A program made the position numbers and the translations under genes. From contig CAZYXB010000004.1 of assembly GCA_964651155.1 (NCBI GenBank), forward strand, positions 46,386 to 110,385: DNA of 64,000 nt, given 5' to 3'. How positions within the stretch are numbered: the stretch's first letter is position 1; each line of letters opens with the position of its first letter. The notes under the pieces were generated by a model that saw only the letters and a program-made list of their open reading frames with translations, had not been told where the DNA came from and searched no databases. Shown here one piece after another: positions 1-64,000 of the stretch. This DNA is from an uncultured Acidobacteriota bacterium. Lineage in GTDB: Bacteria; Acidobacteriota; UBA6911.

Positions 1-216
1 CGCGCAGGCGTCGATATCGTCACGCTCGGCCAATACCTGCAGCCCACACGCGCCAGCCTCCCCGTCGATGCCTTCTATTCGCCCGAAGAATTCAGCGCGT
101 TTCGAGACCATGCGTATGCGCTCGGTTTCCGGTCCGTGGCCTCCGGCCCCCTCGTCCGTTCGTCCTACCATGCGGAGCAGGTCCGTGAAACCTCCCGCAA
201 ACGGGAAGCACAATGA
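1..216 (+). CDS. lipA: Lipoyl synthase, C-terminal fragment (5' end outside window)
   Basis: Frame 1 translates to ...[57 protein letters not shown]..., typical LipA C-terminus. Stop TGA at 214-216. Confidence 0.8.
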
Positions 217-379
217 GCGCGCTCCGGAAAAAAGGGGGGGGTGCGCGGGCTTTCTTTTCCGTCGGGGTACCGCCCGATGGTATGCCCGAAAGTGCACCGG
301 CCGGGCCGGGCCGGTTTGCATGTATATTGTTTTCTTCCAACCGCTTGAATTGCCACGGCTTCGGTGAACAATTCCCGCG

Positions 380-405
380 ATTTCGCGTTTCTTTGTGCTA
401 TAATC
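380..405 (+). promoter_or_regulatory. Putative sigma70 promoter with extended -10 (TGcTATAAT) upstream of the NfeD/stomatin operon
   Basis: Sequence ttgtgctataatcgg lies about 25 nt upstream of the nfeD ATG. Sequence only, no experimental support. Confidence 0.3.
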
Positions 406-428
406 GGGAACAAACAGGGGTGCAGGAT

Positions 429-1728
429 AATGATCAGAATTCATTGCGCCGCCCTGATAGCACTGGTCGTTTTTTCAGCCTCGCCGGGATTCGGCAAAAT
501 CGCCCGCGTTTCTCTGAACGATACGATCAATCCGGTAACGGCTGAATTCGTGGCCCGGTGCATCGATCAGGCCGAGCAGGACCAGGCGGAACTCATCCTC
601 ATCACGCTGCAGACCCCGGGCGGGTTCGGGTCCTCCATGGAGGTAATCATCGCCCGGATATTGAGCAGCAAGGTGCCCGTCGTGGTCTACGTGGCGCCGA
701 GCGGAGCCAAGGCGGCATCGGCCGGATTCTTCATACTTCTGGCGGCCGATATTGCGGCGATGGCTCCGGGAACCAATACCGGCGCGGCGCACCCCCTCAT
801 GGCCATCGGCGGTTTCCCGGTCGGCCAAGGGGAGGCGGGGGAAACCCTGACGGAGAAGATCACGAGCAACGCGACCGCCTACCTGCGCAGCATCACGGGC
901 AAACGGAAGCGGAATATCGAAGAAGCGGAAAAGGGTGTGACCGAGAGCAAGTCTTTCACCGAAACCGAAGCTCTCAATCTGCACCTGATCGATTTCATCG
1001 CCGAGGACGAGACCGCGCTCCTGGGGCGGCTTGACGGGTATCGCGTGCAAATGTTCTCCGGTGACGAGAGGGTCTTGGGCACCCGGGACCGGGAGTTTAT
1101 CGATTACGCGATGACACGGAGGGAAAGGATGCTCGCCGTGGTGTCCCAGCCGAACCTGGCGATGCTGCTGGGGCTGGCGGGGGTGATCCTGCTGTATTTC
1201 GAGTTCACCAACCCGGGATTTGTCGTTCCCGGAGTCGTCGGTGCGATCTGCCTGCTGCTGGCGATTCTCGGATTCTCGCTGCTTCCTGTGAATTATGTCG
1301 GGGTGCTTCTGATCGTCCTCGCCATCGGCATGCTGATCGCCGAGGTCAAGGTGGGAGGGTTCGGGGTGCTCGGCATTGGGGGGATCGTGTCGATGATTTT
1401 CGGGATGCTGATTCTGGTCGATTCTCCGGATCCCGCGGTCCGGATAGGATGGTTTTCGGCCCTGGCGTTGACGCTGCCCTTTGCGGCCATCCTGGCCATT
1501 CTCCTCATCGCCCTGTTCCGGTCGCTGCGGCAGAAACCTGCGACGGGCGACCAGGGGATGGTAGGCCTCCAGGGCGTCGCCGACAGCGAGATCGGCCGAG
1601 CGGGGCGCGTCAGGGTGCGGGGGGAGTACTGGACGGCCCGTTCCTCCGCCCCCATAGCTGCGGGCAGCGACGTCCGGGTTGTGGCAGTGGAGGATCTGGT
1701 GCTAGAGGTGGAGGAAGTCCGAGAGTAG
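429..1728 (+). CDS. NfeD-family membrane-bound serine protease (ClpP-like fold) with C-terminal TM and OB domains
   Basis: Signal/TM N-terminus [15 protein letters not shown]. ClpP/crotonase-like core [29 protein letters not shown]. Multi-TM C-terminal half. Sits immediately upstream of a stomatin gene, the classic NfeD-stomatin pair. Confidence 0.8.
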
Positions 1729-1838
1729 CCGTGGCGTCTTCCGAGGGAGTACCCCGTTTCACACTACCGGCCGGAACGGTCCCTGATGTCCTGGGACGCG
1801 CTGCGGAATCCGCGGGGCCGGCATCTATGGGAGGGATT

Positions 1839-2591
1839 ATGGGACAGGCATGGGTACTGGGGATTCTGATAGTCGTCGTCTACCTGTTGAGCGCGATCCA
1901 TATTCTTAAGGAATACGAACGCGGCGTGCTTTTCCGCCTGGGGCGCCTCGTGCCTGAAGCCCAGGGGCCGGGAGTCGTTTTCGTTTTCTGGCCGATCTAC
2001 AAGATGGTCCGCGTCAGCCTACGGACGGTCACGCTCGACGTTCCCCCCCAGGATATCATCACGAATGACAACGTCTCGGTGAAAGTCAACGCGATCGTCT
2101 ACTTCCGCGTCATGAATGCCCCGAGGGCGATTGTGGAAATAGAAAATTACCTGTATGCTACATCGCAGCTTGCCCAGACCACGCTGCGTTCGGTCCTGGG
2201 GCAGGTGGAACTGGACGACCTGCTGAGCCACCGCGAGAAACTGAACATCAAGCTCCAGGGGATCCTCGACCAGCATACCGACGCCTGGGGCATCAAGGTG
2301 GGCCTGGTGGAGGTCAAGCAGGTGGACCTGCCCGAGGTGATGCAGCGTGCGATGGCGAAGCAGGCCGAGGCCGAGCGGGAAAAACGCGCCAAGATAATCC
2401 ATGCCGAAGGGGAATTCCAGGCGTCCACGAGGCTTTCGGACGCTGCGAAAATCATCCGCCAGGAGCCTGTCGCGCTGCAGCTGCGGTATCTGCAGACCCT
2501 GACGGAAATCGGACTCGAGAACAACACGACCGTGGTTTTTCCGGTTCCGATCGACTTTATCAGGGATTTACTGGCAAGCAAGAAGGAATAG
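1839..2591 (+). CDS. SPFH/band-7 stomatin-like protein
   Basis: [37 protein letters not shown]... is an SPFH domain. The ORF track's 5' extension (1449) overlaps nfeD in another frame, so the ATG at 1827 or 1839 is the likely start. Confidence 0.85.
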
Positions 2592-2598
2592 ACGTTCT

Positions 2599-3210
2599 AT
2601 GACAGACAACGAGATGGAATCCGGGTTCGAACTGGTGCTGGACAATCGAAGGCTGATCGCCGCCTTTGCGGTGTTCCTCATCATATGCGGCAGCTTTTTC
2701 GTCCTGGGGTATGCCACGGGCAAACGACAGGGCGAACTTGCCGCCAGTTCCCTGACGGGCACCGGGCAGGAGGGAATCTTCGTGCCCGCTCCGGATGCGG
2801 AAACGGCCGATGCGGCGGTCCCTTCCATGGAGGCCGACGAAGTGCAGAAGGACCTGGAATGGTACCAGAGCGTCAATGATAGGGAGCGCGGGGCCGAAGC
2901 CGCCCGGGTTCCCGAACCTCCCCGCCCCGCGGAACAAAAGGCCGCGCCCGCCACCCCCTACGTTTCGCGGGTTGATGCGCCGAAGGGAACCTACACGGTT
3001 CAGGTCGGAGCCTTCAAGACGCGCGGACAGGCCGAAGCCCACGCCGGCAATGTCCGGTCGAAGGGTTTTGAGCCCCGCATCGAGGCCCCGGCTTCGCCCG
3101 ACGGACTGTATCTGGTCAAAGTCGGCAGGTTCGGCACCCGCGCCGAAGCGACCGCCGCACAGCTGCGCCTGAAGAAGAGCGGCTACAACGGTTTCATTAA
3201 AACAAACTGA
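2599..3210 (+). CDS. SPOR-domain protein with FtsN-like topology (short cytoplasmic N-terminus, one TM, Pro/Ala-rich linker, C-terminal SPOR)
   Basis: TM segment LIAAFAVFLIICGSFFVLGY. C-terminal TYTVQVGAFKTRGQAEAHAGNVRSKGF...LYLVKVGRFGTRAEATAAQLRLKKSGYNGFI matches the SPOR consensus. Confidence 0.7.
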   Translation: MTDNEMESGFELVLDNRRLIAAFAVFLIICGSFFVLGYATGKRQGELAASSLTGTGQEGIFVPAPDAETADAAVPSMEADEVQKDLEWYQSVNDRERGAEAARVPEPPRPAEQKAAPATPYVSRVDAPKGTYTVQVGAFKTRGQAEAHAGNVRSKGFEPRIEAPASPDGLYLVKVGRFGTRAEATAAQLRLKKSGYNGFIKTN

Positions 3211-3222
3211 GAAGCTTACGCC

Positions 3223-4746
3223 ATGCCGCTGCTTCTGCCGGTACTGACCGGTCTGCTACTGGCCGCTTCCTTCCCGAAATGCGGCCAGCACTACCTGGCC
3301 TGGATCGCGTTTATCCCCTTGATCGCGTACGTGCATCTGGCCCGGTCGCCCGCACGGGCCTTCCGGGGCGGATGCCTGGCCGGGGGTGTCGAGCTGTTCG
3401 TTCTTCTCGTCTGGATGCCCGAGGTTCTCCACCTCTACGGGGGATTGGACCCGTGGCTTGCCTGGACGGGGTACGCGCTTCTGGTCCTGTTGCTGTCCTC
3501 ATTTTCGGGCGCGGCCTGCTTGGCGACCAAGGCGCTCATGCTGCGGGGGGGCGATTGCTGCATTCTGCTGTTCCCCGCGGTCTGGGTCCTGGTCGAATTT
3601 CTGCAGACGGCGATCCCCTTCGGCGGCTTCCCCTGGCTGGCGACGGGGTACACGCAGACCGAGAACCTGGCCCTGATACAGATGGCCGACGTGACGGGGG
3701 TGTTCGGCGTATCGTTTCTGGTCGTGTGGTTTTCGGCGGCGGCATTGTTCGCCGGGCTCCACAGGGGGCGCGGGATGCGGGCATGGTGGCCCATTCTTGC
3801 GGCGGCGGCGCTGCTTGCCGTCGGCCTGGGGTACGGCAGGGCTCGACTGGCGCGCTGGGCCGGAGTCCGGCCCGATCATACGGCCGTTATGCTGCAGGCG
3901 AATCTGCGGGCCGACGCATCCCCGGGCGCTTTACGGGAGGCCTACCCGGCCGGTTATGTGCGCATGCTCGACAGCGCCCCGCCTTCGCGCATCGACCTGC
4001 TGATTCTGCCGGAATCGCCGACCCCCGTGTTCTACCAGCAGGATGAAACACTGCGGCAAACGGTCTCGGAACTGGCCCGGCGCGCCACCTTCGGCCTGGT
4101 CTTCAACAATATCCGGATCGGGGATGCCGACGGCGGAATGCGCTCCTATAACAGCGCATATTTTCTCGACGCCGGGGGCGGGTTGACGGGGGTGTACGAC
4201 AAGATACACCTGGTCCCCTTCGGCGAATATATCCCGATGAAGGGTTTGTTCGTGTTCATGCGGACCATCACGCAGGATGTGGGGGAGTTCGACCGCGGGA
4301 ACGTGTATGCTCTCCCGCGGGTGGGGGGGGAGCGCGTCAATGCGACTATCTGCTTCGAAGCCATTTTCCCCGGCCTTGTGCGCAGGTTCGTCCGGGACGG
4401 AAGCCGTCTCATCGTCAATCTGACCAACGACGGGTGGTACGGCCGCAGCAGCGCTCCGTTCCAGCATTTCAATATCGCCCGGTGGCGCGCCGTCGAAAAC
4501 CGCAGGTATTTTCTCCGTTCGGCCAATACGGGGATATCGGCGGTTATCGAGCCGACCGGCAGGGTTCAGACCGCGACCGGGATCCTCGAGCGGGCGGTGT
4601 GCGAGGGCCGGTTCGCGTTTGTCGCGCAGCAAACATTCTATACCCGTTATGGCGATGTTTTCGTCTGGCTGTGTGCTATGATTGTCTTCGGGTGCGCGGT
4701 CCCCGCCTATGCCAAGGGTCGGGGAAGGCCCATGTCCCACCCATGA
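3223..4746 (+). CDS. lnt: Apolipoprotein N-acyltransferase
   Basis: Multi-TM N-terminal half followed by a CN-hydrolase domain (ICFEAIFPGL...LTNDGWYGRSSAPFQHFNIARWRAVENRRYFLRSANTGISAVIEPTG). Confidence 0.85.
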   Translation: MPLLLPVLTGLLLAASFPKCGQHYLAWIAFIPLIAYVHLARSPARAFRGGCLAGGVELFVLLVWMPEVLHLYGGLDPWLAWTGYALLVLLLSSFSGAACLATKALMLRGGDCCILLFPAVWVLVEFLQTAIPFGGFPWLATGYTQTENLALIQMADVTGVFGVSFLVVWFSAAALFAGLHRGRGMRAWWPILAAAALLAVGLGYGRARLARWAGVRPDHTAVMLQANLRADASPGALREAYPAGYVRMLDSAPPSRIDLLILPESPTPVFYQQDETLRQTVSELARRATFGLVFNNIRIGDADGGMRSYNSAYFLDAGGGLTGVYDKIHLVPFGEYIPMKGLFVFMRTITQDVGEFDRGNVYALPRVGGERVNATICFEAIFPGLVRRFVRDGSRLIVNLTNDGWYGRSSAPFQHFNIARWRAVENRRYFLRSANTGISAVIEPTGRVQTATGILERAVCEGRFAFVAQQTFYTRYGDVFVWLCAMIVFGCAVPAYAKGRGRPMSHP

Positions 4747-4863
4747 CGGTTGTCGCCGCGAGGCCCGGACGGAAAAGGTATGGACACGCCGGACCCCACG
4801 GAGCGCAGCATGCGCCGCGCCGAAGCCCCAACCATACACGGATTGCTTGTCAGGAGGATTTTC

Positions 4864-5971
4864 ATGCTCGACGAACTGCAGCAGAGGGTAAGCGCGATCG
4901 AAGAAAAACTATACCAGATCCGGGGTTATCTTTGATGCCGACCGCAAGCGCGCAAAGGTTCTGGAGCTTGAAAAGAAAGTGGCCCAGCCCGATTTCTGGA
5001 GTAGGCACGAGGAGGCGCAGTCGGTACTGCAGCAGCGGCGCCGGCTCGAGCGGGACATCGAGCTCGGTGATCGCCTGGCGAGGGAGGGGGCGGACCTGAG
5101 GGCGCTCTACGAGCTGGCTGCCGAAGGGGAGGACGTCTTGCCCGACCTCGCCCGTGAAGTCGAGAAACTCGAGCAGGAAGCACGGCATACGGAGATCCTC
5201 ATGCTGCTTGCCGGGGAGCACGACAGCGCCAACGCCATTGTGACGATACACCCCGGCGCCGGCGGCGTGGAGTCGCAGGACTGGGCCGAGATGCTCGTCC
5301 GCATGTACCTGCGATGGTGCGAGCGCTCCGGCTACGTCGCCAAAATGCTCGACTACCAGCCCGGGGAGGAGGCGGGGATCAAGTCGGTCACCTTCCTGGT
5401 GGAGGGCGATTTCGCCTACGGGTACCTTTCGTCGGAAAACGGCGTCCACCGTCTGGTCCGCATATCCCCCTTCGGCGCCATGGGGAAACGGCAGACGAGC
5501 TTCGCCTCCGTCTTCGTCTACCCCCAGATCGACGACGAGATCGAGGTCCAGATCGACGAGAAGGATCTGCGCATCGACACCTACCGTTCCAGCGGCGCCG
5601 GGGGCCAACATGTCAACGTGACGGATTCCGCCGTGCGCATCACCCACATCCCGACGGGGATTGTCGTTTCCTGCCAGAACGAAAGATCACAGATCCGGAA
5701 CCGCGAAATGGCCCGGACCGTGCTGCGGGCCCGGATCTATGAGCTGGAACTGAAGAAGAAACAGGAGCAAATGCAGGCCATGGAGGATTCCAAGCTGGAA
5801 ATCGGGTGGGGAAGCCAGATCCGCTCCTACGTGCTGCACCCGTACCGCATGGTGAAGGACCACAGGACCAAGCACGAATCGCCCAATGCGGACAGGGTTC
5901 TCGACGGGGACATCGAGGACTTCATCTACACCTACCTGGTGCATCGAGGGGTGCGGCAACGGGACGCCTGA
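4864..5971 (+). CDS. prfB: Peptide chain release factor 2, requiring a programmed +1 ribosomal frameshift at CTT-TGA (4930-4935)
   Basis: ORF1 (MLDELQQRVSAIEEKLYQIRGYL, stop TGA at 4933-4935) and ORF2 in the +1 frame (DADRKRAKVLELEKKVAQPDFW...SSGAGGQHVN...) together give a full RF2. The slip site is ggggt tat ctt tga, with an SD-like GGGG 3 nt upstream as in E. coli prfB. Confidence 0.9.
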
Positions 5972-6001
5972 TGCCGATGGCCCCGTGGACAGGAGAACAG
6001 C

Positions 6002-6742
6002 GTGGATTCTGAAGACAGCAGGACCCCGGGGCAGGCCCCCGCAAGGGCGAAGCAAACGTCCGGGGCAGGGCGGTCCCGAAAAGGCAGGACGGTAGTGTAT
6101 ACGGGCCTGCTCCTTTTCAGTATCATCGCCTGCACGGTGATGCTCGGCGTCCCCTCAGTCCGCGGACGCCTGGTCGCCCGGGCCACGGCCCTGCAGGCGG
6201 CGATATCCGGGTCGCGCGGCCCGGTGACGGCCGAGCTCGGGGACGTGCCTCCGCCCATGCCGGGGGAATACGAAAGGCCGGAGTACAGGTTCCCGGATGC
6301 CGGGCAGACGCTTCCCGAAGACTGGGTGTTCACCGTGCCGCCGGGGCGTGCCGCCGAGCGGCCCCAGGCGGGATCCGCCCTAATGACGCCCCGGACGGCG
6401 GAAGACGACCGTGCCTCCGCCGCCGGGGTCTCCGAAGGGACGGCCGCAGGTCGCGGCTCGGAAACAGCCGGAGCCGTCATCGAATACACGGCCGGGGAAG
6501 CGGAACGCCGCGCCTACGGCCTGCTGCTCGAAGCCAAACCGCATGTCGGGGCGATGGTGGATGAGGGCGCCCCGTCGCGGAGGTTCCGGTCCTGGGGAGG
6601 CGCACCAAGGGGGGGAGACGTCTACTGGGTGCGTCTGGTGTTTGAGACCGGCGAAGGTCTCGAGGTTGAGTATATCTGGCAGGTGGACCTGCAGGCGAAG
6701 GAGGTTCTGCCTTTGAGCCATAATGCGCGCACGCTTCCCTGA
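6002..6742 (+). CDS. Hypothetical membrane-anchored protein with a possible PepSY-like C-terminal domain
   Basis: Single TM (VVYTGLLLFSIIACTVMLGV). C-terminal GDVYWVRLVFETGEGLEVEYIWQVDLQAKEVL resembles a PepSY fold. Start uncertain (alternative start codon). Confidence 0.4.
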   Translation: MDSEDSRTPGQAPARAKQTSGAGRSRKGRTVVYTGLLLFSIIACTVMLGVPSVRGRLVARATALQAAISGSRGPVTAELGDVPPPMPGEYERPEYRFPDAGQTLPEDWVFTVPPGRAAERPQAGSALMTPRTAEDDRASAAGVSEGTAAGRGSETAGAVIEYTAGEAERRAYGLLLEAKPHVGAMVDEGAPSRRFRSWGGAPRGGDVYWVRLVFETGEGLEVEYIWQVDLQAKEVLPLSHNARTLP

Positions 6743-6792
6743 TGCGCGCGCCGAGGGTGCCGTGAGGGCCCCGCGGCCTGACAGGAGTATCT

Positions 6793-9303
6793 TTGCGCCC
6801 CATCTCTCTGCGACATATCCGCCGCATGCTGATCTGGGTCATCGTGCTGGTCGCCCTGGCTGTCGCCGTCGACTATTTCTACGCGCGGTATCTCCGGAAT
6901 CGCCTCGGCCCGGAGCACCGCCAGGTCCTCGATTCGGAAATGGTGCAGTCCTCCCTGCGCATCGAGTATTCCGAGAACAAGGATGGCGTGCTCCGGTTCA
7001 GGATACGCGCGCAGAAGCTCGAAGAGACGCGCGGGGGGAAGAACTACCTGCAGGGGATCGAGGCCTACGACTTCAACCCGGACGGGAGCGTGCGCAACGA
7101 AATCCGGAGCCTGAAGGCCGAGTACGACAGCGAAAACCGGAAAGTTGGTTTTACCGGCGATGTGAGGTTGTTCCTGGGGAGGGAGGCAAAACTGCAGACC
7201 GAGTCGCTGTCCTACGACCTGGCATCGAATGTCGGCACCACCGCGGACCGGGTGCGCTTCGATGCCGGCGGGGCCGCGGGCAGCGCGCAGGGACTGTACT
7301 ACAACCTCGACACTCGCCTGCTCCGCCTCGAGTCCGACGTGGAGGTCCGGATCGCCCCGGAGGAGCCCTCCTCCGGGGGGGCCGGTTTGCAGCAGGCGGT
7401 GCATGTCTCCTCAGACAGGGCAATCTCCCACGATAACCTTAACAGGATCGCTTTTTCCGGCGACGCGCGGCTGGAGTCCGAAGCGCTTCTGCTCACTGCC
7501 GACGTGATCCGGGCGGTGATGGGCCCGGGGGCCGGGAGGATCGCCTCGCTCGACGCCGCGGGCCGCGCGCACTACCGGTCCGGGGCGGCCGGGGATGCCG
7601 GGGGCATGTCCGGCGACCGGATGGTTTTCCGTATACGGCCCGGGTCCCGATACCCTCAATCCATTGGCATTTCCGGTGGCGCAGAGCTCGATATCGGAGC
7701 GCCCGGGGACATGCAGCGCCTGCGCGGTGAGGAGATCGATCTGTCGCTGGATCCCGAAACCGGAATGCCCTCCCAAGTCGAGGGCCGGACCGGTGTGCGG
7801 CTCCTGATCGCAAGCGGCGCGGAGCGGACGTTCATTTCGGGCGAGAGCTTCAGCGCCCGCTTTTCTCCGGGGACAGGGGGATTGCGCGACATCGAGGCCC
7901 GGCAGCGGGCGCGCCTATCCCTGAGCGGCTCCGGGGAGGGGGAAGCAAATGCCATCACCGCAGGGCTGATCGGCATCCGGTTCGAAGAGGTCGGCCGCCA
8001 GCCCGTTCTCCGGCACCTCCGTGCCGAGGATTCCGCCCGGTGGACATTCCCCAGGGAGGGCTTCGGCGCGCCGTCGGCCCCTCCCGATGCAGCGGCGGCA
8101 TCCTCGGGATTTCTAACGGCGGCCGTCATCGAAATGCAGTATTCCGGGGACGGCGGGGTGCTCGACAGAGTCGACGCCTCCGGCGATGTCGTTATGGCCG
8201 AGGCCTCCCCGGCCGTCGCGGGCGATAGCACGGGGCGCATGGTGTATGCCGACCGGGCCCGGTTTTCTTTTTCCCGTGGCGGGCGCCGGCCCAGTGCCAT
8301 GGAAGCGGCAGGGCACGTGCGGGTTGTCGACGGCGGCGGCCAGGGTTCCGGGGGCGGCTTCCGCACCTGGAGCGACAGGATGGAGGCGGCTTTTGATCCC
8401 GGCGGCGAAGACATTACCCTTGCCTCCGCTTCCCAGTGGGGGCATTTCAGATACGAAGACGGATCCAGTTCCGCAACGGCGGGGAGGTGCGATTACGATG
8501 CCGAAAGCGAGACGATCCGCCTGGGGGATTCCCCGGTGATCATCTTCGACACGGGCACCACTGCGGGAGAGGCGGTTGAGTTCGACCGGCGACGCGGGAT
8601 CGTCCGGGTCCGCCGCGGGGTCCGCACCGACCTGTCGGGGAGGAGTGCGGCGGGTTTCCCCGGGGGTGCCCGGAAGGGTTCGCCCGGCGTCATCTTTGCC
8701 GGGATCATGCGCTACGACACGGCTTCAGGCCAGGTGCGGTACACCGAAAGGGTCTACCTGCTGTCGGAGGACCAGCAGCTCCGGGCCGATTCCCTGGACA
8801 TCCTCGAAGGAGGGGCGCGGCTCGAGGCCCGCGGCGGTATCCGGCACATCATTTCCCGGAACCGCGTCCCCGACGCGGCTGGGAGCCCCAGCTCCCCCGG
8901 GCCCGGTCCCCCCGCGAAAGAGGAGGGACATTCCCCCGGCATGCCGATATATATTGAGAGTTCGAATTTGGCGTTTGCGAACATGACGAACACCGTAACC
9001 TATGCAGGCGGCGTTTCCCTGGAGACCGGGGACATCCGCCTGACCTGCCGAACCCTCGATGTTGTTCTGGACGCGGGGGGGGGGGCCGTCGACGCTGCCA
9101 CGGCAACGGGAAACGTGGTGGCGGTCATGGGGGGAAAAAAGTGCACGGGCGATGTCGGGCATTATTTCCGCGAACCCGAGAGATTCGTGGTGACGGGCTC
9201 GCTCGCGGAATTGTACGACCCGGCCAGCGGACGCTCCTACGCCCCCCGGTTGACATACACTGTCGCCGATGGTAGGATGCAGCTGGAACAGCATCAGAAT
9301 TGA
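6793..9303 (+). CDS. Large LptC/LptA (OstA-like) multi-domain periplasmic protein. N-terminal TM anchor, then repeated beta-jellyroll-like segments and low-complexity linkers
   Basis: N-terminal TM IWVIVLVALAVAVDYF followed by an LptC-like segment. C-terminal NMTNTVTYAGGVSLETGDIRLTCRTLDVVLDAGGG...ATGNVVAV is LptA-like. Sits directly upstream of lptB, the conserved lptC-lptA-lptB order. Gly/Ser/Ala-rich linkers. Confidence 0.6.
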   Translation: MRPISLRHIRRMLIWVIVLVALAVAVDYFYARYLRNRLGPEHRQVLDSEMVQSSLRIEYSENKDGVLRFRIRAQKLEETRGGKNYLQGIEAYDFNPDGSVRNEIRSLKAEYDSENRKVGFTGDVRLFLGREAKLQTESLSYDLASNVGTTADRVRFDAGGAAGSAQGLYYNLDTRLLRLESDVEVRIAPEEPSSGGAGLQQAVHVSSDRAISHDNLNRIAFSGDARLESEALLLTADVIRAVMGPGAGRIASLDAAGRAHYRSGAAGDAGGMSGDRMVFRIRPGSRYPQSIGISGGAELDIGAPGDMQRLRGEEIDLSLDPETGMPSQVEGRTGVRLLIASGAERTFISGESFSARFSPGTGGLRDIEARQRARLSLSGSGEGEANAITAGLIGIRFEEVGRQPVLRHLRAEDSARWTFPREGFGAPSAPPDAAAASSGFLTAAVIEMQYSGDGGVLDRVDASGDVVMAEASPAVAGDSTGRMVYADRARFSFSRGGRRPSAMEAAGHVRVVDGGGQGSGGGFRTWSDRMEAAFDPGGEDITLASASQWGHFRYEDGSSSATAGRCDYDAESETIRLGDSPVIIFDTGTTAGEAVEFDRRRGIVRVRRGVRTDLSGRSAAGFPGGARKGSPGVIFAGIMRYDTASGQVRYTERVYLLSEDQQLRADSLDILEGGARLEARGGIRHIISRNRVPDAAGSPSSPGPGPPAKEEGHSPGMPIYIESSNLAFANMTNTVTYAGGVSLETGDIRLTCRTLDVVLDAGGGAVDAATATGNVVAVMGGKKCTGDVGHYFREPERFVVTGSLAELYDPASGRSYAPRLTYTVADGRMQLEQHQN

Positions 9304-9333
9304 TGTAAATTATAGCAAAGTAAGAATTTATAT

Positions 9334-10065
9334 ATGATAAACGGCCTACTGCAGGCGTCGGCCCTATGCAAGTCCTACCGTGGGAGGAATGTAGTCGACC
9401 AGGTCAGCCTTGAGCTGTGTCCGGGCGAAGTGGTCGGGCTTCTGGGCCCGAACGGAGCCGGGAAGACGACGACATTTTACATCATCGTCGGCCTGATTGC
9501 GCCCCAGAGCGGGAGGGTGCGTCTTTTCGGCGAGGATATCACGCACCAGCCGATGTACCGTCGGGCCCGTTCCGGGATCAGTTATCTGCCACAGGAGCCT
9601 TCCGTTTTCCGGAAGCTGACCGTGGGAGAGAACCTTTTGAGCATTGCGGAAACCCTGGATCTGTCGCACAGAAAACGGGAGCACCTGGTCGGGGGGCTCC
9701 TCGAAGAATTCGGGATCGACCATCTGCGCCAACAGAACGCCCATACCCTGTCGGGCGGGGAAAGGCGACGGCTGGAAATCGCCCGCGCTCTGGTCCTTAC
9801 GCCGCAGTTCATTCTTCTGGACGAGCCGTTTGCCGGCATCGATCCGCTGGCGGTTCTCGACATACAGCGCATCATCAGGGGGCTGAAAGACCGGAATATC
9901 GGGGTCCTGATCACGGACCATAACGTGCGCGAAACTTTGAATATAACGGATCGCGCTTATATAATAAGCGAAGGCAGGATCCTGCGGGAAGGGTCGCCCG
10001 AACAGCTCACAAACGACATCGAGGTCAAGAAGGTATACCTCGGCGAGAATTTCAGGTTGCATTAG
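9334..10065 (+). CDS. lptB: LPS export ABC transporter ATP-binding protein
   Basis: Walker [10 protein letters not shown], signature [15 protein letters not shown], Walker [13 protein letters not shown]. Immediately upstream of rpoN. Confidence 0.9.
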
Positions 10066-11519
10066 TGGACACGAACCGAAAACCATTTTTAAGGCAGTCC
10101 CTGGATTTGCGTCTCAGCCAGAGACTGGCCTTGACCCCCTCGTTGCTTCAAAAAATTGAGCTCCTGCAGCTCAACAAACTGGAGCTGCAGGAGATGCTGA
10201 ATCAGGAGCTGGTCGAGAACCCCATTCTCGAGGAGGTTCTCGAGCAGGAGGAACCAACGGAAATCAACGCGGGGGACCCGTTGGCGGACACCGTGGTTGA
10301 GGCGCCCAGCGGACAGGAAGGGCCCGATTCCTTTGAGGAGATAGATTTTCGCTACTTTTTCGACGAATACCTCGATACGGGGTACAAGAGCCGGGAATAC
10401 GAAGATTCGGAGAAACCGTCCTTTGAAACGTTCCTGACCCAGGCCCCCTCTCTGGAAGAGCATCTGAACTGGCAGCTTGGGCTGTCGGACACCCGGCCTG
10501 AAATCGCCGAAATCGCCCGCATGATCATCGGAAACCTCAACGAAGACGGCTATCTGCTCCTGAGCCTCGAAGAGCTTTGCACGGTTGCCCGATGTACCCC
10601 GGAAAACGCCGCCGAGGCTCTCAAAGTCGTTCAGAACATGGACCCGCTGGGGGTGGGGGCGCGGGATTTGCGCGAGTGCCTTCTTCTGCAGCTCGCCGCC
10701 CTCGACCTCGAGCAGAGCCTGTCCTACAGGATCGTTCAGGACCACCTCGGGCTGCTCGAAGGCCACAAGATCAAGGAAATCGCCTCCAGCACGCACTCGA
10801 CGTTCGATGAAGTGGTGGCGGCCATCGAATGCATCAAGCGCCTGATACCCCGGCCGGGCCTGAAGTTCAGCAACCAGACACCGAATTACGTGCAGCCGGA
10901 AGTGACCATCACGAAGGTGGATGACGAGTTTGTCATTCTCCTCAACGACGAGGGCATGCCGCAGCTGAGGCTGAACGCCAGCTACAGGGACCTTCTGAAA
11001 AGCAACGGCGTCCCCAGCGAAACCAAGACGTACCTGAGGGAGAAATTCCGCTCCGCCGTCGATCTGCTGCGGAGCGTCAATCAGAGGAAGCAGACCATCT
11101 ACAAGGTCTGCGTCTGCATCGTGAACAGGCAGAAGGATTTTCTGGAAAACGGCTTCTCCCATCTGCACCCGATGCTGATCAAGGATGTCGCCGGCGAACT
11201 GGGAGTTCACAGTTCCACCATCAGCCGGGTCGTGACCAATAAATACGTCGATACCCCGCAGGGCGTGATCGAACTGCGGAAGTTCTTCACCATGGGGCTG
11301 GAAAACCAGGATGGCGAAGGTCTATCCATCATCCAGGTCAAGATGAAGATCAAGGCGCTGCTTGAGAACGAGGACAAGCAAAAGCCATACTCGGACAACC
11401 AGCTGGAAAAGCTGCTGCGCCGCGAGAACATCTTCATCAACCGGAGAACGGTGGCCAAATACCGGGAACAGATGCAGATTCCGGGATCGCGCGAACGGAA
11501 AGTCCGATATCTTTTCTAA
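10065..11519 (+). CDS. rpoN: RNA polymerase sigma-54 factor
   Basis: GTG start overlapping the lptB stop. Acidic region I/II, then C-terminal HTH and RpoN box ARRTVAKYREQMQIP. Confidence 0.9.
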   Translation: MDTNRKPFLRQSLDLRLSQRLALTPSLLQKIELLQLNKLELQEMLNQELVENPILEEVLEQEEPTEINAGDPLADTVVEAPSGQEGPDSFEEIDFRYFFDEYLDTGYKSREYEDSEKPSFETFLTQAPSLEEHLNWQLGLSDTRPEIAEIARMIIGNLNEDGYLLLSLEELCTVARCTPENAAEALKVVQNMDPLGVGARDLRECLLLQLAALDLEQSLSYRIVQDHLGLLEGHKIKEIASSTHSTFDEVVAAIECIKRLIPRPGLKFSNQTPNYVQPEVTITKVDDEFVILLNDEGMPQLRLNASYRDLLKSNGVPSETKTYLREKFRSAVDLLRSVNQRKQTIYKVCVCIVNRQKDFLENGFSHLHPMLIKDVAGELGVHSSTISRVVTNKYVDTPQGVIELRKFFTMGLENQDGEGLSIIQVKMKIKALLENEDKQKPYSDNQLEKLLRRENIFINRRTVAKYREQMQIPGSRERKVRYLF

Positions 11520-11581
11520 AAGGTCCCACGCGGCCCCTGCGGGTCCGCCACGGGGATGATGCGGTCAGCGAGGAAGGGACA

Positions 11582-12127
11582 TTGCGTATGGATGTGGAAA
11601 TCACCGGAAGACACATTGTCATCACCCCGGCAATCCGGGCTTATGTGATGAAGCGGCTTCGAAAGTTCGGGAAGGTTCTCGGAGACGACAGCAGCTTTCA
11701 TGTCATCATCGACGCCCAGAAGGGGCTGCAGACGGTCGACATTCTTCTCAAGACAAAATCGATGAAGCTTGCCGGGAAGGGCGAAACCGAAGACATGTAC
11801 GCGTCCATCATCAAGGCGATTGAAAAGATCGAGAGGCAGGCCCTGAAGCACAAGGGGAAAATCGTCGAAGGGAAACGCCGCCCCGTGCAGACGACCTCCG
11901 TCGGGAAGAAAACGGGGGTTGGCCCTAAGAGCGCCCGGCCCGAGGCGGGTGAAGCCGAGGGGATCCAGGAGGAGGCGCTGCACGACAAGCCCATGACCGT
12001 GGAGGAAGCGGCGATCGAGCTCCATCAATCCGCGCTCCCTTTTATCGTATTCAGGAACGTGGAATCCGGGACCGTCCATGTGCTCTACCGGAAGACGGAC
12101 CGTTCCCTCGGGCTGATCCGAACCTGA
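11582..12127 (+). CDS. hpf: Ribosome hibernation promoting factor, long form
   Basis: MRMDVEITGRHIVITPAIRAYV... with S30AE/RaiA N-domain plus C-terminal dimerisation domain. Conserved position after rpoN. Confidence 0.85.
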   Translation: MRMDVEITGRHIVITPAIRAYVMKRLRKFGKVLGDDSSFHVIIDAQKGLQTVDILLKTKSMKLAGKGETEDMYASIIKAIEKIERQALKHKGKIVEGKRRPVQTTSVGKKTGVGPKSARPEAGEAEGIQEEALHDKPMTVEEAAIELHQSALPFIVFRNVESGTVHVLYRKTDRSLGLIRT

Positions 12128-12252
12128 TGCCCGGGAGGGTGCCGGGCTCATGTCCATCGGAATCCCGACCCGAAGAAGGGGTCAGATACGAAGTGGCCGT
12201 AAAACCGGGAGACAATCCAAAACCGAACCAGGGTCCGGCGCACGTCAAGCAC

Positions 12253-13182
12253 GTGCCCGTAGGGGAATTCCTCGAGGCCCGCACCCTGGAGCTTGACCTG
12301 GAACTCGTCGAGGGGCGTGACGGCCTGGACCGGGAGATCCGGTCTCCCCGAGTACAGAAACTTGGGCTGATGCTGGCCAGCTTTTCGGGCGCCGTCGATC
12401 CCGATCGTGTGGTGCTCATCGGGTCGCGCGAGCTCAAGTACCTGGAGCATCTGGATGCCGAGGCGCGCGCGGCCGCCATCGGGCAGCTCGAAAGCCATCC
12501 CATCTGCTGTATCGTCGTCACGAAACGGTCGGCGATCCCTTCGGAGTTGTTGAAGCTTTCGAAGGGGAAGAACATCCCCCTGCTGTGGACCGTGGCCTGC
12601 AGCGCGGTCGCCTCAGCAAAAATATCGGCCTATCTCGAAGGGCGGCTGGCGCCCGAGATGACCATTCACGGGGTTCTGATCGAGATTTTCGGCCTGGGCG
12701 TCCTGGTGCTCGGCCCCTCGGGAATAGGCAAAAGCGAATGCGCCCTGGAGCTCATTCTGAAGGGGCATCGCCTGGTCGCCGACGACTACGTGCATCTGAC
12801 CCGCCACGGGGACGGGCTGATGGGCGAAGGAGGAAAGATCCTGAAGCATCACATGGAGCTTCGGGGGCTCGGCATCGTCAATATCAAGGAGCTTTTCGGG
12901 ATCTCGGCGACCGGGGCTTCTCAGAATGTCGATTTCGTCGTCCGGCTCGACCGCTGGAAGCCGGATGCGGAGTACGACCGGCTCGGTGTGGAGCGCTCCA
13001 CCGTCGATTTCCTGGGCGTATCCAAGCCCGTCATCAGCATCCCGGTGGCTCCCGGCAGGAACGCGGCCACGCTCATCGAGGTGGCTGCAAGGCTCCATCT
13101 GCTGCGCCATCGCGGCTACGCGGCTCCGCTGGAGGAACTGGACAACGGCACCGGCGGGGAACCGGGGAGCCCGGCGGATTGA
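12253..13182 (+). CDS. hprK: HPr kinase/phosphorylase
   Basis: Walker A GPSGIGKSE. Surrounding IHGVLIEIFGLGVLVLGPSGIGKSECALELILKGHRLVADDYV. The ORF track starts at 12127, but HprK homology begins near VKHVPVGEFLE. GTG at 12253 or 12193 chosen as start, which remains uncertain. Confidence 0.75.
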   Translation: MPVGEFLEARTLELDLELVEGRDGLDREIRSPRVQKLGLMLASFSGAVDPDRVVLIGSRELKYLEHLDAEARAAAIGQLESHPICCIVVTKRSAIPSELLKLSKGKNIPLLWTVACSAVASAKISAYLEGRLAPEMTIHGVLIEIFGLGVLVLGPSGIGKSECALELILKGHRLVADDYVHLTRHGDGLMGEGGKILKHHMELRGLGIVNIKELFGISATGASQNVDFVVRLDRWKPDAEYDRLGVERSTVDFLGVSKPVISIPVAPGRNAATLIEVAARLHLLRHRGYAAPLEELDNGTGGEPGSPAD

Positions 13183-13223
13183 TTTCCGGAACCGGAGGCC
13201 TCCGCCGGCAGAGGGTACACGGT

Positions 13224-14087
13224 ATGGCACTGAAGAATTTGGTCATCGTAACGGGGATGAGCGGCTCCGGCAAGGGGACGGTCCTGAAGACGTTCGAGGA
13301 CCTGGGGTTCTTCTGCATCGACAATCTTCCGGTCTCCCTGATCCCGGTCCTGGTCGACGGGATACGGACCGCCGGCGAGGAAATCACCCATGCCGTCCTC
13401 GTTATCGACATACGGGCGGGGGAAAAGCTCCACGACCTGGAGCGGATGCTTCTGGAGCTCCGCCAATCGGCCTTCCACCTCTTCGTTCTCTTCCTGGAGG
13501 CCAGCGACAGCGTGCTGGTGCGCCGGTTCAGCGAGACCCGCCGGCCCCATCCCCTCCGCGGCGGGAAGCTGCTGAGCGACGCGATCCGGGAGGAGCGGGA
13601 GCGCCTGGGGAGTCTGCGCGAGCTGGCCGACGTCACGATCGACACTTCCGGATATACCGTCCATGAAATCAAGGCCCTGGTCCGGGAGCGGTTCCGCAAG
13701 CACGCGCATGCCCCGGCGCTGAACATTCAATTTCTCAGCTTTGGGTACAAGAAAGGCGTGCCTCTCGAGGCGGATCTCATGTTCGACGTCCGCTTCCTGC
13801 CGAATCCCTATTTCATCCCCCGCCTGAGGGACGGGAGCGGGAAGGACAAGCGCATCGCCCGGTACCTCGGGTCCTGCCCCGAATCCGGGGAGTTCATCCG
13901 GCGGACGGGCAATCTTCTGAAATACCTTTTGCCCAAATACATCCGGGAAGGGAAACGCTATCTGACCGTCGCCATCGGCTGCACCGGGGGGCGCCATAGG
14001 TCGGTATACGTGGCCGAGGAGCTGGCGAAGGCTCTAAAGGACACAACACGGTCGATCCACGTGCATCATCGTGATATTAACCAATAA
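13224..14087 (+). CDS. rapZ: RNase adapter protein RapZ (YhbJ)
   Basis: MALKNLVIVTGMSGSGKGT (P-loop), then CIDNLP. Conserved position after hprK. The long upstream ORF extension (12585) is out of context and rejected. Confidence 0.85.
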   Translation: MALKNLVIVTGMSGSGKGTVLKTFEDLGFFCIDNLPVSLIPVLVDGIRTAGEEITHAVLVIDIRAGEKLHDLERMLLELRQSAFHLFVLFLEASDSVLVRRFSETRRPHPLRGGKLLSDAIREERERLGSLRELADVTIDTSGYTVHEIKALVRERFRKHAHAPALNIQFLSFGYKKGVPLEADLMFDVRFLPNPYFIPRLRDGSGKDKRIARYLGSCPESGEFIRRTGNLLKYLLPKYIREGKRYLTVAIGCTGGRHRSVYVAEELAKALKDTTRSIHVHHRDINQ

Positions 14088-14104
14088 GGTGTGAGGAGAG
14101 CCGT

Positions 14105-14503
14105 ATGATCGGAGCATTGGTTGTGACGCACGGGCACCTGGGGCGCGAACTGGTCGCCGCGGCCGAGATGATCGTGGGGGAAATCTCCCATATCCAGGCC
14201 GTTTCGGTCGGCTGGCACGACGACGTCAACGACGCCAGGAGCGACATAGAGAAACGCATTGAAGATGTTGAAAGCGGCCGAGGCGTGATCATTTTCACCG
14301 ACATGTTCGGCGGCACTCCATCGAACATCGCCTTTTCCTTCCACGACCCCGGCAGAGTGGAAATCATAACCGGCGTCAACCTTCCCATGATCATCAAGAT
14401 CGCGAGCCAGAAGGAGGGCGAATCGATCGACGCGCTCGCCCGCGTCGTCCGCGAGCAGGGGCGGTCGAGCATTTCAACCGCCAGCGAGTTCCTTGCCATA
14501 TGA
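14105..14503 (+). CDS. PTS EIIA component, mannose family
   Basis: MIGALVVTHGHLGRELV...IIFTDMFGGTPSN matches the EIIA-Man fold with its phosphorylatable His near the N-terminus. Confidence 0.75.
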   Translation: MIGALVVTHGHLGRELVAAAEMIVGEISHIQAVSVGWHDDVNDARSDIEKRIEDVESGRGVIIFTDMFGGTPSNIAFSFHDPGRVEIITGVNLPMIIKIASQKEGESIDALARVVREQGRSSISTASEFLAI

Positions 14504-14775
14504 TTCAGATTTCAGTCGAAGTGGAAAACAGGCTCGGGTTGCACGCACGCGCAGCGGCGAAACTGGTTCAGACCGCATCCCGCTTTTCCAGCGACATCCA
14601 CCTGTCCCGCGCCGATGCCAACCAGCGGATAGACTCCAAGAGCATCCTCGGGATCCTGATGCTGGCGGCGTCGAAGGGGACCTGCCTGGCCTTTTCCATT
14701 GAAGGCAGCGATGAAGCGGAGGCGGAAAAGGCCATCCGCGGGCTTTTCAGGTCGAAGTTCGGGGAAAGGGAGTAG
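14500..14775 (+). CDS. ptsH: Phosphocarrier protein HPr
   Basis: VENRLGLHARAAAKLV contains the active-site His in the GLHAR motif. 91 aa. ATGA overlap with the upstream gene. Confidence 0.85.
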   Translation: MIQISVEVENRLGLHARAAAKLVQTASRFSSDIHLSRADANQRIDSKSILGILMLAASKGTCLAFSIEGSDEAEAEKAIRGLFRSKFGERE

Positions 14776-14869
14776 GCCGCGGGGCGTCCAGGGCGCGTCG
14801 CCGCCCGGTATCGCCGGCATCGAGGGCCCCGCTTCACGGTGAAAGGGCCCGGGAATCCAAGGTAGAGAA

Positions 14870-16672
14870 ATGGCAGAAAAACCGGAAAAGATATTCCAAG
14901 GAAGCGGTGTTTCCCCGGGCGTGGTTTTCGGGCAGGCCCTGAAGCTTGACAAGCGCAACAGGGCCATCGTCCGGATGCATGTGGACGATGTCGAGGGGGA
15001 GGTGCACCGGTTCTTGCTGGCGGTCAAGCAGTCCAAGGAACAGCTGTCGGTTCTGAAACGCCGGCTGGAACAGAAGATCGGCAGGGAACACAGCGTCATA
15101 CTGGACACGCATATCATGATTCTTGAGGACCGGACGCTGCAGGATGCGATCCTCGAAAGCATACGGAAGAACCAGGAGAATCCGGAGTGGGCCGTCACGC
15201 AGGCGATGGAGCGAATCATTCACGCCTATGAATCCCTCGAAGACGACTATTTCCGTGAAAGGCACAACGATATTGCCGATGTCATGGAGCGCATACTCCT
15301 GAACCTGTCCGGAGACCGCCCGTTCAACTGGGAACCGCTCCCCGGGGATTTGATCATCGTCGCCCTCGATGTAAACCCCTCGGCATTCGCCAACATGGAC
15401 ATGCAGAAGGTGCGCGGGCTGGCGCTCGAGTCCGGAGGGAGGACCTCGCACACGGCCATCATCAGCAGGGGGCTGCGGCTGCCGGCCGTCATGGGCATCC
15501 GGGGCATTCTGTCGGAGGTCCGCACCGGCGACGCCCTCCTCGTCGACGGGGACAACGGCCAGGTGGTCGTGCATCCCTCCCGGGGGCGCATGCAGAAGAT
15601 GCGCGGCCGGCTCGAAGAGTTCGGGACAACGGCCGAGAACACCATCGCGAAATCCGGTTTTTCGACGCGGACGAAAGACGGCACGCAGATATCGCTGCGG
15701 GCCAACACCGAGCTCCCCTACGAACTGGAGGCGGCCAAAAAGTGCGGGGCGGAGGGGATCGGACTGTTCCGCTCCGAGCTCCTTTTCTTCGGGCATCCTA
15801 GGGGCCTTCCGTCGATCGAGGAGCAGCATACGGCCTACCGGCTGCTCGCCCGGGAGATGAAGCCGTACCCGGTGGCTATTCGAACGCTCGATGCCGGATC
15901 TGAAAAAGTGTTCGACCGCGAGGAATTGCCCGAATGCGGCAACTCGTCCATGGGGTTGAGGGGCATCCGGTTGAGCCTGAAAGTGAAAGACGTCTTCCGC
16001 GCGCAGATCGAGGCGATTCTCCGGTCCAACAGCGACGGGAACATCGAGATCGTGCTGCCGATGGTTTCGACGGTCGAGGAGATATGGCAGACGAAAGCCC
16101 TCATCTCCGAGGTGCGGGCCGAGATCCTGAAAACCCCCGGCATTGCCTACATCGACGTGCCGATCGGCGTCATGGTTGAAGTGCCTGCCGCGGTATTTTC
16201 GCTGGAGGTTCTGGCCAAGGAGGTCGATTTCCTGTGCGTGGGCACCAACGATCTGATCCAGTACCTGCTGGCCGTCGACCGGGAGAACCCGCATGTCGCC
16301 TACCTGTTCCAGCCCCTGCATCCGACCGTGCTGCAATGCCTGTCGCGCATCGCCAGGGTGGCCAACAAAATGAACAAGCCCGTCCGGATCTGCGGGGAGA
16401 TCTCCTCCAACCCGTTTTTCGCGGTGCTGCTTATCGGGATGGGATTCAAGCAGCTCAGCATGAACCCCCTCGCCATCCCCGCGATACGGAAGGTTCTGCA
16501 CGAGGTGTCGATTCAGGATTCGCGAAAGATAGCGGCAAAAGCGCTCAGGTTCCATACGGCCCATGAAGTCTTCCTATATCTCACGGGCGCTGTATCGAAG
16601 CTCACCAGGACCGACCTTTCCGATTACGCGCACGAGCTTGCCGCGCCGAACGGGAATTTCCCCAAGTCCTGA
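14870..16672 (+). CDS. ptsI: Phosphoenolpyruvate-protein phosphotransferase (PTS Enzyme I)
   Basis: 600 aa. N-terminal HPr-binding domain, PEP-utilising His domain (GGRTSHTAII) and C-terminal PEP-binding TIM barrel. Confidence 0.9.
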   Translation: MAEKPEKIFQGSGVSPGVVFGQALKLDKRNRAIVRMHVDDVEGEVHRFLLAVKQSKEQLSVLKRRLEQKIGREHSVILDTHIMILEDRTLQDAILESIRKNQENPEWAVTQAMERIIHAYESLEDDYFRERHNDIADVMERILLNLSGDRPFNWEPLPGDLIIVALDVNPSAFANMDMQKVRGLALESGGRTSHTAIISRGLRLPAVMGIRGILSEVRTGDALLVDGDNGQVVVHPSRGRMQKMRGRLEEFGTTAENTIAKSGFSTRTKDGTQISLRANTELPYELEAAKKCGAEGIGLFRSELLFFGHPRGLPSIEEQHTAYRLLAREMKPYPVAIRTLDAGSEKVFDREELPECGNSSMGLRGIRLSLKVKDVFRAQIEAILRSNSDGNIEIVLPMVSTVEEIWQTKALISEVRAEILKTPGIAYIDVPIGVMVEVPAAVFSLEVLAKEVDFLCVGTNDLIQYLLAVDRENPHVAYLFQPLHPTVLQCLSRIARVANKMNKPVRICGEISSNPFFAVLLIGMGFKQLSMNPLAIPAIRKVLHEVSIQDSRKIAAKALRFHTAHEVFLYLTGAVSKLTRTDLSDYAHELAAPNGNFPKS

Positions 16673-16698
16673 AACGGCCGGTCCGTTCTTTTCTGATA
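16672..16698 (+). terminator. Putative intrinsic terminator after ptsI
   Basis: Sequence aacggccggtccgtt is a GC stem, followed by cttttct. Confidence 0.45.
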
Positions 16699-16775
16699 CT
16701 TTTCCCGCTGCGGGGCATCTCATCCCATAGCGACATAGGGAAACGCAGGAGGTACTACAAGGGAGGGTATTCATC

Positions 16776-18866
16776 ATGGCACGCTATATAGTCTCGATCA
16801 TGTTAGCCCTGTCTATAGCGAATGTGCACGCCTGGGCCGATTCTGCAGACGATGACTACAACCGCCTCGCGCGCGTCGCCTACATGGAGGGTCCCGTGAG
16901 CTTCCAGGGCGCCGGCGACGTCGACTGGAGCGCAGCGGCGGTCAATTTCCCGTTGCAGCCGGGAGACAGGCTGTATACGGGGCTCAAGGGGCGGGCCGAG
17001 ATTGAATTCGACGACGGCTCCGTGTTGCGCCTGGCCGAGGGTACGGACATCCAGATCCTATCGCTCAGGGAAGACCTCATCCAGATACGCATCCTGACCG
17101 GCCTTTCCTCCCTGATGGTTTCCAGCAACCTTGAATTCGAGGTGGATACCCCTGCGGCGGCCTTCGTCATGCTGCGCGAGGGCTCCTACCGGTTCGAAGC
17201 GGACGACGGAGGCGATACCAGCGCCATTGTGCGCAAGGGGGAAATGGAGGCGATCAGCCACCGTTTTGTCCGCAGGGTCCGTGCGGGCGACCGGATCCTG
17301 GTGACCGCGGATCCGAACAGCACCTACCAGTTTTCCAGTCACTACGGACGGGACGCGTGGGATGAATGGAACGATCGCCGGAACGTCGACAGGATCGTGC
17401 ACGGCAGCCGGCAGTACGTGCCCGACAGCGTCTATGTCGGGGTTTCCGACCTGGATAGGCATGGAAGGTGGGTGACCGTGGAGTCCTACGGGGCTGCGTG
17501 GATTCCATTCTCGGTCGGCGTCTCCTGGTCCCCTTACACGGTCGGCCGATGGTGCTACCGGCCGGTGTGGGGGTGGACCTGGGTTTCCTATGAGTCCTGG
17601 GGCTGGCTCCCGTATCATTACGGCAGATGGTACCGCAGCGCGAACTACGGATGGTGCTGGCTGCCGGGGCCGTCGTTTTCCTTTGATTTCTGGTCCCCCG
17701 GCCTGGTCACCTTCTACCATGGCCCCTCCTGGGTATCCTGGTGCCCTCTGGGCCCGGGCGACTACTACAGCATCAACAATTACTACTACAACGCCAGGGT
17801 GCACCGCCATCGCCTGGGCGATCTGAGGAAACTGCACAGCAGGCCCGCCGGGGATCCTTTCAACCGGCATGTCCGCGACGCGTTCCGGACCGTGCATCTG
17901 GATCACTTCCGGGACGGGCGTTCCCGCGCTGTTGCGACCGACCAAGGGTATGCGAGGATAGAGAAACCCTGGGAACGGGGAACCCTGGTTCGGGAGCGGC
18001 TTGCCGTCGAGCCGACTAAGATGAGCTTCAACCCCGATCCCGGCCGTCAGGTGGTGCGTTCGAAGGTCGTGAACCCGAAACCCGCAGTGGTCTATTCCAG
18101 CCCGAACACCAGGGTCAACAGAAGCGACGCCTACGTGCGGATTCGCGACAGTGAGATCACCGCGCAGGCGGGGCGCAGTATAGCGCACGCCCGGAGTACG
18201 GCTCCGTCCGCCGGCGGGCGTGCCCCCGGTTCCGCCAGGGCCGGAGTCCGGGAGGATGCCGGACAAACGGTTCGCAGCCCTGTGCAGAAGAACCCGGATG
18301 CCCGGGGCGCCGAAGAGCGGGCAGGGCGGGCGACCGACTCCCCCGACGCCCGGAGCCCCCGAGCGGACATTCGCCGGGAACCCGGGAATCCCGCCGGGAA
18401 TCGCCCCCAATCCCAGCCGGCCTCGGAGATGCCGTCGCGGGATAGCCGGGACCGCGATTCCGCGCGGAGCCGCCCCGAGACCCCCGCCAGGCAGTCTGTC
18501 GAGCGTCCCACGACGCAACGGGCGGTAGACTCACGGGATTCCTCCAACGGCAGTTCCGGGAGCGGCCTCAACCGGCCGGCGATCCCGAGCGGGCGAGACG
18601 CGGGACCCACGCAACGGGAGGGCGTCGGCGGCGTCAGGTCGTATGCGCGACCGGCCGCGCCTTCCTACAGTATCGTCCGCCCGCCGACGGCAAGCAGCCG
18701 ATCGCGTGTCGCAACCCCCCCGGCTTCATCGGGCGGGATCCGCTCTGATCGGTCCCCGGCTTCCGGGCGCGGCTCAAGGAGCGCAGCCCGGCCGTCGGCC
18801 CCCTCGCGGGGCAGCTCCCCAGGGGAACCCGACAGCGCGCGCAAGGCCGTCAAACGCGGCAAATGA
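16776..18866 (+). CDS. Secreted FecR-domain protein with a Trp/Tyr-rich repeat region and a roughly 250-aa Arg/Ser/Pro-rich disordered C-terminal tail
   Basis: Signal peptide MARYIVSIMLALSIANVHA. FecR-like LQPGDRLYTGLKGRAEIEFDDGSVLRLAEGTDIQI. W-rich block WVSYESWGWLPYHYGRWYRSANYGWCWLPG. Tail rich in RS/RD/SP dipeptides. Confidence 0.6.
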   Translation: MARYIVSIMLALSIANVHAWADSADDDYNRLARVAYMEGPVSFQGAGDVDWSAAAVNFPLQPGDRLYTGLKGRAEIEFDDGSVLRLAEGTDIQILSLREDLIQIRILTGLSSLMVSSNLEFEVDTPAAAFVMLREGSYRFEADDGGDTSAIVRKGEMEAISHRFVRRVRAGDRILVTADPNSTYQFSSHYGRDAWDEWNDRRNVDRIVHGSRQYVPDSVYVGVSDLDRHGRWVTVESYGAAWIPFSVGVSWSPYTVGRWCYRPVWGWTWVSYESWGWLPYHYGRWYRSANYGWCWLPGPSFSFDFWSPGLVTFYHGPSWVSWCPLGPGDYYSINNYYYNARVHRHRLGDLRKLHSRPAGDPFNRHVRDAFRTVHLDHFRDGRSRAVATDQGYARIEKPWERGTLVRERLAVEPTKMSFNPDPGRQVVRSKVVNPKPAVVYSSPNTRVNRSDAYVRIRDSEITAQAGRSIAHARSTAPSAGGRAPGSARAGVREDAGQTVRSPVQKNPDARGAEERAGRATDSPDARSPRADIRREPGNPAGNRPQSQPASEMPSRDSRDRDSARSRPETPARQSVERPTTQRAVDSRDSSNGSSGSGLNRPAIPSGRDAGPTQREGVGGVRSYARPAAPSYSIVRPPTASSRSRVATPPASSGGIRSDRSPASGRGSRSAARPSAPSRGSSPGEPDSARKAVKRGK

Positions 18867-19070
18867 TTCGTGCCCGGCTGCATCCGCCGGAACCTCAATG
18901 GCGGCGGGTGCAGCCAGAGGCTTTCTTTCCTCCTCCCGAAATATCCCGGCATGGTGTATAACGAGGGCAATGCGGCCCGCAGGGAAGGGGTATATACTGC
19001 GGGCTTCCGGGTCCTTGCGGCATCCGGCTGCGGGCCGGCCATAGAAGGATCAAGACGGGGATGGCATGTC

Positions 19071-19670
19071 ATGGATCATAGGGCGGAACTAGTCCGGGAA
19101 AGAATACGCGATTCCATCAGCATGAAGCGGCGGCTCCAGGAGGACGCGACGATGACAGCGTTGGTTTTGCGGGCCGCCGACGTCATGTCGCAGGCGCTCG
19201 AGCGGGGGGGGCGCGTGCTGTTCTGCGGCAACGGAGGGAGTGCCGCGGATGCCCAGCATTTTGCGGCCGAACTGTGCGGGAGGTTCCTTGCCGACCGGGA
19301 GCCTTTGGATGCCGAGGCGCTGCACGTCAACACCTCCTGCATCACAGCCGTGGCCAACGATTACGGTTACGAGGAGGTGTATGCGAGGCTTGTGCGCGCC
19401 AAGGGGCGCCCCGGGGATGTTCTTGTCGGGCTATCCACGTCCGGGAACTCGCCCAATGTTGTGCGGGCGTTCGAAGCGGCGCACTCTGCGGCACTGTCCA
19501 CCATCGGACTGACCGGGGAGGGTGGCGGGGCCCTGGCAGGTCTGAGCGACGTGCTGATCGCCATTCCTTCCCGATCCGCGCCGCGCATCCAGGAGGGGCA
19601 CCTTCTGGTGGGCCATATCCTGTGCGAACTGGTCGAAACGGCATGCGGCTCCAGGGGCGGAAGGGAATGA
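19071..19670 (+). CDS. gmhA: Phosphoheptose isomerase (SIS domain)
   Basis: LFCGNGGSAADAQHFAAEL...VLVGLSTSGNSPNV. Start ATG at 19071, in frame with ORF 18870. Confidence 0.85.
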   Translation: MDHRAELVRERIRDSISMKRRLQEDATMTALVLRAADVMSQALERGGRVLFCGNGGSAADAQHFAAELCGRFLADREPLDAEALHVNTSCITAVANDYGYEEVYARLVRAKGRPGDVLVGLSTSGNSPNVVRAFEAAHSAALSTIGLTGEGGGALAGLSDVLIAIPSRSAPRIQEGHLLVGHILCELVETACGSRGGRE

Positions 19671-20854
19671 CCATGCCCGCGGTGTATATTTTCCCGGGCG
19701 GATCCGGAGCCTGGGAGATGGTTCGGGTCTTTGGCCGGCCCCTTCTAGAGTGGCAGCTGTTGTGGCTCGCCCGGCAGGGATGCACCGATGTCGCCCTGTT
19801 GCCGGGGATGGGACTCGAACGCATCCGGGAGTATTTCCGGGACGGCCGCCGGTGGAACGTCTCGATCCGGTATGCGGCCGGCGATGGCCCCGGGTGCGTC
19901 CCAGGAGCCGAAGACGCATGCGTGATCCTAAACGGGGGGATGGTCTTCGACGTGCCGCTTGCGTGGCTGATCGAATACCGCCGCAGGTCGCTGGCCCGGG
20001 ATTCGGTCTGCTGCGCCCTCAAGTATGCGGAAACGGCGCCCCCACACGGCTGTGTCCGCGTTGATGCGTCCTGGGCCGTGTGCGCCCGAGGAGCGCCGGA
20101 GCGGGGGCAGACCGACGGCTACACCGACGGGGGCGTCTATGTCGCGGGATCGGAATTTGTATCCGGCGCCGGCATTGACAGGGGATTGATCGACAGCGCC
20201 GCCCTGCCGGGGCTTCTGGCCGCGCGGAAGCTGTTTGGCATTCCTTTCGGGGGTGGCTGCCTGGATATCGGCCACGCCGGCCGCCGGCTGCCGGCCGATA
20301 CGCCCATTGAGACATGGCTCCTCGGGGATAAAACGCCCACCCTGTTTCTGGACAGGGACGGCATCCTGATAGAGGACACCGGGTACGTCAAAGCTGCGGA
20401 TGGTCTGGTCTATGACGACAGGTTCTTCGAGTTGTCCCGAAAGGCCAGCGACAAAGGCTTCACCGTCGTTGTCGTATCCAACCAGGCCGGCGTCGCCAAA
20501 GGGTATATCGGGGTGGAGGACGTTGAAGCGGTCAACCGCCGGATCCTGGAAAGGTTCGAATCCTTCGGCGTGCGTCCGGCGGGTTTCTACTGGTGCCCGT
20601 ACCACGAAAAGGGGACGCGGCCGGAATGGACCCGGCGCAGCCTGCAACGCAAGCCCGAACCGGGAATGGTGCTGAAGGCCGTCGGGGATCACGGGATCGA
20701 CCCCCTGCGCTCCCTGATGGTGGGCGACAGAGACACCGATCGCATCCGGCTGCCCTACCTGCGCTCCTTCATCGTCCCGGGCAGGCACCGGGCGGAGGCT
20801 GCGGGGGACGTTGTGGACATTTCGGCGATTGAGCAGGCTCTTGAGGCCCTTTGA
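19667..20854 (+). CDS. Fusion protein: N-terminal nucleotidyltransferase-like domain plus C-terminal D,D-heptose 1,7-bisphosphate phosphatase (GmhB, HAD)
   Basis: ATGA overlap with gmhA. N-terminus AVYIFPGGSGAWEMVRVFGRPLLEWQLLWLARQGCTDVALL is NTP-transferase-like, but the GxGTRL motif is degenerate. C-terminus LFLDRDGILIEDTGYV...VVVVSNQAGVAKGY...GDRDTD is GmhB/HAD. Confidence 0.7.
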   Translation: MTMPAVYIFPGGSGAWEMVRVFGRPLLEWQLLWLARQGCTDVALLPGMGLERIREYFRDGRRWNVSIRYAAGDGPGCVPGAEDACVILNGGMVFDVPLAWLIEYRRRSLARDSVCCALKYAETAPPHGCVRVDASWAVCARGAPERGQTDGYTDGGVYVAGSEFVSGAGIDRGLIDSAALPGLLAARKLFGIPFGGGCLDIGHAGRRLPADTPIETWLLGDKTPTLFLDRDGILIEDTGYVKAADGLVYDDRFFELSRKASDKGFTVVVVSNQAGVAKGYIGVEDVEAVNRRILERFESFGVRPAGFYWCPYHEKGTRPEWTRRSLQRKPEPGMVLKAVGDHGIDPLRSLMVGDRDTDRIRLPYLRSFIVPGRHRAEAAGDVVDISAIEQALEAL

Positions 20855-21159
20855 TCCGCATCCTCCGGGCTCTCCACCCCCGGGAAGCGTTCCCTCCGCG
20901 CCGACCGAATCCGCGTCCCCGGTTCATCCTCCCCGGCGGTGGTGCTGCCTCGGGGTTGCCCCCAGGGTACATCCGGGAAGCGGAAGGCGGCCATCAGGCG
21001 TTCCTGGCGCGGGCGAAGCCGGAATGGCCCGGACGCATCCACGGCGGGCAAAGGGCCCGGGTATCGTTGCCGCGGTGCTTGACCCACGCCGCTTTCTTCG
21101 CTAGTCTCTTGGATCACAAAGCTGTAGAATCCGACCGTCCGTTCCAATCTGGGATAGGT

Positions 21160-22971
21160 ATGAACGCCTTCGACCAATTATATTCATTCGTGCGGCCCTA
21201 CCGATGGACGATCGTCCTCTCACTGGTTCTTCTCAGCTTGAGCGCGGTCGCCGACGCCCTGCTCATCGCCCTGGTCATCCCCCTGTTTGACCAGGTTTTG
21301 TCCCCGCAGCCCGACGTGACCGCGGCAGGGATGGGGCAGTTCGCCTTCCTTCAGGCGATTCTCGGCCTCGTTCCGGGAAGCATCGTCTGGAAGATATCGG
21401 TCAACCTGGTCGCATTGACCGTTCTTAAGGGCGTCTGCCTGTTCTGCTCCAACTATCTGATGGGCCGGGTTGGCCAGAGGGTGCTGACCGATCTCCGGAA
21501 TCTCCTTTTCCGTCATGTGATCGGGCAGTCCATGCGGTTTTTTTCCATCAACTCCACAGGGCACCTGATGTCGCGGATGGGGAGCGATGTCGAGCAGATT
21601 CAGGAAGCGGTTTCCACGGTGGTGGCCGAGCTGTTTCGCGAGGTCGTCGTGCTGGCGGCTATGCTGGCCTTGGTGTTCGTCCTGGACTGGAAGCTCGCTC
21701 TTCTGACCCTCGCGGTCGCCCCCCCGGCCTTCGGGCTGACCTACATGCTGGGGCGGCACACCCGCAGGGTCAGCATCCTGAGCCGCCAGGATACCGCGAA
21801 CATCAACGACCAACTGCAGCAATCGCTGACCGGGATGAGGATCATCAAGGCTTTCGGCTCGGAAGAGCACGAAACCCGGCGCTACAGGAAGAAGACGCTG
21901 GAGCTGTTCCGAAGCAACATGAAGGCGATGGCCTTCTTTTTCCTCAGCTCCCCGCTGATGGAGATCATCGGTGCGGTCGCCTTCATCCCGGTGCTGTTGT
22001 ACGCCCACGCCAATATATCCGACAGCGAGCTGACGCTGGGGATGTTCGGCAGCGGGCTTTTTGCCCTTTTCCGGATGTACGACCCGATACGCAAGCTGAG
22101 CCGGATCCACGTGAAGTTTCAACGGTCGCTGGCCTCGACCACAAGGATCTCGGAGCTGCTCAGCACCCATTATGCCATCCAGGACCGGCCCGGGGCGCGG
22201 ACCCTGGAGGGTATCGGGGATTCCATCGAGTTTCGAAACGTTTCCTTCAGCTACACGGAACAGAGCGGCACAACGGAGGTCCTGAAAAACATCAATCTGC
22301 AGGTGCGCCGCAACAGCGTCACGGCCATCGTGGGCAGCAGCGGGGCGGGCAAATCGACTCTGGCGGACCTGATCCCGCGTTTCCGCGACCCGACTTCGGG
22401 TGCCGTGCTCATCGACGGGACCGATATCCGCGAGTTCACCCAGGCGTCCCTCAGGCGTCAGATCGCCATCGTGACGCAGGAGACGTTTTTGTTCAACGAT
22501 ACGGTTCACAACAATATCGCCTATGGCGACAGGAATGCCTCCGAGGAACGGATCCTGGCAGCAGCGAAAGCGGCCTTGGCCCACGATTTCATCATGCGTT
22601 TCCCCAGGCAGTACCACTCCCCGATCGGAGAGCGGGGGCAGAGACTGTCCGGCGGCGAGCGCCAGAGGATATCCATCGCGCGGGCCCTGCTCAAGGACGC
22701 TCCCATATTGATACTGGATGAAGCGACCTCCAGCCTCGATTCCGAGTCGGAAAAACTGGTCCAGCAGGCGCTGTTGAACCTGATCCGCGACCGGACCACC
22801 TTCGTCATCGCCCACCGTCTTTCTACGGTCAGGAACGCAGACACGATCGTTGTACTTGAGAAGGGGGAAATAGTGGAATCCGGAGACCACCAGAGCCTGA
22901 TGGCCCTCGAGGGACGCTACTACCGGTTCTTCCGCCTCCAGAGCATTCCGCCTCTTGACGTAAAGCTTTGA
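21160..22971 (+). CDS. msbA: ABC exporter, fused permease/ATPase, MsbA-like lipid A flippase
   Basis: Six-TM N-terminal domain. Walker A GSSGAGKST, signature LSGGERQRISIARAL, Walker B ILILDEATSSLD. ATG at 21160 (MNAFDQLY). The upstream in-frame extension is rejected. Confidence 0.8.
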   Translation: MNAFDQLYSFVRPYRWTIVLSLVLLSLSAVADALLIALVIPLFDQVLSPQPDVTAAGMGQFAFLQAILGLVPGSIVWKISVNLVALTVLKGVCLFCSNYLMGRVGQRVLTDLRNLLFRHVIGQSMRFFSINSTGHLMSRMGSDVEQIQEAVSTVVAELFREVVVLAAMLALVFVLDWKLALLTLAVAPPAFGLTYMLGRHTRRVSILSRQDTANINDQLQQSLTGMRIIKAFGSEEHETRRYRKKTLELFRSNMKAMAFFFLSSPLMEIIGAVAFIPVLLYAHANISDSELTLGMFGSGLFALFRMYDPIRKLSRIHVKFQRSLASTTRISELLSTHYAIQDRPGARTLEGIGDSIEFRNVSFSYTEQSGTTEVLKNINLQVRRNSVTAIVGSSGAGKSTLADLIPRFRDPTSGAVLIDGTDIREFTQASLRRQIAIVTQETFLFNDTVHNNIAYGDRNASEERILAAAKAALAHDFIMRFPRQYHSPIGERGQRLSGGERQRISIARALLKDAPILILDEATSSLDSESEKLVQQALLNLIRDRTTFVIAHRLSTVRNADTIVVLEKGEIVESGDHQSLMALEGRYYRFFRLQSIPPLDVKL

Positions 22972-23073
22972 AGGCGTTATAGTAATAGAATTTTACCGCG
23001 CATCGGTTCCAATACGCGTATACGGAGCGTACCTTTGGAGCGGGCCGCGCGGGCGAACAGCCGGGTGCATGGC

Positions 23074-23958
23074 ATGATTGTGAGCATGACTGGGTATGGA
23101 ATGGGTTCCGCCTCGAGGGGGGACCTGGCGGTTTCGGTGGAAATCAGGACCGTGAACCACCGGTTTCTGGACATGCACATCCGGGTGTCGCGCGAATTCC
23201 TCTTTCTGGAGAATGTGGTGCAGAAAGAGGTGCGCAGCGTTCTCGAACGCGGCCGTGTCGAGGTGAACCTGTCGATCCAGAACACGGGTCCGACCGTTTT
23301 CACGGTGAACGACACACTGGCACGGGGGTACCTCGAAGCGGCCGGGAAGCTGAGGGACGACTACGGTATCGGGGGCGCGCTGGATATCCCGGCCATGCTC
23401 GGCCTGCCGGGCATGGTTCAAAACACGGATCCGCTTGCCGGCGACGCGAATGGAGTCCTGTCGGAACTGACGCACGCGTCGATGCAGACGGCTCTCGAGA
23501 GCGTGCTGCGCATGCGCCGGCAGGAGGGGGAATCGCTCCGGGTGGACATGCTCGGCAACCTGGCCAGCATCCAGAGTGGGGCGGAGCAGATCGAATCCCT
23601 CAGCGCCACGGCTTCCTTCGACGCCCTCGAGAAGCTACAGCAGAGGATAGCCCAGCTCCTGCCCCGGGGAGGGGGCGGCATCGATCCGCAGCGTCTGGCG
23701 CAGGAGGCGGCGCTGCTGGCCGAAAAGTCGGACATTTCGGAAGAAATCACCCGCTTGAAGAGCCACATCGAGCAGTACCGCGCGTTGATGGACGCCGGGG
23801 AGAAGACGGGGAAAAAGCTCGATTTCCTGCTCCAGGAACTCCAGCGCGAAACCAACACGATTCTGTCGAAATCGAGCAGCCTGGAGGTCGCGAACCTTGC
23901 GATCGCGATCAAGACGGATATAGAGAAACTGCGCGAACAGGTTCAGAACGTTGAGTGA
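23074..23958 (+). CDS. yicC: YicC-family stress-induced protein
   Basis: MIVSMTGYGMGS...VEIRTVNHRFLD is the characteristic YicC N-terminus. Conserved position upstream of gmk. Confidence 0.8.
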   Translation: MIVSMTGYGMGSASRGDLAVSVEIRTVNHRFLDMHIRVSREFLFLENVVQKEVRSVLERGRVEVNLSIQNTGPTVFTVNDTLARGYLEAAGKLRDDYGIGGALDIPAMLGLPGMVQNTDPLAGDANGVLSELTHASMQTALESVLRMRRQEGESLRVDMLGNLASIQSGAEQIESLSATASFDALEKLQQRIAQLLPRGGGGIDPQRLAQEAALLAEKSDISEEITRLKSHIEQYRALMDAGEKTGKKLDFLLQELQRETNTILSKSSSLEVANLAIAIKTDIEKLREQVQNVE

Positions 23959-24595
23959 CAAGGGCAGAAAAGGCAATCTGATCATCGTGTCCGGCCCTTC
24001 GGGCGCCGGGAAATCCGCGCTGGTCTCGGGCGTCCTCAGGTCGCTGCAGAGCATACGGTTCTCCGTGTCCTATACCACACGGGAGCCCAGGGGGACCGAA
24101 AAGGACGGCGTGGAGTACCGCTTCGTGGACCGGGACACCTTTCGCGCCCTGGCGGGCGAGGGTGCCTTCCTGGAGTGGGCCGAAGTCCACAACAATTATT
24201 ACGGGACTCGCCGGGAGTTTGTCGACGAGCTGCTCCGAAACGGCGACGACGTCATTCTGGACATCGATGTCCAGGGGGCGCAGACCATCCGCGGGAAGCG
24301 TCCCGACACCGTGTCGGTATTCGTGATGCCACCGTCCTACGAGGTGCTGCGCGAAAGGCTTCATCGCCGGAGTCTCGATGCGGGGGGCGTGATCCAGAAA
24401 CGCCTGGAGACGGCATGCCGGGAAATCCGCAGCTATAGAGACTATGATTATCTGATCGTCAACGAAGTTCTCGAAGCCTCGATCCGGGAGCTGGAGGCCA
24501 TCATACTGGGCAATCGATGCCGGATCGCCTCCAGGATCGAGGCCGCACAATCGGTATTGGATACTTTTGGAGGAATGGATGATTCAAATCCCTGA
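23951..24595 (+). CDS. gmk: Guanylate kinase
   Basis: P-loop GPSGAGKS...YTTREPRG...EVDGVDYHFV-like motifs. Start is probably TTG at 23951, overlapping the yicC stop, but is uncertain. Confidence 0.85.
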   Translation: MSDKGRKGNLIIVSGPSGAGKSALVSGVLRSLQSIRFSVSYTTREPRGTEKDGVEYRFVDRDTFRALAGEGAFLEWAEVHNNYYGTRREFVDELLRNGDDVILDIDVQGAQTIRGKRPDTVSVFVMPPSYEVLRERLHRRSLDAGGVIQKRLETACREIRSYRDYDYLIVNEVLEASIRELEAIILGNRCRIASRIEAAQSVLDTFGGMDDSNP

Positions 24596-24782
24596 GAGCA
24601 TAGGGTCGAAATATCGCTTTATAATTCTTGCGGCCGCAAGGGCCAAGCAGCTGCAGAACAATGCCAAACCCAAAATCAAAACGAAGTCGACCAAGCCGGC
24701 CTACATCGCCATGAAGGAACTGGAGGCGAACCTGATCAGTTTCGTGATAGAGGCCCCGGTACAGCCATCGACCCATACATAG
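24579..24782 (+). CDS. rpoZ: DNA-directed RNA polymerase omega subunit
   Basis: MIQIPESIGSKYRFIILAAARAKQL. SD ggagga 6 nt upstream of the ATG at 24579. Gene order gmk-rpoZ. Confidence 0.8.
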   Translation: MIQIPESIGSKYRFIILAAARAKQLQNNAKPKIKTKSTKPAYIAMKELEANLISFVIEAPVQPSTHT

Positions 24783-24790
24783 GACGGATC

Positions 24791-25966
24791 GTGAACATAG
24801 CGCTGGGCGTTACAGGATGCATCGCCGCATACAAGGCCGTCGAAATCATGCGGGGCCTGCAGAAGGCCGGCGTGTCCGTGCAGGTCATCCTGACCCGGGC
24901 GGCGGCCGAATTCGTGACCCCGCTGACGTTCGAGTCCCTCTCCTCCCGGAACGTGATCACCGAAATGTTCCCGCAGGGCCAGAATCGGGACATCCAGCAT
25001 ATCAGCATCGCGCAGTCGATCCGGATGCTGGTCGTCGCGCCGGCTACGGCCAATATCCTGGGGAAATTCGCCCACGGAATTGCCGACGACTTCCTTTCCA
25101 CGCTCTACCTTTCCTGCCCGGCGCCGGTGGTGATCGCGCCGGCGATGAACGTCCAGATGTGGTGCCACCCGGCGGTCCGCGCCAACGTCGCGACGCTCCG
25201 GTCCAGGGGGAACCGTTTCATCGACCCGGAACCGGGCCGTCTGGCCTGCGGTATGGAAGGGGAGGGCCGTCTGGCCCCGGTCGAAGTTATCGTCGCGCGG
25301 GTGCTCGAGGCGCTTGGGGCGGACCGTTCCATGGAGGGACTCAAGGTCCTGGTTACGGCCGGGCCCACCGTCGAGGATCTCGACCCCGTCCGCTTTTTGT
25401 CCAACCGCAGCTCGGGGAAGATGGGCTATGCGGTTGCCCTAACGGCGCTCGAGCGCGGTGCGGAAGTGCACCTGGTTACCGGGCCGACGGATCTCGAGGT
25501 GCCCCCGGGCGCGCATGTGGTCCGGGTGCGATCGGCGGCCGAGATGAAGGACGCGGTCCTCGAAATCTTCCCGGACATGGACATCGTCGTGAAGGCGGCC
25601 GCGGTCGCCGACTACCGCCCTGCGGAAACGGCCATGCAGAAGATCAAGAAAAAGAAGGAAGACGCCGTTCTGAACCTGGTCCCCACCGACGATATCCTGG
25701 CCCTGCTGGGGGAGCGGAAACAGCGGCAGATTCTGGTCGGATTCGCCGCGGAAACGGAGAACCTGCTCGATGCGGCCAGGGGCAAGCTCGAAAGGAAAAA
25801 CCTGGATTTCCTGGTTGCCAACGATATCTCCTCCGGCGTTTTCGGTTCCGACACCTCCAGCGTGCACATCCTATGCCGGCACGGGGAGCCGGTCGTCCTC
25901 GAGCGGCAAACCAAGCGCGCGATTGCGGGACGGATACTCGATCTCGCCGTCGGCAGCCGGCTGTAA
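24791..25966 (+). CDS. coaBC: Bifunctional phosphopantothenoylcysteine decarboxylase / phosphopantothenate-cysteine ligase
   Basis: GTG start. N-terminal flavoprotein domain (GVTGCIAAYKA, PAMN), C-terminal CoaB domain (VTAGPTVEDLDPVRFLSNRSSGKMG). Confidence 0.9.
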   Translation: MNIALGVTGCIAAYKAVEIMRGLQKAGVSVQVILTRAAAEFVTPLTFESLSSRNVITEMFPQGQNRDIQHISIAQSIRMLVVAPATANILGKFAHGIADDFLSTLYLSCPAPVVIAPAMNVQMWCHPAVRANVATLRSRGNRFIDPEPGRLACGMEGEGRLAPVEVIVARVLEALGADRSMEGLKVLVTAGPTVEDLDPVRFLSNRSSGKMGYAVALTALERGAEVHLVTGPTDLEVPPGAHVVRVRSAAEMKDAVLEIFPDMDIVVKAAAVADYRPAETAMQKIKKKKEDAVLNLVPTDDILALLGERKQRQILVGFAAETENLLDAARGKLERKNLDFLVANDISSGVFGSDTSSVHILCRHGEPVVLERQTKRAIAGRILDLAVGSRL

Positions 25967-26145
25967 AAGAGGGCGCCGCCCACCGATGGCGCGCCGATAC
26001 AGGCCGTGCCCCGGCGACTGCCCGGGATCACAACCCCACCTGCGGATGGAGACGGGCGGCAATCGGAAGATCCAAGAAACAACGGCCGGACAACGCGGAG
26101 CCCGATACGGCCGCTCCGGGCATCGGGCAGGGGTAGTATCTATTT

Positions 26146-27036
26146 ATGAAATCAGGCACTGCAGTCATTGTCGGCCGGCCCAACTCCGGGAAATCCACGC
26201 TTCTGAACGCGCTCGTGGGACAGAAAATCTCCATCGTCTCATCGAAGCCCCAAACCACCCGCCACAGGATTCTCGGGATCACGACCGAAGAGCGCGGGCA
26301 GATCGTCTTCGTCGACACGCCGGGGATTCACAAGCCCGCCTACCGCATGAACCAGCGCATGCTGCATACGGTCTATGAGGAGCTCAAGGGGGTGGACCTC
26401 GTGCTCATGATGGTGGATGCGTCCATCGCGTTCGGCAGCGGGGAAAATTTTGTGCTGGAAACGGTAAGGAATGCGCGGCCCAGGGCGATACTGCTGCTCA
26501 ATAAAATCGACAGGATCGCCAAGACCAGACTGCTTCCGATAATGCAGCATTACGGCGAAGCCTACGGCTTTCTCGAGATCCTCCCCATTTCCGCGCGCAG
26601 CGGGGAGAATCTGGGGCCGCTTCTGGACATGCTTTTTCGCTACCTTCCCGAAGGAGAGCCGCTGTACGATCCCGACATGTTCACGGACCGGTCGGAACGG
26701 TTTCTGGCCGCGGAGTTCATCCGGGAAAAGCTTCTGGAACGCGTCCGGGAGGAGCTGCCCTACGTCTCGGCCGTGCTGATTCGCAAATTCGACGAAAGCG
26801 GCCGGGAAGAGAAGAACCTTGTTTCGATCGAGGCGGAAATCCTGGTCGAGAAGCGGTCGCAGCAGGGGATCGTTCTGGGTGCCGGTGCCGCCCAGCTCCG
26901 CGATCTCGGAATCGCGGCGCGCAGGGACCTCGAGCAGCTCCTCGACTGCAGGGTCTACCTGGGATTGCGGGTCCGGACCGCGCCCAACTGGCGCAACGAC
27001 GACGCCGTGCTCGACGAAATGGAGCTTGGAAAATGA
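26146..27036 (+). CDS. era: GTPase Era
   Basis: G1 GRPNSGKSTL, G3 DTPG, NKID, C-terminal KH domain. Confidence 0.9.
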   Translation: MKSGTAVIVGRPNSGKSTLLNALVGQKISIVSSKPQTTRHRILGITTEERGQIVFVDTPGIHKPAYRMNQRMLHTVYEELKGVDLVLMMVDASIAFGSGENFVLETVRNARPRAILLLNKIDRIAKTRLLPIMQHYGEAYGFLEILPISARSGENLGPLLDMLFRYLPEGEPLYDPDMFTDRSERFLAAEFIREKLLERVREELPYVSAVLIRKFDESGREEKNLVSIEAEILVEKRSQQGIVLGAGAAQLRDLGIAARRDLEQLLDCRVYLGLRVRTAPNWRNDDAVLDEMELGK

Positions 27037-27827
27037 GCGGGAACAAACGCCTTGCGGGGGAGATTCGGGATCACCTGAAGCTCTACGACGCGCTGGGGGT
27101 CCGGTGGGTGCGCGCCGAAGCGAAGCCGCGGCGTCCGCCTTCGGGCGAAAAAGCAGGCGCCGGTCCCGGGGCTTCCCGATTCCCGGACGCGGGAGCGAAC
27201 GCCCCGGGGAGGAGCGGAAAGATGGCGCCCCCGGGTGCGGCGACGCCCCCCCCGCCGGTTTCGAAGGACCTGGAGGCCATCCGCGCGGATCTTGCCGGCT
27301 GCACCCGCTGCAAACTCTCGGCGACACGCAAGAACATCGTTTTCGGGGCCGGCAACCCCCACGCCGAGCTCATGTTCGTCGGCGAGGCGCCGGGCGCGGA
27401 TGAGGACGAACAGGGCCTCCCCTTCGTGGGCCGGGCGGGCCAGCTGCTGACCCGAATTATCGAAGCGATCGACCTTCGCAGGGAGGATGTATTCATCGGC
27501 AACATCCTGAAGTGCCGGCCGCCCGGAAACCGGAAACCCGAGGCGGACGAGGTGGCCGCGTGCGAACAGTTCCTGTACCGCCAGATAGCGGCCGTCAAGC
27601 CCCGGGTGATCTGCGCCCTGGGAGCTTCCAGCGCGCAGGCGCTGCTCGGGACCGACGAGCCGATTTCCCGGATTCGCGGCCGCCTGGTCGATTATCGGGG
27701 CGCTAAACTCATGGCCACCTTCCACCCCGCGTACCTGCTGAGAAACCCCAACGAGAAGCGCAAGGTGTGGGAGGACGTGCAGGCGATCCGGGACTACCTC
27801 GCTTCGCTCAAGAAGAACCATGCCTGA
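27033..27827 (+). CDS. Uracil-DNA glycosylase, family 4
   Basis: [23 protein letters not shown] is the family-4 motif A. CTRC cluster for a 4Fe-4S centre. ATGA overlap with era. Confidence 0.85.
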
Positions 27828-30282
27828 TACCGTCGAAATAGCCGTCCCCGTGGGCGTCCGGAAAACGTTCGCCTACTCCGTCCCCCGGGCGCTCGAGGAG
27901 ACCATCCGCATCGGGATGCGCGTTCTCGTGCCGTTCGGGAAGAAACTCCTCACTGGATACGTCGTCGGTTTCCCGGACAGGAAACAGACCGGCGGGATAC
28001 GGCTCCGCCCCGTAAAGGAGATGCTCGAGGGCGATCCCGCCGTCGAGCGGTCCCTGGTGGAGACGGCGATGTGGGTGGCCCGCTATTATTTCGCCCCCCC
28101 CGGCGAGGTGTTCCGGGCCCTTTTCCCGGCGGGGACCCAGGTGTCGGGTTCCAGGCGGGTTTCCCTGACCCCGAAGGCCGCGAACCTTCTCGGCGGTGGT
28201 CTGCGCCCCATGGGGCTCAGTGACCGGGAAAACGCCATCCTGGATGTTCTGGCGCGGGAACCGTCCCTGACGGTCGGGGAACTTGCCGCAGGGGCGCCAG
28301 GGCGCGGAACGGAATCCTGGATCGAGTCCCTGATCGCAGCCGGATGGATTCAGGCGGAAATGCAGGTGGAGCGCCCGCGCGTGCAGTCGAAGGAGAGGCT
28401 TGGAATCCGGCTGCTGCCCGGGGCCGAAAAGCGGGCCCAGCCGCTCACGCCCGCCCAGAAGCGGATGGTCACCGCCCTGGAGCCCTTCAAGGAGCCCGTG
28501 CTGCTGCGGGATTTTCTTGCATCCTGCCGCCTAACCCCCAGCGTGGCCAGGTCCCTGGAGAAAAAAGGGCTGGTCGAAATCGTCCCTGCAACCATCGAGC
28601 GCGTTCCCCTGGAATTGGCCGAGACGGACGCAGGCGCCCCCATCGCCCTTTCGGCCGCGCAGGAAGACCTCGTGAACCGGATCACGGGCCTGATCCGTTC
28701 GAGGAAGGCGTCGCGCTGCTTGATTCACGGGGTGACGGGAAGCGGGAAGACGGAGATCTACCTTCGCCTGATCGAAGAAGTTCTCGCCGGGGGAGCCACC
28801 GCGCTGTTTCTGGTCCCTGAAATCGGGCTGACCCCGCTTCTGAGCCGCCTTGTCGTCTCGCGGTTCCCCGGGCGGGTTTCGCTACTGCACAGCGGCCTTT
28901 CGGCCGGCGAGCGGTTCGACCAGTGGAACAGGATCCGGGATGGCGGAGCCGGGGTCGTTGTCGGTACGCGCTCCGCGGTTTTCGCACCGGCAAGGGACCT
29001 GCGCCTTATCGTCATAGACGAGGAACAGGATACGTCCTACAAGCAGGATGAGTCTCCGTGCTACCACGCCCGCGAAGTCGCCTGGCACCGCATACGGCAG
29101 TCCGGAGGCGTCCTGGTAATGGGCTCGGCGACGCCCGCGGTCGAGACCTACCACGATGCGGCGGAGTCCGATGCCGCCGTGTGCTTCAGCCTTCCCGAAA
29201 GGGTCCAGGCACGGCCGATGCCGAAGATCGCCGTCGTGGACATGGGGCAGGAGTTCCACAAGAGGGGGGCCTACTCCATCATCTCCGAAACGCTGCGGAA
29301 AGAACTTGCCGGCTGCATGGAACGGGGGGAGCAGGGGATCGTTCTTTTGAACCGGCGGGGATTCGCCCGCACGCTTTTGTGCCGCAGCTGCGGGCACGTT
29401 TTCGCCTGCAGCGCCTGCAGCGTCAGCATGACCTATCACCGGCAGGCCAATCGCATCGTCTGCCACTACTGCGGGGAGGAGCGGGAGGCGCCGGCCGCCT
29501 GCGAGAACTGCGGCGGCTCCTTTATCCACTATGCCGGGGTGGGCACCGAACAGCTGGAAAGCATCCTGCAGACCCTGCTGCCGGGAGCGCGCATCGCGCG
29601 CCTGGACCGGGATACGGCGCGAAGGCGCGGCGCGGTCCGGACGACGCTCTACGATTTTGCCGCGCGCAAGCTCGACATCCTGGTCGGAACGCAGATGCTG
29701 GCCAAGGGGCACGATTTTCCGGATGTGACGCTGGTGGGGGTTGTCTCGGCCGATGCGGGGCTTGCGTTCCCCGATTTCCGTTCGGCCGAAAGGACCTTCC
29801 AGCTGTTGACCCAGGTGGCCGGAAGATCCGGCAGGGGGACCGTGCCCGGACGTGTCGTCGTGCAGTCCTATTACCCCGATCATTACGCGTTGCAGTATGC
29901 GCGGCGGCAGGATTACGTGGGATTCTACCGGAAGGAAATCGAGTTCAGGCGGCTTATGGGGTACCCGCCGTTCCGGAACCTGGTGCAGATTCTGATCGAG
30001 GATCCGGATCCCGGCAAAGCCGCCCGCACGGCCGAACGGATTGCAGATGTGTTCAAAAAGCGGGTGCGCGCCGGGTCGACCGGGGCCAGGACGGTGATCC
30101 TGGGCCCGGCGAGCGCGCCCATTGAAAAACTGCGCGGCAACTACCGTATGCAGATTCTGATCAAATCTCCTCCCGGTTTTGATGCCGCCCCGCTGCTTGA
30201 GGACTGTTTTTCGCAGATCAATGAACATAAAATTTCGACATCGAAGATCCGCGTGGATGTCGACCCGTTGTCGCTTCTATAG
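27820..30282 (+). CDS. priA: Primosomal protein N' (replication restart helicase)
   Basis: Walker A GVTGSGKTE, DEEQD box. Cys-rich zinc-binding region CRSCGHVFACSACSVSMTYH...CHYCG...CENCG. Confidence 0.9.
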   Translation: MPDTVEIAVPVGVRKTFAYSVPRALEETIRIGMRVLVPFGKKLLTGYVVGFPDRKQTGGIRLRPVKEMLEGDPAVERSLVETAMWVARYYFAPPGEVFRALFPAGTQVSGSRRVSLTPKAANLLGGGLRPMGLSDRENAILDVLAREPSLTVGELAAGAPGRGTESWIESLIAAGWIQAEMQVERPRVQSKERLGIRLLPGAEKRAQPLTPAQKRMVTALEPFKEPVLLRDFLASCRLTPSVARSLEKKGLVEIVPATIERVPLELAETDAGAPIALSAAQEDLVNRITGLIRSRKASRCLIHGVTGSGKTEIYLRLIEEVLAGGATALFLVPEIGLTPLLSRLVVSRFPGRVSLLHSGLSAGERFDQWNRIRDGGAGVVVGTRSAVFAPARDLRLIVIDEEQDTSYKQDESPCYHAREVAWHRIRQSGGVLVMGSATPAVETYHDAAESDAAVCFSLPERVQARPMPKIAVVDMGQEFHKRGAYSIISETLRKELAGCMERGEQGIVLLNRRGFARTLLCRSCGHVFACSACSVSMTYHRQANRIVCHYCGEEREAPAACENCGGSFIHYAGVGTEQLESILQTLLPGARIARLDRDTARRRGAVRTTLYDFAARKLDILVGTQMLAKGHDFPDVTLVGVVSADAGLAFPDFRSAERTFQLLTQVAGRSGRGTVPGRVVVQSYYPDHYALQYARRQDYVGFYRKEIEFRRLMGYPPFRNLVQILIEDPDPGKAARTAERIADVFKKRVRAGSTGARTVILGPASAPIEKLRGNYRMQILIKSPPGFDAAPLLEDCFSQINEHKISTSKIRVDVDPLSLL

Positions 30283-30380
30283 AGGAACAACCGCATGACC
30301 GCGCCCATACCCCCATGCGCACGGGACGCCCTGTTCCGGACGGCACCCGTGGCATCGCATCAGACGGAGGGTGCCCGCCC

Positions 30381-31295
30381 ATGAGCCATGACCATGCACG
30401 GTACCCGGAGGCCGGGAAAGGAAAGAAGAGGCTCGTGCAGGCCATCCTGATCACGGGGGCCTGGTTCGTCATCGAGCTCGCCGGGGGCATCTACGCCAAC
30501 AGCCTGGCCCTCTTGGCCGATGCCGCTCACATGCTGACCGATCTCTGTGCCCTCGGGCTGAGCCTTTTCGCCCTGCACATCTCCGGCCGCCCCGCCACCC
30601 ATGAAAAAACCTACGGGTATCACAGGGCGGAGATACTGGCGGCGCTCGCCAACGGCATCTTCCTGGTCCTGATCGGTCTGTATATCTTCTACGAGGCCTG
30701 GCATCGATTCCAGGATCCCCCCGAAGTCAAGAGCATCCCGATGCTCACGGTGGCCGTCACGGGTCTGGCGGCCAACCTGGCGACTGCAGCCCTTCTGTTC
30801 GGCAGCCGCAAGGAGAGCCTGAACCTGCGCGGAGCCTTCCTGCACGTGTCGGCCGACACATTGGGGTCGATGGGCGCCATCATAGCCGGCATCCTGATAT
30901 GGACGCGCGGGTGGAATCTGGCCGACCCGGTTGTGAGCGTCGTCGTCGGGGCCCTGGTGCTCTACAGTTCGTGGAAGCTGGTGAGCGAAAGCGTCGATGT
31001 CCTGCTCGAGGCGACCCCGGGGCATCTCGATATCGACAGGATTCTGCAGGACATGGGCCGGGTGCGCGGCGTCGTATCCGTGCACGATCTGCACGTCTGG
31101 TCGATTTCTACCCGGACGCAGGCCATGAGCTGCCATGCCGTCATGAAAAAGGGGGAGGATGCCGGCATCATACTGCAGGAATTAAGCCGCTTGATGCGCG
31201 AAAAATATGGCATCGAACACACGACGATCCAGATGGAGCCGGAAGGCTGGAGGCTCCACGGCGGGGACACGCTCGTGCACCTGTCGGATCCCTAG
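30381..31295 (+). CDS. Cation diffusion facilitator (CzcD/ZitB-like) metal efflux transporter
   Basis: TM2/TM5 metal-site motifs HMLTDL and HVSADTLGS. C-terminal cytoplasmic domain. ATG at 30381 (MSHDH). Confidence 0.85.
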   Translation: MSHDHARYPEAGKGKKRLVQAILITGAWFVIELAGGIYANSLALLADAAHMLTDLCALGLSLFALHISGRPATHEKTYGYHRAEILAALANGIFLVLIGLYIFYEAWHRFQDPPEVKSIPMLTVAVTGLAANLATAALLFGSRKESLNLRGAFLHVSADTLGSMGAIIAGILIWTRGWNLADPVVSVVVGALVLYSSWKLVSESVDVLLEATPGHLDIDRILQDMGRVRGVVSVHDLHVWSISTRTQAMSCHAVMKKGEDAGIILQELSRLMREKYGIEHTTIQMEPEGWRLHGGDTLVHLSDP

Positions 31296-31322
31296 GGGGG
31301 GCGCGCGGGCGCCCGGGAGCGC

Positions 31323-31853
31323 CTAGGTCGACGGCGGCATCGGCGGCAGAGTGTCCTGCGGATCCCGGGCCTGCTCGCCGGCTTTCCTCTTTTCAAACAG
31401 CGCGACGCCGAGCGCGCCCCCCAGCGGGGCCAGAACGCAGTTGACCACAAGCTGCCCGATCAGCGACGCTGTGTACAGGATGGCAATGAAACCGTCGCGG
31501 GATGCGAGCTCGGTGAATTCCTTGCGGTTTTCCGGCGTGAACCCGGGCCACCGGTCCATCTGCCCCAGCAGTCGTTCCACCAGTTCCATGCCTCCTTCAG
31601 GGGACATAAGAAGCATCGGGATCTGGAACAGCGCATAGACGATGGTTCCGATGATGCCCGCGAACAGACCCAGCAACACACCCCGTCCAAGGGTCACGAT
31701 GACGGCCGATTCCTTTATGTACAGATAGGCCGCCAGCAGGCCGCCCCCGATCATCCAGATACAGCAGGCGCAGTTGATGACGGGAAGGGAGGAGAGCACC
31801 CCCAGCAGGATTCCGCCTATGGCCGCGGGCTTCAACATGTTCTGATTGTTCAT
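31323..31853 (-). CDS. Small multi-TM membrane protein (DUF-type)
   Basis: MNNQNMLKPAAIGGILLGVLSSLPVINCACCIWMIGG... The upstream part of ORF 31323..32387 overlaps the next gene in another frame, so the start is set at the ATG at 31853. Confidence 0.5.
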   Translation of the reverse strand: MNNQNMLKPAAIGGILLGVLSSLPVINCACCIWMIGGGLLAAYLYIKESAVIVTLGRGVLLGLFAGIIGTIVYALFQIPMLLMSPEGGMELVERLLGQMDRWPGFTPENRKEFTELASRDGFIAILYTASLIGQLVVNCVLAPLGGALGVALFEKRKAGEQARDPQDTLPPMPPST

Positions 31854-32347
31854 CGAATCGCTCCTTTGCAGATGCATTGCTGGCGGGAAGTCCTGCAGGC
31901 AAGCTCCTGGATCCCCTGTACGAAAATTGTTGCCAGCATAGTGCCAAAAAGAAATCCCGTCAAGAATCGACCGGCGACGGAATTGCTGCCGAAACCGATC
32001 AGGGGAAGCGCCGCGTCGACCGCCAGCGGCACCGTGGCCGCCGCAACCCATGTGCGGCGCATCCCGGGGGATCGGAAAGAAATGGGTATCAGGGATCCGG
32101 CGACAAGCCCCAGGTAGATGCCGCAACAGCGGTGGCAGACGGCAAACGGAAATCCAGCGATGGCGAAGGAGCGTTCCGGCATCTGGTGGCAGACTTTTGA
32201 AAAAAGGAGGTATACGAACGACGCCGGGGCGTACTGCGCGTGCCATGCCAGAATGGGCGCGCTTATGCTGAGAAGGCATACCAATATCCAGAAAGCGGCC
32301 ACAAAAAATCGCATCGGCGGATAGGTCCTGTCTGTTGATTGCATCAT
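31850..32347 (-). CDS. DUF2085-like membrane protein
   Basis: MRFFVAAFWILVCLLS...SKVCHQMPERSFAIAGFPFAVCHRCCGIYLG fits the DUF2085 pattern. The start could be 32347 or 32314. Confidence 0.5.
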   Translation of the reverse strand: MMQSTDRTYPPMRFFVAAFWILVCLLSISAPILAWHAQYAPASFVYLLFSKVCHQMPERSFAIAGFPFAVCHRCCGIYLGLVAGSLIPISFRSPGMRRTWVAAATVPLAVDAALPLIGFGSNSVAGRFLTGFLFGTMLATIFVQGIQELACRTSRQQCICKGAIR

Positions 32348-32642
32348 GGGATTCCGAGCGATACGATAATCCATCGCCCGGGAACATGCAACAGGACGAT
32401 TAGGCGCTTCGAATCCCCGGGAAACACGGCGCACCGTGGCGGGCAAGGGCGCGGCCGCAGGCCGGAGATGCGGATGTGCGCCGACACAGGTCCGCACCAG
32501 CCCGGCAGGATAGGGCGGCATGGAATGTCCCGGCGCGGGACCCGAGGTTCTGAGTAAATTACGTGGAGCCGGCATAGCTACAATATATTGATTAATCATA
32601 TACATATGGCTCCGTATCTTGTGTAGGATATTGAGAAATATC

Positions 32643-32672
32643 TTGACATGGAATTAGGATTCCCTTATACCG
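32643..32672 (+). promoter_or_regulatory. TTGACA -35 element with the 14-mer GGAATTAGGATTCC (inverted repeat GGAAT/ATTCC) occupying the spacer. Candidate operator/promoter
   Basis: TTGACA at 32644-49, 14-mer at 32650-63, TATACC about 16-17 nt downstream of the -35. The same 14-mer recurs at 36269-36282. Confidence 0.3.
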
Positions 32673-33049
32673 GGTGGGGGAAACCGGGCCGGGCTTCCAT
32701 CGGGTCCCGATGGCGGGGTGGGAGGGGGCATCTATTCCTGACGCAGGCCCCGCCCGAAACCGACAGGGATACGGAATGCCGCCGCGTTCTTGAACTGCCA
32801 GGTCCCCCTTGGTACCCTGAGTCCTTGCGGCCGGCGTCATGGATGGGATTGCGGGGAATGCAGCCTGCCCCGGCAACGGGCCGCAGGCTTCGGGATTTGC
32901 GGCTCCCAGGCGAAGTCTCACCCGGGAATTCAGGCCAATGCCCTCTTGTGCGGCCGAACGCAGGGGCCGGATCGAAGCCGGGAGCCTGACGACGGCGGGA
33001 ACGGGGAGTTCAGATGCAGGGGGCGGCGTCGAAACAACGTAGGCAGTCC

Positions 33050-33910
33050 ATGGCCGAGCAAACCGATAATCGAGGGCTTTCCTCTATGCGCCCCGTCAGG
33101 GTCGGATCCTTGCGTTTGGGCACCGGCCGGCGTCCGTTTTTCATCGCCGGTCCGTGCGTCATCGAGAGCGAACGTCATTGCCTGAAGATGGCCGAACATC
33201 TGGCCGGTTACGCAAAACGCCTGAAGATCGATCTGATTTTCAAGGCATCGTACGATAAGGCGAACCGTACATCGGGTGCGTCCTTCCGCGGCCCGGGAAT
33301 GGAACAGGGGCTGCGCATCCTCGAGAAGGTGCGCGATGCCACGGGTCTTCCGGTTCTGAGCGATGTGCATGAAAGCACCCAGGTGGCTGCCGCCGCGGAC
33401 GTTCTCGATTGTATCCAAATCCCCGCCTTTCTATGCCGCCAGACCGATCTCATCCTCGCGGCCGCCAATACCGGCCGCTGCGTCAATCTGAAAAAAGGGC
33501 AGTTCCTTTCCCCGTGGGAAATGGAAAAGGTCCTTGAAAAAGCCCGAAGCACGGGCAACCGCAATATCCTCGTGACCGAGCGGGGCACCTCCTTCGGATA
33601 CAACAACCTGGTGGTCGATTTCCGGTCTTTCGTCATCATGCGTTCTTTCAGGCAGCCTGTTGTGTTCGACGTCACGCACAGCGTTCAAGCCCCCGGAGGG
33701 CTCGGAAACAGCTCGGGGGGGGATTCGGCATACGTCCCCATTCTGGCCCGGGCAGGTGCGGCCGCCGGCGTGGACGGCTTCTTCTTTGAAGTGCACGACA
33801 ATCCGGGCAAAGCCCTTTCCGACGGGCCGAATGCCCTCGAGCTGAAGATGTTTCCGCACCTGGTCCGGGATATCCTGCGCATACGTAAGGCGCTCGGGAG
33901 GGCGTCGTGA
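33050..33910 (+). CDS. kdsA: 2-dehydro-3-deoxyphosphooctonate aldolase (KDO-8-P synthase)
   Basis: FFIAGPCVIESERHCLKMAEHLA...KASYDKANRTSGASFRGPG. Confidence 0.85.
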   Translation: MAEQTDNRGLSSMRPVRVGSLRLGTGRRPFFIAGPCVIESERHCLKMAEHLAGYAKRLKIDLIFKASYDKANRTSGASFRGPGMEQGLRILEKVRDATGLPVLSDVHESTQVAAAADVLDCIQIPAFLCRQTDLILAAANTGRCVNLKKGQFLSPWEMEKVLEKARSTGNRNILVTERGTSFGYNNLVVDFRSFVIMRSFRQPVVFDVTHSVQAPGGLGNSSGGDSAYVPILARAGAAAGVDGFFFEVHDNPGKALSDGPNALELKMFPHLVRDILRIRKALGRAS

Positions 33911-34884
33911 CCGATTCCGCCCTGCACCCGTCCCTGGCAGCCGCACTCCGTGTACTGGATTCGGAGGCGACCGCGATTCGCAACCTTATGGAGCGCGTGA
34001 ACGCGCTGTTTCTGCAAGCCGTGGATCTGGCCGAAGGGTGCAGAGGGAAAATTGCTGTCACGGGGCTCGGGAAGTCCGGCATCATATGCAAAAAAATAGC
34101 CGCGACCCTGAGCAGTACCGGATCCCCTGCTTTTTTTCTCCACGCGGCCGACGCCCTTCACGGAGACTGCGGGCTGCTCGGGAGCGAGGACATCCTTCTG
34201 GCAGTTTCCAAAAGCGGGGAAACCTACGAGATCCTCCAGGTATTGCATGTCTCCAAGCGTCTGGGCCTGCCCGTTATAGCCCTGGTGGGCGACAGGGACT
34301 CCAGCCTGGCGCGATTTGCCGATGTCTGTCTCGACGTAAGCGTCGGAGAGGAACCATGCCCGCTGGGGATGGCGCCAACGGCCAGCACGGCGGCGGCTCT
34401 TGCCATGGGGGATGCGCTCGCGATTGCGCTGATGGAGCGGAAGGGCTTCGGGAAGGAGGACTTCGCATCGCTGCATCCTGCGGGCAGTATTGGCAAGAAG
34501 CTGCTCCGGATCGGGGAATTGATGCACAAGGGGGATGCGATCCCCAGGGTTCTGTTCTCGGCCAGGATGCCGGAAGTGATTTGCGAGATGTCGAGCAAGA
34601 CCCTGGGAATGACGACCGTCGTGGACGCAAAAGGGGACCTTGTCGGCGTCATATCCGACGGAGACCTCAGGCGCCTGCTCGAACAGGAGCCGGATCCCCT
34701 GAAACTGTCGGCCGACCGGGTGATGAACCGGAATCCGAAAACGATCCACGAGAGGGAACTGGCTGGCGCCGCGCTGGCGAAGATGGAATCCATGAAGATC
34801 ACGAGTCTCGTGGTGGTCGATTCGGACAGGAAGGTCTCAGGCGTCGTGCATATCCATGACCTGTGGCGAACGGAGCTTTTTTGA
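33907..34884 (+). CDS. kdsD: Arabinose-5-phosphate isomerase (SIS domain plus tandem CBS)
   Basis: SIS motif VTGLGKSGIICKKIAATLSSTGSPAFF. C-terminal CBS pair. ATGA overlap with kdsA. Confidence 0.85.
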   Translation: MTDSALHPSLAAALRVLDSEATAIRNLMERVNALFLQAVDLAEGCRGKIAVTGLGKSGIICKKIAATLSSTGSPAFFLHAADALHGDCGLLGSEDILLAVSKSGETYEILQVLHVSKRLGLPVIALVGDRDSSLARFADVCLDVSVGEEPCPLGMAPTASTAAALAMGDALAIALMERKGFGKEDFASLHPAGSIGKKLLRIGELMHKGDAIPRVLFSARMPEVICEMSSKTLGMTTVVDAKGDLVGVISDGDLRRLLEQEPDPLKLSADRVMNRNPKTIHERELAGAALAKMESMKITSLVVVDSDRKVSGVVHIHDLWRTELF

Positions 34885-34948
34885 AAGGAATTTTCCGGTT
34901 TCAATTCTTTTGCAAGAAACTACCGGGAACGCTATTGTAACCATAGGA

Positions 34949-34976
34949 TAAGCAGGAATAATTCAGCGGTAAGATA
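34949..34976 (+). other. tRNA-like fragment (resembles the 5' acceptor/D-arm part of the downstream tRNA-Gly)
   Basis: caggaataattcagcggtaagat vs tRNA cgggagtaattcagcggtagaat (about 19/23 identical). Preceded by gataagcag, similar to gataaagcag upstream of the intact tRNA. Confidence 0.3.
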
Positions 34977-35468
34977 TTTGATATATTGTCATGACACGTG
35001 GAATCCGGGTCGTCAGTGTTTTTCGCTCACGAAGGAGATATTTCAGCAAGAAAGCAGTCTCGGGCCTCCTTGCGGGCATCAGGCTTTCCTCCTATCTTGG
35101 TTGAGATAAACCTTATCAGCGGTTGTCCAGCGTCGCTTGTTCTCTTTCTAAATGATTCCGGTAGGATCTTGGGCCGTCATTCCGGTCCCATCTTGGCCAC
35201 CTGTTCCGTTTCACCTCCAAACAGTGGCCAACTTCCACCGGAATTCGAAGGCAACGCTTGATGCGATCAGCAACAGGGTGAGGGGGCAGCAATTGCACTT
35301 GAAAAAAACCGCGACAAAAAGTAAAGTACTTGCCATGCAACAATATACTGAATCGCAATCGAAGGCTGTAAAACAAAACGCGAGGGGAAATTCATATTCT
35401 TGTTGTACCTTTGTTGCGCCTGAAAACAGCGAAAACGATAAGGTTTAGATAATAAAGCAGTTGTATGA

Positions 35469-35543
<75 letters not shown>

Positions 35544-35787
35544 GTCAAACCCATTGAATCACTACCACTAACAGGAAAGCCCAGAACACCCCCGGCGGTC
35601 CCCGTTTTGGCGTTTTCGGCCCTGTTGCAGCTGTGTTGCAGATTTTCCCCTGCAATAGCTGGTAGGGAGTTTATCCAGTCGTGCCCTTTTTGCGGCTGTT
35701 GATGTCCGTACTGTGTAACTGTGAGCTCAATACTGCTGTGCCCGAGCCATTCTGCAATGAAAGCAATCGGCGTTCCGTTGTTCAGGT

Positions 35788-35813
35788 GGGTTCGATCCCC
35801 GTCTCCCGCTCCA
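35788..35813 (+). repeat. Direct repeat: exact 26-nt copy of the tRNA-Gly 3' end (att-like)
   Basis: gggttcgatccccgtctcccgctcca is identical to tRNA positions 50-75, about 245 bp downstream of the tRNA. Confidence 0.7.
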
Positions 35814-36091
35814 TGAAATTAATCCCCTATAGACACGTTCCACGGGAGGATCCTATGCGCCATCAGCCCGCCCGCTGCAATTAAGAATATCCTCGATGGC
35901 CCCAGATTGCCTTCCAGGCCCCCTCCAATTTTCCCTACAGTACTGGATCGTAGTGTCAACGCAAAAGGGAACCCCCCCAAATTAGAATAAGGGTCTCCAA
36001 TCAATCTAGGTATAAAAGTCTGGGTCTTCATCGGAATTTGTGGGTGAAATGAACCATAAAAAGGCTGGCCTGATGGAAATGCCGCCTCTGC

Positions 36092-36118
36092 GGAAATCCC
36101 TAAAAAGCGCGGATTTCC
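36092..36118 (+). repeat. Inverted repeat GGAAATCC-N11-GGATTTCC
   Basis: Seen directly in an intergenic, island-like region. Half-sites are related to the GGAAT/ATTCC 14-mer. Confidence 0.4.
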
Positions 36119-36268
36119 ACAAGCTGCCCGGGGAAGTCCGGCCGAAAAGCGCCCATATTTCTCCAAATGACCAAAGGCCCTATCATGATTCCATCTCTTG
36201 AATTCTGAACCGCGGGACTATTGGCCCTTCAAGCAATGCCAAGGCTCGCTGCGTTAGTTGTTTGCGGA

Positions 36269-36282
36269 GGAATTAGGATTCC
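36269..36282 (+). repeat. Second copy of the 14-mer GGAATTAGGATTCC
   Basis: Identical to 32650-32663. Expected by chance fewer than 0.001 times in 64 kb. Confidence 0.4.
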
Positions 36283-36731
36283 AATCGCACACAGATTCTT
36301 CCGAGGATGTCTTGTTTCATTCAAGACTCCCTACATACACCACCCGGAGAGGGGCGAATTCCTGCAACGTAACGTCCCGACGGCCGTTCGTCAACCGGTG
36401 GAGGCGCGGGGAACCCAACGCAGCGGCGTGGCGTTTTTGGGGATCTGCCACTAATTGCACGGATTTATAAGGCGACGCACTCACGTAGAGTTCCGGAGGC
36501 ACAACGCCGTCGTTGGAAGTTACGCCGATCCGGAGTGCCAGAGGCACAATTCCGTGAAAAGTCAATCAGGGTACCACCGACGTCGAGTGCCGGAGGCACG
36601 GTGCAGCTTAGCCCGGGGCGGCGGAGCCCCGGGGGTGGAATAGGAAAAGAGACGAATCCTGAAAGGACGATGCAAATGCACCGCACCGGAGGCGCTTGTT
36701 TTACCGACGATCAAATACCGACTGCCAACCA

Positions 36732-38507
36732 CTACGCTTCCAGATTCATCTTGCGCAACAGTTCCCCGAAGCGTGGATCCGCGCGGAGCGGATCGAGGAA
36801 GCGGTAGGACTTGATCGGCATCATGATCTGATCGCATTCCTCCACGGCCCGGTTCATCCACTTGAAGGCGTCGTCTATTTCACCCAGACTGATGTAAGTC
36901 CAGGCAAAGCTGCAGGGAGAGACATACTTCTCCTTCGCAGTCTTATGGAGCCGGCGGAGCACGTTGCGTGCATCCGGAACACGGCCGCTGGATGAAAGCA
37001 TCAACGCCAGCCAGCCCAGCATCACGGAAGGGCTGCTTAAAAGCTCGACGGCCCTGGTCTGGGCGGCAAGCGCTTCTTCGAACCTTTTCTGGTAGTTGCA
37101 GCCAACGGCAATGGAGAAATAGGCGAGACCGTAATTCGGATCCAGGTCGAGTATTTTCCGGCCTTCCCCGATGGCCCGCTCAAAATCGTGCATCAGCAAC
37201 AGCATGATGCTGAGCCAGAACCGAATCAGCAGCGAGTGCGGATCCAGTTTGAGGGCCTGCTCGAGTTCCTCCGCGGCGTCGCGCACCCGGCCGTGGGGCA
37301 TCAGTCCGCTCACCGCATTGCGCATCCTGACCAGCGGCGATTCCGGGTCCAGCCGCAGGGCGATGTCCATCTCACGCCTGACCTCGCTCCAGTTGTACTC
37401 GGAAATCTTGTGGAACTGCCCGAGCAGGGCGTGCGTTTCCGCACGCATATTGTCGATCTCGATCGCCCTCAGCGCGTAAACCATCCCGGCGGTAAAGGCC
37501 TGTCGCGGAGGCAGGAAGCCCAGGTAGCCCAGGTACCAATACACCTCCGCAAGCGCGTCGTGCGCATGCGCGAATTCCGGATCGCGCGCAACCGCCTTTT
37601 CCAGGTGCTGCCTTGCCGCGTTGAGTATCTCGACTCCGCCGATCCTGTCGAGGAGATTCCGGCCCTGAACATATTCGCCGTAGGAGACAAGGTCTTCCGT
37701 CGGCTTCCTGCCGTTGCGGACGGTGCCCGACGCCCCGGCGCGGACCGTATCGGCGACACGGGGGATATGGGTGGCAACGGCTTCCGCAATGGCACCGTGT
37801 ATTGTGAATATGTCGCGGAGAGGCGCATCATACTTACTGGCGAACAACTGCGTCTGATCGCCCGCCTGGATGAGCTGTACGTTGATCGCAACCCGGGCGC
37901 CGTCATGGCGCAGAGCTCCTTCGACGACATAGTCCACTCCCAATTCGCGGCCGATCCGGGCCACGTCCTTGCGGCTTCCTTTATAGAGCATGGCGGTAGT
38001 GCGGGCGATGACGGCAAGGCGCGCAGGCGCCAGGCTGGCCAGGGAGGTAATGACCTCGTCGGTCAAACCGTCGCTGACGCAATCCTGCGCCGGATCGCCG
38101 CTCAGGTTGACAAAGGGAAGCACGACCGTTCTCACCCGGGCTTCAGTCGGCTGGGCCGGGACCGGAGGGATTTCATAGATGCTTCCGATGAACCGGTAGC
38201 CCCGCCTGGGCAGGCACTCGACAAAGCGCGGGCGCTTCGCCGAATCTCCGAGCGCGGCGCGCAGTCTCGCCACAGCGGTGTTTAATAGATTGTCGAAGTC
38301 GACAAAGACATCCTCCGGCCAGAGCTGCGCGCGGAGCTCTTCCCGGGTCACCAGCTCTCCGGGACGCTTGAGCAGCGATGCCAGTACGGCAAACGACTGC
38401 GCCCGAAGCCGTATCTTCATACCGCGCCTGAAGAGGATGCCCGTCTGCAGGTCCGCCTCATACCTATCGAAGCGAACATATCTTTGCCGCGAAGAAAGCT
38501 CCGCCAT
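36732..38507 (-). CDS. CadC/OmpR-type winged-helix transcriptional regulator fused to a TolB-like N-domain and C-terminal TPR repeats
   Basis: N-terminal trans_reg_C-like wHTH RFDRYEADLQTGILFRRGMKIRLRAQSFAVLASLLKRPGELVTREEL. Long C-terminal TPR-like helical region. Confidence 0.7.
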   Translation of the reverse strand: MAELSSRQRYVRFDRYEADLQTGILFRRGMKIRLRAQSFAVLASLLKRPGELVTREELRAQLWPEDVFVDFDNLLNTAVARLRAALGDSAKRPRFVECLPRRGYRFIGSIYEIPPVPAQPTEARVRTVVLPFVNLSGDPAQDCVSDGLTDEVITSLASLAPARLAVIARTTAMLYKGSRKDVARIGRELGVDYVVEGALRHDGARVAINVQLIQAGDQTQLFASKYDAPLRDIFTIHGAIAEAVATHIPRVADTVRAGASGTVRNGRKPTEDLVSYGEYVQGRNLLDRIGGVEILNAARQHLEKAVARDPEFAHAHDALAEVYWYLGYLGFLPPRQAFTAGMVYALRAIEIDNMRAETHALLGQFHKISEYNWSEVRREMDIALRLDPESPLVRMRNAVSGLMPHGRVRDAAEELEQALKLDPHSLLIRFWLSIMLLLMHDFERAIGEGRKILDLDPNYGLAYFSIAVGCNYQKRFEEALAAQTRAVELLSSPSVMLGWLALMLSSSGRVPDARNVLRRLHKTAKEKYVSPCSFAWTYISLGEIDDAFKWMNRAVEECDQIMMPIKSYRFLDPLRADPRFGELLRKMNLEA

Positions 38508-38870
38508 TTGCGAGAACCAGAGTTGTGCGCATACCGCCGCGATACAGGACTATGATATCAGAGCAAATTTATTACCAGCTTATCCTTCAATGGTTTGCGT
38601 GGCAAGAAGAAATCAATGCACAGTAATGCCGTCGTCTATTCATCGGCGCCATACCGATGTGATATCTAAATTGCGTAGCCGGTGGCGCCCCCTCAGTAGA
38701 ATCTACCGATCGGCCATGAATCGCACCGCGTCCCGCTGGACTCCCGCAGAACCGATCGGGGAAGCGATTTCCTTCCGCCTGCCCAGGTAAACGCCGGTGA
38801 CGCGGATCCTTGCGAAGCGGCGAACGCGCAAGGACACGACTGTTTCGTCAAACACGAATAGGAGGACATC

Positions 38871-39983
38871 ATGCTTTTCAGCGGAAAGAAAGTCATTGTT
38901 GCCGCAGTCGCGGTTACACTCGTGCTGGCGGTCTCAGCCTTTGCGCAGAAACGCCTCATGGATCCGAGGCTGCGCGGCGAAGGTCCGCTCAAGGTGATGA
39001 CGTACAATATGTATGCCGGTACCGAGTATGCCGGAGTCACCGCCAGCGATCCGGCCGTTTTCCTGCAGGCAGTTACGGACATGTTCGCGGAGGCCGAAGC
39101 CAACGACCCGGCGGGCCGCGCGCTCGCGATCGCACGCCAGATTTCGATCACGCGGCCGCACCTTGTGAGCCTGCAGGAAGTGGCCACATGGAGCAGGGGG
39201 CCGACGAGGGACGACCTCACATTGGAGTACGATTATTTGGAACTGCTGCTCGACGCGCTGGATGCGCTGGGCGAGGATTACATGCCGGTGGCTTCGCTCA
39301 CTACCTGGGATACCATTGTACCCAGTTCGACGGGCCTGTATGTCCGCAACACTTGGCGCGAGGCCATCCTGGCACGCGCCGACCTGGATCCCAGGCATTT
39401 TTCATTCACGAATATCCAGGCAGCCCCGTGGTCGGCCGGCGCCACCATCAGCTTTCCGCTACCGGCCCTGAACGGATCTTCGGACTGTCCGGTGCCGCTA
39501 GAGGCTTCCGGCGCCTGCATGATGCCTTTCCCGCGCGGCTGGGTTTCAGTGGATGTGACGTACCGGAATAAGCAGTTCCGCTTCATCGACGCGCACCTGG
39601 AGAGCAAGAGCGCCTCGAAGAACTTCCTCGAGAGCCTCGAATTGCTGAACGGTCCGGCCCTTACCGCGCTGCCCGTCATCGTCGCGGGGGATCTGAACTG
39701 CGATCTCGGCAATCCCGAAAGCTCGAAATACCAAACATGCATGAATTTCCTGAACACCGGGTTCCGTGATGCATGGAACGAAGCCAACCCGGCAGAGCCG
39801 GGCTATACCAAGCACCTTCCGATAATGACGGAGCGGAGTGATTACGTCATGATCCGGGATCCGATCTTCTCCCAGGCTGCATTCCTGGTCGGGGAGGAGC
39901 CGGAAGATAGGACGCCGTCGGGCCTATGGCCCGGCGACCACTGTGGTGTCGTTGCGCGGTTGCAGTTTTCATTTGAGGATTAG
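38871..39983 (+). CDS. Secreted endonuclease/exonuclease/phosphatase (EEP) family protein
   Basis: Signal peptide KKVIVAAVAVTLVLAVSAFA. EEP motifs VMTYNMY...LQEV...GDLNCDL. Confidence 0.7.
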   Translation: MLFSGKKVIVAAVAVTLVLAVSAFAQKRLMDPRLRGEGPLKVMTYNMYAGTEYAGVTASDPAVFLQAVTDMFAEAEANDPAGRALAIARQISITRPHLVSLQEVATWSRGPTRDDLTLEYDYLELLLDALDALGEDYMPVASLTTWDTIVPSSTGLYVRNTWREAILARADLDPRHFSFTNIQAAPWSAGATISFPLPALNGSSDCPVPLEASGACMMPFPRGWVSVDVTYRNKQFRFIDAHLESKSASKNFLESLELLNGPALTALPVIVAGDLNCDLGNPESSKYQTCMNFLNTGFRDAWNEANPAEPGYTKHLPIMTERSDYVMIRDPIFSQAAFLVGEEPEDRTPSGLWPGDHCGVVARLQFSFED

Positions 39984-40731
39984 GCCAGGAGCTTTCAGGT
40001 ATCAGCTGAAAATTGTGGACACCCATGGTTCGGGGATCCGGCCGGCATCGGTGCCGTGCCTTCGCGGTGCTTTGGATCCGACGCGAATTGCTCGAATTGA
40101 TTAAACTGTGCGCGGCGAATGGCCCAACTTTTTCGGCAACCCGCAGATGGTCAAAGCCCTCTTGGGCCGTCTCAGGCACTTCTGCCATACCGTTACGATA
40201 GAAGGCCGCGATTTCAGAGAACGGCAGGGATAAACGATTCAATATGGGAGTGTCTCAACCGAACTTGAAAGAAATATATTAGAATGGATGTCCACTGGGG
40301 AACCAACTCGGTAACGGTCATGGATTCCGCCGGGAAGGTGGTGATGGATTCTGTATACGAAGCAAAAGCAGCGACCATTCGTGGTGCTGAACGCCGATCC
40401 CAGAGAGTTGGTTTGAGGAACCGATTGCGGTAATTCTGCACGCTCGGATCTGCGAGGAGGGCGGTCATTGCAGGGTATTGTGTTCCTATTCGGGCACGCA
40501 GCTGGAAACGGCCGATACAAACAAGGCGACACCGTAAGACCTCTTGTGGCCTCCCCTGCGCAGCGGGACACTATGGTCGAGAAGTTTGTTCCGGAATGTA
40601 CGGAAACGGGAAGCCCGAGGTGCCCAATCTGCCGCCTAAGTCGGAATTTTTGACTGGAGACAGGAAGGGGTATTTAGGCGCACCGTTGGCCATTCATTCA
40701 ATAAAGATAATGCTAGATATAGTGCGCATAT

Positions 40732-41327
40732 ATGGCACTTTTAGTAGCATTATGCCTGAAGAGACCGAAAAATCCAGAGAAGGCTTTGAAGCTTCGGGGG
40801 GCGCGGCTTGATCTCGCTCAGGCACCGGCCATTGGACTTGTCGTCTGTGGTGGATCGGCGCTTGTCGCTCCAGGATTGACACAGCGGACGACCAGAGATG
40901 TCGATGTCCTTGCGCTGATGAATCCGGGCGGTGACTTGATCTGTCCTGACCCTTTGCCCGGCACCTGCTTGATACGGCGAAAGAAGTAGCACGCGACCTT
41001 TATCTCCATGAGAATTAGTTAAACAACGGTCCAAGCCGCGATACCGGCGGAATATTCCAGTCGGGCTTACCGGAAATCATTGCGAGGCGGCTGCAGTCGC
41101 GCTCCTATGGGGATCGACTTGCCGTCCATTTCATCGGGCGATTGGATCAGATTCACCTGGAGCTGTACGCAGCTGTGGACAGAGGTGAGGGAACTCACCT
41201 CGATGATCTTCTAGCCCTGAAGCCTGACGATGTTGAATTGGAGGCAGCCGCTCGTTGGGCGATGACGCATGATGTTTCGCCCGGTTTCCGGATGATTCTC
41301 AAAGATAGGTTGAGGCAATTTGGATAG
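40732..41327 (+). pseudogene. Fragmented AbiEii/AbiGii-like nucleotidyltransferase (two ORFs in different frames)
   Basis: LVVCGGSALVAPGLTQRTTRDVDVL matches the GG(S/T)AL...R.T.D.D signature of AbiEii-type toxins. The frame changes between 40989 and 41142. Confidence 0.3.
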
Positions 41328-42339
41328 GACTCCGTCGCTGACAAAATTTAGAGATGAATTCCAGGAATTGCTGCTGGATTTCCTTTGGCGGCAATGGTCC
41401 GCATTGGGAATTGCGGGTCATGCGCAGCCCCTGGATCAATGGATCATCGATCCGGAAGCTTTGTTCTTGGTTACCTGCACTGTGGGGCGCCACGATCCTC
41501 GCCTGTTTGATGAGGTGCTGGATTGGGTCAAAACAAACGGAACCTTCATGAACATTCTTCGGCTCAAGCGCCTCTTGCGCACCGAAAAGTTTGCCGGAGA
41601 GCGCGTTCTTTCAGCCGTGGCAGGGTTAATGAGCAGCAAATCCGATGTGCTGAAGTGGAAGAGCCTGGCTGAATCGGTTCAACCCTGACAGAAATCCGAG
41701 ACTCTATTTTTTGCGAAAAATGGGCATCCTCTCCCATCATTCGTCAAAGAAGATCCGCATTTCGCCCGGTATGGCTACAAGCGTGGCCCGATACGAAGCC
41801 GTAATCAGTCGCAAGCCTTTCGGGCAACCGAACAAACTAATCTGATGCTGCAACTGCGCGCGCTGTTCGGCATCAACGTTCGATGCGAGATCATCCTCTA
41901 TCTGCTACCCCATGAGGCTGCGCATCCCCCTCGTATCGCCCGAGACGCCTATTACTGCGGGTGCACCGTACAAAACACACTTGTGGACACGTCTCATTCC
42001 GGAGTCATTCATTTGCGAACGGCAGGGCGTAGGAAGCTTTATTGGCTCAAGCCAGATACCTGGGCAGCCTTGCTGAATCGCAAGGAACCGTTTCCAAAAT
42101 GGGTTACCTGGCCTCCGCTATTCAGCGCTTTAGAGCGCATCTGGCTGAAGCTTAACGATACCCTATTGCTACAAGCAGATCCGCTGCTGCAGTCCTCCGA
42201 GGTGCGGCGTATCATGATGCAAGCTCGCCCCCATGTCGAAAGGGCAGGATTTGATAAAGCACTATCAGAGGACCGCCAATATATCGGGGAATCGTACCTC
42301 CCGGTGTTTTTGTCAGATCTCCGACGACTCTTCCGATAG
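41320..42339 (+). pseudogene. Two same-frame ORFs (122 and 164 aa) separated by in-frame stops. Probable disrupted hypothetical gene
   Basis: 41320..41688 and 41845..42339 share a frame. Lower GC. No recognised family. Confidence 0.25.
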
Positions 42340-42473
42340 GGCGTACTCCAAATGGAATTTTCAAAGCTGTACTCCATTAAGAATATGCTTTTCCCGGACC
42401 TGCATAGACTGGGCGTTTTCTAGTCATCAAACATCAACGCCGTGGGACCTATGTTCTTTATTTTCAATGTTGA

Positions 42474-42523
42474 GCCAATTTCCCAAACTGGACGTCGCAG
42501 GTTTGATCCCCGTCTCCGCTCCC
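42474..42523 (+). repeat. Degenerate direct copy of the tRNA-Gly 3' half (anticodon stem-loop to 3' end). attR-like
   Basis: gccaatttcccaaactggacgtcgcaggtttgatccccgtctccgctccc vs tRNA gccagcttcccaagctggacgtcgcgggttcgatccccgtctcccgctcca (about 43/50). Confidence 0.6.
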
Positions 42524-42673
42524 TAGAGCAACAGGATCCTGTTCCCCATCGCTCGTGGCCGTTTTGAAAGCCAGGCGGCCGGGTTCTGGGCGTCCCGGTG
42601 AAAGAACGGATTTGTCGCACACTTCTTCCGGGAAAAAACCATGGAAACAGGACGTCATTTATCCTATACGCAG

Positions 42674-43203
42674 CTATTCCAGTCGCTTGAATTTGTAGCT
42701 GACAGCCATACCGCTGCCGGACATATTCCCTTTCGCCGAAGGCGCCGCGTCCATTCCCGGCATGACCAGTTTGTCGTATTGCGGGGTCAGTATGAGGGTG
42801 TCGTTCCCCTCCATTCTACAGCCGAAAGTCATGGAGGCTCCTCCTCCGCCCATCATAGATACCAGATGATGGACTACCAGGGTGGAGCCATCGTATTCAT
42901 AGGTTCCGGCGTCCGCCATAAAACTCCGGGTGCTTCCGTACGCGCCTCCACTGGAAGTGGAACCCTCCTTCTGCGATAGATCGCGGATCGAGCTGTAGTG
43001 CCGGTCCATGATATAGAGCATGAAAGCCTTGGGAGTTGTGGTGTCCTTGGTATCCCCGCTGCCTATATCCATTTCAGTAATGGTCCATACCCCTTTGATG
43101 GACGGCTTGGCTTTTTCACCGGATGCTTTCTGTTCTGCGCTGAAGGCGGTCGAAAGCGACACCATCGATACAAGGCAAAAAATCAGCAAAGAGCGTTTCA
43201 TAC
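42674..43203 (-). CDS. Secreted lipocalin-like / small beta-barrel protein
   Basis: Signal peptide MKRSLLIFCLVSMVSLSTAFSA. The mature domain KGVWTITEMDIGSG... is lipocalin-like, a weak call. Confidence 0.45.
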
Positions 43204-43284
43204 AATTATCCCCTTTGAATATTTTGAAAAGTGGTTTCGAATTACGGCGGAAATATTGTACCACTTCGGCGCAGCCCTGCTTCT

Positions 43285-44310
43285 CTAAAAGATTCCTTCA
43301 CGGACCTGATTGCCCTTTGTTTCTCCGGCGATTCCCACGACATTGTCGGGATCGGCGGATTCGTTTTCCGGCAACGGCCATTCCATTGGAACCTTCGCCA
43401 AAAGGGCCACACTCTTCAGCCCGTTCAATTTGGCGGACCCATCGACGGCCGGAATGTCCGAATAATATTCGAACCACGGCAGACCGGCCGCCGTGTACGT
43501 TTTCGCCGTGGGCAGCACCGTGGGGGGGGCGTCGCCTGTGATCGATCTCCATGCCGTGGAGTTTGCGATATGGACAAAACATCGGCTCCGGTGATTTTGA
43601 TCCCAGTCGTAAACGCCGAAAGGATCGTCGTAAATCTTCTGCCGCATACGCCCGCCCGGTGCGAGACCCATGGCAAATAATACATCAAAATGATCTTCCT
43701 TCACGACTAGTGGCGCTGACTGCCGGGCATCGCGTTTCTGTTTTGGGAACCGTCGTTCAAAAACTTCTCGTTTCATCGGGTAAACGACGATCTGTATGCC
43801 GCCATATTCGCCCTTGCCCGTCAGTTGTTCCTCGGCGGTATACCCGGCCCCGAGCGGCATCGCGACAAATTGACGGATAATCCCTTCTTCGACACAGTAC
43901 CCGTCCAGCCACGGTTGCACGGGCGAGACAAGATAGTCCTGCCGCGCTGTGTCCAGTTCGTTTGACCAGGATTCCCCGGTCACGGCGTTGATTTTGCCGG
44001 CGCCGATTTTTATCGCGAAGGGATACGATGTGCCGCGGTCCGGAATACCAAAAGTGTCAAAGGACATCCACATCGCCTCCGATTGGTACATCGGCAGGAA
44101 AATGCCCCCACGCTCAACCCACCCGGGCGGAACAGTTTCCCTGAAATCATCGACGACCTTCAGGGGGAAAGAACCCAGCCCGGGGGGCAGGGGATACTTC
44201 CGGTTGTCGTCGGGAATCCGTAGTGTTCTTTGGAAGTCGATACCGAGTACGGCGTCCTGATGGACATCCTTGAATGAAAAAATTAGGGAGTCGTTGTGTA
44301 GTTGGACCAT
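43285..44310 (-). CDS. Hypothetical 341-aa protein, no recognisable domain
   Basis: Good coding potential, lower GC than the core genome. Lies between the XRE regulator and the lipocalin-like gene on the same strand, with 31-nt spacing from the XRE stop. Confidence 0.5.
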   Translation of the reverse strand: MVQLHNDSLIFSFKDVHQDAVLGIDFQRTLRIPDDNRKYPLPPGLGSFPLKVVDDFRETVPPGWVERGGIFLPMYQSEAMWMSFDTFGIPDRGTSYPFAIKIGAGKINAVTGESWSNELDTARQDYLVSPVQPWLDGYCVEEGIIRQFVAMPLGAGYTAEEQLTGKGEYGGIQIVVYPMKREVFERRFPKQKRDARQSAPLVVKEDHFDVLFAMGLAPGGRMRQKIYDDPFGVYDWDQNHRSRCFVHIANSTAWRSITGDAPPTVLPTAKTYTAAGLPWFEYYSDIPAVDGSAKLNGLKSVALLAKVPMEWPLPENESADPDNVVGIAGETKGNQVREGIF

Positions 44311-44341
44311 GGTCGTACCCCTGAAAATGTAAGTGAATCGG

Positions 44342-44698
44342 CTACCATTTGCCGTCTCGCACCTCGCGCACCAAGCCCTCGATTTGTGTATCCGGAGCCC
44401 GTTTGAGTTCGCGGATCAGTTTCGAAAAAAGCCGCGGACGTTCGCAAATGACCTGCTGCAAATCGCCGGAAACTTTGCCTGCGAGTGCCAGCAAAACATC
44501 GGGATCTTCCCCAAGAACCTCTGCCAGCGCCACAATCTTTGCTTCCGAGGGGGGCCCCTGTTCTCCCCGCTCCACCTTGCTGAGGAATGCCGGTTGGACT
44601 CCGACGCGTGCCGCGACTTTCCGCACGGAGAAGTTCGGATCCACGGCCCGGAGCGATTCGCGTACTTGGCGGACATAGGCTCCAAATTTGGATTGCAT
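44342..44698 (-). CDS. XRE-family helix-turn-helix transcriptional regulator (cI/Cro-like), apparently leaderless
   Basis: MQSKFGAYVRQVRESLRAVDPNFSVRKVAARVGVQPAFLSKVERGEQGPPSEAKIVALAEVL is the classic HTH_XRE. TTGACA-17-TACAGT promoter ends 7 nt before the ATG. Confidence 0.7.
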   Translation of the reverse strand: MQSKFGAYVRQVRESLRAVDPNFSVRKVAARVGVQPAFLSKVERGEQGPPSEAKIVALAEVLGEDPDVLLALAGKVSGDLQQVICERPRLFSKLIRELKRAPDTQIEGLVREVRDGKW

Positions 44699-44700
44699 GT

Positions 44701-44727
44701 CGTATACTGTATAGTATACAGTATACG
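44701..44727. promoter_or_regulatory. 27-bp near-perfect palindrome cgtatactgtata-g-tatacagtatacg. Candidate operator overlapping divergent promoters
   Basis: Arms GTATACTGTATA/TATACAGTATAC, one central mismatch. Sits between the XRE start (44698) and the divergent ORF start (44778). Confidence 0.5.
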
Positions 44728-44777
44728 TTGTCAAGTGGATATTCCAATGCTCGGATACATAACATAGGCGGTCGGGA

Positions 44778-45224
44778 ATGAAAAGATATGATGAGCGATT
44801 ACAGGCTGCGGTGGAAAGAATCTGTCTGCAGAGCGGCGAAACAGCCATGATCGATCAAGGCTATTATGAATATTTCGCGACTATCTCAGAGAAAGATATG
44901 CGGGGTGTCATCTGTCGCATCATAATCGCCACATCGGATGTAATAAACAAGAATATACTAACCGGGAAATGGAACGACGAGGATATGTACACCTTTGTCC
45001 AGATGCTGCTGGAACTATTATCTGAAGGGAAGATCTTTTTCACCGAAGACGACGGGAAAATGAGTTTCCAAAAGCCAATCGGGCATCCGGCCGTTGGAGA
45101 TACATACAATACAATCAGGGAAAAGATCGAGAACAGCAGACCCTTGATCCGAAGGGTTTTTATGGATATCGTACGATTACAGAATACGAGACGACCCGAG
45201 CAGATTCGACTATTCGATCCCTAG
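44778..45224 (+). CDS. Hypothetical 148-aa soluble protein, no recognisable domain
   Basis: Divergent from the XRE regulator. GC about 50%. MKRYDERLQAAVERICLQSGETAMIDQGYYEYF... Confidence 0.45.
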   Translation: MKRYDERLQAAVERICLQSGETAMIDQGYYEYFATISEKDMRGVICRIIIATSDVINKNILTGKWNDEDMYTFVQMLLELLSEGKIFFTEDDGKMSFQKPIGHPAVGDTYNTIREKIENSRPLIRRVFMDIVRLQNTRRPEQIRLFDP

Positions 45225-45262
45225 GAAGAACGAGCAAGAAACAACTGCTGGAGGGGATACCC

Positions 45263-45940
45263 ATGGAAGCAGAGAGAAGCGCCTGCAGACTTGGTTTCTG
45301 GTCGGCCATACTGGTATCGGTATCTAGCGTCTCCTACGTCTTGGGCCAGATCGCAGAGTGGTTCGGGCTCATGGGGTCCGGCGGCGGACCGGAGAACGAC
45401 AGCACCTGGTACGGCCTCGTGGTACTCCTTGTCCCTTCCCTGTTTCTCGGGATTTCCTTTGTGATCATGATGGGATGCGTCCACAGCCAGGCACCCGCGG
45501 GGAAGAGAATCTGGAGTCAAACCGGGCTCGCATTCGCGACGATGTACGGCACGTTGATCTGCATGAACTACTTTGTCCAGCTCACGCTCGTTGCTCCAGC
45601 CCTTTACCGCGGCGATGTCAGCGACAGCGTCCGACCCTTTCTTTTCAACGTCTTCAATTCCTTTACCTATTCGGTAGACCTCCTCGGATACAGCTTCATG
45701 AGTTTGTCCACGCTTTTCGCGGCTTTCGTATTCATGGGGCCGGGATTGCAGAAGACGGTCCGGTGGTTTCTCATAGCGAACGGCCTCATCGTGCCCTGTA
45801 TCGCCCTTCAGACCTTCTACCATCCTTTGATATGGGGCGCTTCTTTGTGGGCGGTGACAATGCCGGGTGCCTCCATCTCTCTTGCCGTATTCTTCGGGAA
45901 GAAGCTCCGGGGGCACCTGGGCGATGAATCACTTCTGTAG
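45263..45940 (+). CDS. Hypothetical integral membrane protein (about 6 TM)
   Basis: Hydrophobic segments AILVSVSSVSYVLGQI, GLVVLLVPSLFLGISFVIMMG and LAFATMYGTLICMNYFVQLTLVAPAL. Follows the 148-aa ORF by 38 nt. Confidence 0.5.
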   Translation: MEAERSACRLGFWSAILVSVSSVSYVLGQIAEWFGLMGSGGGPENDSTWYGLVVLLVPSLFLGISFVIMMGCVHSQAPAGKRIWSQTGLAFATMYGTLICMNYFVQLTLVAPALYRGDVSDSVRPFLFNVFNSFTYSVDLLGYSFMSLSTLFAAFVFMGPGLQKTVRWFLIANGLIVPCIALQTFYHPLIWGASLWAVTMPGASISLAVFFGKKLRGHLGDESLL

Positions 45941-46006
45941 CACCGGGGAAGAGACCGGCCGAAGCAACAGAGGCTGCCGCCGCCGCCGGCCATGCAAATT
46001 CCGGGG

Positions 46007-46945
46007 TCATGGAGTTGTGAAGGCCGATGCCGGTGCCTTGCTGTGAAATGCCTCGTCAGCACCCGGTCGATCTCCCCGCTGAAGGCCGTTTCGATTTCCG
46101 ACAGGATCCTCAGGCCGAAGATACATGCGAGCGCTATCGGGTTCTGCCCGGTAATCGGTGTGCCCCTCGTAGAAGCCGTACCGTATGATGTAGTGTAGTA
46201 CGCATCCATTTCGCCCGTGTGCAAGCGGGTCAGGCGTCGTATCATGCCCTCGCGGCCTGCCGGGCTCAAATGGGCATACGCACCGTCGAGAAGTCGCCGC
46301 TCGCTGCCGGCCAATTTCCGCCAGAGTTCGATGTCGAAAGCCCCTGGATTTCGTCGTTGAAAATGGACTCCTGGAAACCTTTGGTCTCTGCTGCGACCGC
46401 AGGCGAATCTCCCGTCTGTTATAGCGGAAACTCACGACATCTTCCTTGAAGCGCCCGAGTCTGCCGAGTTCGTATTCAGATAGCAGCAGGTTCCATGCGT
46501 GAAACAGCGGGCGGGCCAGATCCGGGTGTTTCAGGCCCAACCGCCGGACCGGTTCGTTGCCGGCATCCAGAACGGAGAGAATGTCCTCGTCTGCGGCCAG
46601 AAAACCGGGTCCGGACGCCATCCCGGGCCGTGCCGGACGGGTGATTTCCCGGACCGGCTTCCCGATGATGCTCCGCGTAGGCGCCAATTCCTCTGGCGAG
46701 TGCAGGCCGCTCGACGCCAGAGTTGGGGAATCGTCGCTATCCACCGGAAGCTGTCGGCCTTTGCCGATCTTCCCCGCGCCGTAGTGCAGGTTGAAGGTGC
46801 CATTCTCAACGGTCACAGGGACAATGGCACCGGCTCCCAGGGCGGTGCGGACCACCAGGTATTGCCGGACTTCCCCGGTTTCGGGGACGGGCTCGCGCTT
46901 GGCCCGAAGCCAGGGCGGAACGCGGATCGAGGTTGCCGGCCGATG
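46007..46945 (-). pseudogene. High-GC coding region on the minus strand with an apparent frameshift near 46310-46390. Hypothetical
   Basis: Frame a (ORF 46007..47164) has high GC3 through ...GAGAIVPVTVENGTFNLHYGAGKIGKGRQLPVDSDD...LGRFKEDVV. A second frame (ORF 45817..46314) then looks more protein-like (FDIELWRKLAGSERRLLDGAYAHLSPAGREGMIRRLTRLHTGEMDAYY). Confidence 0.3.
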
Positions 46946-47111
46946 CATCGAACAGCCGCAACCTTGCATCCCGGGGTTTGGCAACCTTGAAAATCTCCGG
47001 AGTAGGGCCACCCTATCGCCGGGTTCCTCCAGAGGGAGAGAAGCAGGACACTCCGCGCAGCACCGGAAACTATTCTTGCGCGCAAACGGGTTTGATGGTT
47101 TTCTGTAGTCG

Positions 47112-48332
47112 GTGGACCTTTGGGGGGCGGGTGTGCATCCGGACAAACGACTGTTTTTCTGCAATGTTGATTTTGACGCCGGCCTGGCTTCGGGCTGTTC
47201 CCCGCGGCAGAAGAAATACTGCCTTGAGGCGCAGTTCTATTACTTCCTCTGTGGCAGCGGCCGGGACAGGATCCTTGTCGATGCCGTCCCCGATCCGGCG
47301 TACCTGCCGTATCTGGCCGAGCAGGGTATCGATGCGCCCCGGCGATGTTGCGATGGGGAACTGTTGCCGGAGCATGTCGCTGATCCCTGGGGCTGGACCG
47401 CGTCGGCCGTCGAACGGTTCCACCGGCACGGCGCACAAATATTTCGCCCGCCTCCGGACAGCGTGCGGAAAGTCAACAGCCGCCGTTTCTGTCACCGGGT
47501 GGCCGCGCGCCACGATCTGGGGATCGCGGGATCGACCATCTGCGAATCTGCGGGGGAAGCCCGTCGCCGGATTCGCAGAGGCCGTTCCTTCCCCCTGGTT
47601 CTGAAGCCGGAACATGGGAACGCCGGAATCGGTCTTGTCCTTGTGCCCTCCGCGGATCCGGCCCCCGAGGGTGGGATCGGCCGGCTCTTTTCCCGTAACG
47701 GCGCGGCGGCGGTCGTCGAGCCGTGGGTGAACCGTATAGCGGATATTTCCACGCGCCTTGTGCTCGATGTCGGCGGCCGCACCGTATCGACGGCCCACCA
47801 TCGGGCCCTGAATAACCGGGCGGGCGTCTATTTCGGGAACATGTTCGAATCCGGGGATCCAGTGCTTGAAAAATGGCGCTCCAGGCTCGATGCCGGGGCC
47901 ATGGCGGTCTCAGAGGAACTGCACGCAGAAGGGTATTTCGGACCGGCAGGCCTGGACTGGATTGTCTACACCGACGATTCCACCGGAGATGAAGCCTGCG
48001 CGCTCGTCGATATCAACGCCAGGCAGCCGATGAGCTTCGTCGCCTATTGTCTCCGCGAACGTCTGCCGGCTGCCGGACACTGCAGTTTCCACCTGGCGCC
48101 GCGCCGCCGTTATCCCGGCCTGACCGATTACGGATCCTGGTACAGGGGATGCGGAAGGAACGCCTACGATCCGGACCGTTCGACCGGCATCCTGCTGTGC
48201 ACGCCGCTGTCGTACACCGTGGGGCAGGTCCGGCACCGTCCCATGCGGCACGGATTCTTCATAGTGGCGAACACCCGGGGGGAGATGCTCGAATACGACC
48301 GGCGTCTCCGGACCGCGTTCGGGAAGGCCTGA
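47112..48332 (+). CDS. ATP-grasp domain protein
   Basis: SFPLVLKPEHGNAGIGLVLV and ACALVDINARQ match ATP-grasp B-loop/Mg-site patterns. GTG start, uncertain. Confidence 0.6.
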   Translation: MDLWGAGVHPDKRLFFCNVDFDAGLASGCSPRQKKYCLEAQFYYFLCGSGRDRILVDAVPDPAYLPYLAEQGIDAPRRCCDGELLPEHVADPWGWTASAVERFHRHGAQIFRPPPDSVRKVNSRRFCHRVAARHDLGIAGSTICESAGEARRRIRRGRSFPLVLKPEHGNAGIGLVLVPSADPAPEGGIGRLFSRNGAAAVVEPWVNRIADISTRLVLDVGGRTVSTAHHRALNNRAGVYFGNMFESGDPVLEKWRSRLDAGAMAVSEELHAEGYFGPAGLDWIVYTDDSTGDEACALVDINARQPMSFVAYCLRERLPAAGHCSFHLAPRRRYPGLTDYGSWYRGCGRNAYDPDRSTGILLCTPLSYTVGQVRHRPMRHGFFIVANTRGEMLEYDRRLRTAFGKA

Positions 48333-48350
48333 ACCCTGTCGGCACCGATC

Positions 48351-49286
48351 ATGACGGATTCGAATGCAAACAGCCTGGTGATCTGCGGGCCCACCGCTTC
48401 GGGGAAGACCTCCCTCGGCGTCGCTCTTGCCCTGGAGTTCCGGGGCGAGATCCTCTCGGCCGACTCCCGGCAGGTATACCGCGGCATGGACATCGGAACC
48501 GGGAAGGACCTGCATGCGTATGCCACGACTTGCAAAGAGGTGCCCTATCACCTGATCGATGTTCGCGATCCCGGGGATCTGTATACCCTCCACCAGTACC
48601 AGCGCGATTTCTACGCCTGCTTCCGGGATGTCCGGCGCAGGGGGCGGCTGCCGGTTGTCGTCGGCGGCACCGGTTTGTATATCGAGGCGGTGCTCCGGCG
48701 CTACCGCATACCCAACGTGCCCGAAGACCGCGAGCTGAGGCGGTCTTTGATGCGCGAAAGTGCCGAAGGGCTGCTCCTCCATCTCAAGACGCTTGACCCG
48801 GCCCTGTATCGGACGACCGATACAGGCAGCAAGAAGCGGGTGGTCCGTTCGCTGGAGATCGCGCTCTACGGACGGGACCATACAATCACATGGAGCGACG
48901 AGAATCCGCCCCGGATAGATCCGCTGGTCCTGGGGATTCGATGGCCGCGGGGAGAACTGCACGAACGGATCGACCGGCGCCTCCGACAGCGGCTGGACCA
49001 GGGCATGATCGGGGAAGTGGAAAGGATCCTCCGGGGCGGTGTGCCGAGGGAGCGGTTCGATCTGTTCGGCATGGAATACAGGCATGTCGCATCCTACCTG
49101 GACGGGGCTGTCTCCTTCCAGGAAATGGTCTGCAACCTGCGGCGCGCGATTTACCAGCTAGCGAAACGTCAGGAGACCTGGTTTCGGGGCATGCAGCGGC
49201 GCGGGATACCCATCCACTGGGTGGATCGCGCGGATATGGATGCGGCCAGGCTGATTGTCCGGTCCGCCGGGTTTTCTGCGGCCTGA
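48351..49286 (+). CDS. miaA: tRNA dimethylallyltransferase-like (IPT family)
   Basis: P-loop GPTASGKT. DSRQVYRGMDIGTGK. YHLIDV. 311 aa. Confidence 0.7.
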   Translation: MTDSNANSLVICGPTASGKTSLGVALALEFRGEILSADSRQVYRGMDIGTGKDLHAYATTCKEVPYHLIDVRDPGDLYTLHQYQRDFYACFRDVRRRGRLPVVVGGTGLYIEAVLRRYRIPNVPEDRELRRSLMRESAEGLLLHLKTLDPALYRTTDTGSKKRVVRSLEIALYGRDHTITWSDENPPRIDPLVLGIRWPRGELHERIDRRLRQRLDQGMIGEVERILRGGVPRERFDLFGMEYRHVASYLDGAVSFQEMVCNLRRAIYQLAKRQETWFRGMQRRGIPIHWVDRADMDAARLIVRSAGFSAA

Positions 49287-49431
49287 TGATGTGCCGTATC
49301 CGTCCGCGTTACCAAAGAGGGCGAAATCCCGCGGCAGGGAGGGGAAACGGAGCCGCTCACCGAACTTGGCGGTATTTCGGGGAATCCGCTGCAGGGATCT
49401 CGGATGAGGGGGCGGCTTCGGCAGTGCGCTA

Positions 49432-49902
49432 GGGGCGGATGACAACGCAATCGACCATGGGGCGCATGATGAATTCGGCAGCCTGCTCCGGATCCATGGG
49501 CTTCCCGCCGAGCTCGGATACGGCAGCGATTTCGTCGGAGTCGGCCACGCAGAGGTACAGCTGGAAGATGCCGCCGCTCATGGTCGTGCAGCGCAGAACG
49601 GCGCTTCCTGGATTGTAACTTATGTCCGTGTAGGTTTGGACGGGGACCAGATGCTGGTAGACCACCTCGACCCGGATACCCTCGCTGAATCGGGAAATGC
49701 CGCCGGAGAGCTTGAGTACCGGCAGGGAATCCACCACCGTCTCAAGGCTTTTCTGAATCTGGCTCCAGAACTTGGGGCCTTCCTGCTGCAGGCGGGCCGA
49801 ATTCTCGACCTCCCGCTTTCTGGCGGCGTCCCTTTGGGCGTCGACAAGCGCATACTCATGCCGAAGCTTCTCCATCCATGCCGGAACGGGTGCTTTGTCC
49901 AT
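49432..49902 (-). CDS. Hypothetical protein
   Basis: Start set at MDKAPVPAWMEKL. No recognised domain. Confidence 0.35.
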
Positions 49903-50073
49903 CGATGTATCCACAGCCTTTACACATGCAGGGAATAAGGGAATAAACCAGGCGGATACGCTTGAGGCGGCGCCTCCGCCCATCCGCAGCGGGCTAGCGA
50001 CGACTCCGGAAACAAAGGCTGCACGAACCGGCGCGGGACGTTCCGTGCGATTCGTGCAGCCTGTTGGGTGTGG

Positions 50074-52098
50074 TTAGCCTAATTTATTGTTTTTCTTCAG
50101 CGCCTCTGCAACCTTCGGCATATTCATGTTTGCGAGGGTCGCGTTGGTCGGGAAGCCGTTCTCGGGATTCATGCCCTCGAATTTGTAAAACCGGGTTTTG
50201 AAATCCTCGAATTTTTCCCGGTCCAGTTTCCGGCCTCTTCCGCCTTCATATTTCCATTCCCCGTCGATGTACATCGGGAGGATATTCTCACCGGCGCCCT
50301 GATCGTAGATGTAGTCGGGGAAGGTTTCCATTTTCTTGGTCCTGCCCTGAAGCACCCAGATCGAACGGTCGAGAGTGTAAATCTTGTGCCCGATTTCCAT
50401 GGAATCGGCGAAGGTGAGATTCTGCCCGGTCACCGCATTCCAGAATTTCGGTTCGGCATGCGGCGTGGCGCCACGCCGGTCCGCGGTGTTGTTGGTGATG
50501 CACATCGGCCATCTCCAGCCGCAGAATCCCATGCCCATCCAGAATTTCTCGTAATGCTTGACCCAGGCAGTCAGCCTGACTTTGGAGTCGGAGTAGATTC
50601 CTGTTTCAGGGCTCTCTCCGTAGTCGACGAGGAAACGGTCGTCGTTGTACGGGACCATGGCCTGCCTGTAGAGATCGGAGGCTTCCTCGGCGGTCAGGTA
50701 CGGATTGCCCGACTGGGCCATCCAGTGGAGGGGGTAGTTCGACATCTGGTGCTGCATCAGGTCGCGTTCTCCGAAGAGGGAGCCGTAGCCCCAATCGACC
50801 TGGACCTGCGTGGTGTAATGCTCCTGCGTTCCCCAATAGGTCAGCCTCACGGTGCCGTCGTTGACGTCCTGGGGGTACCGTCCGAGCTTTTCCGCCATTC
50901 GTGCGGCAGCTTCAGCGATCAGGTCGCTGAATTTGTCGTCTCTCTTGGCCATTTTGGCATACAGGGCTTCCCAGTAGGCATTGCCGCCTCCGCCGCCGCC
51001 GAAGCCGCCGCCGGCCTGCGCCGGCAGATCGCCGGAATCGTACTCCGTCCCTTTGCCGATGACGCCTTTGCGGATGAGCGCCTGGATGTAGCCGCTGGTC
51101 GCCATGACCTGCCAGTGACCGGCACCCCACCTGTGCATGACGTCATTGCCGCCCGTCATGGTTCCCGCGCAGACCGCCTCATTGGTGGACGCATCTTCGG
51201 TGCGCTCTTTGCAGCCTCGTGGGCAGGATGCGCACGCAACCGCACGCGAAGGCAACCGGTTGGCCACGTTGCCGCCCTTGGGCCTTCCGCTGATCAGAGA
51301 ATAGCCCATGCCCCCGAACAATTCGGCGTCCCGCGGATTGTCCACGTCCCACTGGAACTGGCGGAACCAGAGCCTGGCGTCCATGAATGCCTTGGGATCG
51401 GCAATGGGCGCGCTGCCGGTGCCGATCACGCTGATCGCCTTGAGCTTTTTCGACCCGAAAACGGCTCCGAACCCGCACAGCGCGGCCTGGGATCCCGGCC
51501 CGTGCAGCAGGCATCCGAGGCGGCTTAACGCCTCACCCACCGGGCCGCAGGTCACGACCGCAGGTAATTGGGACGTGTAGCAGTTTTGGGCGAGTTCGGC
51601 CCATTCCCCCATCTTGAGGCCGGGAATGACGCGCCTGGATATTTCCTCCTGCGCCTCCCATGTGTTGAGTCCCCAGACCCCCTTGGCGCTTTCGATCGTG
51701 ACCTTGTCATTGACGATATTGAGCCACACGGGTTCGTCCGAAGCCCCTTCGACGACGACGGCGTCCCATCCGGCGAACTTCAGCTGGGCCGTGAACCGGC
51801 CCCCGAAGTTGCTGTGGCCGAACCATTCCACGGGGTACAGCATGGGGCTCAGGCTCTGGACTTCGCATCGCCCTGAACCCGGCATGAAGGTGCCGGCCAA
51901 CGGCGACGCGGTCAGGATGACTAGGTTCCTGGGGTCGAAAGCGGTAAAAGGGAGTTGATTGCCGACCAAGTCAAAGAAAATGGCGGAGCCCATTCCATGG
52001 CCACCGCCGAACTCAGCGTACTTTTCCGAGTCGAGTTGACTGATCTGCTTTGTGGTCAGATTGACTCGCAATATTTTTCCTGTTAATCCACCTGGCAT
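50074..52098 (-). CDS. Aldehyde:ferredoxin oxidoreductase family (tungsten/molybdopterin, 4Fe-4S)
   Basis: MPGGLTGKILRVNLTTKQI AOR N-terminal domain, 674 aa. Strong SD gggaggag before the ATG at 52098. Confidence 0.85.
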   Translation of the reverse strand: MPGGLTGKILRVNLTTKQISQLDSEKYAEFGGGHGMGSAIFFDLVGNQLPFTAFDPRNLVILTASPLAGTFMPGSGRCEVQSLSPMLYPVEWFGHSNFGGRFTAQLKFAGWDAVVVEGASDEPVWLNIVNDKVTIESAKGVWGLNTWEAQEEISRRVIPGLKMGEWAELAQNCYTSQLPAVVTCGPVGEALSRLGCLLHGPGSQAALCGFGAVFGSKKLKAISVIGTGSAPIADPKAFMDARLWFRQFQWDVDNPRDAELFGGMGYSLISGRPKGGNVANRLPSRAVACASCPRGCKERTEDASTNEAVCAGTMTGGNDVMHRWGAGHWQVMATSGYIQALIRKGVIGKGTEYDSGDLPAQAGGGFGGGGGGNAYWEALYAKMAKRDDKFSDLIAEAAARMAEKLGRYPQDVNDGTVRLTYWGTQEHYTTQVQVDWGYGSLFGERDLMQHQMSNYPLHWMAQSGNPYLTAEEASDLYRQAMVPYNDDRFLVDYGESPETGIYSDSKVRLTAWVKHYEKFWMGMGFCGWRWPMCITNNTADRRGATPHAEPKFWNAVTGQNLTFADSMEIGHKIYTLDRSIWVLQGRTKKMETFPDYIYDQGAGENILPMYIDGEWKYEGGRGRKLDREKFEDFKTRFYKFEGMNPENGFPTNATLANMNMPKVAEALKKNNKLG

Positions 52099-52110
52099 AA
52101 TATCTCCTCC

Positions 52111-52932
52111 CTATTCCTTGGGTGCTGGTTGTTTCGTTTTGGGTTTCGCCTTGGGGCCGCCGAAGCCGCCGAAGCCGCCGAAGCCGCTGCTCTTGGGTTG
52201 CGGGTTGTCCTCGTCAACGAACCCGAGGTTAAACCAGTGCTGGTTCCGCAGCTTGACGTCGTAACCTTTGTCGGTCTGCTCGGGAGTCACGTCGGTGAAT
52301 TTGAGGGCTTTGAATGGGCAGGATTCCACGCATGCCTGTTTGCCTCCGGGGCCGCCTTTCTCGTTCCAGTACGGCGTGTCCAGGCAGAGGTCGCACTTGG
52401 TGGATTTGTTGATGGTCGCATTCCAGACCGTCCGATGAGGCGTCTGCGAACATTCTCTGAGGCAGGTTTTGCAGCCGATGCATTTGTCGGTGTCGATCCT
52501 CCGGACATTGCCGTTGGCCGTATCCACATAGGCGGCTCCCACGGGGCAATGCGTCACGCAGGTCGGGTCCACGCATTGGCGGCAGGGGGCCATTACGATG
52601 TCATAGGGATATTTCCCGAAGGAGTCCTGCATGATCTGGATGCGCGCAAGCGACAGGTTCTGCTCCCCGTAGTGGACCAGAGAGCAGGCGAGCATGCAAG
52701 TCGTGCAGCCGGCGCATTTCCTGCTGTCGTAGACAATGTATCCCTTGGATTCGGGATAGGACTTCAATGCGGGTGCCGCGGAAGCCGGAGACGCAACGGC
52801 CGCTTCCGCTGTGGCGCTTGAAACAATAGCGTCAACGGCGACTATGGCTCCGCCGGTAGCGAGAAAGGTTCTTCTCGATACCTTGTTCTTGGCAGCATCG
52901 ACTTTCTTTTCAGGTTTTTTACTTCCAGGCAT
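52111..52932 (-). CDS. Tat-exported 4Fe-4S ferredoxin-type electron-transfer subunit, co-transcribed with the AOR
   Basis: Twin-arginine motif SRRTFLATGG. Multiple CxxCxxCxxxCP clusters. C-terminal GFGGFGGFGG repeat. 12-nt gap to the AOR gene. Confidence 0.75.
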   Translation of the reverse strand: MPGSKKPEKKVDAAKNKVSRRTFLATGGAIVAVDAIVSSATAEAAVASPASAAPALKSYPESKGYIVYDSRKCAGCTTCMLACSLVHYGEQNLSLARIQIMQDSFGKYPYDIVMAPCRQCVDPTCVTHCPVGAAYVDTANGNVRRIDTDKCIGCKTCLRECSQTPHRTVWNATINKSTKCDLCLDTPYWNEKGGPGGKQACVESCPFKALKFTDVTPEQTDKGYDVKLRNQHWFNLGFVDEDNPQPKSSGFGGFGGFGGPKAKPKTKQPAPKE

Positions 52933-53293
52933 GGGATGCTCCTTGCTTAGATTCATTAAAAGAAACTGTCGGGTCGGAATTCATACATTGCCAGTCTGAT
53001 ATTGTGCCATAGAGAGAGGGTGCCAATCTATAAATTAAGTGGCGAGGAACTGTCAATGGATTAGGGCTGCAGGCCCGTAAAGCATCGCATCCTCCCTAAT
53101 GGTGCCACGTATTCATGATATTCCATTTCAGAATGAAATACGAACACAATACGCAGTTCATTACGGGAATTCACTCCCGTTCGATATTTCTCCCGCGGAA
53201 CTGAAACCCGGAGGCGGGGAACTCGCCTGCAGCCTCCCCTGCCGCAATCATGCCCGCCCGGGGTTTTCTCATGCCGTCCTTGTGTGATACAAG

Positions 53294-53339
53294 GTGTTTG
53301 AAAACGGGTGCATACAGGGCACTATTCCATTTCAAACAC
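53294..53339 (+). promoter_or_regulatory. 10-bp perfect inverted repeat (GTGTTTGAAA ... TTTCAAACAC, 26-nt loop) in the ettA leader. Candidate regulatory hairpin
   Basis: Seen directly. Ends 20 nt before the ettA GTG start. No downstream U-tract, so not a canonical terminator. Confidence 0.35.
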
Positions 53340-53359
53340 GTTCGAGGAGGTCCGCCGTC

Positions 53360-55039
53360 GTGAGTGTCGAGCCCAACAAAATCATCTATTCCATGATCCA
53401 TGTCAGCAAATTCTACGACAAGAAGCAGGTTCTGAAAAATATTTCACTTTCCTACTTTTACGGGGCGAAGATCGGGGTGCTCGGCCTCAACGGCGCCGGA
53501 AAAAGCTCGCTGCTGCGCATCCTTGCCGGGGTGGATACAGACTTTTTGGGCGAAACCGTTCTCGGACAGGGCCACACGGTCGGATACCTCGAGCAGGAAC
53601 CGCTTGTCGATGCCGACCAGACGGTCAGGGAGATCGTGGAGCAGGGCGTTCAGGAGGCGGCAGACCTTCTCAGGGAGTTCGAGGCGATCAGCCTGCGGTT
53701 CGCCGAACCTATGAACGACGACGCAATGAACCAACTGATCGAACGGCAGGCCCGGGTGCAGGAGCGGCTCGATGCAATGGATGCGTGGGACCTGGACGCA
53801 AGACTGGAGATGGCCATGGACGCCCTGCGCTGTCCTGCCGGAGATACGCCTGTCCGAATCCTGTCCGGGGGAGAAAAACGCCGGGTGGCCCTCTGCCGCC
53901 TGCTGCTGAGACAACCGGATATCCTGCTGCTCGACGAGCCCACCAACCACCTGGACGCCGAAAGCGTCGCCTGGCTCGAGCAGCACCTGCAGCAGTATCC
54001 CGGGACCGTCATCGCCGTCACCCACGACCGGTATTTTCTCGACAACGTCGCCGGATGGATCCTCGAACTCGACCGGGGCGAGGGCATCCCGTGGAAAGGG
54101 AACTATTCGAGCTGGCTCGATCAGAAGATGGAGAGGATGCGCCTGCGGGACAAATCGGAGCTGGCGAGGCAGAAGACCCTGAAGCGGGAGCTGGAGTGGA
54201 TCCGCATGACTCCCAGGGGACGCCACACCAAGAGCCAGTCCAGGATCGATGCCTACGAAAAGCTGCTTTCCGAGGACAACTGGCAGAAGGAGGCGGACCT
54301 GGAAATTTTCATTCCGCCCGGGCCGAGGCTGGGGAACGTGGTTATCGAGGCGCAGAATGTCCGCAAGGCTTTCGGCACGAAGTTGCTGGTCGAGGATATG
54401 AGCTTCCGCCTGCCGCCCGGCGGCATCGTGGGTGTCATCGGCCCAAACGGTGCCGGAAAGACAACCCTCTTCAACATGATCACGGGCAGGGATACTCCCG
54501 ATTCCGGGACTTTTCAAGTCGGGGACACGGTCCGGCTCGCCTACGCCGCCCAGGACCGGGACCTGGATCCTGAAAAGACCCTGTGGGAGGAGATCAGCGG
54601 AGGCAGCGATCAGATTCAGCTCGGAGACAGGATGATCAACTCCCGCGGCTATGTCGCCCGTTTCAATTTTTCGGGATCGGACCAGCAGAAGAAGGTATCC
54701 ACGCTCTCGGGGGGGCAGCGCAATCGGGTGCACCTGGCCAAGATCCTCAAAGAAGGCGCGAACGTCATTCTGCTCGACGAACCCACCAACGATTTGGATG
54801 TCAACACCCTGCGCGCTCTCGAGGAGGCGCTGGAACATTTCGCGGGGTGCGCTGTAATCATCAGCCACGACCGCTGGTTCCTGGATCGCGTCGCCACGCA
54901 TATCCTTGCCTTCGAAGGGGAAAGCCGGGTGGTCTTCTTCCAGGGCAACTGGTCCGAGTACGATTCCGACCGGAAAAAGCGCCTGGGCGCCGAAGGCCTG
55001 AGGCCGCGGCGCATCAAGTATCGACAGCTGACGCGCTGA
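53360..55039 (+). CDS. ettA: ABC-F translation factor EttA (energy-dependent translational throttle)
   Basis: Two ABC domains (GLNGAGKSS / GPNGAGKTT, two LSGG signatures) with an arm and inter-domain linker. GTG start with gaggagg SD. Confidence 0.9.
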   Translation: MSVEPNKIIYSMIHVSKFYDKKQVLKNISLSYFYGAKIGVLGLNGAGKSSLLRILAGVDTDFLGETVLGQGHTVGYLEQEPLVDADQTVREIVEQGVQEAADLLREFEAISLRFAEPMNDDAMNQLIERQARVQERLDAMDAWDLDARLEMAMDALRCPAGDTPVRILSGGEKRRVALCRLLLRQPDILLLDEPTNHLDAESVAWLEQHLQQYPGTVIAVTHDRYFLDNVAGWILELDRGEGIPWKGNYSSWLDQKMERMRLRDKSELARQKTLKRELEWIRMTPRGRHTKSQSRIDAYEKLLSEDNWQKEADLEIFIPPGPRLGNVVIEAQNVRKAFGTKLLVEDMSFRLPPGGIVGVIGPNGAGKTTLFNMITGRDTPDSGTFQVGDTVRLAYAAQDRDLDPEKTLWEEISGGSDQIQLGDRMINSRGYVARFNFSGSDQQKKVSTLSGGQRNRVHLAKILKEGANVILLDEPTNDLDVNTLRALEEALEHFAGCAVIISHDRWFLDRVATHILAFEGESRVVFFQGNWSEYDSDRKKRLGAEGLRPRRIKYRQLTR

Positions 55040-55154
55040 TCGCGGATGCGGGCGCCGGCCTCTCTCCGGGGCCGTACGATGGGAACGGCATCCCGATTGT
55101 GGCCCGAAGAGGCCGGCGCCTGCCGGGCGGCGGAGATGGATCCGGGTGCGGGTT

Positions 55155-56213
55155 TCAGGCGCGCACACCGTCCGGCTGAGGGTCCTGATGAAGCTTGTGC
55201 ATGTAGGCATTCATCCAGTCGACGTTTTCCCGGATCATCTCAGGGATGGGGAGCCCGTAGGGGCAGCGTTGCATGCAGTCGCCGCATCCGGTGCAGTTGG
55301 CGGCCCTTTCCCACATCTGCGCCACCTTGGGGTCTTTCAATATCCCCGCGCCCATCCTTCGAATGAAAGAACGCGCGCCGAGAATTACCTGGATGGGGAT
55401 GCCCTCGGGGCAGGGGAGGCAGTAATCGCACCGGCGGCAGAATGTCTTATCATTCTCGCTGCGGATCCGCTCGATAACCTGCAGGTCTTCGCCGGTCAGG
55501 TCATGGCTGCCCAGGAAAGCCCTCCAGTTCTGGTCGATATACTCCTTCTTTTCGACCCCCGCCAGAACCAGGATGTCGGGGAAGGAAAAGACCCACTTCA
55601 AGGCGGTCTCCGCCGCTTCGATGACGCCGCCAGAGAACGGCTTCATGGCGATGATTCCGACATGCCTGTCGCGGGCCTTGGGAATGACTAGTTCCGTGGC
55701 CGCCGGTTCGAGGAAACTCAGGCAGACCATGATGGTCTCAAATAATCCGTCGTCGAGGATGGTTTCCAGGACATCGAGATTGTGCCCCGTGACCCCGATA
55801 TGGCCGATCAGGCCCTCCTGTTTCGCCTTGCAGAGTCCCGACAACGCCCCGCCAGGGGCCGTGATCATACGGTATTCCTCCCGGCTGCTGATCCCGTGAC
55901 ACTGGTACAGGTCAATATAGTCCCGCTGAAGCTCCCGGAGGCTGGTCTCGACGTCTCTTCGAATGCCGTCGGCGGAACGGCTGTAGGATTTGGTGGCCAA
56001 AGTCACCTTCGCGCCGGTTTCCCTCAGCGCCAGGCCTATCCTGGATTCGCTGGTGGTGTACATCCTGGATGTGTCGATGAAATCCATCCCTTTTTCGAGC
56101 GCGTATAGGACGACCTCGACCGCTTCGGTCTCGCGGAGCCGTTGAATCGGTATGCCTCCGAACCCGAGCTGGACTGCTTCAATCCCGGTATCCCCCAGTG
56201 TCGTTCTCCTCAT
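55155..56213 (-). CDS. Aldo/keto reductase with C-terminal 4Fe-4S ferredoxin-like Cys clusters
   Basis: AKR core. CRRCDYCLPCPEG and CTGCGDCMQRCPYG. Confidence 0.8.
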   Translation of the reverse strand: MRRTTLGDTGIEAVQLGFGGIPIQRLRETEAVEVVLYALEKGMDFIDTSRMYTTSESRIGLALRETGAKVTLATKSYSRSADGIRRDVETSLRELQRDYIDLYQCHGISSREEYRMITAPGGALSGLCKAKQEGLIGHIGVTGHNLDVLETILDDGLFETIMVCLSFLEPAATELVIPKARDRHVGIIAMKPFSGGVIEAAETALKWVFSFPDILVLAGVEKKEYIDQNWRAFLGSHDLTGEDLQVIERIRSENDKTFCRRCDYCLPCPEGIPIQVILGARSFIRRMGAGILKDPKVAQMWERAANCTGCGDCMQRCPYGLPIPEMIRENVDWMNAYMHKLHQDPQPDGVRA

Positions 56214-56682
56214 GGACTCCACCTCATGATCTGTTCAGGTCCAAACATAATCGTCCGCCCGGTTCTCAGGGCATGATCGACGTCGCCGTTGCATGATATC
56301 CAACGGCCCCGGCGAACGGAATCGTTTTCTCGGTAGAGCGCGTAATCCCCCGGGCCTTCCCCGTGAGGGAAAGGGATGCAGGAAGGGACCGTGCCGCACC
56401 TGAGGAGAATCCGCATGCGACGGGATTGTTCCGGACGGGGCCGGGCGGCGGGAACGAAGTTTTCGCCGATGGCGCCTTTCTGGGAGCTATGTCCTTTCTT
56501 CCCGGGCACTTGGATCATGAAGCTGTACCTGTTGCATGCGGGTTTGCCCGGGACATTCCGATGGCGAGAAACAACGGTTCTGCTTGACCGGCATTCCCGC
56601 GCTGTGCCATAAATCTTACATGGGCAGGGCCCGTTCAGGGCGGGAAAGAATCCACGCGAAGTCATGGAAGGAGATTTTTGGT

Positions 56683-57879
56683 ATGGCATCCCCGAATAAC
56701 TTGAGCAGAAGGAATTTTATATCCGGAAGCGCGGCAGTTCTCGCACCCCTGGCCCTCCCCGGCCTGGGCGGCAGCACGGCGCTATACGGTCAGGAAGCAA
56801 CCTCTAAAACGAAAGGGACTGTTCTCCAGCGCAAGCTCGGACGGACCGGGCTGCAGATCCCGATTGTAAGCATGGGGGTGATGAACGCGGACAATCCTGC
56901 GGTGGTGCAGCAATCCTATGAGATAGGCGTCCGTTTCTTCGACACGGCAATGGGGTACCAGGGGGGCAGAAATGAGGAGATGATCGGAACGGTCATCAAA
57001 AACCTCGGGGTGCGCGACAAAGTTCATATTCAAACCAAGATCCGGGTGCCGCGTCTCCAGGGGGCGGCCACGGACGACGAGGTCGCCCGCGGCATGCTCA
57101 ACGATGTCGACGGGTGCCTGAAACGGCTGCAGACCGACTACGTGGACCTCCTGCTGATTCACGGGCCGAGCGTGCGCGACATGAACCATTCAGGCGTCAG
57201 GCGGGCGCTTGAAGAAGCCAAAAAGCAGGGGCGTGCGCGTTTTGTCGGGTTTTCGTCTCATTCCCAACAGGCCGATGTGCTCAACAGCGCAGTGGAATCG
57301 GGATTCTACGACACCGCCACTGTCTCCTTCAATTTCACCCAGGCCGGAGACGCCGCTCTGAAGGGCGCCATCAAGAAGGCTGCCGACAGCGGCATGGGCA
57401 TCGTCGCCATGAAAACCCAGGCCACGGGCCGCAGGGGATTCTCTCCCGGGCCGCCCGTCAATCAGACCGCCGCGCTCAAATGGGTTTTGCAGCACAAGGA
57501 AATCACGACGGCGATCCCCGGCTACACCAATTTCGCCCACATGAATGAGGATTTTTCCGTTGCCTACGGCCTGGACTACACCGAGGAGGAACGGAACTTT
57601 TTAGCCGAGAAAAACCTGCTCGCGGAAATGCAGTACTGCCGCCAATGCAGCCAGTGCCGGCCGACCTGCCCCCGCGGGGTGGACATCCCGACGCTGATGC
57701 GGACGCACATGTACGCCGCCCGCTACGGCAACTTCCAGCACGCCAGGGCGACGCTGGATGAAATCGACGCGGACGCACACCTGAACATGTGCCGGGATTG
57801 CCGCGATTGCATTGCACGGTGTTCCGGGTATGTCCAAATCGCCGCCAACATCCGCGATTTGAAGTCTATGTACCTGTAG
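56683..57879 (+). CDS. Tat-signal aldo/keto reductase with C-terminal Fe-S Cys clusters
   Basis: SRRNFISGSAAVLAPLA Tat motif. AKR core. CRQCSQCRPTCPRG and CRDCRDCIARC. TTGACC/CATAAAT promoter-like elements upstream. Confidence 0.8.
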   Translation: MASPNNLSRRNFISGSAAVLAPLALPGLGGSTALYGQEATSKTKGTVLQRKLGRTGLQIPIVSMGVMNADNPAVVQQSYEIGVRFFDTAMGYQGGRNEEMIGTVIKNLGVRDKVHIQTKIRVPRLQGAATDDEVARGMLNDVDGCLKRLQTDYVDLLLIHGPSVRDMNHSGVRRALEEAKKQGRARFVGFSSHSQQADVLNSAVESGFYDTATVSFNFTQAGDAALKGAIKKAADSGMGIVAMKTQATGRRGFSPGPPVNQTAALKWVLQHKEITTAIPGYTNFAHMNEDFSVAYGLDYTEEERNFLAEKNLLAEMQYCRQCSQCRPTCPRGVDIPTLMRTHMYAARYGNFQHARATLDEIDADAHLNMCRDCRDCIARCSGYVQIAANIRDLKSMYL

Positions 57880-57885
57880 AGGCCG

Positions 57886-58827
57886 CTAGGGTACCTGCAG
57901 ACAGGCCGCAGCCTGGGATAGAGCGAAATCGGTCGATGGGCCGCCAAGCGCAATGGCGATTCTGTCGCCGCTGCGCAGGGCGGCCATGGGGCCGTAGTAG
58001 CCGTCCTTCCCGGCGAAGCCGCCATCGCCGGGAGATTCCAGGTCGCGATACACCTCCCCGCTTCCGGCTATGAATTCGCGGTATCGGGCCAGGGCTTCAC
58101 CGGCGGCCGCCCGATCGCCCAAAGACAGGAGAACAAGCCGGCTTTCGCTCTCCCCGCTACGGTACTTGGCTTCGAAAGCGTCCGACAGATAGGTCTGCCC
58201 GAGAACATCCATGGGCAGGTACCGTGCGGAATAAGGCACCTGGTTTTCGGCCGGCAGGAGGGCGACCTCCGGGGGCAGCGAGCCGGGTTCCCCGATTTGC
58301 TCAGCCAGACGCAGGGCGAACTGCGTCATTTCCCGCCTGAGCGCGGCGTCGTCCTCGTACACCACGATCTTCGCGTAGTACGGGCCCGCCCAGAAATTGA
58401 GCGCCGTCTCGGCGAGATATCCTTCTGCTCCCACCTGCAGGAAATCGGCGTCGGGATTCAGTTCCGACCGGTAAATGCCGAAAGCGTTGCGTGCGTCCTT
58501 CATCCGGTACAGTTCCAGAACCATGGGAGAGGGCTGTTGCGGATTGGCGTATTCGGCCGCGACCGCCTCCATGAACCCATAGACGAAATAGCTCTCGGCA
58601 GCGCCGTTGATGAGTTCAAACAGGCTGTCGGGATCAAAAGACCTGGCTTCACGGGATTGGGCCCATCCGGGCACGGCATTATCCTCGGGCAACAGCGCCT
58701 GAAGATCCCGGGAGGATTCCGGCACGCTGCCCGTCCAGCCGCCTGGATCTTCCCTGGAGCAGGACGCGCCGAGTGCTACGGAAAGCATAAGGGAAATCCA
58801 CAGTGTACTTTGGGTCCAGGGCTTCAT
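57886..58827 (-). CDS. Hypothetical lipoprotein
   Basis: Lipobox LMLSVALGASCS after MKPWTQSTLWIS. No known domain. Confidence 0.5.
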   Translation of the reverse strand: MKPWTQSTLWISLMLSVALGASCSREDPGGWTGSVPESSRDLQALLPEDNAVPGWAQSREARSFDPDSLFELINGAAESYFVYGFMEAVAAEYANPQQPSPMVLELYRMKDARNAFGIYRSELNPDADFLQVGAEGYLAETALNFWAGPYYAKIVVYEDDAALRREMTQFALRLAEQIGEPGSLPPEVALLPAENQVPYSARYLPMDVLGQTYLSDAFEAKYRSGESESRLVLLSLGDRAAAGEALARYREFIAGSGEVYRDLESPGDGGFAGKDGYYGPMAALRSGDRIAIALGGPSTDFALSQAAACLQVP

Positions 58828-59053
58828 GGGACGGTCTCCTGTCGGAAAGCCGGCGACAGCCGCAGAGGATGGAAGTGCCGGCAACAACGATCGAATAACG
58901 GAATCCATTCTACCGGTATCGGGTTTTGCGTGGCAATCATTATCGGGCAGCCGAACCGGTTTCTTCGGAGCGGAAAGCAGAGGCCCATGGTTTCTGTTTT
59001 CTTCACCGGGGAAGTGATGCTAGGATGCTCCATTCTCTGGCAAAGGATAGGGC

Positions 59054-60385
59054 ATGAAAAAAATGATTTGTATTCTTTTTGTCTGTTTTGCCCTATCGGG
59101 CGCCGGACCAGCCGCAGCCCAGAACCCGCTCATCATGGATCAGTTTACGGCCGATCCTACCGCCCGGGTGTTCGAAGGCAGAGTGTACGTCTATCCCTCC
59201 CACGACGTCAACTGCGGTACCAACTGGTTCTGCATGAAGGATTACCACGTGTTCTCGTCGGAGAACCTCGTGGACTGGACCGATCACGGGATGATTGTTT
59301 CGCAGGAGCAGGTGGCGTGGGTCGATGCCGCCCAGAACAGCATGTGGGCGCCCGACTGTTATGAAAAAGACGGGAAATACTATTTTTACTTTCCCGCTGG
59401 CGCCAAGACGGATTCGGGCGCGCGTGGGATGGCCGTAGGCGTAGCCATTTCCGATAGGCCCTACGGACCCTTCACCCCCGAACCGAAACCGATCCAAGGG
59501 GTTTCCGGCATCGATCCCAATGTTTGTATCGACCATGACGGACAGGCATACCTGTACTGGGCCGGCGTCGGCAAGGGGCTGATGGGCGCAAAGCTCAAGG
59601 ATAACATGCTCGAACTGGCCGGGGAGCCGCAGGGGATCCAACAGCTGCCCGAAGGCATGAAAGAGGGTCCATTCCTGTTCGAGCGCAACGGCATCTATTA
59701 TTTTACGTTCCCCCACGTGATCAGGGAGACCGAGGCGCTGGTGTATGCCATGGGGCCCAGCCCCTTGGGGCCCTTCGAATACAAGGGCATCATCATGGAC
59801 GAGCACCCGTCGAAATGCTGGACCAACCATCACTCCATCCTCGAGTACAAGGGCCAGTGGTACCTGTTCTATCATCACAACGATCTGTCTCCCGATTTCG
59901 ACAAGAACCGTTCCATCCGTGCCGACAGGCTGGCTTTCAATGAAGACGGCACCATTCGTCCGGTGATCCCCACCCTGCGGGGTGTGGGCGTTGTTCCGGC
60001 CACCCGGGAAATTCAGCTGGACCGCTACAGCGCCGTGAGCGACGAGGGCGCCGCCGTCGATTTTCTGGACGATGCGAAACCATTTGAAGGATGGGAAACC
60101 ATCCTGGATGCGGAGGGCGCCTGGGTCCGGTTCGACCGCGTCGATTTCGGCGGCCAGGGTGTGACGACCGCCAGGATCCGAGCGCGGTCCGCGGACGGCT
60201 GCACCCTCGCCATTGCGGCCAGTTCAGGGGATGTGCCCATCCAGACGCAGGTCCGCATCCCTCAAAACGCGGATTGGCAGGCCGTGACGGCCGGCATCGG
60301 GATGACGACGTCCGGCGTTCATGATGTTACCGTACTGCTTGTGGGCCCTGGACGCGTGGAGATCGACTGGATCCAGTTTGAATAA
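59054..60385 (+). CDS. Glycoside hydrolase family 43 (beta-xylosidase/arabinofuranosidase-like) with C-terminal carbohydrate-binding domain
   Basis: Signal peptide. GH43 five-bladed propeller motifs (DPTARVFEGRVYVY, WAPD, EGPFLFERNGIYYFTF). CBM6-like C-terminus. Confidence 0.8.
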   Translation: MKKMICILFVCFALSGAGPAAAQNPLIMDQFTADPTARVFEGRVYVYPSHDVNCGTNWFCMKDYHVFSSENLVDWTDHGMIVSQEQVAWVDAAQNSMWAPDCYEKDGKYYFYFPAGAKTDSGARGMAVGVAISDRPYGPFTPEPKPIQGVSGIDPNVCIDHDGQAYLYWAGVGKGLMGAKLKDNMLELAGEPQGIQQLPEGMKEGPFLFERNGIYYFTFPHVIRETEALVYAMGPSPLGPFEYKGIIMDEHPSKCWTNHHSILEYKGQWYLFYHHNDLSPDFDKNRSIRADRLAFNEDGTIRPVIPTLRGVGVVPATREIQLDRYSAVSDEGAAVDFLDDAKPFEGWETILDAEGAWVRFDRVDFGGQGVTTARIRARSADGCTLAIAASSGDVPIQTQVRIPQNADWQAVTAGIGMTTSGVHDVTVLLVGPGRVEIDWIQFE

Positions 60386-60871
60386 TCCTGACGGGCGTTT
60401 CCGATCGACGTGCCGCGGCCCGCAGCTGTTTGGAAGGCCGCCCGGCAATCCCATGCAACGGGATGCACGCGAACGCGTCCACCGCGGAATCGAGTCCGGG
60501 CCGGGCGGCGGCCGAGTCATTCTTCCGAACATACCGCCGGCGGGATTGGAAAGGAAAGAACAGGCGTCCCGTCCGCCGGAGAAATTTCTCCCGGGGGATA
60601 CCGATGACGGCATCGTGCAGCCCCGCGGATCATCGGCCCGCGCCGTCGGCCGGACACCGGAAGCCTTCTTCCCATGTCCCAGGCAATCCACGTACAAGGA
60701 TGCAGTACGGCGGGCCTTCCGGATGGTCCCGTCCGGCCGTCGACCGGGGTATCAAGGCGCTTCGCGCCGTACGCGCGATGCCGTCTACGGTCGAAGGCGG
60801 AGTATGGAGATGGCGCAAACAGGCAAGGGGAACGGGGAACGGGCTCCGGGGACGGTTCCCGCGGAGGCGCA

Positions 60872-61648
60872 ATGAACGGCCTGGATTATGCACTCGTGGG
60901 TTTCGCAGCGCTTGCGGCCGGCGTCATCAATGCCCTTGCCGGGGGCGGGACGTTGATCACGTTCCCGATGCTGCTGGCCGTTGGTGTTTCTCCCATAGCG
61001 GCGAATGTAACGAACACCGTGGCGCTGTGTCCGGGGTTTATAGGGGGCATCCTGGCGCAGTTACGGGACCTGCGCGGTCAAAGACGGAGGTTCTGGTCCT
61101 TTCTTTTGGCGAGCTCCGTCGGGGGCATTGCCGGCAGCATCTGGCTGCTCAGGACCGGGGAACGCGCGTTCCAGAACGTGGTTCCGTTTTTGATCCTGAC
61201 CGCCTCCGGTCTTCTCGCACTTCAGGGCGTGGTGCGCATCTGGCTTCTGAGGCGGTCCGTAAAGCGGGAAACCAGATCCAGACCCGAGGGCCTCGCGGTC
61301 ATCCTGGTCGCTGTCGCAGCCGTTTATGGCGGATATTTCGGAGTGGCCATGAGCGTCGTCGTTTTGATGGTGCTCGGCTGGATCATCCGCGACACGCTGA
61401 CCCGGCTCAACGCCTTAAAGCAGGTGGTCGCCTTCGGGGCGAACGGGGCGGCGGCCGTTCTTTTCCTTTTTTCGGGGAAGGTCGTCTGGCCCATCGCCGT
61501 GGTCATGGCCGTCGGCGCATTGATCGGCGGGACGCTGGGCGGCCGGCTGGCGGTCCGGATCCATCCCGAAACGCTGCGATGGACGGTCGTGGCGCTGGGG
61601 GTACTCCTTTCGTTCGTCTATTTTCTGCGCTGGAACATTGCATCATAA
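60872..61648 (+). CDS. TauE/SafE (DUF81) family sulfite/anion exporter
   Basis: MNGLDYALVGFAALAAGVINALAGGGTLITFPMLLAVG is the typical TauE repeat. About 8 TM. Confidence 0.8.
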   Translation: MNGLDYALVGFAALAAGVINALAGGGTLITFPMLLAVGVSPIAANVTNTVALCPGFIGGILAQLRDLRGQRRRFWSFLLASSVGGIAGSIWLLRTGERAFQNVVPFLILTASGLLALQGVVRIWLLRRSVKRETRSRPEGLAVILVAVAAVYGGYFGVAMSVVVLMVLGWIIRDTLTRLNALKQVVAFGANGAAAVLFLFSGKVVWPIAVVMAVGALIGGTLGGRLAVRIHPETLRWTVVALGVLLSFVYFLRWNIAS

Positions 61649-61708
61649 AGTACTTGACAGCATAAATTCTCGTGTGCCATGATCCGTCCACTCTGGAGGC
61701 GGAAGCCC

Positions 61709-62314
61709 ATGAAGGAAAAATCCTCGATCACGGAAGCAGAGGAAAACCTGCTCTATATACGGCAGACGCTGGAAGCGGCAGGCCAGCTGACAGCCGTGCC
61801 GGGCTGGTCGATGGTAGCGGCGGGAGGCCTCGCTCTGGCCGGGGCCGTCGTCAACGGCTTCGTGACAGGCACACCCTGGAAGCCCGAAACGGATGCGCGC
61901 TACCCGCTGATGATCTGGGGAGGCGTTCTCGTTTTTTCTCTTACGATCGTTCTGTACGGGATCCATCGCCAGAGCCGGAAGATGCAGGTGCCCATCCGTT
62001 CTCCCCTTGTGCGCAAGCTTCTGTGGAGCCTGTGCCCGTCGCTTTTTGCGGGGGCGCTGCTGACAGGGCTTTCCTTCAAGGACGGCTTCATGGAATGGCT
62101 CCCCGTGATCTGGCTGGGATGCTATGGCGCGGCCGTTACCAGCAGCGGGATGGTTTCCGTGGCGCCGGTTCGGTACATGGGACTCTGTTTTCTGTTGACG
62201 GCGGCCGTCGCCGCGGTATCCACGCCGGACCTTGGACTGTTGTGGGTCGCATTCGGGTTCGGTTGGCTGCACATCGTATACGGCGCCTATATCGCCAGGA
62301 GGCACAATGACTAG
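61709..62314 (+). CDS. Hypothetical membrane protein (4-5 TM)
   Basis: Start chosen at MKEKSS with ggagg SD. The stop overlaps the start of the next gene. Confidence 0.5.
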   Translation: MKEKSSITEAEENLLYIRQTLEAAGQLTAVPGWSMVAAGGLALAGAVVNGFVTGTPWKPETDARYPLMIWGGVLVFSLTIVLYGIHRQSRKMQVPIRSPLVRKLLWSLCPSLFAGALLTGLSFKDGFMEWLPVIWLGCYGAAVTSSGMVSVAPVRYMGLCFLLTAAVAAVSTPDLGLLWVAFGFGWLHIVYGAYIARRHND

Positions 62315-62690
62315 AAGGCGCGGGGCCGTGCGCCCGTCTCCAAACGACCTGGATCCATTGATCCATGAAAGGCTGCGCCTGGGAATTCTGTCGGCCCTCG
62401 CGGTGCAGGAGGAACTTTCCTTTACGGAGCTGCGGGATCTCCTCAAGGCCACGGACGGGAATCTGAGCGTTCAGGCGAGGCGGCTGGAAACGGCCGGATA
62501 CGTCATCTGCAACAAGAAGTTCGAGGGCCGCAGGCCCAAAAGCACCTATCGCCTCAGCCAGGACGGACGCATCGCTCTCGAACGGTACCTGGAGATTCTT
62601 TCCACGCTGATCCCGGACAGCGCACAGGTCCGGAAACCCTCCGGGGATGCTCTCCGGGGCACCGTCAAACCCGCTCCCTCCCGAAGCTAG
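62307..62690 (+). CDS. Small winged-helix transcriptional regulator (PadR/ArsR-like fold)
   Basis: FTELRDLLKATDGNLSVQARRLETAGYVICNKKFEGRRPKSTYRLSQDGRIALERYLEIL is an HTH plus wing. Confidence 0.5.
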   Translation: MTRRRGAVRPSPNDLDPLIHERLRLGILSALAVQEELSFTELRDLLKATDGNLSVQARRLETAGYVICNKKFEGRRPKSTYRLSQDGRIALERYLEILSTLIPDSAQVRKPSGDALRGTVKPAPSRS

Positions 62691-62723
62691 AGATACAGGG
62701 TGATTGCGATGAGGAGGTTTTGT

Positions 62724-63635
62724 ATGTCTACACTTTATGATACAAAGATCTTTATGCCATGCGACCACGCGCCCGCCGTCCGGCACCTGGCTGTCATCAT
62801 GGATGGAAACGGCCGCTGGGCCGAGCGGCGGGGCATGCCGCGCTGGAAGGGGCACGAAGCGGGCGTCGAAGCCGTCAGGCGGCTTGTCGAGGCCGCCTGC
62901 AGGCGGGGCATACCGGTGGTTACGGTGTTCGCGTTTTCCAGCGAAAACTGGAAACGGCCGGAAACTGAGGTTCGCATGCTCTTTGGCCTTTTTCGCCGCT
63001 TCTTCATCTCGGAGCGGAAGAGCCTGGTACGCAACGACATACGTGTGTCCGTTTTCGGACGCCGCGACCGGATACCGGCTCGGGTACGGGAAGCGATAAC
63101 GGCGCTGGAGCGGGAGACGGAACGATGCCGGCGGCTCCACCTGCGGGTCGCGCTCGATTACGGATCCCGCCGCGAGATCCTCGAGGCGGCCAGGGCGCTG
63201 GCCAGGGAGTGTCTGCAGAGGAAGATCAAGCCGGAACAGATCAGCGAGGAACTGTTTTCCGGGCTGCTGTCGCCCTCGGGCGTCGCCGATCCGGAACTGG
63301 TTATACGGACATCGGGGGAGCGGCGGCTGTCCAATTTCCTGCTGTGGCAGTCCGCGTACGCTGAACTGCACTTCTGCCCGAAATTCTGGCCCGATTTCGA
63401 CGAGTCGGACCTGGCGGAGGCTCTGGATAGCTACCGGTCCAGAACGCGACGGTTCGGCGCGCTGGCCCCGCCTCCGGACCGGCCTTCTGCAACCCGACAG
63501 GCGGGAGAGAACCCGCGCGGAATGGGGCGGGCAACCGTGCTGGTGACACCGGGAAAGGAAGAAATAGGGAATGAAAGTCAAGATGATTCTGACCGCTCTG
63601 ACGGAAGCGAAAAGCCCCTTCTGGCGTTCGATTAA
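62724..63635 (+). CDS. uppS: Isoprenyl transferase (undecaprenyl diphosphate synthase) with a roughly 60-aa low-complexity C-terminal extension
   Basis: DGNGRWA, FAFSSENWKRP, RTSGERRLSNFLLWQ motifs. Confidence 0.85.
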   Translation: MSTLYDTKIFMPCDHAPAVRHLAVIMDGNGRWAERRGMPRWKGHEAGVEAVRRLVEAACRRGIPVVTVFAFSSENWKRPETEVRMLFGLFRRFFISERKSLVRNDIRVSVFGRRDRIPARVREAITALERETERCRRLHLRVALDYGSRREILEAARALARECLQRKIKPEQISEELFSGLLSPSGVADPELVIRTSGERRLSNFLLWQSAYAELHFCPKFWPDFDESDLAEALDSYRSRTRRFGALAPPPDRPSATRQAGENPRGMGRATVLVTPGKEEIGNESQDDSDRSDGSEKPLLAFD

Positions 63636-64000
63636 ATACAGCTTGTTCCCTCCGCTGGGACTGGCGACACTGGCGGCTTACCTGGATCCGGACGATGAGG
63701 TATCCATTTGCGATGACCATGTAGAGATGGTTTCGACCGATGATGCCCCGGATATTGTCGTGATCCAAGCCTACATCACATCCGCATTCAGGTCCTATGA
63801 AATTGCGGACCTCTATCGCGCCAGAGGCGTCCATGTCTGTATAGGAGGGCTGCATGCCACCTCGATGCCGCAAGAGGCGGCCGAACACGCCGACACTGTC
63901 TTTATCGGTCCGGGAGAGGATACATGGCCGGCATTTCTCGCCGACTACCGTGCGGGAACACCCAGGGGGCTCTACATCAGTGCGCGACCGACCCTAGATC
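63571..64000 (+). CDS. B12-binding-domain radical SAM protein, N-terminal fragment (continues beyond the window)
   Basis: MKVKMILTALTE...LFPPLGLATLAAYLDPDDEVSICDD is a cobalamin-binding Rossmann-like N-domain. Overlaps the uppS 3' end by 65 nt. Confidence 0.55.
   Translation, partial: MKVKMILTALTEAKSPFWRSIKYSLFPPLGLATLAAYLDPDDEVSICDDHVEMVSTDDAPDIVVIQAYITSAFRSYEIADLYRARGVHVCIGGLHATSMPQEAAEHADTVFIGPGEDTWPAFLADYRAGTPRGLYISARPTLD

Follow-up and report, generated by a model that had tools for sequence, protein, structure and literature searches.

In the 64-kb window, i.e., the whole stretch of DNA that was analyzed, the gene of an XRE-family repressor and the gene directly downstream of it, encoding a 341-aa protein (P341), very probably form an autoregulated two-gene operon (43285-44734, minus strand; Table 1). 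The conserved unit consists of these two genes only, and not of the five that the earlier note had brought together. Of 80 species loci belonging to Planctomycetota, Gemmatimonadota, Verrucomicrobiota, Acidobacteriota, Myxococcota, Krumholzibacteriota and other phyla, 79 have an XRE orthologue on the same strand immediately 5' of P341, and a functional tie of the repressor to the downstream 341-aa gene is supported. The observations as a whole are best explained, with a probability that we put at roughly 45%, by an autoregulated switch that is complete in itself and where P341 would stand in place of a protease partner.

Table 1. Coordinates of the XRE-P341 operon and its control elements in the window
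Feature	Position	Strand	Remarks
Operator CGTATACTGTATAgTATACAGTATACG	44701..44727	.	perfect 13+1+13 palindrome, 27 bp
-35 box TTGACA, XRE-P341 operon promoter	44729..44734	minus	consensus scan
-10 box TACAGT	44706..44711	minus	within operator, 7 nt 5' of XRE start codon
XRE-family repressor, 118 aa	44342..44698	minus	HTH_31 1.5e-11
Shine-Dalgarno AGGGG of P341 gene	44318..44322	minus	in 31-nt gap past XRE stop codon
P341, 341-aa soluble acidic protein	43285..44310	minus	undescribed widespread family

A palindromic operator inside a leaderless promoter

The palindrome at 44701-44727, reported earlier as near-perfect, is indeed present, but the dyad is in fact perfect, CGTATACTGTATA-g-TATACAGTATACG. 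It is made of 7-nt GTRTAST units, covers the -10 box and fills the spacer of the promoter TTGACA-17-TACAGT (44734..44706), whose overlap with the palindrome was confirmed by a minus-strand consensus scan (10 of 12 consensus positions, 17-nt spacer). As the ATG of XRE at 44698 lies 7 nt past the -10 box and 2 nt past the palindrome, no ribosome-binding leader fits, and the XRE transcript is read as leaderless, in agreement with the earlier note. With up to three mismatches allowed, the 27-bp palindrome occurs once in the window, and shuffled sequences gave no match. The gap between the two genes contains no minus-strand terminator-like site; both such sites on this strand sit within the XRE coding sequence.

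This arrangement is retained in other genomes. Of the 80 regions upstream of XRE that were examined, 76 (the window and 75 loci) contain, at a looser cut-off, a homologous promoter-operator, in which the operator keeps its position relative to the -35 box and the start codon. A stricter degenerate 25-nt operator pattern returned 76 sites, one per locus, in 1.7 Mb of fetched sequence, and 73 of them fall in the 80 genome loci. The operator consensus across XRE-P341 loci is cTTGACAtcGTGTAGTGTGTAGTATATACTACACACATG. Of the 76 orthologous loci, 45 have a TTGACA with at most one mismatch within 12 nt 5' of the operator, and in 58 the distance from the end of the operator to the codon of the conserved Phe5 of XRE is 20 nt or less, so that a leader does not fit there. 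At this position, more distant XRE-P341 pairs have palindromes of a different sequence, which is the outcome expected of a repressor and an operator that co-evolve.

The previously proposed autoregulation of XRE is upheld by the location of the operator over the gene's own promoter in the window and by the retention of this promoter-operator upstream of XRE elsewhere; judging from these sequences, the XRE protein would bind the 44701-44727 operator. When each locus was searched with its own dyad over 810 kb, no second operator was found (the shuffled control gave two), and extra operators signalling a local regulon were absent from the window, the 1.7 Mb of fetched sequence and the 810 kb of flanks. 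A literature search found the operator sequence in no paper. An SOS/LexA box was also considered, the operator in the window having CTGT-N7-ACAG; it was ruled out because the family consensus is GTGTAGTATATACTACAC, CTGT...ACAG is absent from most members, and the E. coli SOS box has N8 spacing.

Distribution and conservation of the pair

The XRE-P341 pair is found in random chromosomal contexts, on megaplasmids of Euzebya and Bosea, on viral contigs and beside an integrase, and P341-domain variants of 451 aa and 1162 aa are also paired with XRE. Between phyla, P341 proteins share about 60% identity, barely less than the 61-64% within a phylum, and XRE proteins about 66%. The small difference could reflect old horizontal spread or, equally, a conservation plateau, and is silent on function. 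Purifying selection is strong, and the pair seems to be single-copy, since each locus comes from a different species genome. The earlier description of the module as undescribed holds for this pair. P341 is absent from Pfam, NCBIfam, PADLOC and PHROGs, and a keyword search of the literature returned nothing. None of the public names of the locus proteins is informative.

Neighbouring genes are bystanders

The remaining four ORFs of the block exist as described, and the absence of family signatures in the four non-XRE proteins, i.e., P341 and the 175-, 148- and 225-aa neighbours P175, P148 and P225, was corroborated with Pfam, NCBIfam, PADLOC and PHROGs. The label "lipocalin-like" for P175 was not substantiated, there being no Pfam or NCBIfam match at E-values up to 1. 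According to the earlier note, one switch governs two divergent cargo sets, P341 with P175 and P148 with P225, in a defence or toxin-immunity island. In line with this, only 51 nt separate the operator and the start codon of P148, and the block has a lower G+C content, as claimed (0.52-0.55 at 40-46 kb versus 0.61 overall), and adjoins degenerate tRNA-Gly att copies, which were verified on its left: the 3' half of tRNA-Gly(CCC) (35493-35536) is repeated at 35763-35806 and, with 89% identity, at 42474-42517. However, the tRNA-bounded island ends at 42517, left of the block, and a consensus scan detected no plus-strand promoter facing the operator. Relatives of P175, P148 and P225 were found beside XRE/P341 in none of the 80 genome loci. 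The 57 metagenome loci with P175 relatives contained no XRE/P341 apart from this organism's own contig, the four contexts examined for P225 relatives had unrelated surroundings and no XRE/P341, and P148 is a singleton for which no relative was found. P225 belongs to a highly conserved stand-alone family and has a native-like GC3 (0.73), with values of 0.73-0.78 in the flanking core genes, 0.62-0.65 in XRE, P341 and P175, and 0.54 in P148. The five-gene version is thereby largely refuted and must be considered highly improbable; in the window, the three neighbour genes are bystanders. The atypical GC3 of the pair itself suggests its acquisition by this genome.

At other loci, the genes upstream of the pair are found in either orientation and are mutually unrelated, and the most widely shared other gene family near the pair occurs at only five loci. 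According to Pfam, the genes next to the pair, examined at 67 loci on the upstream side and at 64 on the downstream side, are housekeeping genes of various kinds, and PADLOC matched only four generic Ser/Thr kinases among the 67 upstream neighbours. Given these neighbours, and with P341 itself unmatched in PADLOC, the proposed defence or abortive-infection reading gains nothing. The two-gene core recurs across clades without association with defence islands, an observation that the earlier note had named beforehand as one speaking against its proposal.

P341 represents a widespread protein family with a new modelled fold

Far from being an orphan, as was first assumed, P341 has at least 8000 close homologues, forming 3671 clusters at 50% identity and present in at least 594 species genomes. 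AF2 gave a poor model (pLDDT 61.7) with 25 close homologues as input and a confident one (pLDDT 89.1) with a 63-sequence alignment including 50%-cluster representatives. Beta structure predominates in the protein, residues 195-210 form a loop that tolerates insertions, and the C-terminal tail reads ...QVREGIF; the last 12 residues are disordered in the monomer model. A P341 profile had no match among PDB sequences at E-values up to 10, and the model had no structural relative in the PDB; as modelled, the fold is new.

Several candidate assignments of P341 were rejected. The label "integral membrane protein" attached to a Thermogutta homologue does not apply, as hydrophobic segments are absent and the Kyte-Doolittle score over 19 residues never exceeds 0.91. 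A Cys-His protease was dismissed because, among 63 diverse members, no more than 32 have Cys139 and 49 have His247, and a disguised M78 peptidase because HExxH is absent and there is no M78 match. No recognizable catalytic motif was found in P341.

Relatives of P341 are present in phages, giant viruses and eukaryotes, and some of them are fused to ubiquitin, UBA or RING domains; P341 relatives fused to VWA and MshEN domains are also known. XRE is missing beside the P341 relatives of phage Rctr197k, of 17 among 31 viral loci, of a Poribacteria locus and of a MshEN-insertion variant, as well as of giant viruses and eukaryotes. The occurrence without XRE in phages and some bacteria indicates that P341 is not obligately toxic. 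Synteny among the XRE-less phage loci is limited to closely related phages. Since the eukaryotic relatives are wired into ubiquitin signalling and bacterial ones carry ligand-binding insertions, we think that P341 is a protein- or peptide-recognizing effector rather than a metabolic enzyme.

The repressor and the shared C-terminal tail

Gene callers applied to public copies of the contig place the XRE start either within the promoter, on the TTG with which the -35 box begins (giving 130 aa), or at 44848 (giving 168 aa). The 77 orthologues are mostly 117-118 aa long and have the common start M-x-x-x-F-G-x-Y-x-R, so the 118-aa reading is the correct one. The protein consists of a Cro/C1-type helix-turn-helix domain at residues 5-70, which matches HTH_3 at 1.7e-8 besides HTH_31, a helical C-terminal part and an invariant tail ...VREVRDGxW-COOH. 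Its profile matches to SinR (the best HTH match, 1.5e-8), ClgR, the P22 C2 phage immunity repressor and DdrO span the HTH part only, the PADLOC match to capH (6e-7) is generic, and the C-terminal 48 residues match no profile.

The tail pattern [DE]G.[WF]-COOH was detected in 77 of 77 XRE proteins and 57 of 80 P341 proteins, compared with 1 of 3002 background ORFs, which is far too specific for chance. All XRE partners end in ...VRDGxW, even where the P341 partner is tail-less, and the majority of P341 proteins have a similar C-terminus, which is kept in P341 relatives of phages and eukaryotes. We give even odds to a coupling of XRE and P341 through the tail. Alternatively, the XRE tail could be a protease degron instead of a P341-docking element, and P341's own tail could have a role in self-association or turnover.

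These data also bear on the simplest alternative, in which XRE is an ordinary local regulator that itself senses a small molecule, P341 is an enzyme or binding protein serving, e.g., a stress or nutrient response, and the common tails are incidental. The ordinary housekeeping genes around the pair, its apparent single-copy state and the strong purifying selection would all fit. Nevertheless, we regard this alternative as quite unlikely, considering that the 118-aa XRE proteins are, by their sequence, without a ligand-binding domain, that no metabolic neighbours are conserved, that the fusion partners of P341 relatives are not pathway enzymes, and that the tails are so specific.

Comparison with known repressor-partner systems

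IrrE-DdrO and CapP-CapH are known XRE-plus-partner derepression modules (PMC12828697; bioRxiv 10.1101/2022.04.27.489752). The XRE described here resembles the repressors of ImmR/ImmA, DdrO/IrrE(PprI) and CapH/CapP, as seen in the capH match and the presence of DdrO among the PDB matches, and the systems appear to have in common an autoregulated promoter and a partner co-transcribed directly downstream. The nearest XRE relatives, encoded on viral contigs, share 32-52% identity, with most alignments reaching residue 96 or beyond. In 42 of 62 cases they are followed by an ORF with HExGH, and Peptidase_M78 was confirmed by Pfam in all five of the ORFs tested; the order and spacing of these M78 genes are as for P341. 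In contrast, the ImmA-type partner is a COG2856/Peptidase_M78 zinc metallopeptidase, which P341 does not resemble in motif, family or PDB relatives, and the M78-paired repressors are without the ...VRDGxW tail that is invariant here. The known systems furthermore control adjacent cargo or a regulon, whereas none was found for XRE-P341 in the searched flanks. The lack of adjacent regulated cargo and of a second operator, unlike in ImmR/ImmA and CapH/CapP, is a counterpoint to a switch, as turning on P341 alone would bring no evident benefit.

From the promoter-operator anatomy and its conservation, we infer that XRE would bind the dyad in the spacer and -10 region of its own promoter and thereby turn off the leaderless XRE-P341 transcript, with P341 as the sole regulated output. 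By analogy with the closest repressor relatives, P341 may be the partner of the repressor, occupying the slot of the ImmA/IrrE-type protease. It would engage the invariant tail of XRE, a motif with which most P341 proteins themselves end, and a signal sensed by P341 would free the promoter and lead to a self-amplifying burst of P341. Overall, this would amount to a partner switch without an M78 peptidase. We put the role of P341 as an anti-repressor at slightly below an even chance, while its role as a toxin that XRE keeps inactive appears doubtful.

The latter corresponds to a HipBA-type type II toxin-antitoxin or abortive-infection system. In HipB, an XRE-type antitoxin, a universally conserved C-terminal Trp docks in a pocket of HipA and takes part in a Lon degron (PMC3376134, PMC4150777). 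Like XRE-P341, HipBA has a small XRE gene first, a large partner second and palindromic operators over the promoter, and in both the XRE protein ends in a flexible tail with a conserved C-terminal Trp. XRE would then serve as a labile antitoxin with two roles, repression of the operon and neutralization of P341 through the C-terminal tail of XRE, and loss of XRE to proteolysis, phage attack or stress would release P341 as a growth-arresting effector. The gene order, gene sizes and tight spacing, the combination of a basic XRE (pI 9.5) with an acidic partner (pI 5.2), the self-contained nature of the module, its varied genomic locations and the atypical GC3 are consistent with such a system. 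On the other hand, P341 is no HipA kinase, and among known toxins no fold or family resembles it; unlike a type II toxin, it occurs without its XRE in several lineages; the conservation of both proteins between phyla is far higher than is usual for HipBA-type conflict systems; and defence-island context is absent at the loci examined. We consider this explanation less likely than the partner switch.

A further parallel is provided by SinR/SinI of Bacillus subtilis, in which a common C-terminal element mediates antagonism by heteromer formation, SinI being a 57-aa peptide encoded upstream. As in XRE-P341, a repressor and an adjacently encoded protein have a common C-terminal element. P341, however, is a globular protein of 341 aa encoded downstream, and the element that it has in common with XRE is a short terminal motif rather than a helical hook domain.

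More tentatively, P341 might represent a new fold and family of bacteria, phages, giant viruses and eukaryotes whose core activity is the recognition of ...DGxW tails, including its own. P341 would then have captured an ImmR-like bacterial repressor by giving it the P341 tail, and the eukaryotic P341 domain would have been plugged into ubiquitin signalling through its ubiquitin, UBA and RING fusions.

Significance

Together, our results describe a two-gene module of at least 594 species genomes in many phyla, with a promoter and operator conserved across the phyla that carry it and a protein family absent from Pfam, NCBIfam, PADLOC and PHROGs. Two annotations are improved, as the XRE start codon is corrected and the membrane-protein label is removed from P341. 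The anatomy of the module is testable, with a defined operator of 27 bp, a leaderless promoter, a repressor of 118 aa whose terminal Trp is invariant, and a soluble partner of 341 aa with a confident model. Should P341 prove to be a new kind of anti-repressor or effector, the ImmR/ImmA-DdrO/IrrE-CapH/CapP paradigm would extend to a non-M78 partner, and a handle would be gained on an uncharacterized domain that is combined with ubiquitin-system domains in eukaryotes and giant viruses. If tail recognition proves true, the pair would be a new protease-free genetic switch in hundreds of species, and the bacterial cassette would offer a tractable entry to a conserved, unstudied mechanism of signalling or protein turnover.

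A conserved pair of XRE repressor and P341 genes

The XRE-family repressor gene (XRE, 118 aa) and the gene directly downstream of it, encoding a 341-aa protein (P341), are two of the five ORFs in the region 42674–45940 (see the table of features). The conservation of this region was assessed in the 80 best species loci (L007–L086), drawn from at least 594 P341 loci counted at one genome per species. An XRE orthologue, 55–72% identical, was located directly upstream of P341 and on the same strand in 79 of these 80 loci. All-against-all clustering of every ORF in them revealed no other conserved neighbour, the commonest other gene family near the pair being present in 5 loci only. The conserved unit is XRE and P341 with their promoter-operator. 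The earlier note had proposed a single switch over two divergent gene sets; this does not hold, since the 175-, 148- and 225-aa neighbour proteins (P175, P148 and P225) have no relatives at any of the 80 loci (nor do two ORFs further left) and a consensus scan found no plus-strand promoter facing the operator. A five-gene module is thus very improbable.

To describe the context of the pair, the longest ORF on each side was surveyed in genome loci (67 upstream, 64 downstream). Both sets are mixtures of ordinary genes, including Ser/Thr kinases, sulfatases, TonB receptors, aconitase, tRNA synthetases, Hsp70 and RNase PH, with one integrase. PADLOC matches, for the upstream set only, were four generic kinases and nothing else, and the upstream neighbours are oriented about equally both ways. 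The pair is also present on Euzebya pacifica and Bosea megaplasmids and in 14 of the 31 viral-collection contigs bearing P341; on one contig it adjoins an integrase and a DUF3987 gene. Pairwise identity within and between phyla is 61–64.5% versus ~60% for P341 and 69–71% versus ~66% for XRE, and since the former values barely exceed the latter, the vertical signal is weak. Strong purifying selection acts on both genes.

An Exo_endo_phos-family gene lies a few kb from the pair in the window. On the Euzebya plasmid, an endonuclease/exonuclease/phosphatase gene (L118, 3408–4163, minus strand) is found ~450 nt upstream of the pair and divergent from it, and one further such gene occurs among the 64 downstream neighbours. 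This recurrence is probably a coincidence.

Features of the window around the XRE–P341 pair
Feature	Position	Strand	Remark
tRNA-Gly(CCC)	35469–35543		3' half recurs twice downstream
tRNA-Gly(CCC) 3'-half copy	35763–35806		last 22 nt identical
Acido-Lenti-1 sRNA motif (Rfam)	36586–36633	minus	42.7 bits, gathering score 37
Exo_endo_phos-family gene	38871–39983	plus
tRNA-Gly(CCC) 3'-half copy	42474–42517		89% identical
P175	42674–43201	minus	ORF
P341	43285–44310	minus	ORF
XRE-family gene	44342–44698	minus	ORF
Longer XRE readings	44699–44848	minus	both pass through the operator
Operator	44701–44727		CGTATACTGTATA-g-TATACAGTATACG; between XRE gene and P148
Promoter	44734..44706	minus	TTGACA-17-TACAGT; 10/12 positions match
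P148	44778–45224	plus	ORF
P225	45263–45940	plus	ORF

Neighbouring genes and the tRNA-Gly island

P175, P148 and P225 are bystanders in the window. P148, whose G+C (0.447; GC3 0.54) is lower than that of any other ORF here, has no relatives, its sole match among 5.8 billion protein clusters being P148 itself, and is either a lineage-specific gene or no gene at all. P225 contains several predicted hydrophobic (membrane) segments, has no match in Pfam and belongs to a large and highly conserved family of ~218-aa membrane proteins (1980 matches, up to 88% identical, an Acidobacteria MAG included), whose relatives come from MAGs of Acidobacteria, Krumholzibacteria and Syntrophales. In the four contexts examined, the genes around P225 are unrelated and include neither XRE nor P341; a histidine-kinase/response-regulator hybrid is the neighbour in one, and an ars/thioredoxin/DsbD cluster precedes P225 in the others. 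The GC3 of P225 (0.73) is the core-genome value, and the family is a separate, uncharacterised one, unrelated to the XRE–P341 pair. P175, which has a signal-peptide-like N-terminus and matched no family in a library search, has 57 metagenome-contig relatives (42–73% identical, with its own organism's copy at 100%), and only on that organism's contig does it adjoin XRE/P341. An extended -10-like element, TGGTACAAT, in the 83-nt gap between P341 and P175 suggests that P175 has a promoter of its own.

Two further observations of the earlier note were borne out: the block is lower in G+C, and partial copies of tRNA-Gly lie on its left. GC3 is 0.62–0.65 in XRE, P341 and P175 versus 0.73–0.78 in core genes, suggesting acquisition. 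The tRNA-Gly repeats are of the type left when one or two elements integrate at a tRNA, here across ~35.5–42.5 kb. The island that they bound stops at 42517, left of the five-ORF block, and among its genes are those for a TPR/Trans_reg_C protein and an Exo_endo_phos protein. The Acido-Lenti-1 motif also lies within the island; combined with P225's 88% match in an Acidobacteria MAG, it hints at an acidobacterium or a relative.

Promoter and operator

A repressor gene preceded by a palindrome over its own promoter, as first described from the sequence, was confirmed and is not a product of chance: no second copy of the palindrome occurs in the 64-kb window, even at three mismatches, and shuffled sequence also gave none. 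Described at first as near-perfect, the palindrome is in fact perfect (13+1+13). The consensus scan placed the promoter such that the palindrome covers the -10 box and fills the spacer. The XRE ATG (44698) is only 7 nt past the -10 box, so the transcript would be leaderless. XRE and P341 are separated by 31 nt, stop codon to start codon; this gap contains AGGGG as a ribosome-binding site, and no terminator was found in it. In public copies of the contig, gene callers start XRE further upstream, giving 130 aa from the TTG of the -35 box or 168 aa from an ATG at 44848. The 118-aa leaderless form is the one that the alignment of orthologues supports.

A degenerate pattern of 25 nt (GT[GA]TA[GC]TGT[GAT]TA[GC]TA[TC]A[TC]A[GC]TA[CT]AC) precedes XRE, at six substitutions or fewer, in 75 loci and the window, which makes 76 of the 80 upstream regions; the aligned consensus is cTTGACAtcGTGTAGTGTGTAGTATATACTACACACATG, and the window palindrome is its positional homologue. 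At no more than four substitutions, 76 sites were found in 1.7 Mb of fetched sequence searched on both strands, exactly one per locus and never outside this place. The operator ends within 20 nt of the conserved Phe5 codon in 58 of the 76 loci, indicating that most are leaderless, and in 45 of the 76 it is closely preceded by TTGACA with no more than one mismatch; in a subset of Gemmatimonadota, a short leader with AGGAGG takes the place of the leaderless start. Since the operator is made of 7-nt GTRTAST units, dyads are seen in more than one register. More distant pairs (30–55% XRE identity) still have a palindrome immediately ahead of the start codon, though its sequence differs: GTGTTTCCTGATAGGAAACAC in locus L089, TTACTGTTGCTTCACAGTAA in L090, AGTGTTCAGTGAACAGT on the Euzebya plasmid and GTTCATCACTTGGTGAAC on the Bosea plasmid. 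Different palindromes at a fixed position are what would be expected if a repressor and the operator it presumably binds were co-evolving.

The P341 family

P341 had been taken for an orphan, a view overturned by a HMMER scan of all 50%-identity representatives, which recovered 3671 clusters at E ≤ 1e-3 (863 at E ≤ 1e-30), and by the at least 594 species loci. At least 8000 candidate matches were obtained among the 5.8 billion protein clusters, and the best 120 are full-length, 59–70% identical and derive from Planctomycetota, Thermodesulfobacteriota, Eisenbacteria and others. No match was found to Pfam, NCBIfam, PADLOC or PHROG models, nor, with a 63-sequence profile, to PDB sequences at E ≤ 10. 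The AlphaFold2 model, built from a diverse alignment of 63 sequences (pLDDT 89.1, pTM 0.88), is mostly beta, with disorder at 195–210 and 330–341. Foldseek gave a best E of just 0.31 against the PDB. The BFVD search returned uncharacterised giant-virus proteins, from Harvfovirus (1e-21) and, under the name 'ubiquitin-like domain-containing protein', from Hyperionvirus (1e-9). The modelled fold appears to be new. P341 has a pI of 5.2 and no transmembrane segment, and the label 'integral membrane protein' of a Thermogutta homologue is unfounded on both counts.

Residues conserved family-wide are R28, T29, R31, P33, E78, K106, Q132, W134, D136, Q147, F148, E160, Q162, Q173, Q224, W236, Y272 and W279; Cys139 and His247 are not conserved across the family, and P341 contains no HExxH. 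A variable loop accepts domain insertions. In a bacterial relative the insert is an MshEN domain, which binds c-di-GMP; in a transcript of the euglenid Entosiphon (P0268) it is a second ubiquitin-like domain, accompanied by an N-terminal ubiquitin and a C-terminal RING. Further fusions involve an N-terminal UBA, a C-terminal VWA, DUF932 and Sel1 repeats (fusion relatives: P0268, P0226, P0231, P0124, P0187, P0223 and P0172).

Repressor kinship and the shared C-terminal tail

Similarity of XRE to SinR, ClgR, a phage immunity repressor, P22 C2 and DdrO is confined to the HTH part (residues 5–70); the C-terminal 48 residues matched no solved structure. The top PADLOC match of XRE is capH (6e-7). 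An XRE-profile scan of viral contigs retrieved 62 relatives not adjoining P341 (L184–L245, 32–52% identical), most alignments extending to residue 96 or beyond. These form a coherent set of prophage-like XRE repressors whose C-termini are Lys/Glu-rich and without a DGxW tail. In 42 of the 62, the next gene encodes a 230–256-aa HExGH protein, and Pfam Peptidase_M78 (ImmA/IrrE) matched all five HExGH proteins tested. This pairing places XRE in the ImmR/DdrO/CapH group, whose repressors are inactivated by an adjacently encoded protease (PMC12828697, PMC10904395, PMC10233336, bioRxiv 10.1101/2022.04.27.489752). Whereas that group has a protease in the slot beside the repressor, here exactly that slot is occupied by P341. 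The pair is not filed under ImmR/ImmA, since P341 is no M78 peptidase, nor under HipBA, where the partner is a kinase, P341 being neither a kinase nor any known toxin; nor is it assigned to any of the PADLOC defence systems.

XRE orthologues end in ...P[DE]HAVLRLVREVRDGxW (77/77), with Gly116 and Trp118 invariant even in pairs only 32–50% identical. Most P341 proteins terminate in ...QVREGxF, and distant, phage and eukaryote-type members in ...V[RT][DN]GxW, with or without an adjacent XRE gene. At the very C-terminus, [DE]G.[WF] is present in 77/77 XRE and 57/80 P341 proteins versus 1 of 3002 other ORFs of the same loci. The XRE tail is invariant also beside the 451-aa and 1162-aa partner variants, which have no tail of this kind; this points to the P341 domain, or a shared third party, as the receptor. 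In the P341 model, residues 324–326, just before the tail, form a strand on the protein body. A documented precedent for the XRE tail is HipB, an XRE-type antitoxin whose universally conserved C-terminal Trp sits in a HipA pocket and within a Lon-dependent degron (PMC3376134, PMC4150777).

Proposed mechanism

The comparisons show that the XRE–P341 operon is conserved, as is an operator across its -10 box and start site, that the two proteins have a terminal motif in common, and that no further conserved gene or operator lies close by. From this we propose that XRE would repress its own leaderless operon, such that P341 would be made only when XRE is displaced; as the repressor's partner, P341 would engage the XRE tail. 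We favour, with a probability of about 0.45, a reading in which P341 is an anti-repressor that responds to a signal, its accumulation being the output as well. Against it speak the lack of cargo beyond P341, the lack of a catalytic motif in P341 and the putative nature of the XRE–P341 contact. The opposite polarity, in which XRE is an antitoxin restraining a harmful P341, seems rather unlikely: both genes show unusual conservation, and P341 is found by itself in phages, giant viruses and eukaryotes as well as in some bacteria. That the two are an ordinary pair of regulator and enzyme is improbable.

Systems of this kind, in which an XRE repressor regulates itself and is paired with a partner gene, are already known. 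For the P341 family, the tail motif and the operator, no description was found in Pfam, NCBIfam, PADLOC, PHROG, the PDB or the literature searched. All elements for a first experiment on XRE–P341 are already defined, and the pair is of interest for its breadth, its conservation, the apparently new fold and its links to eukaryotes and giant viruses.
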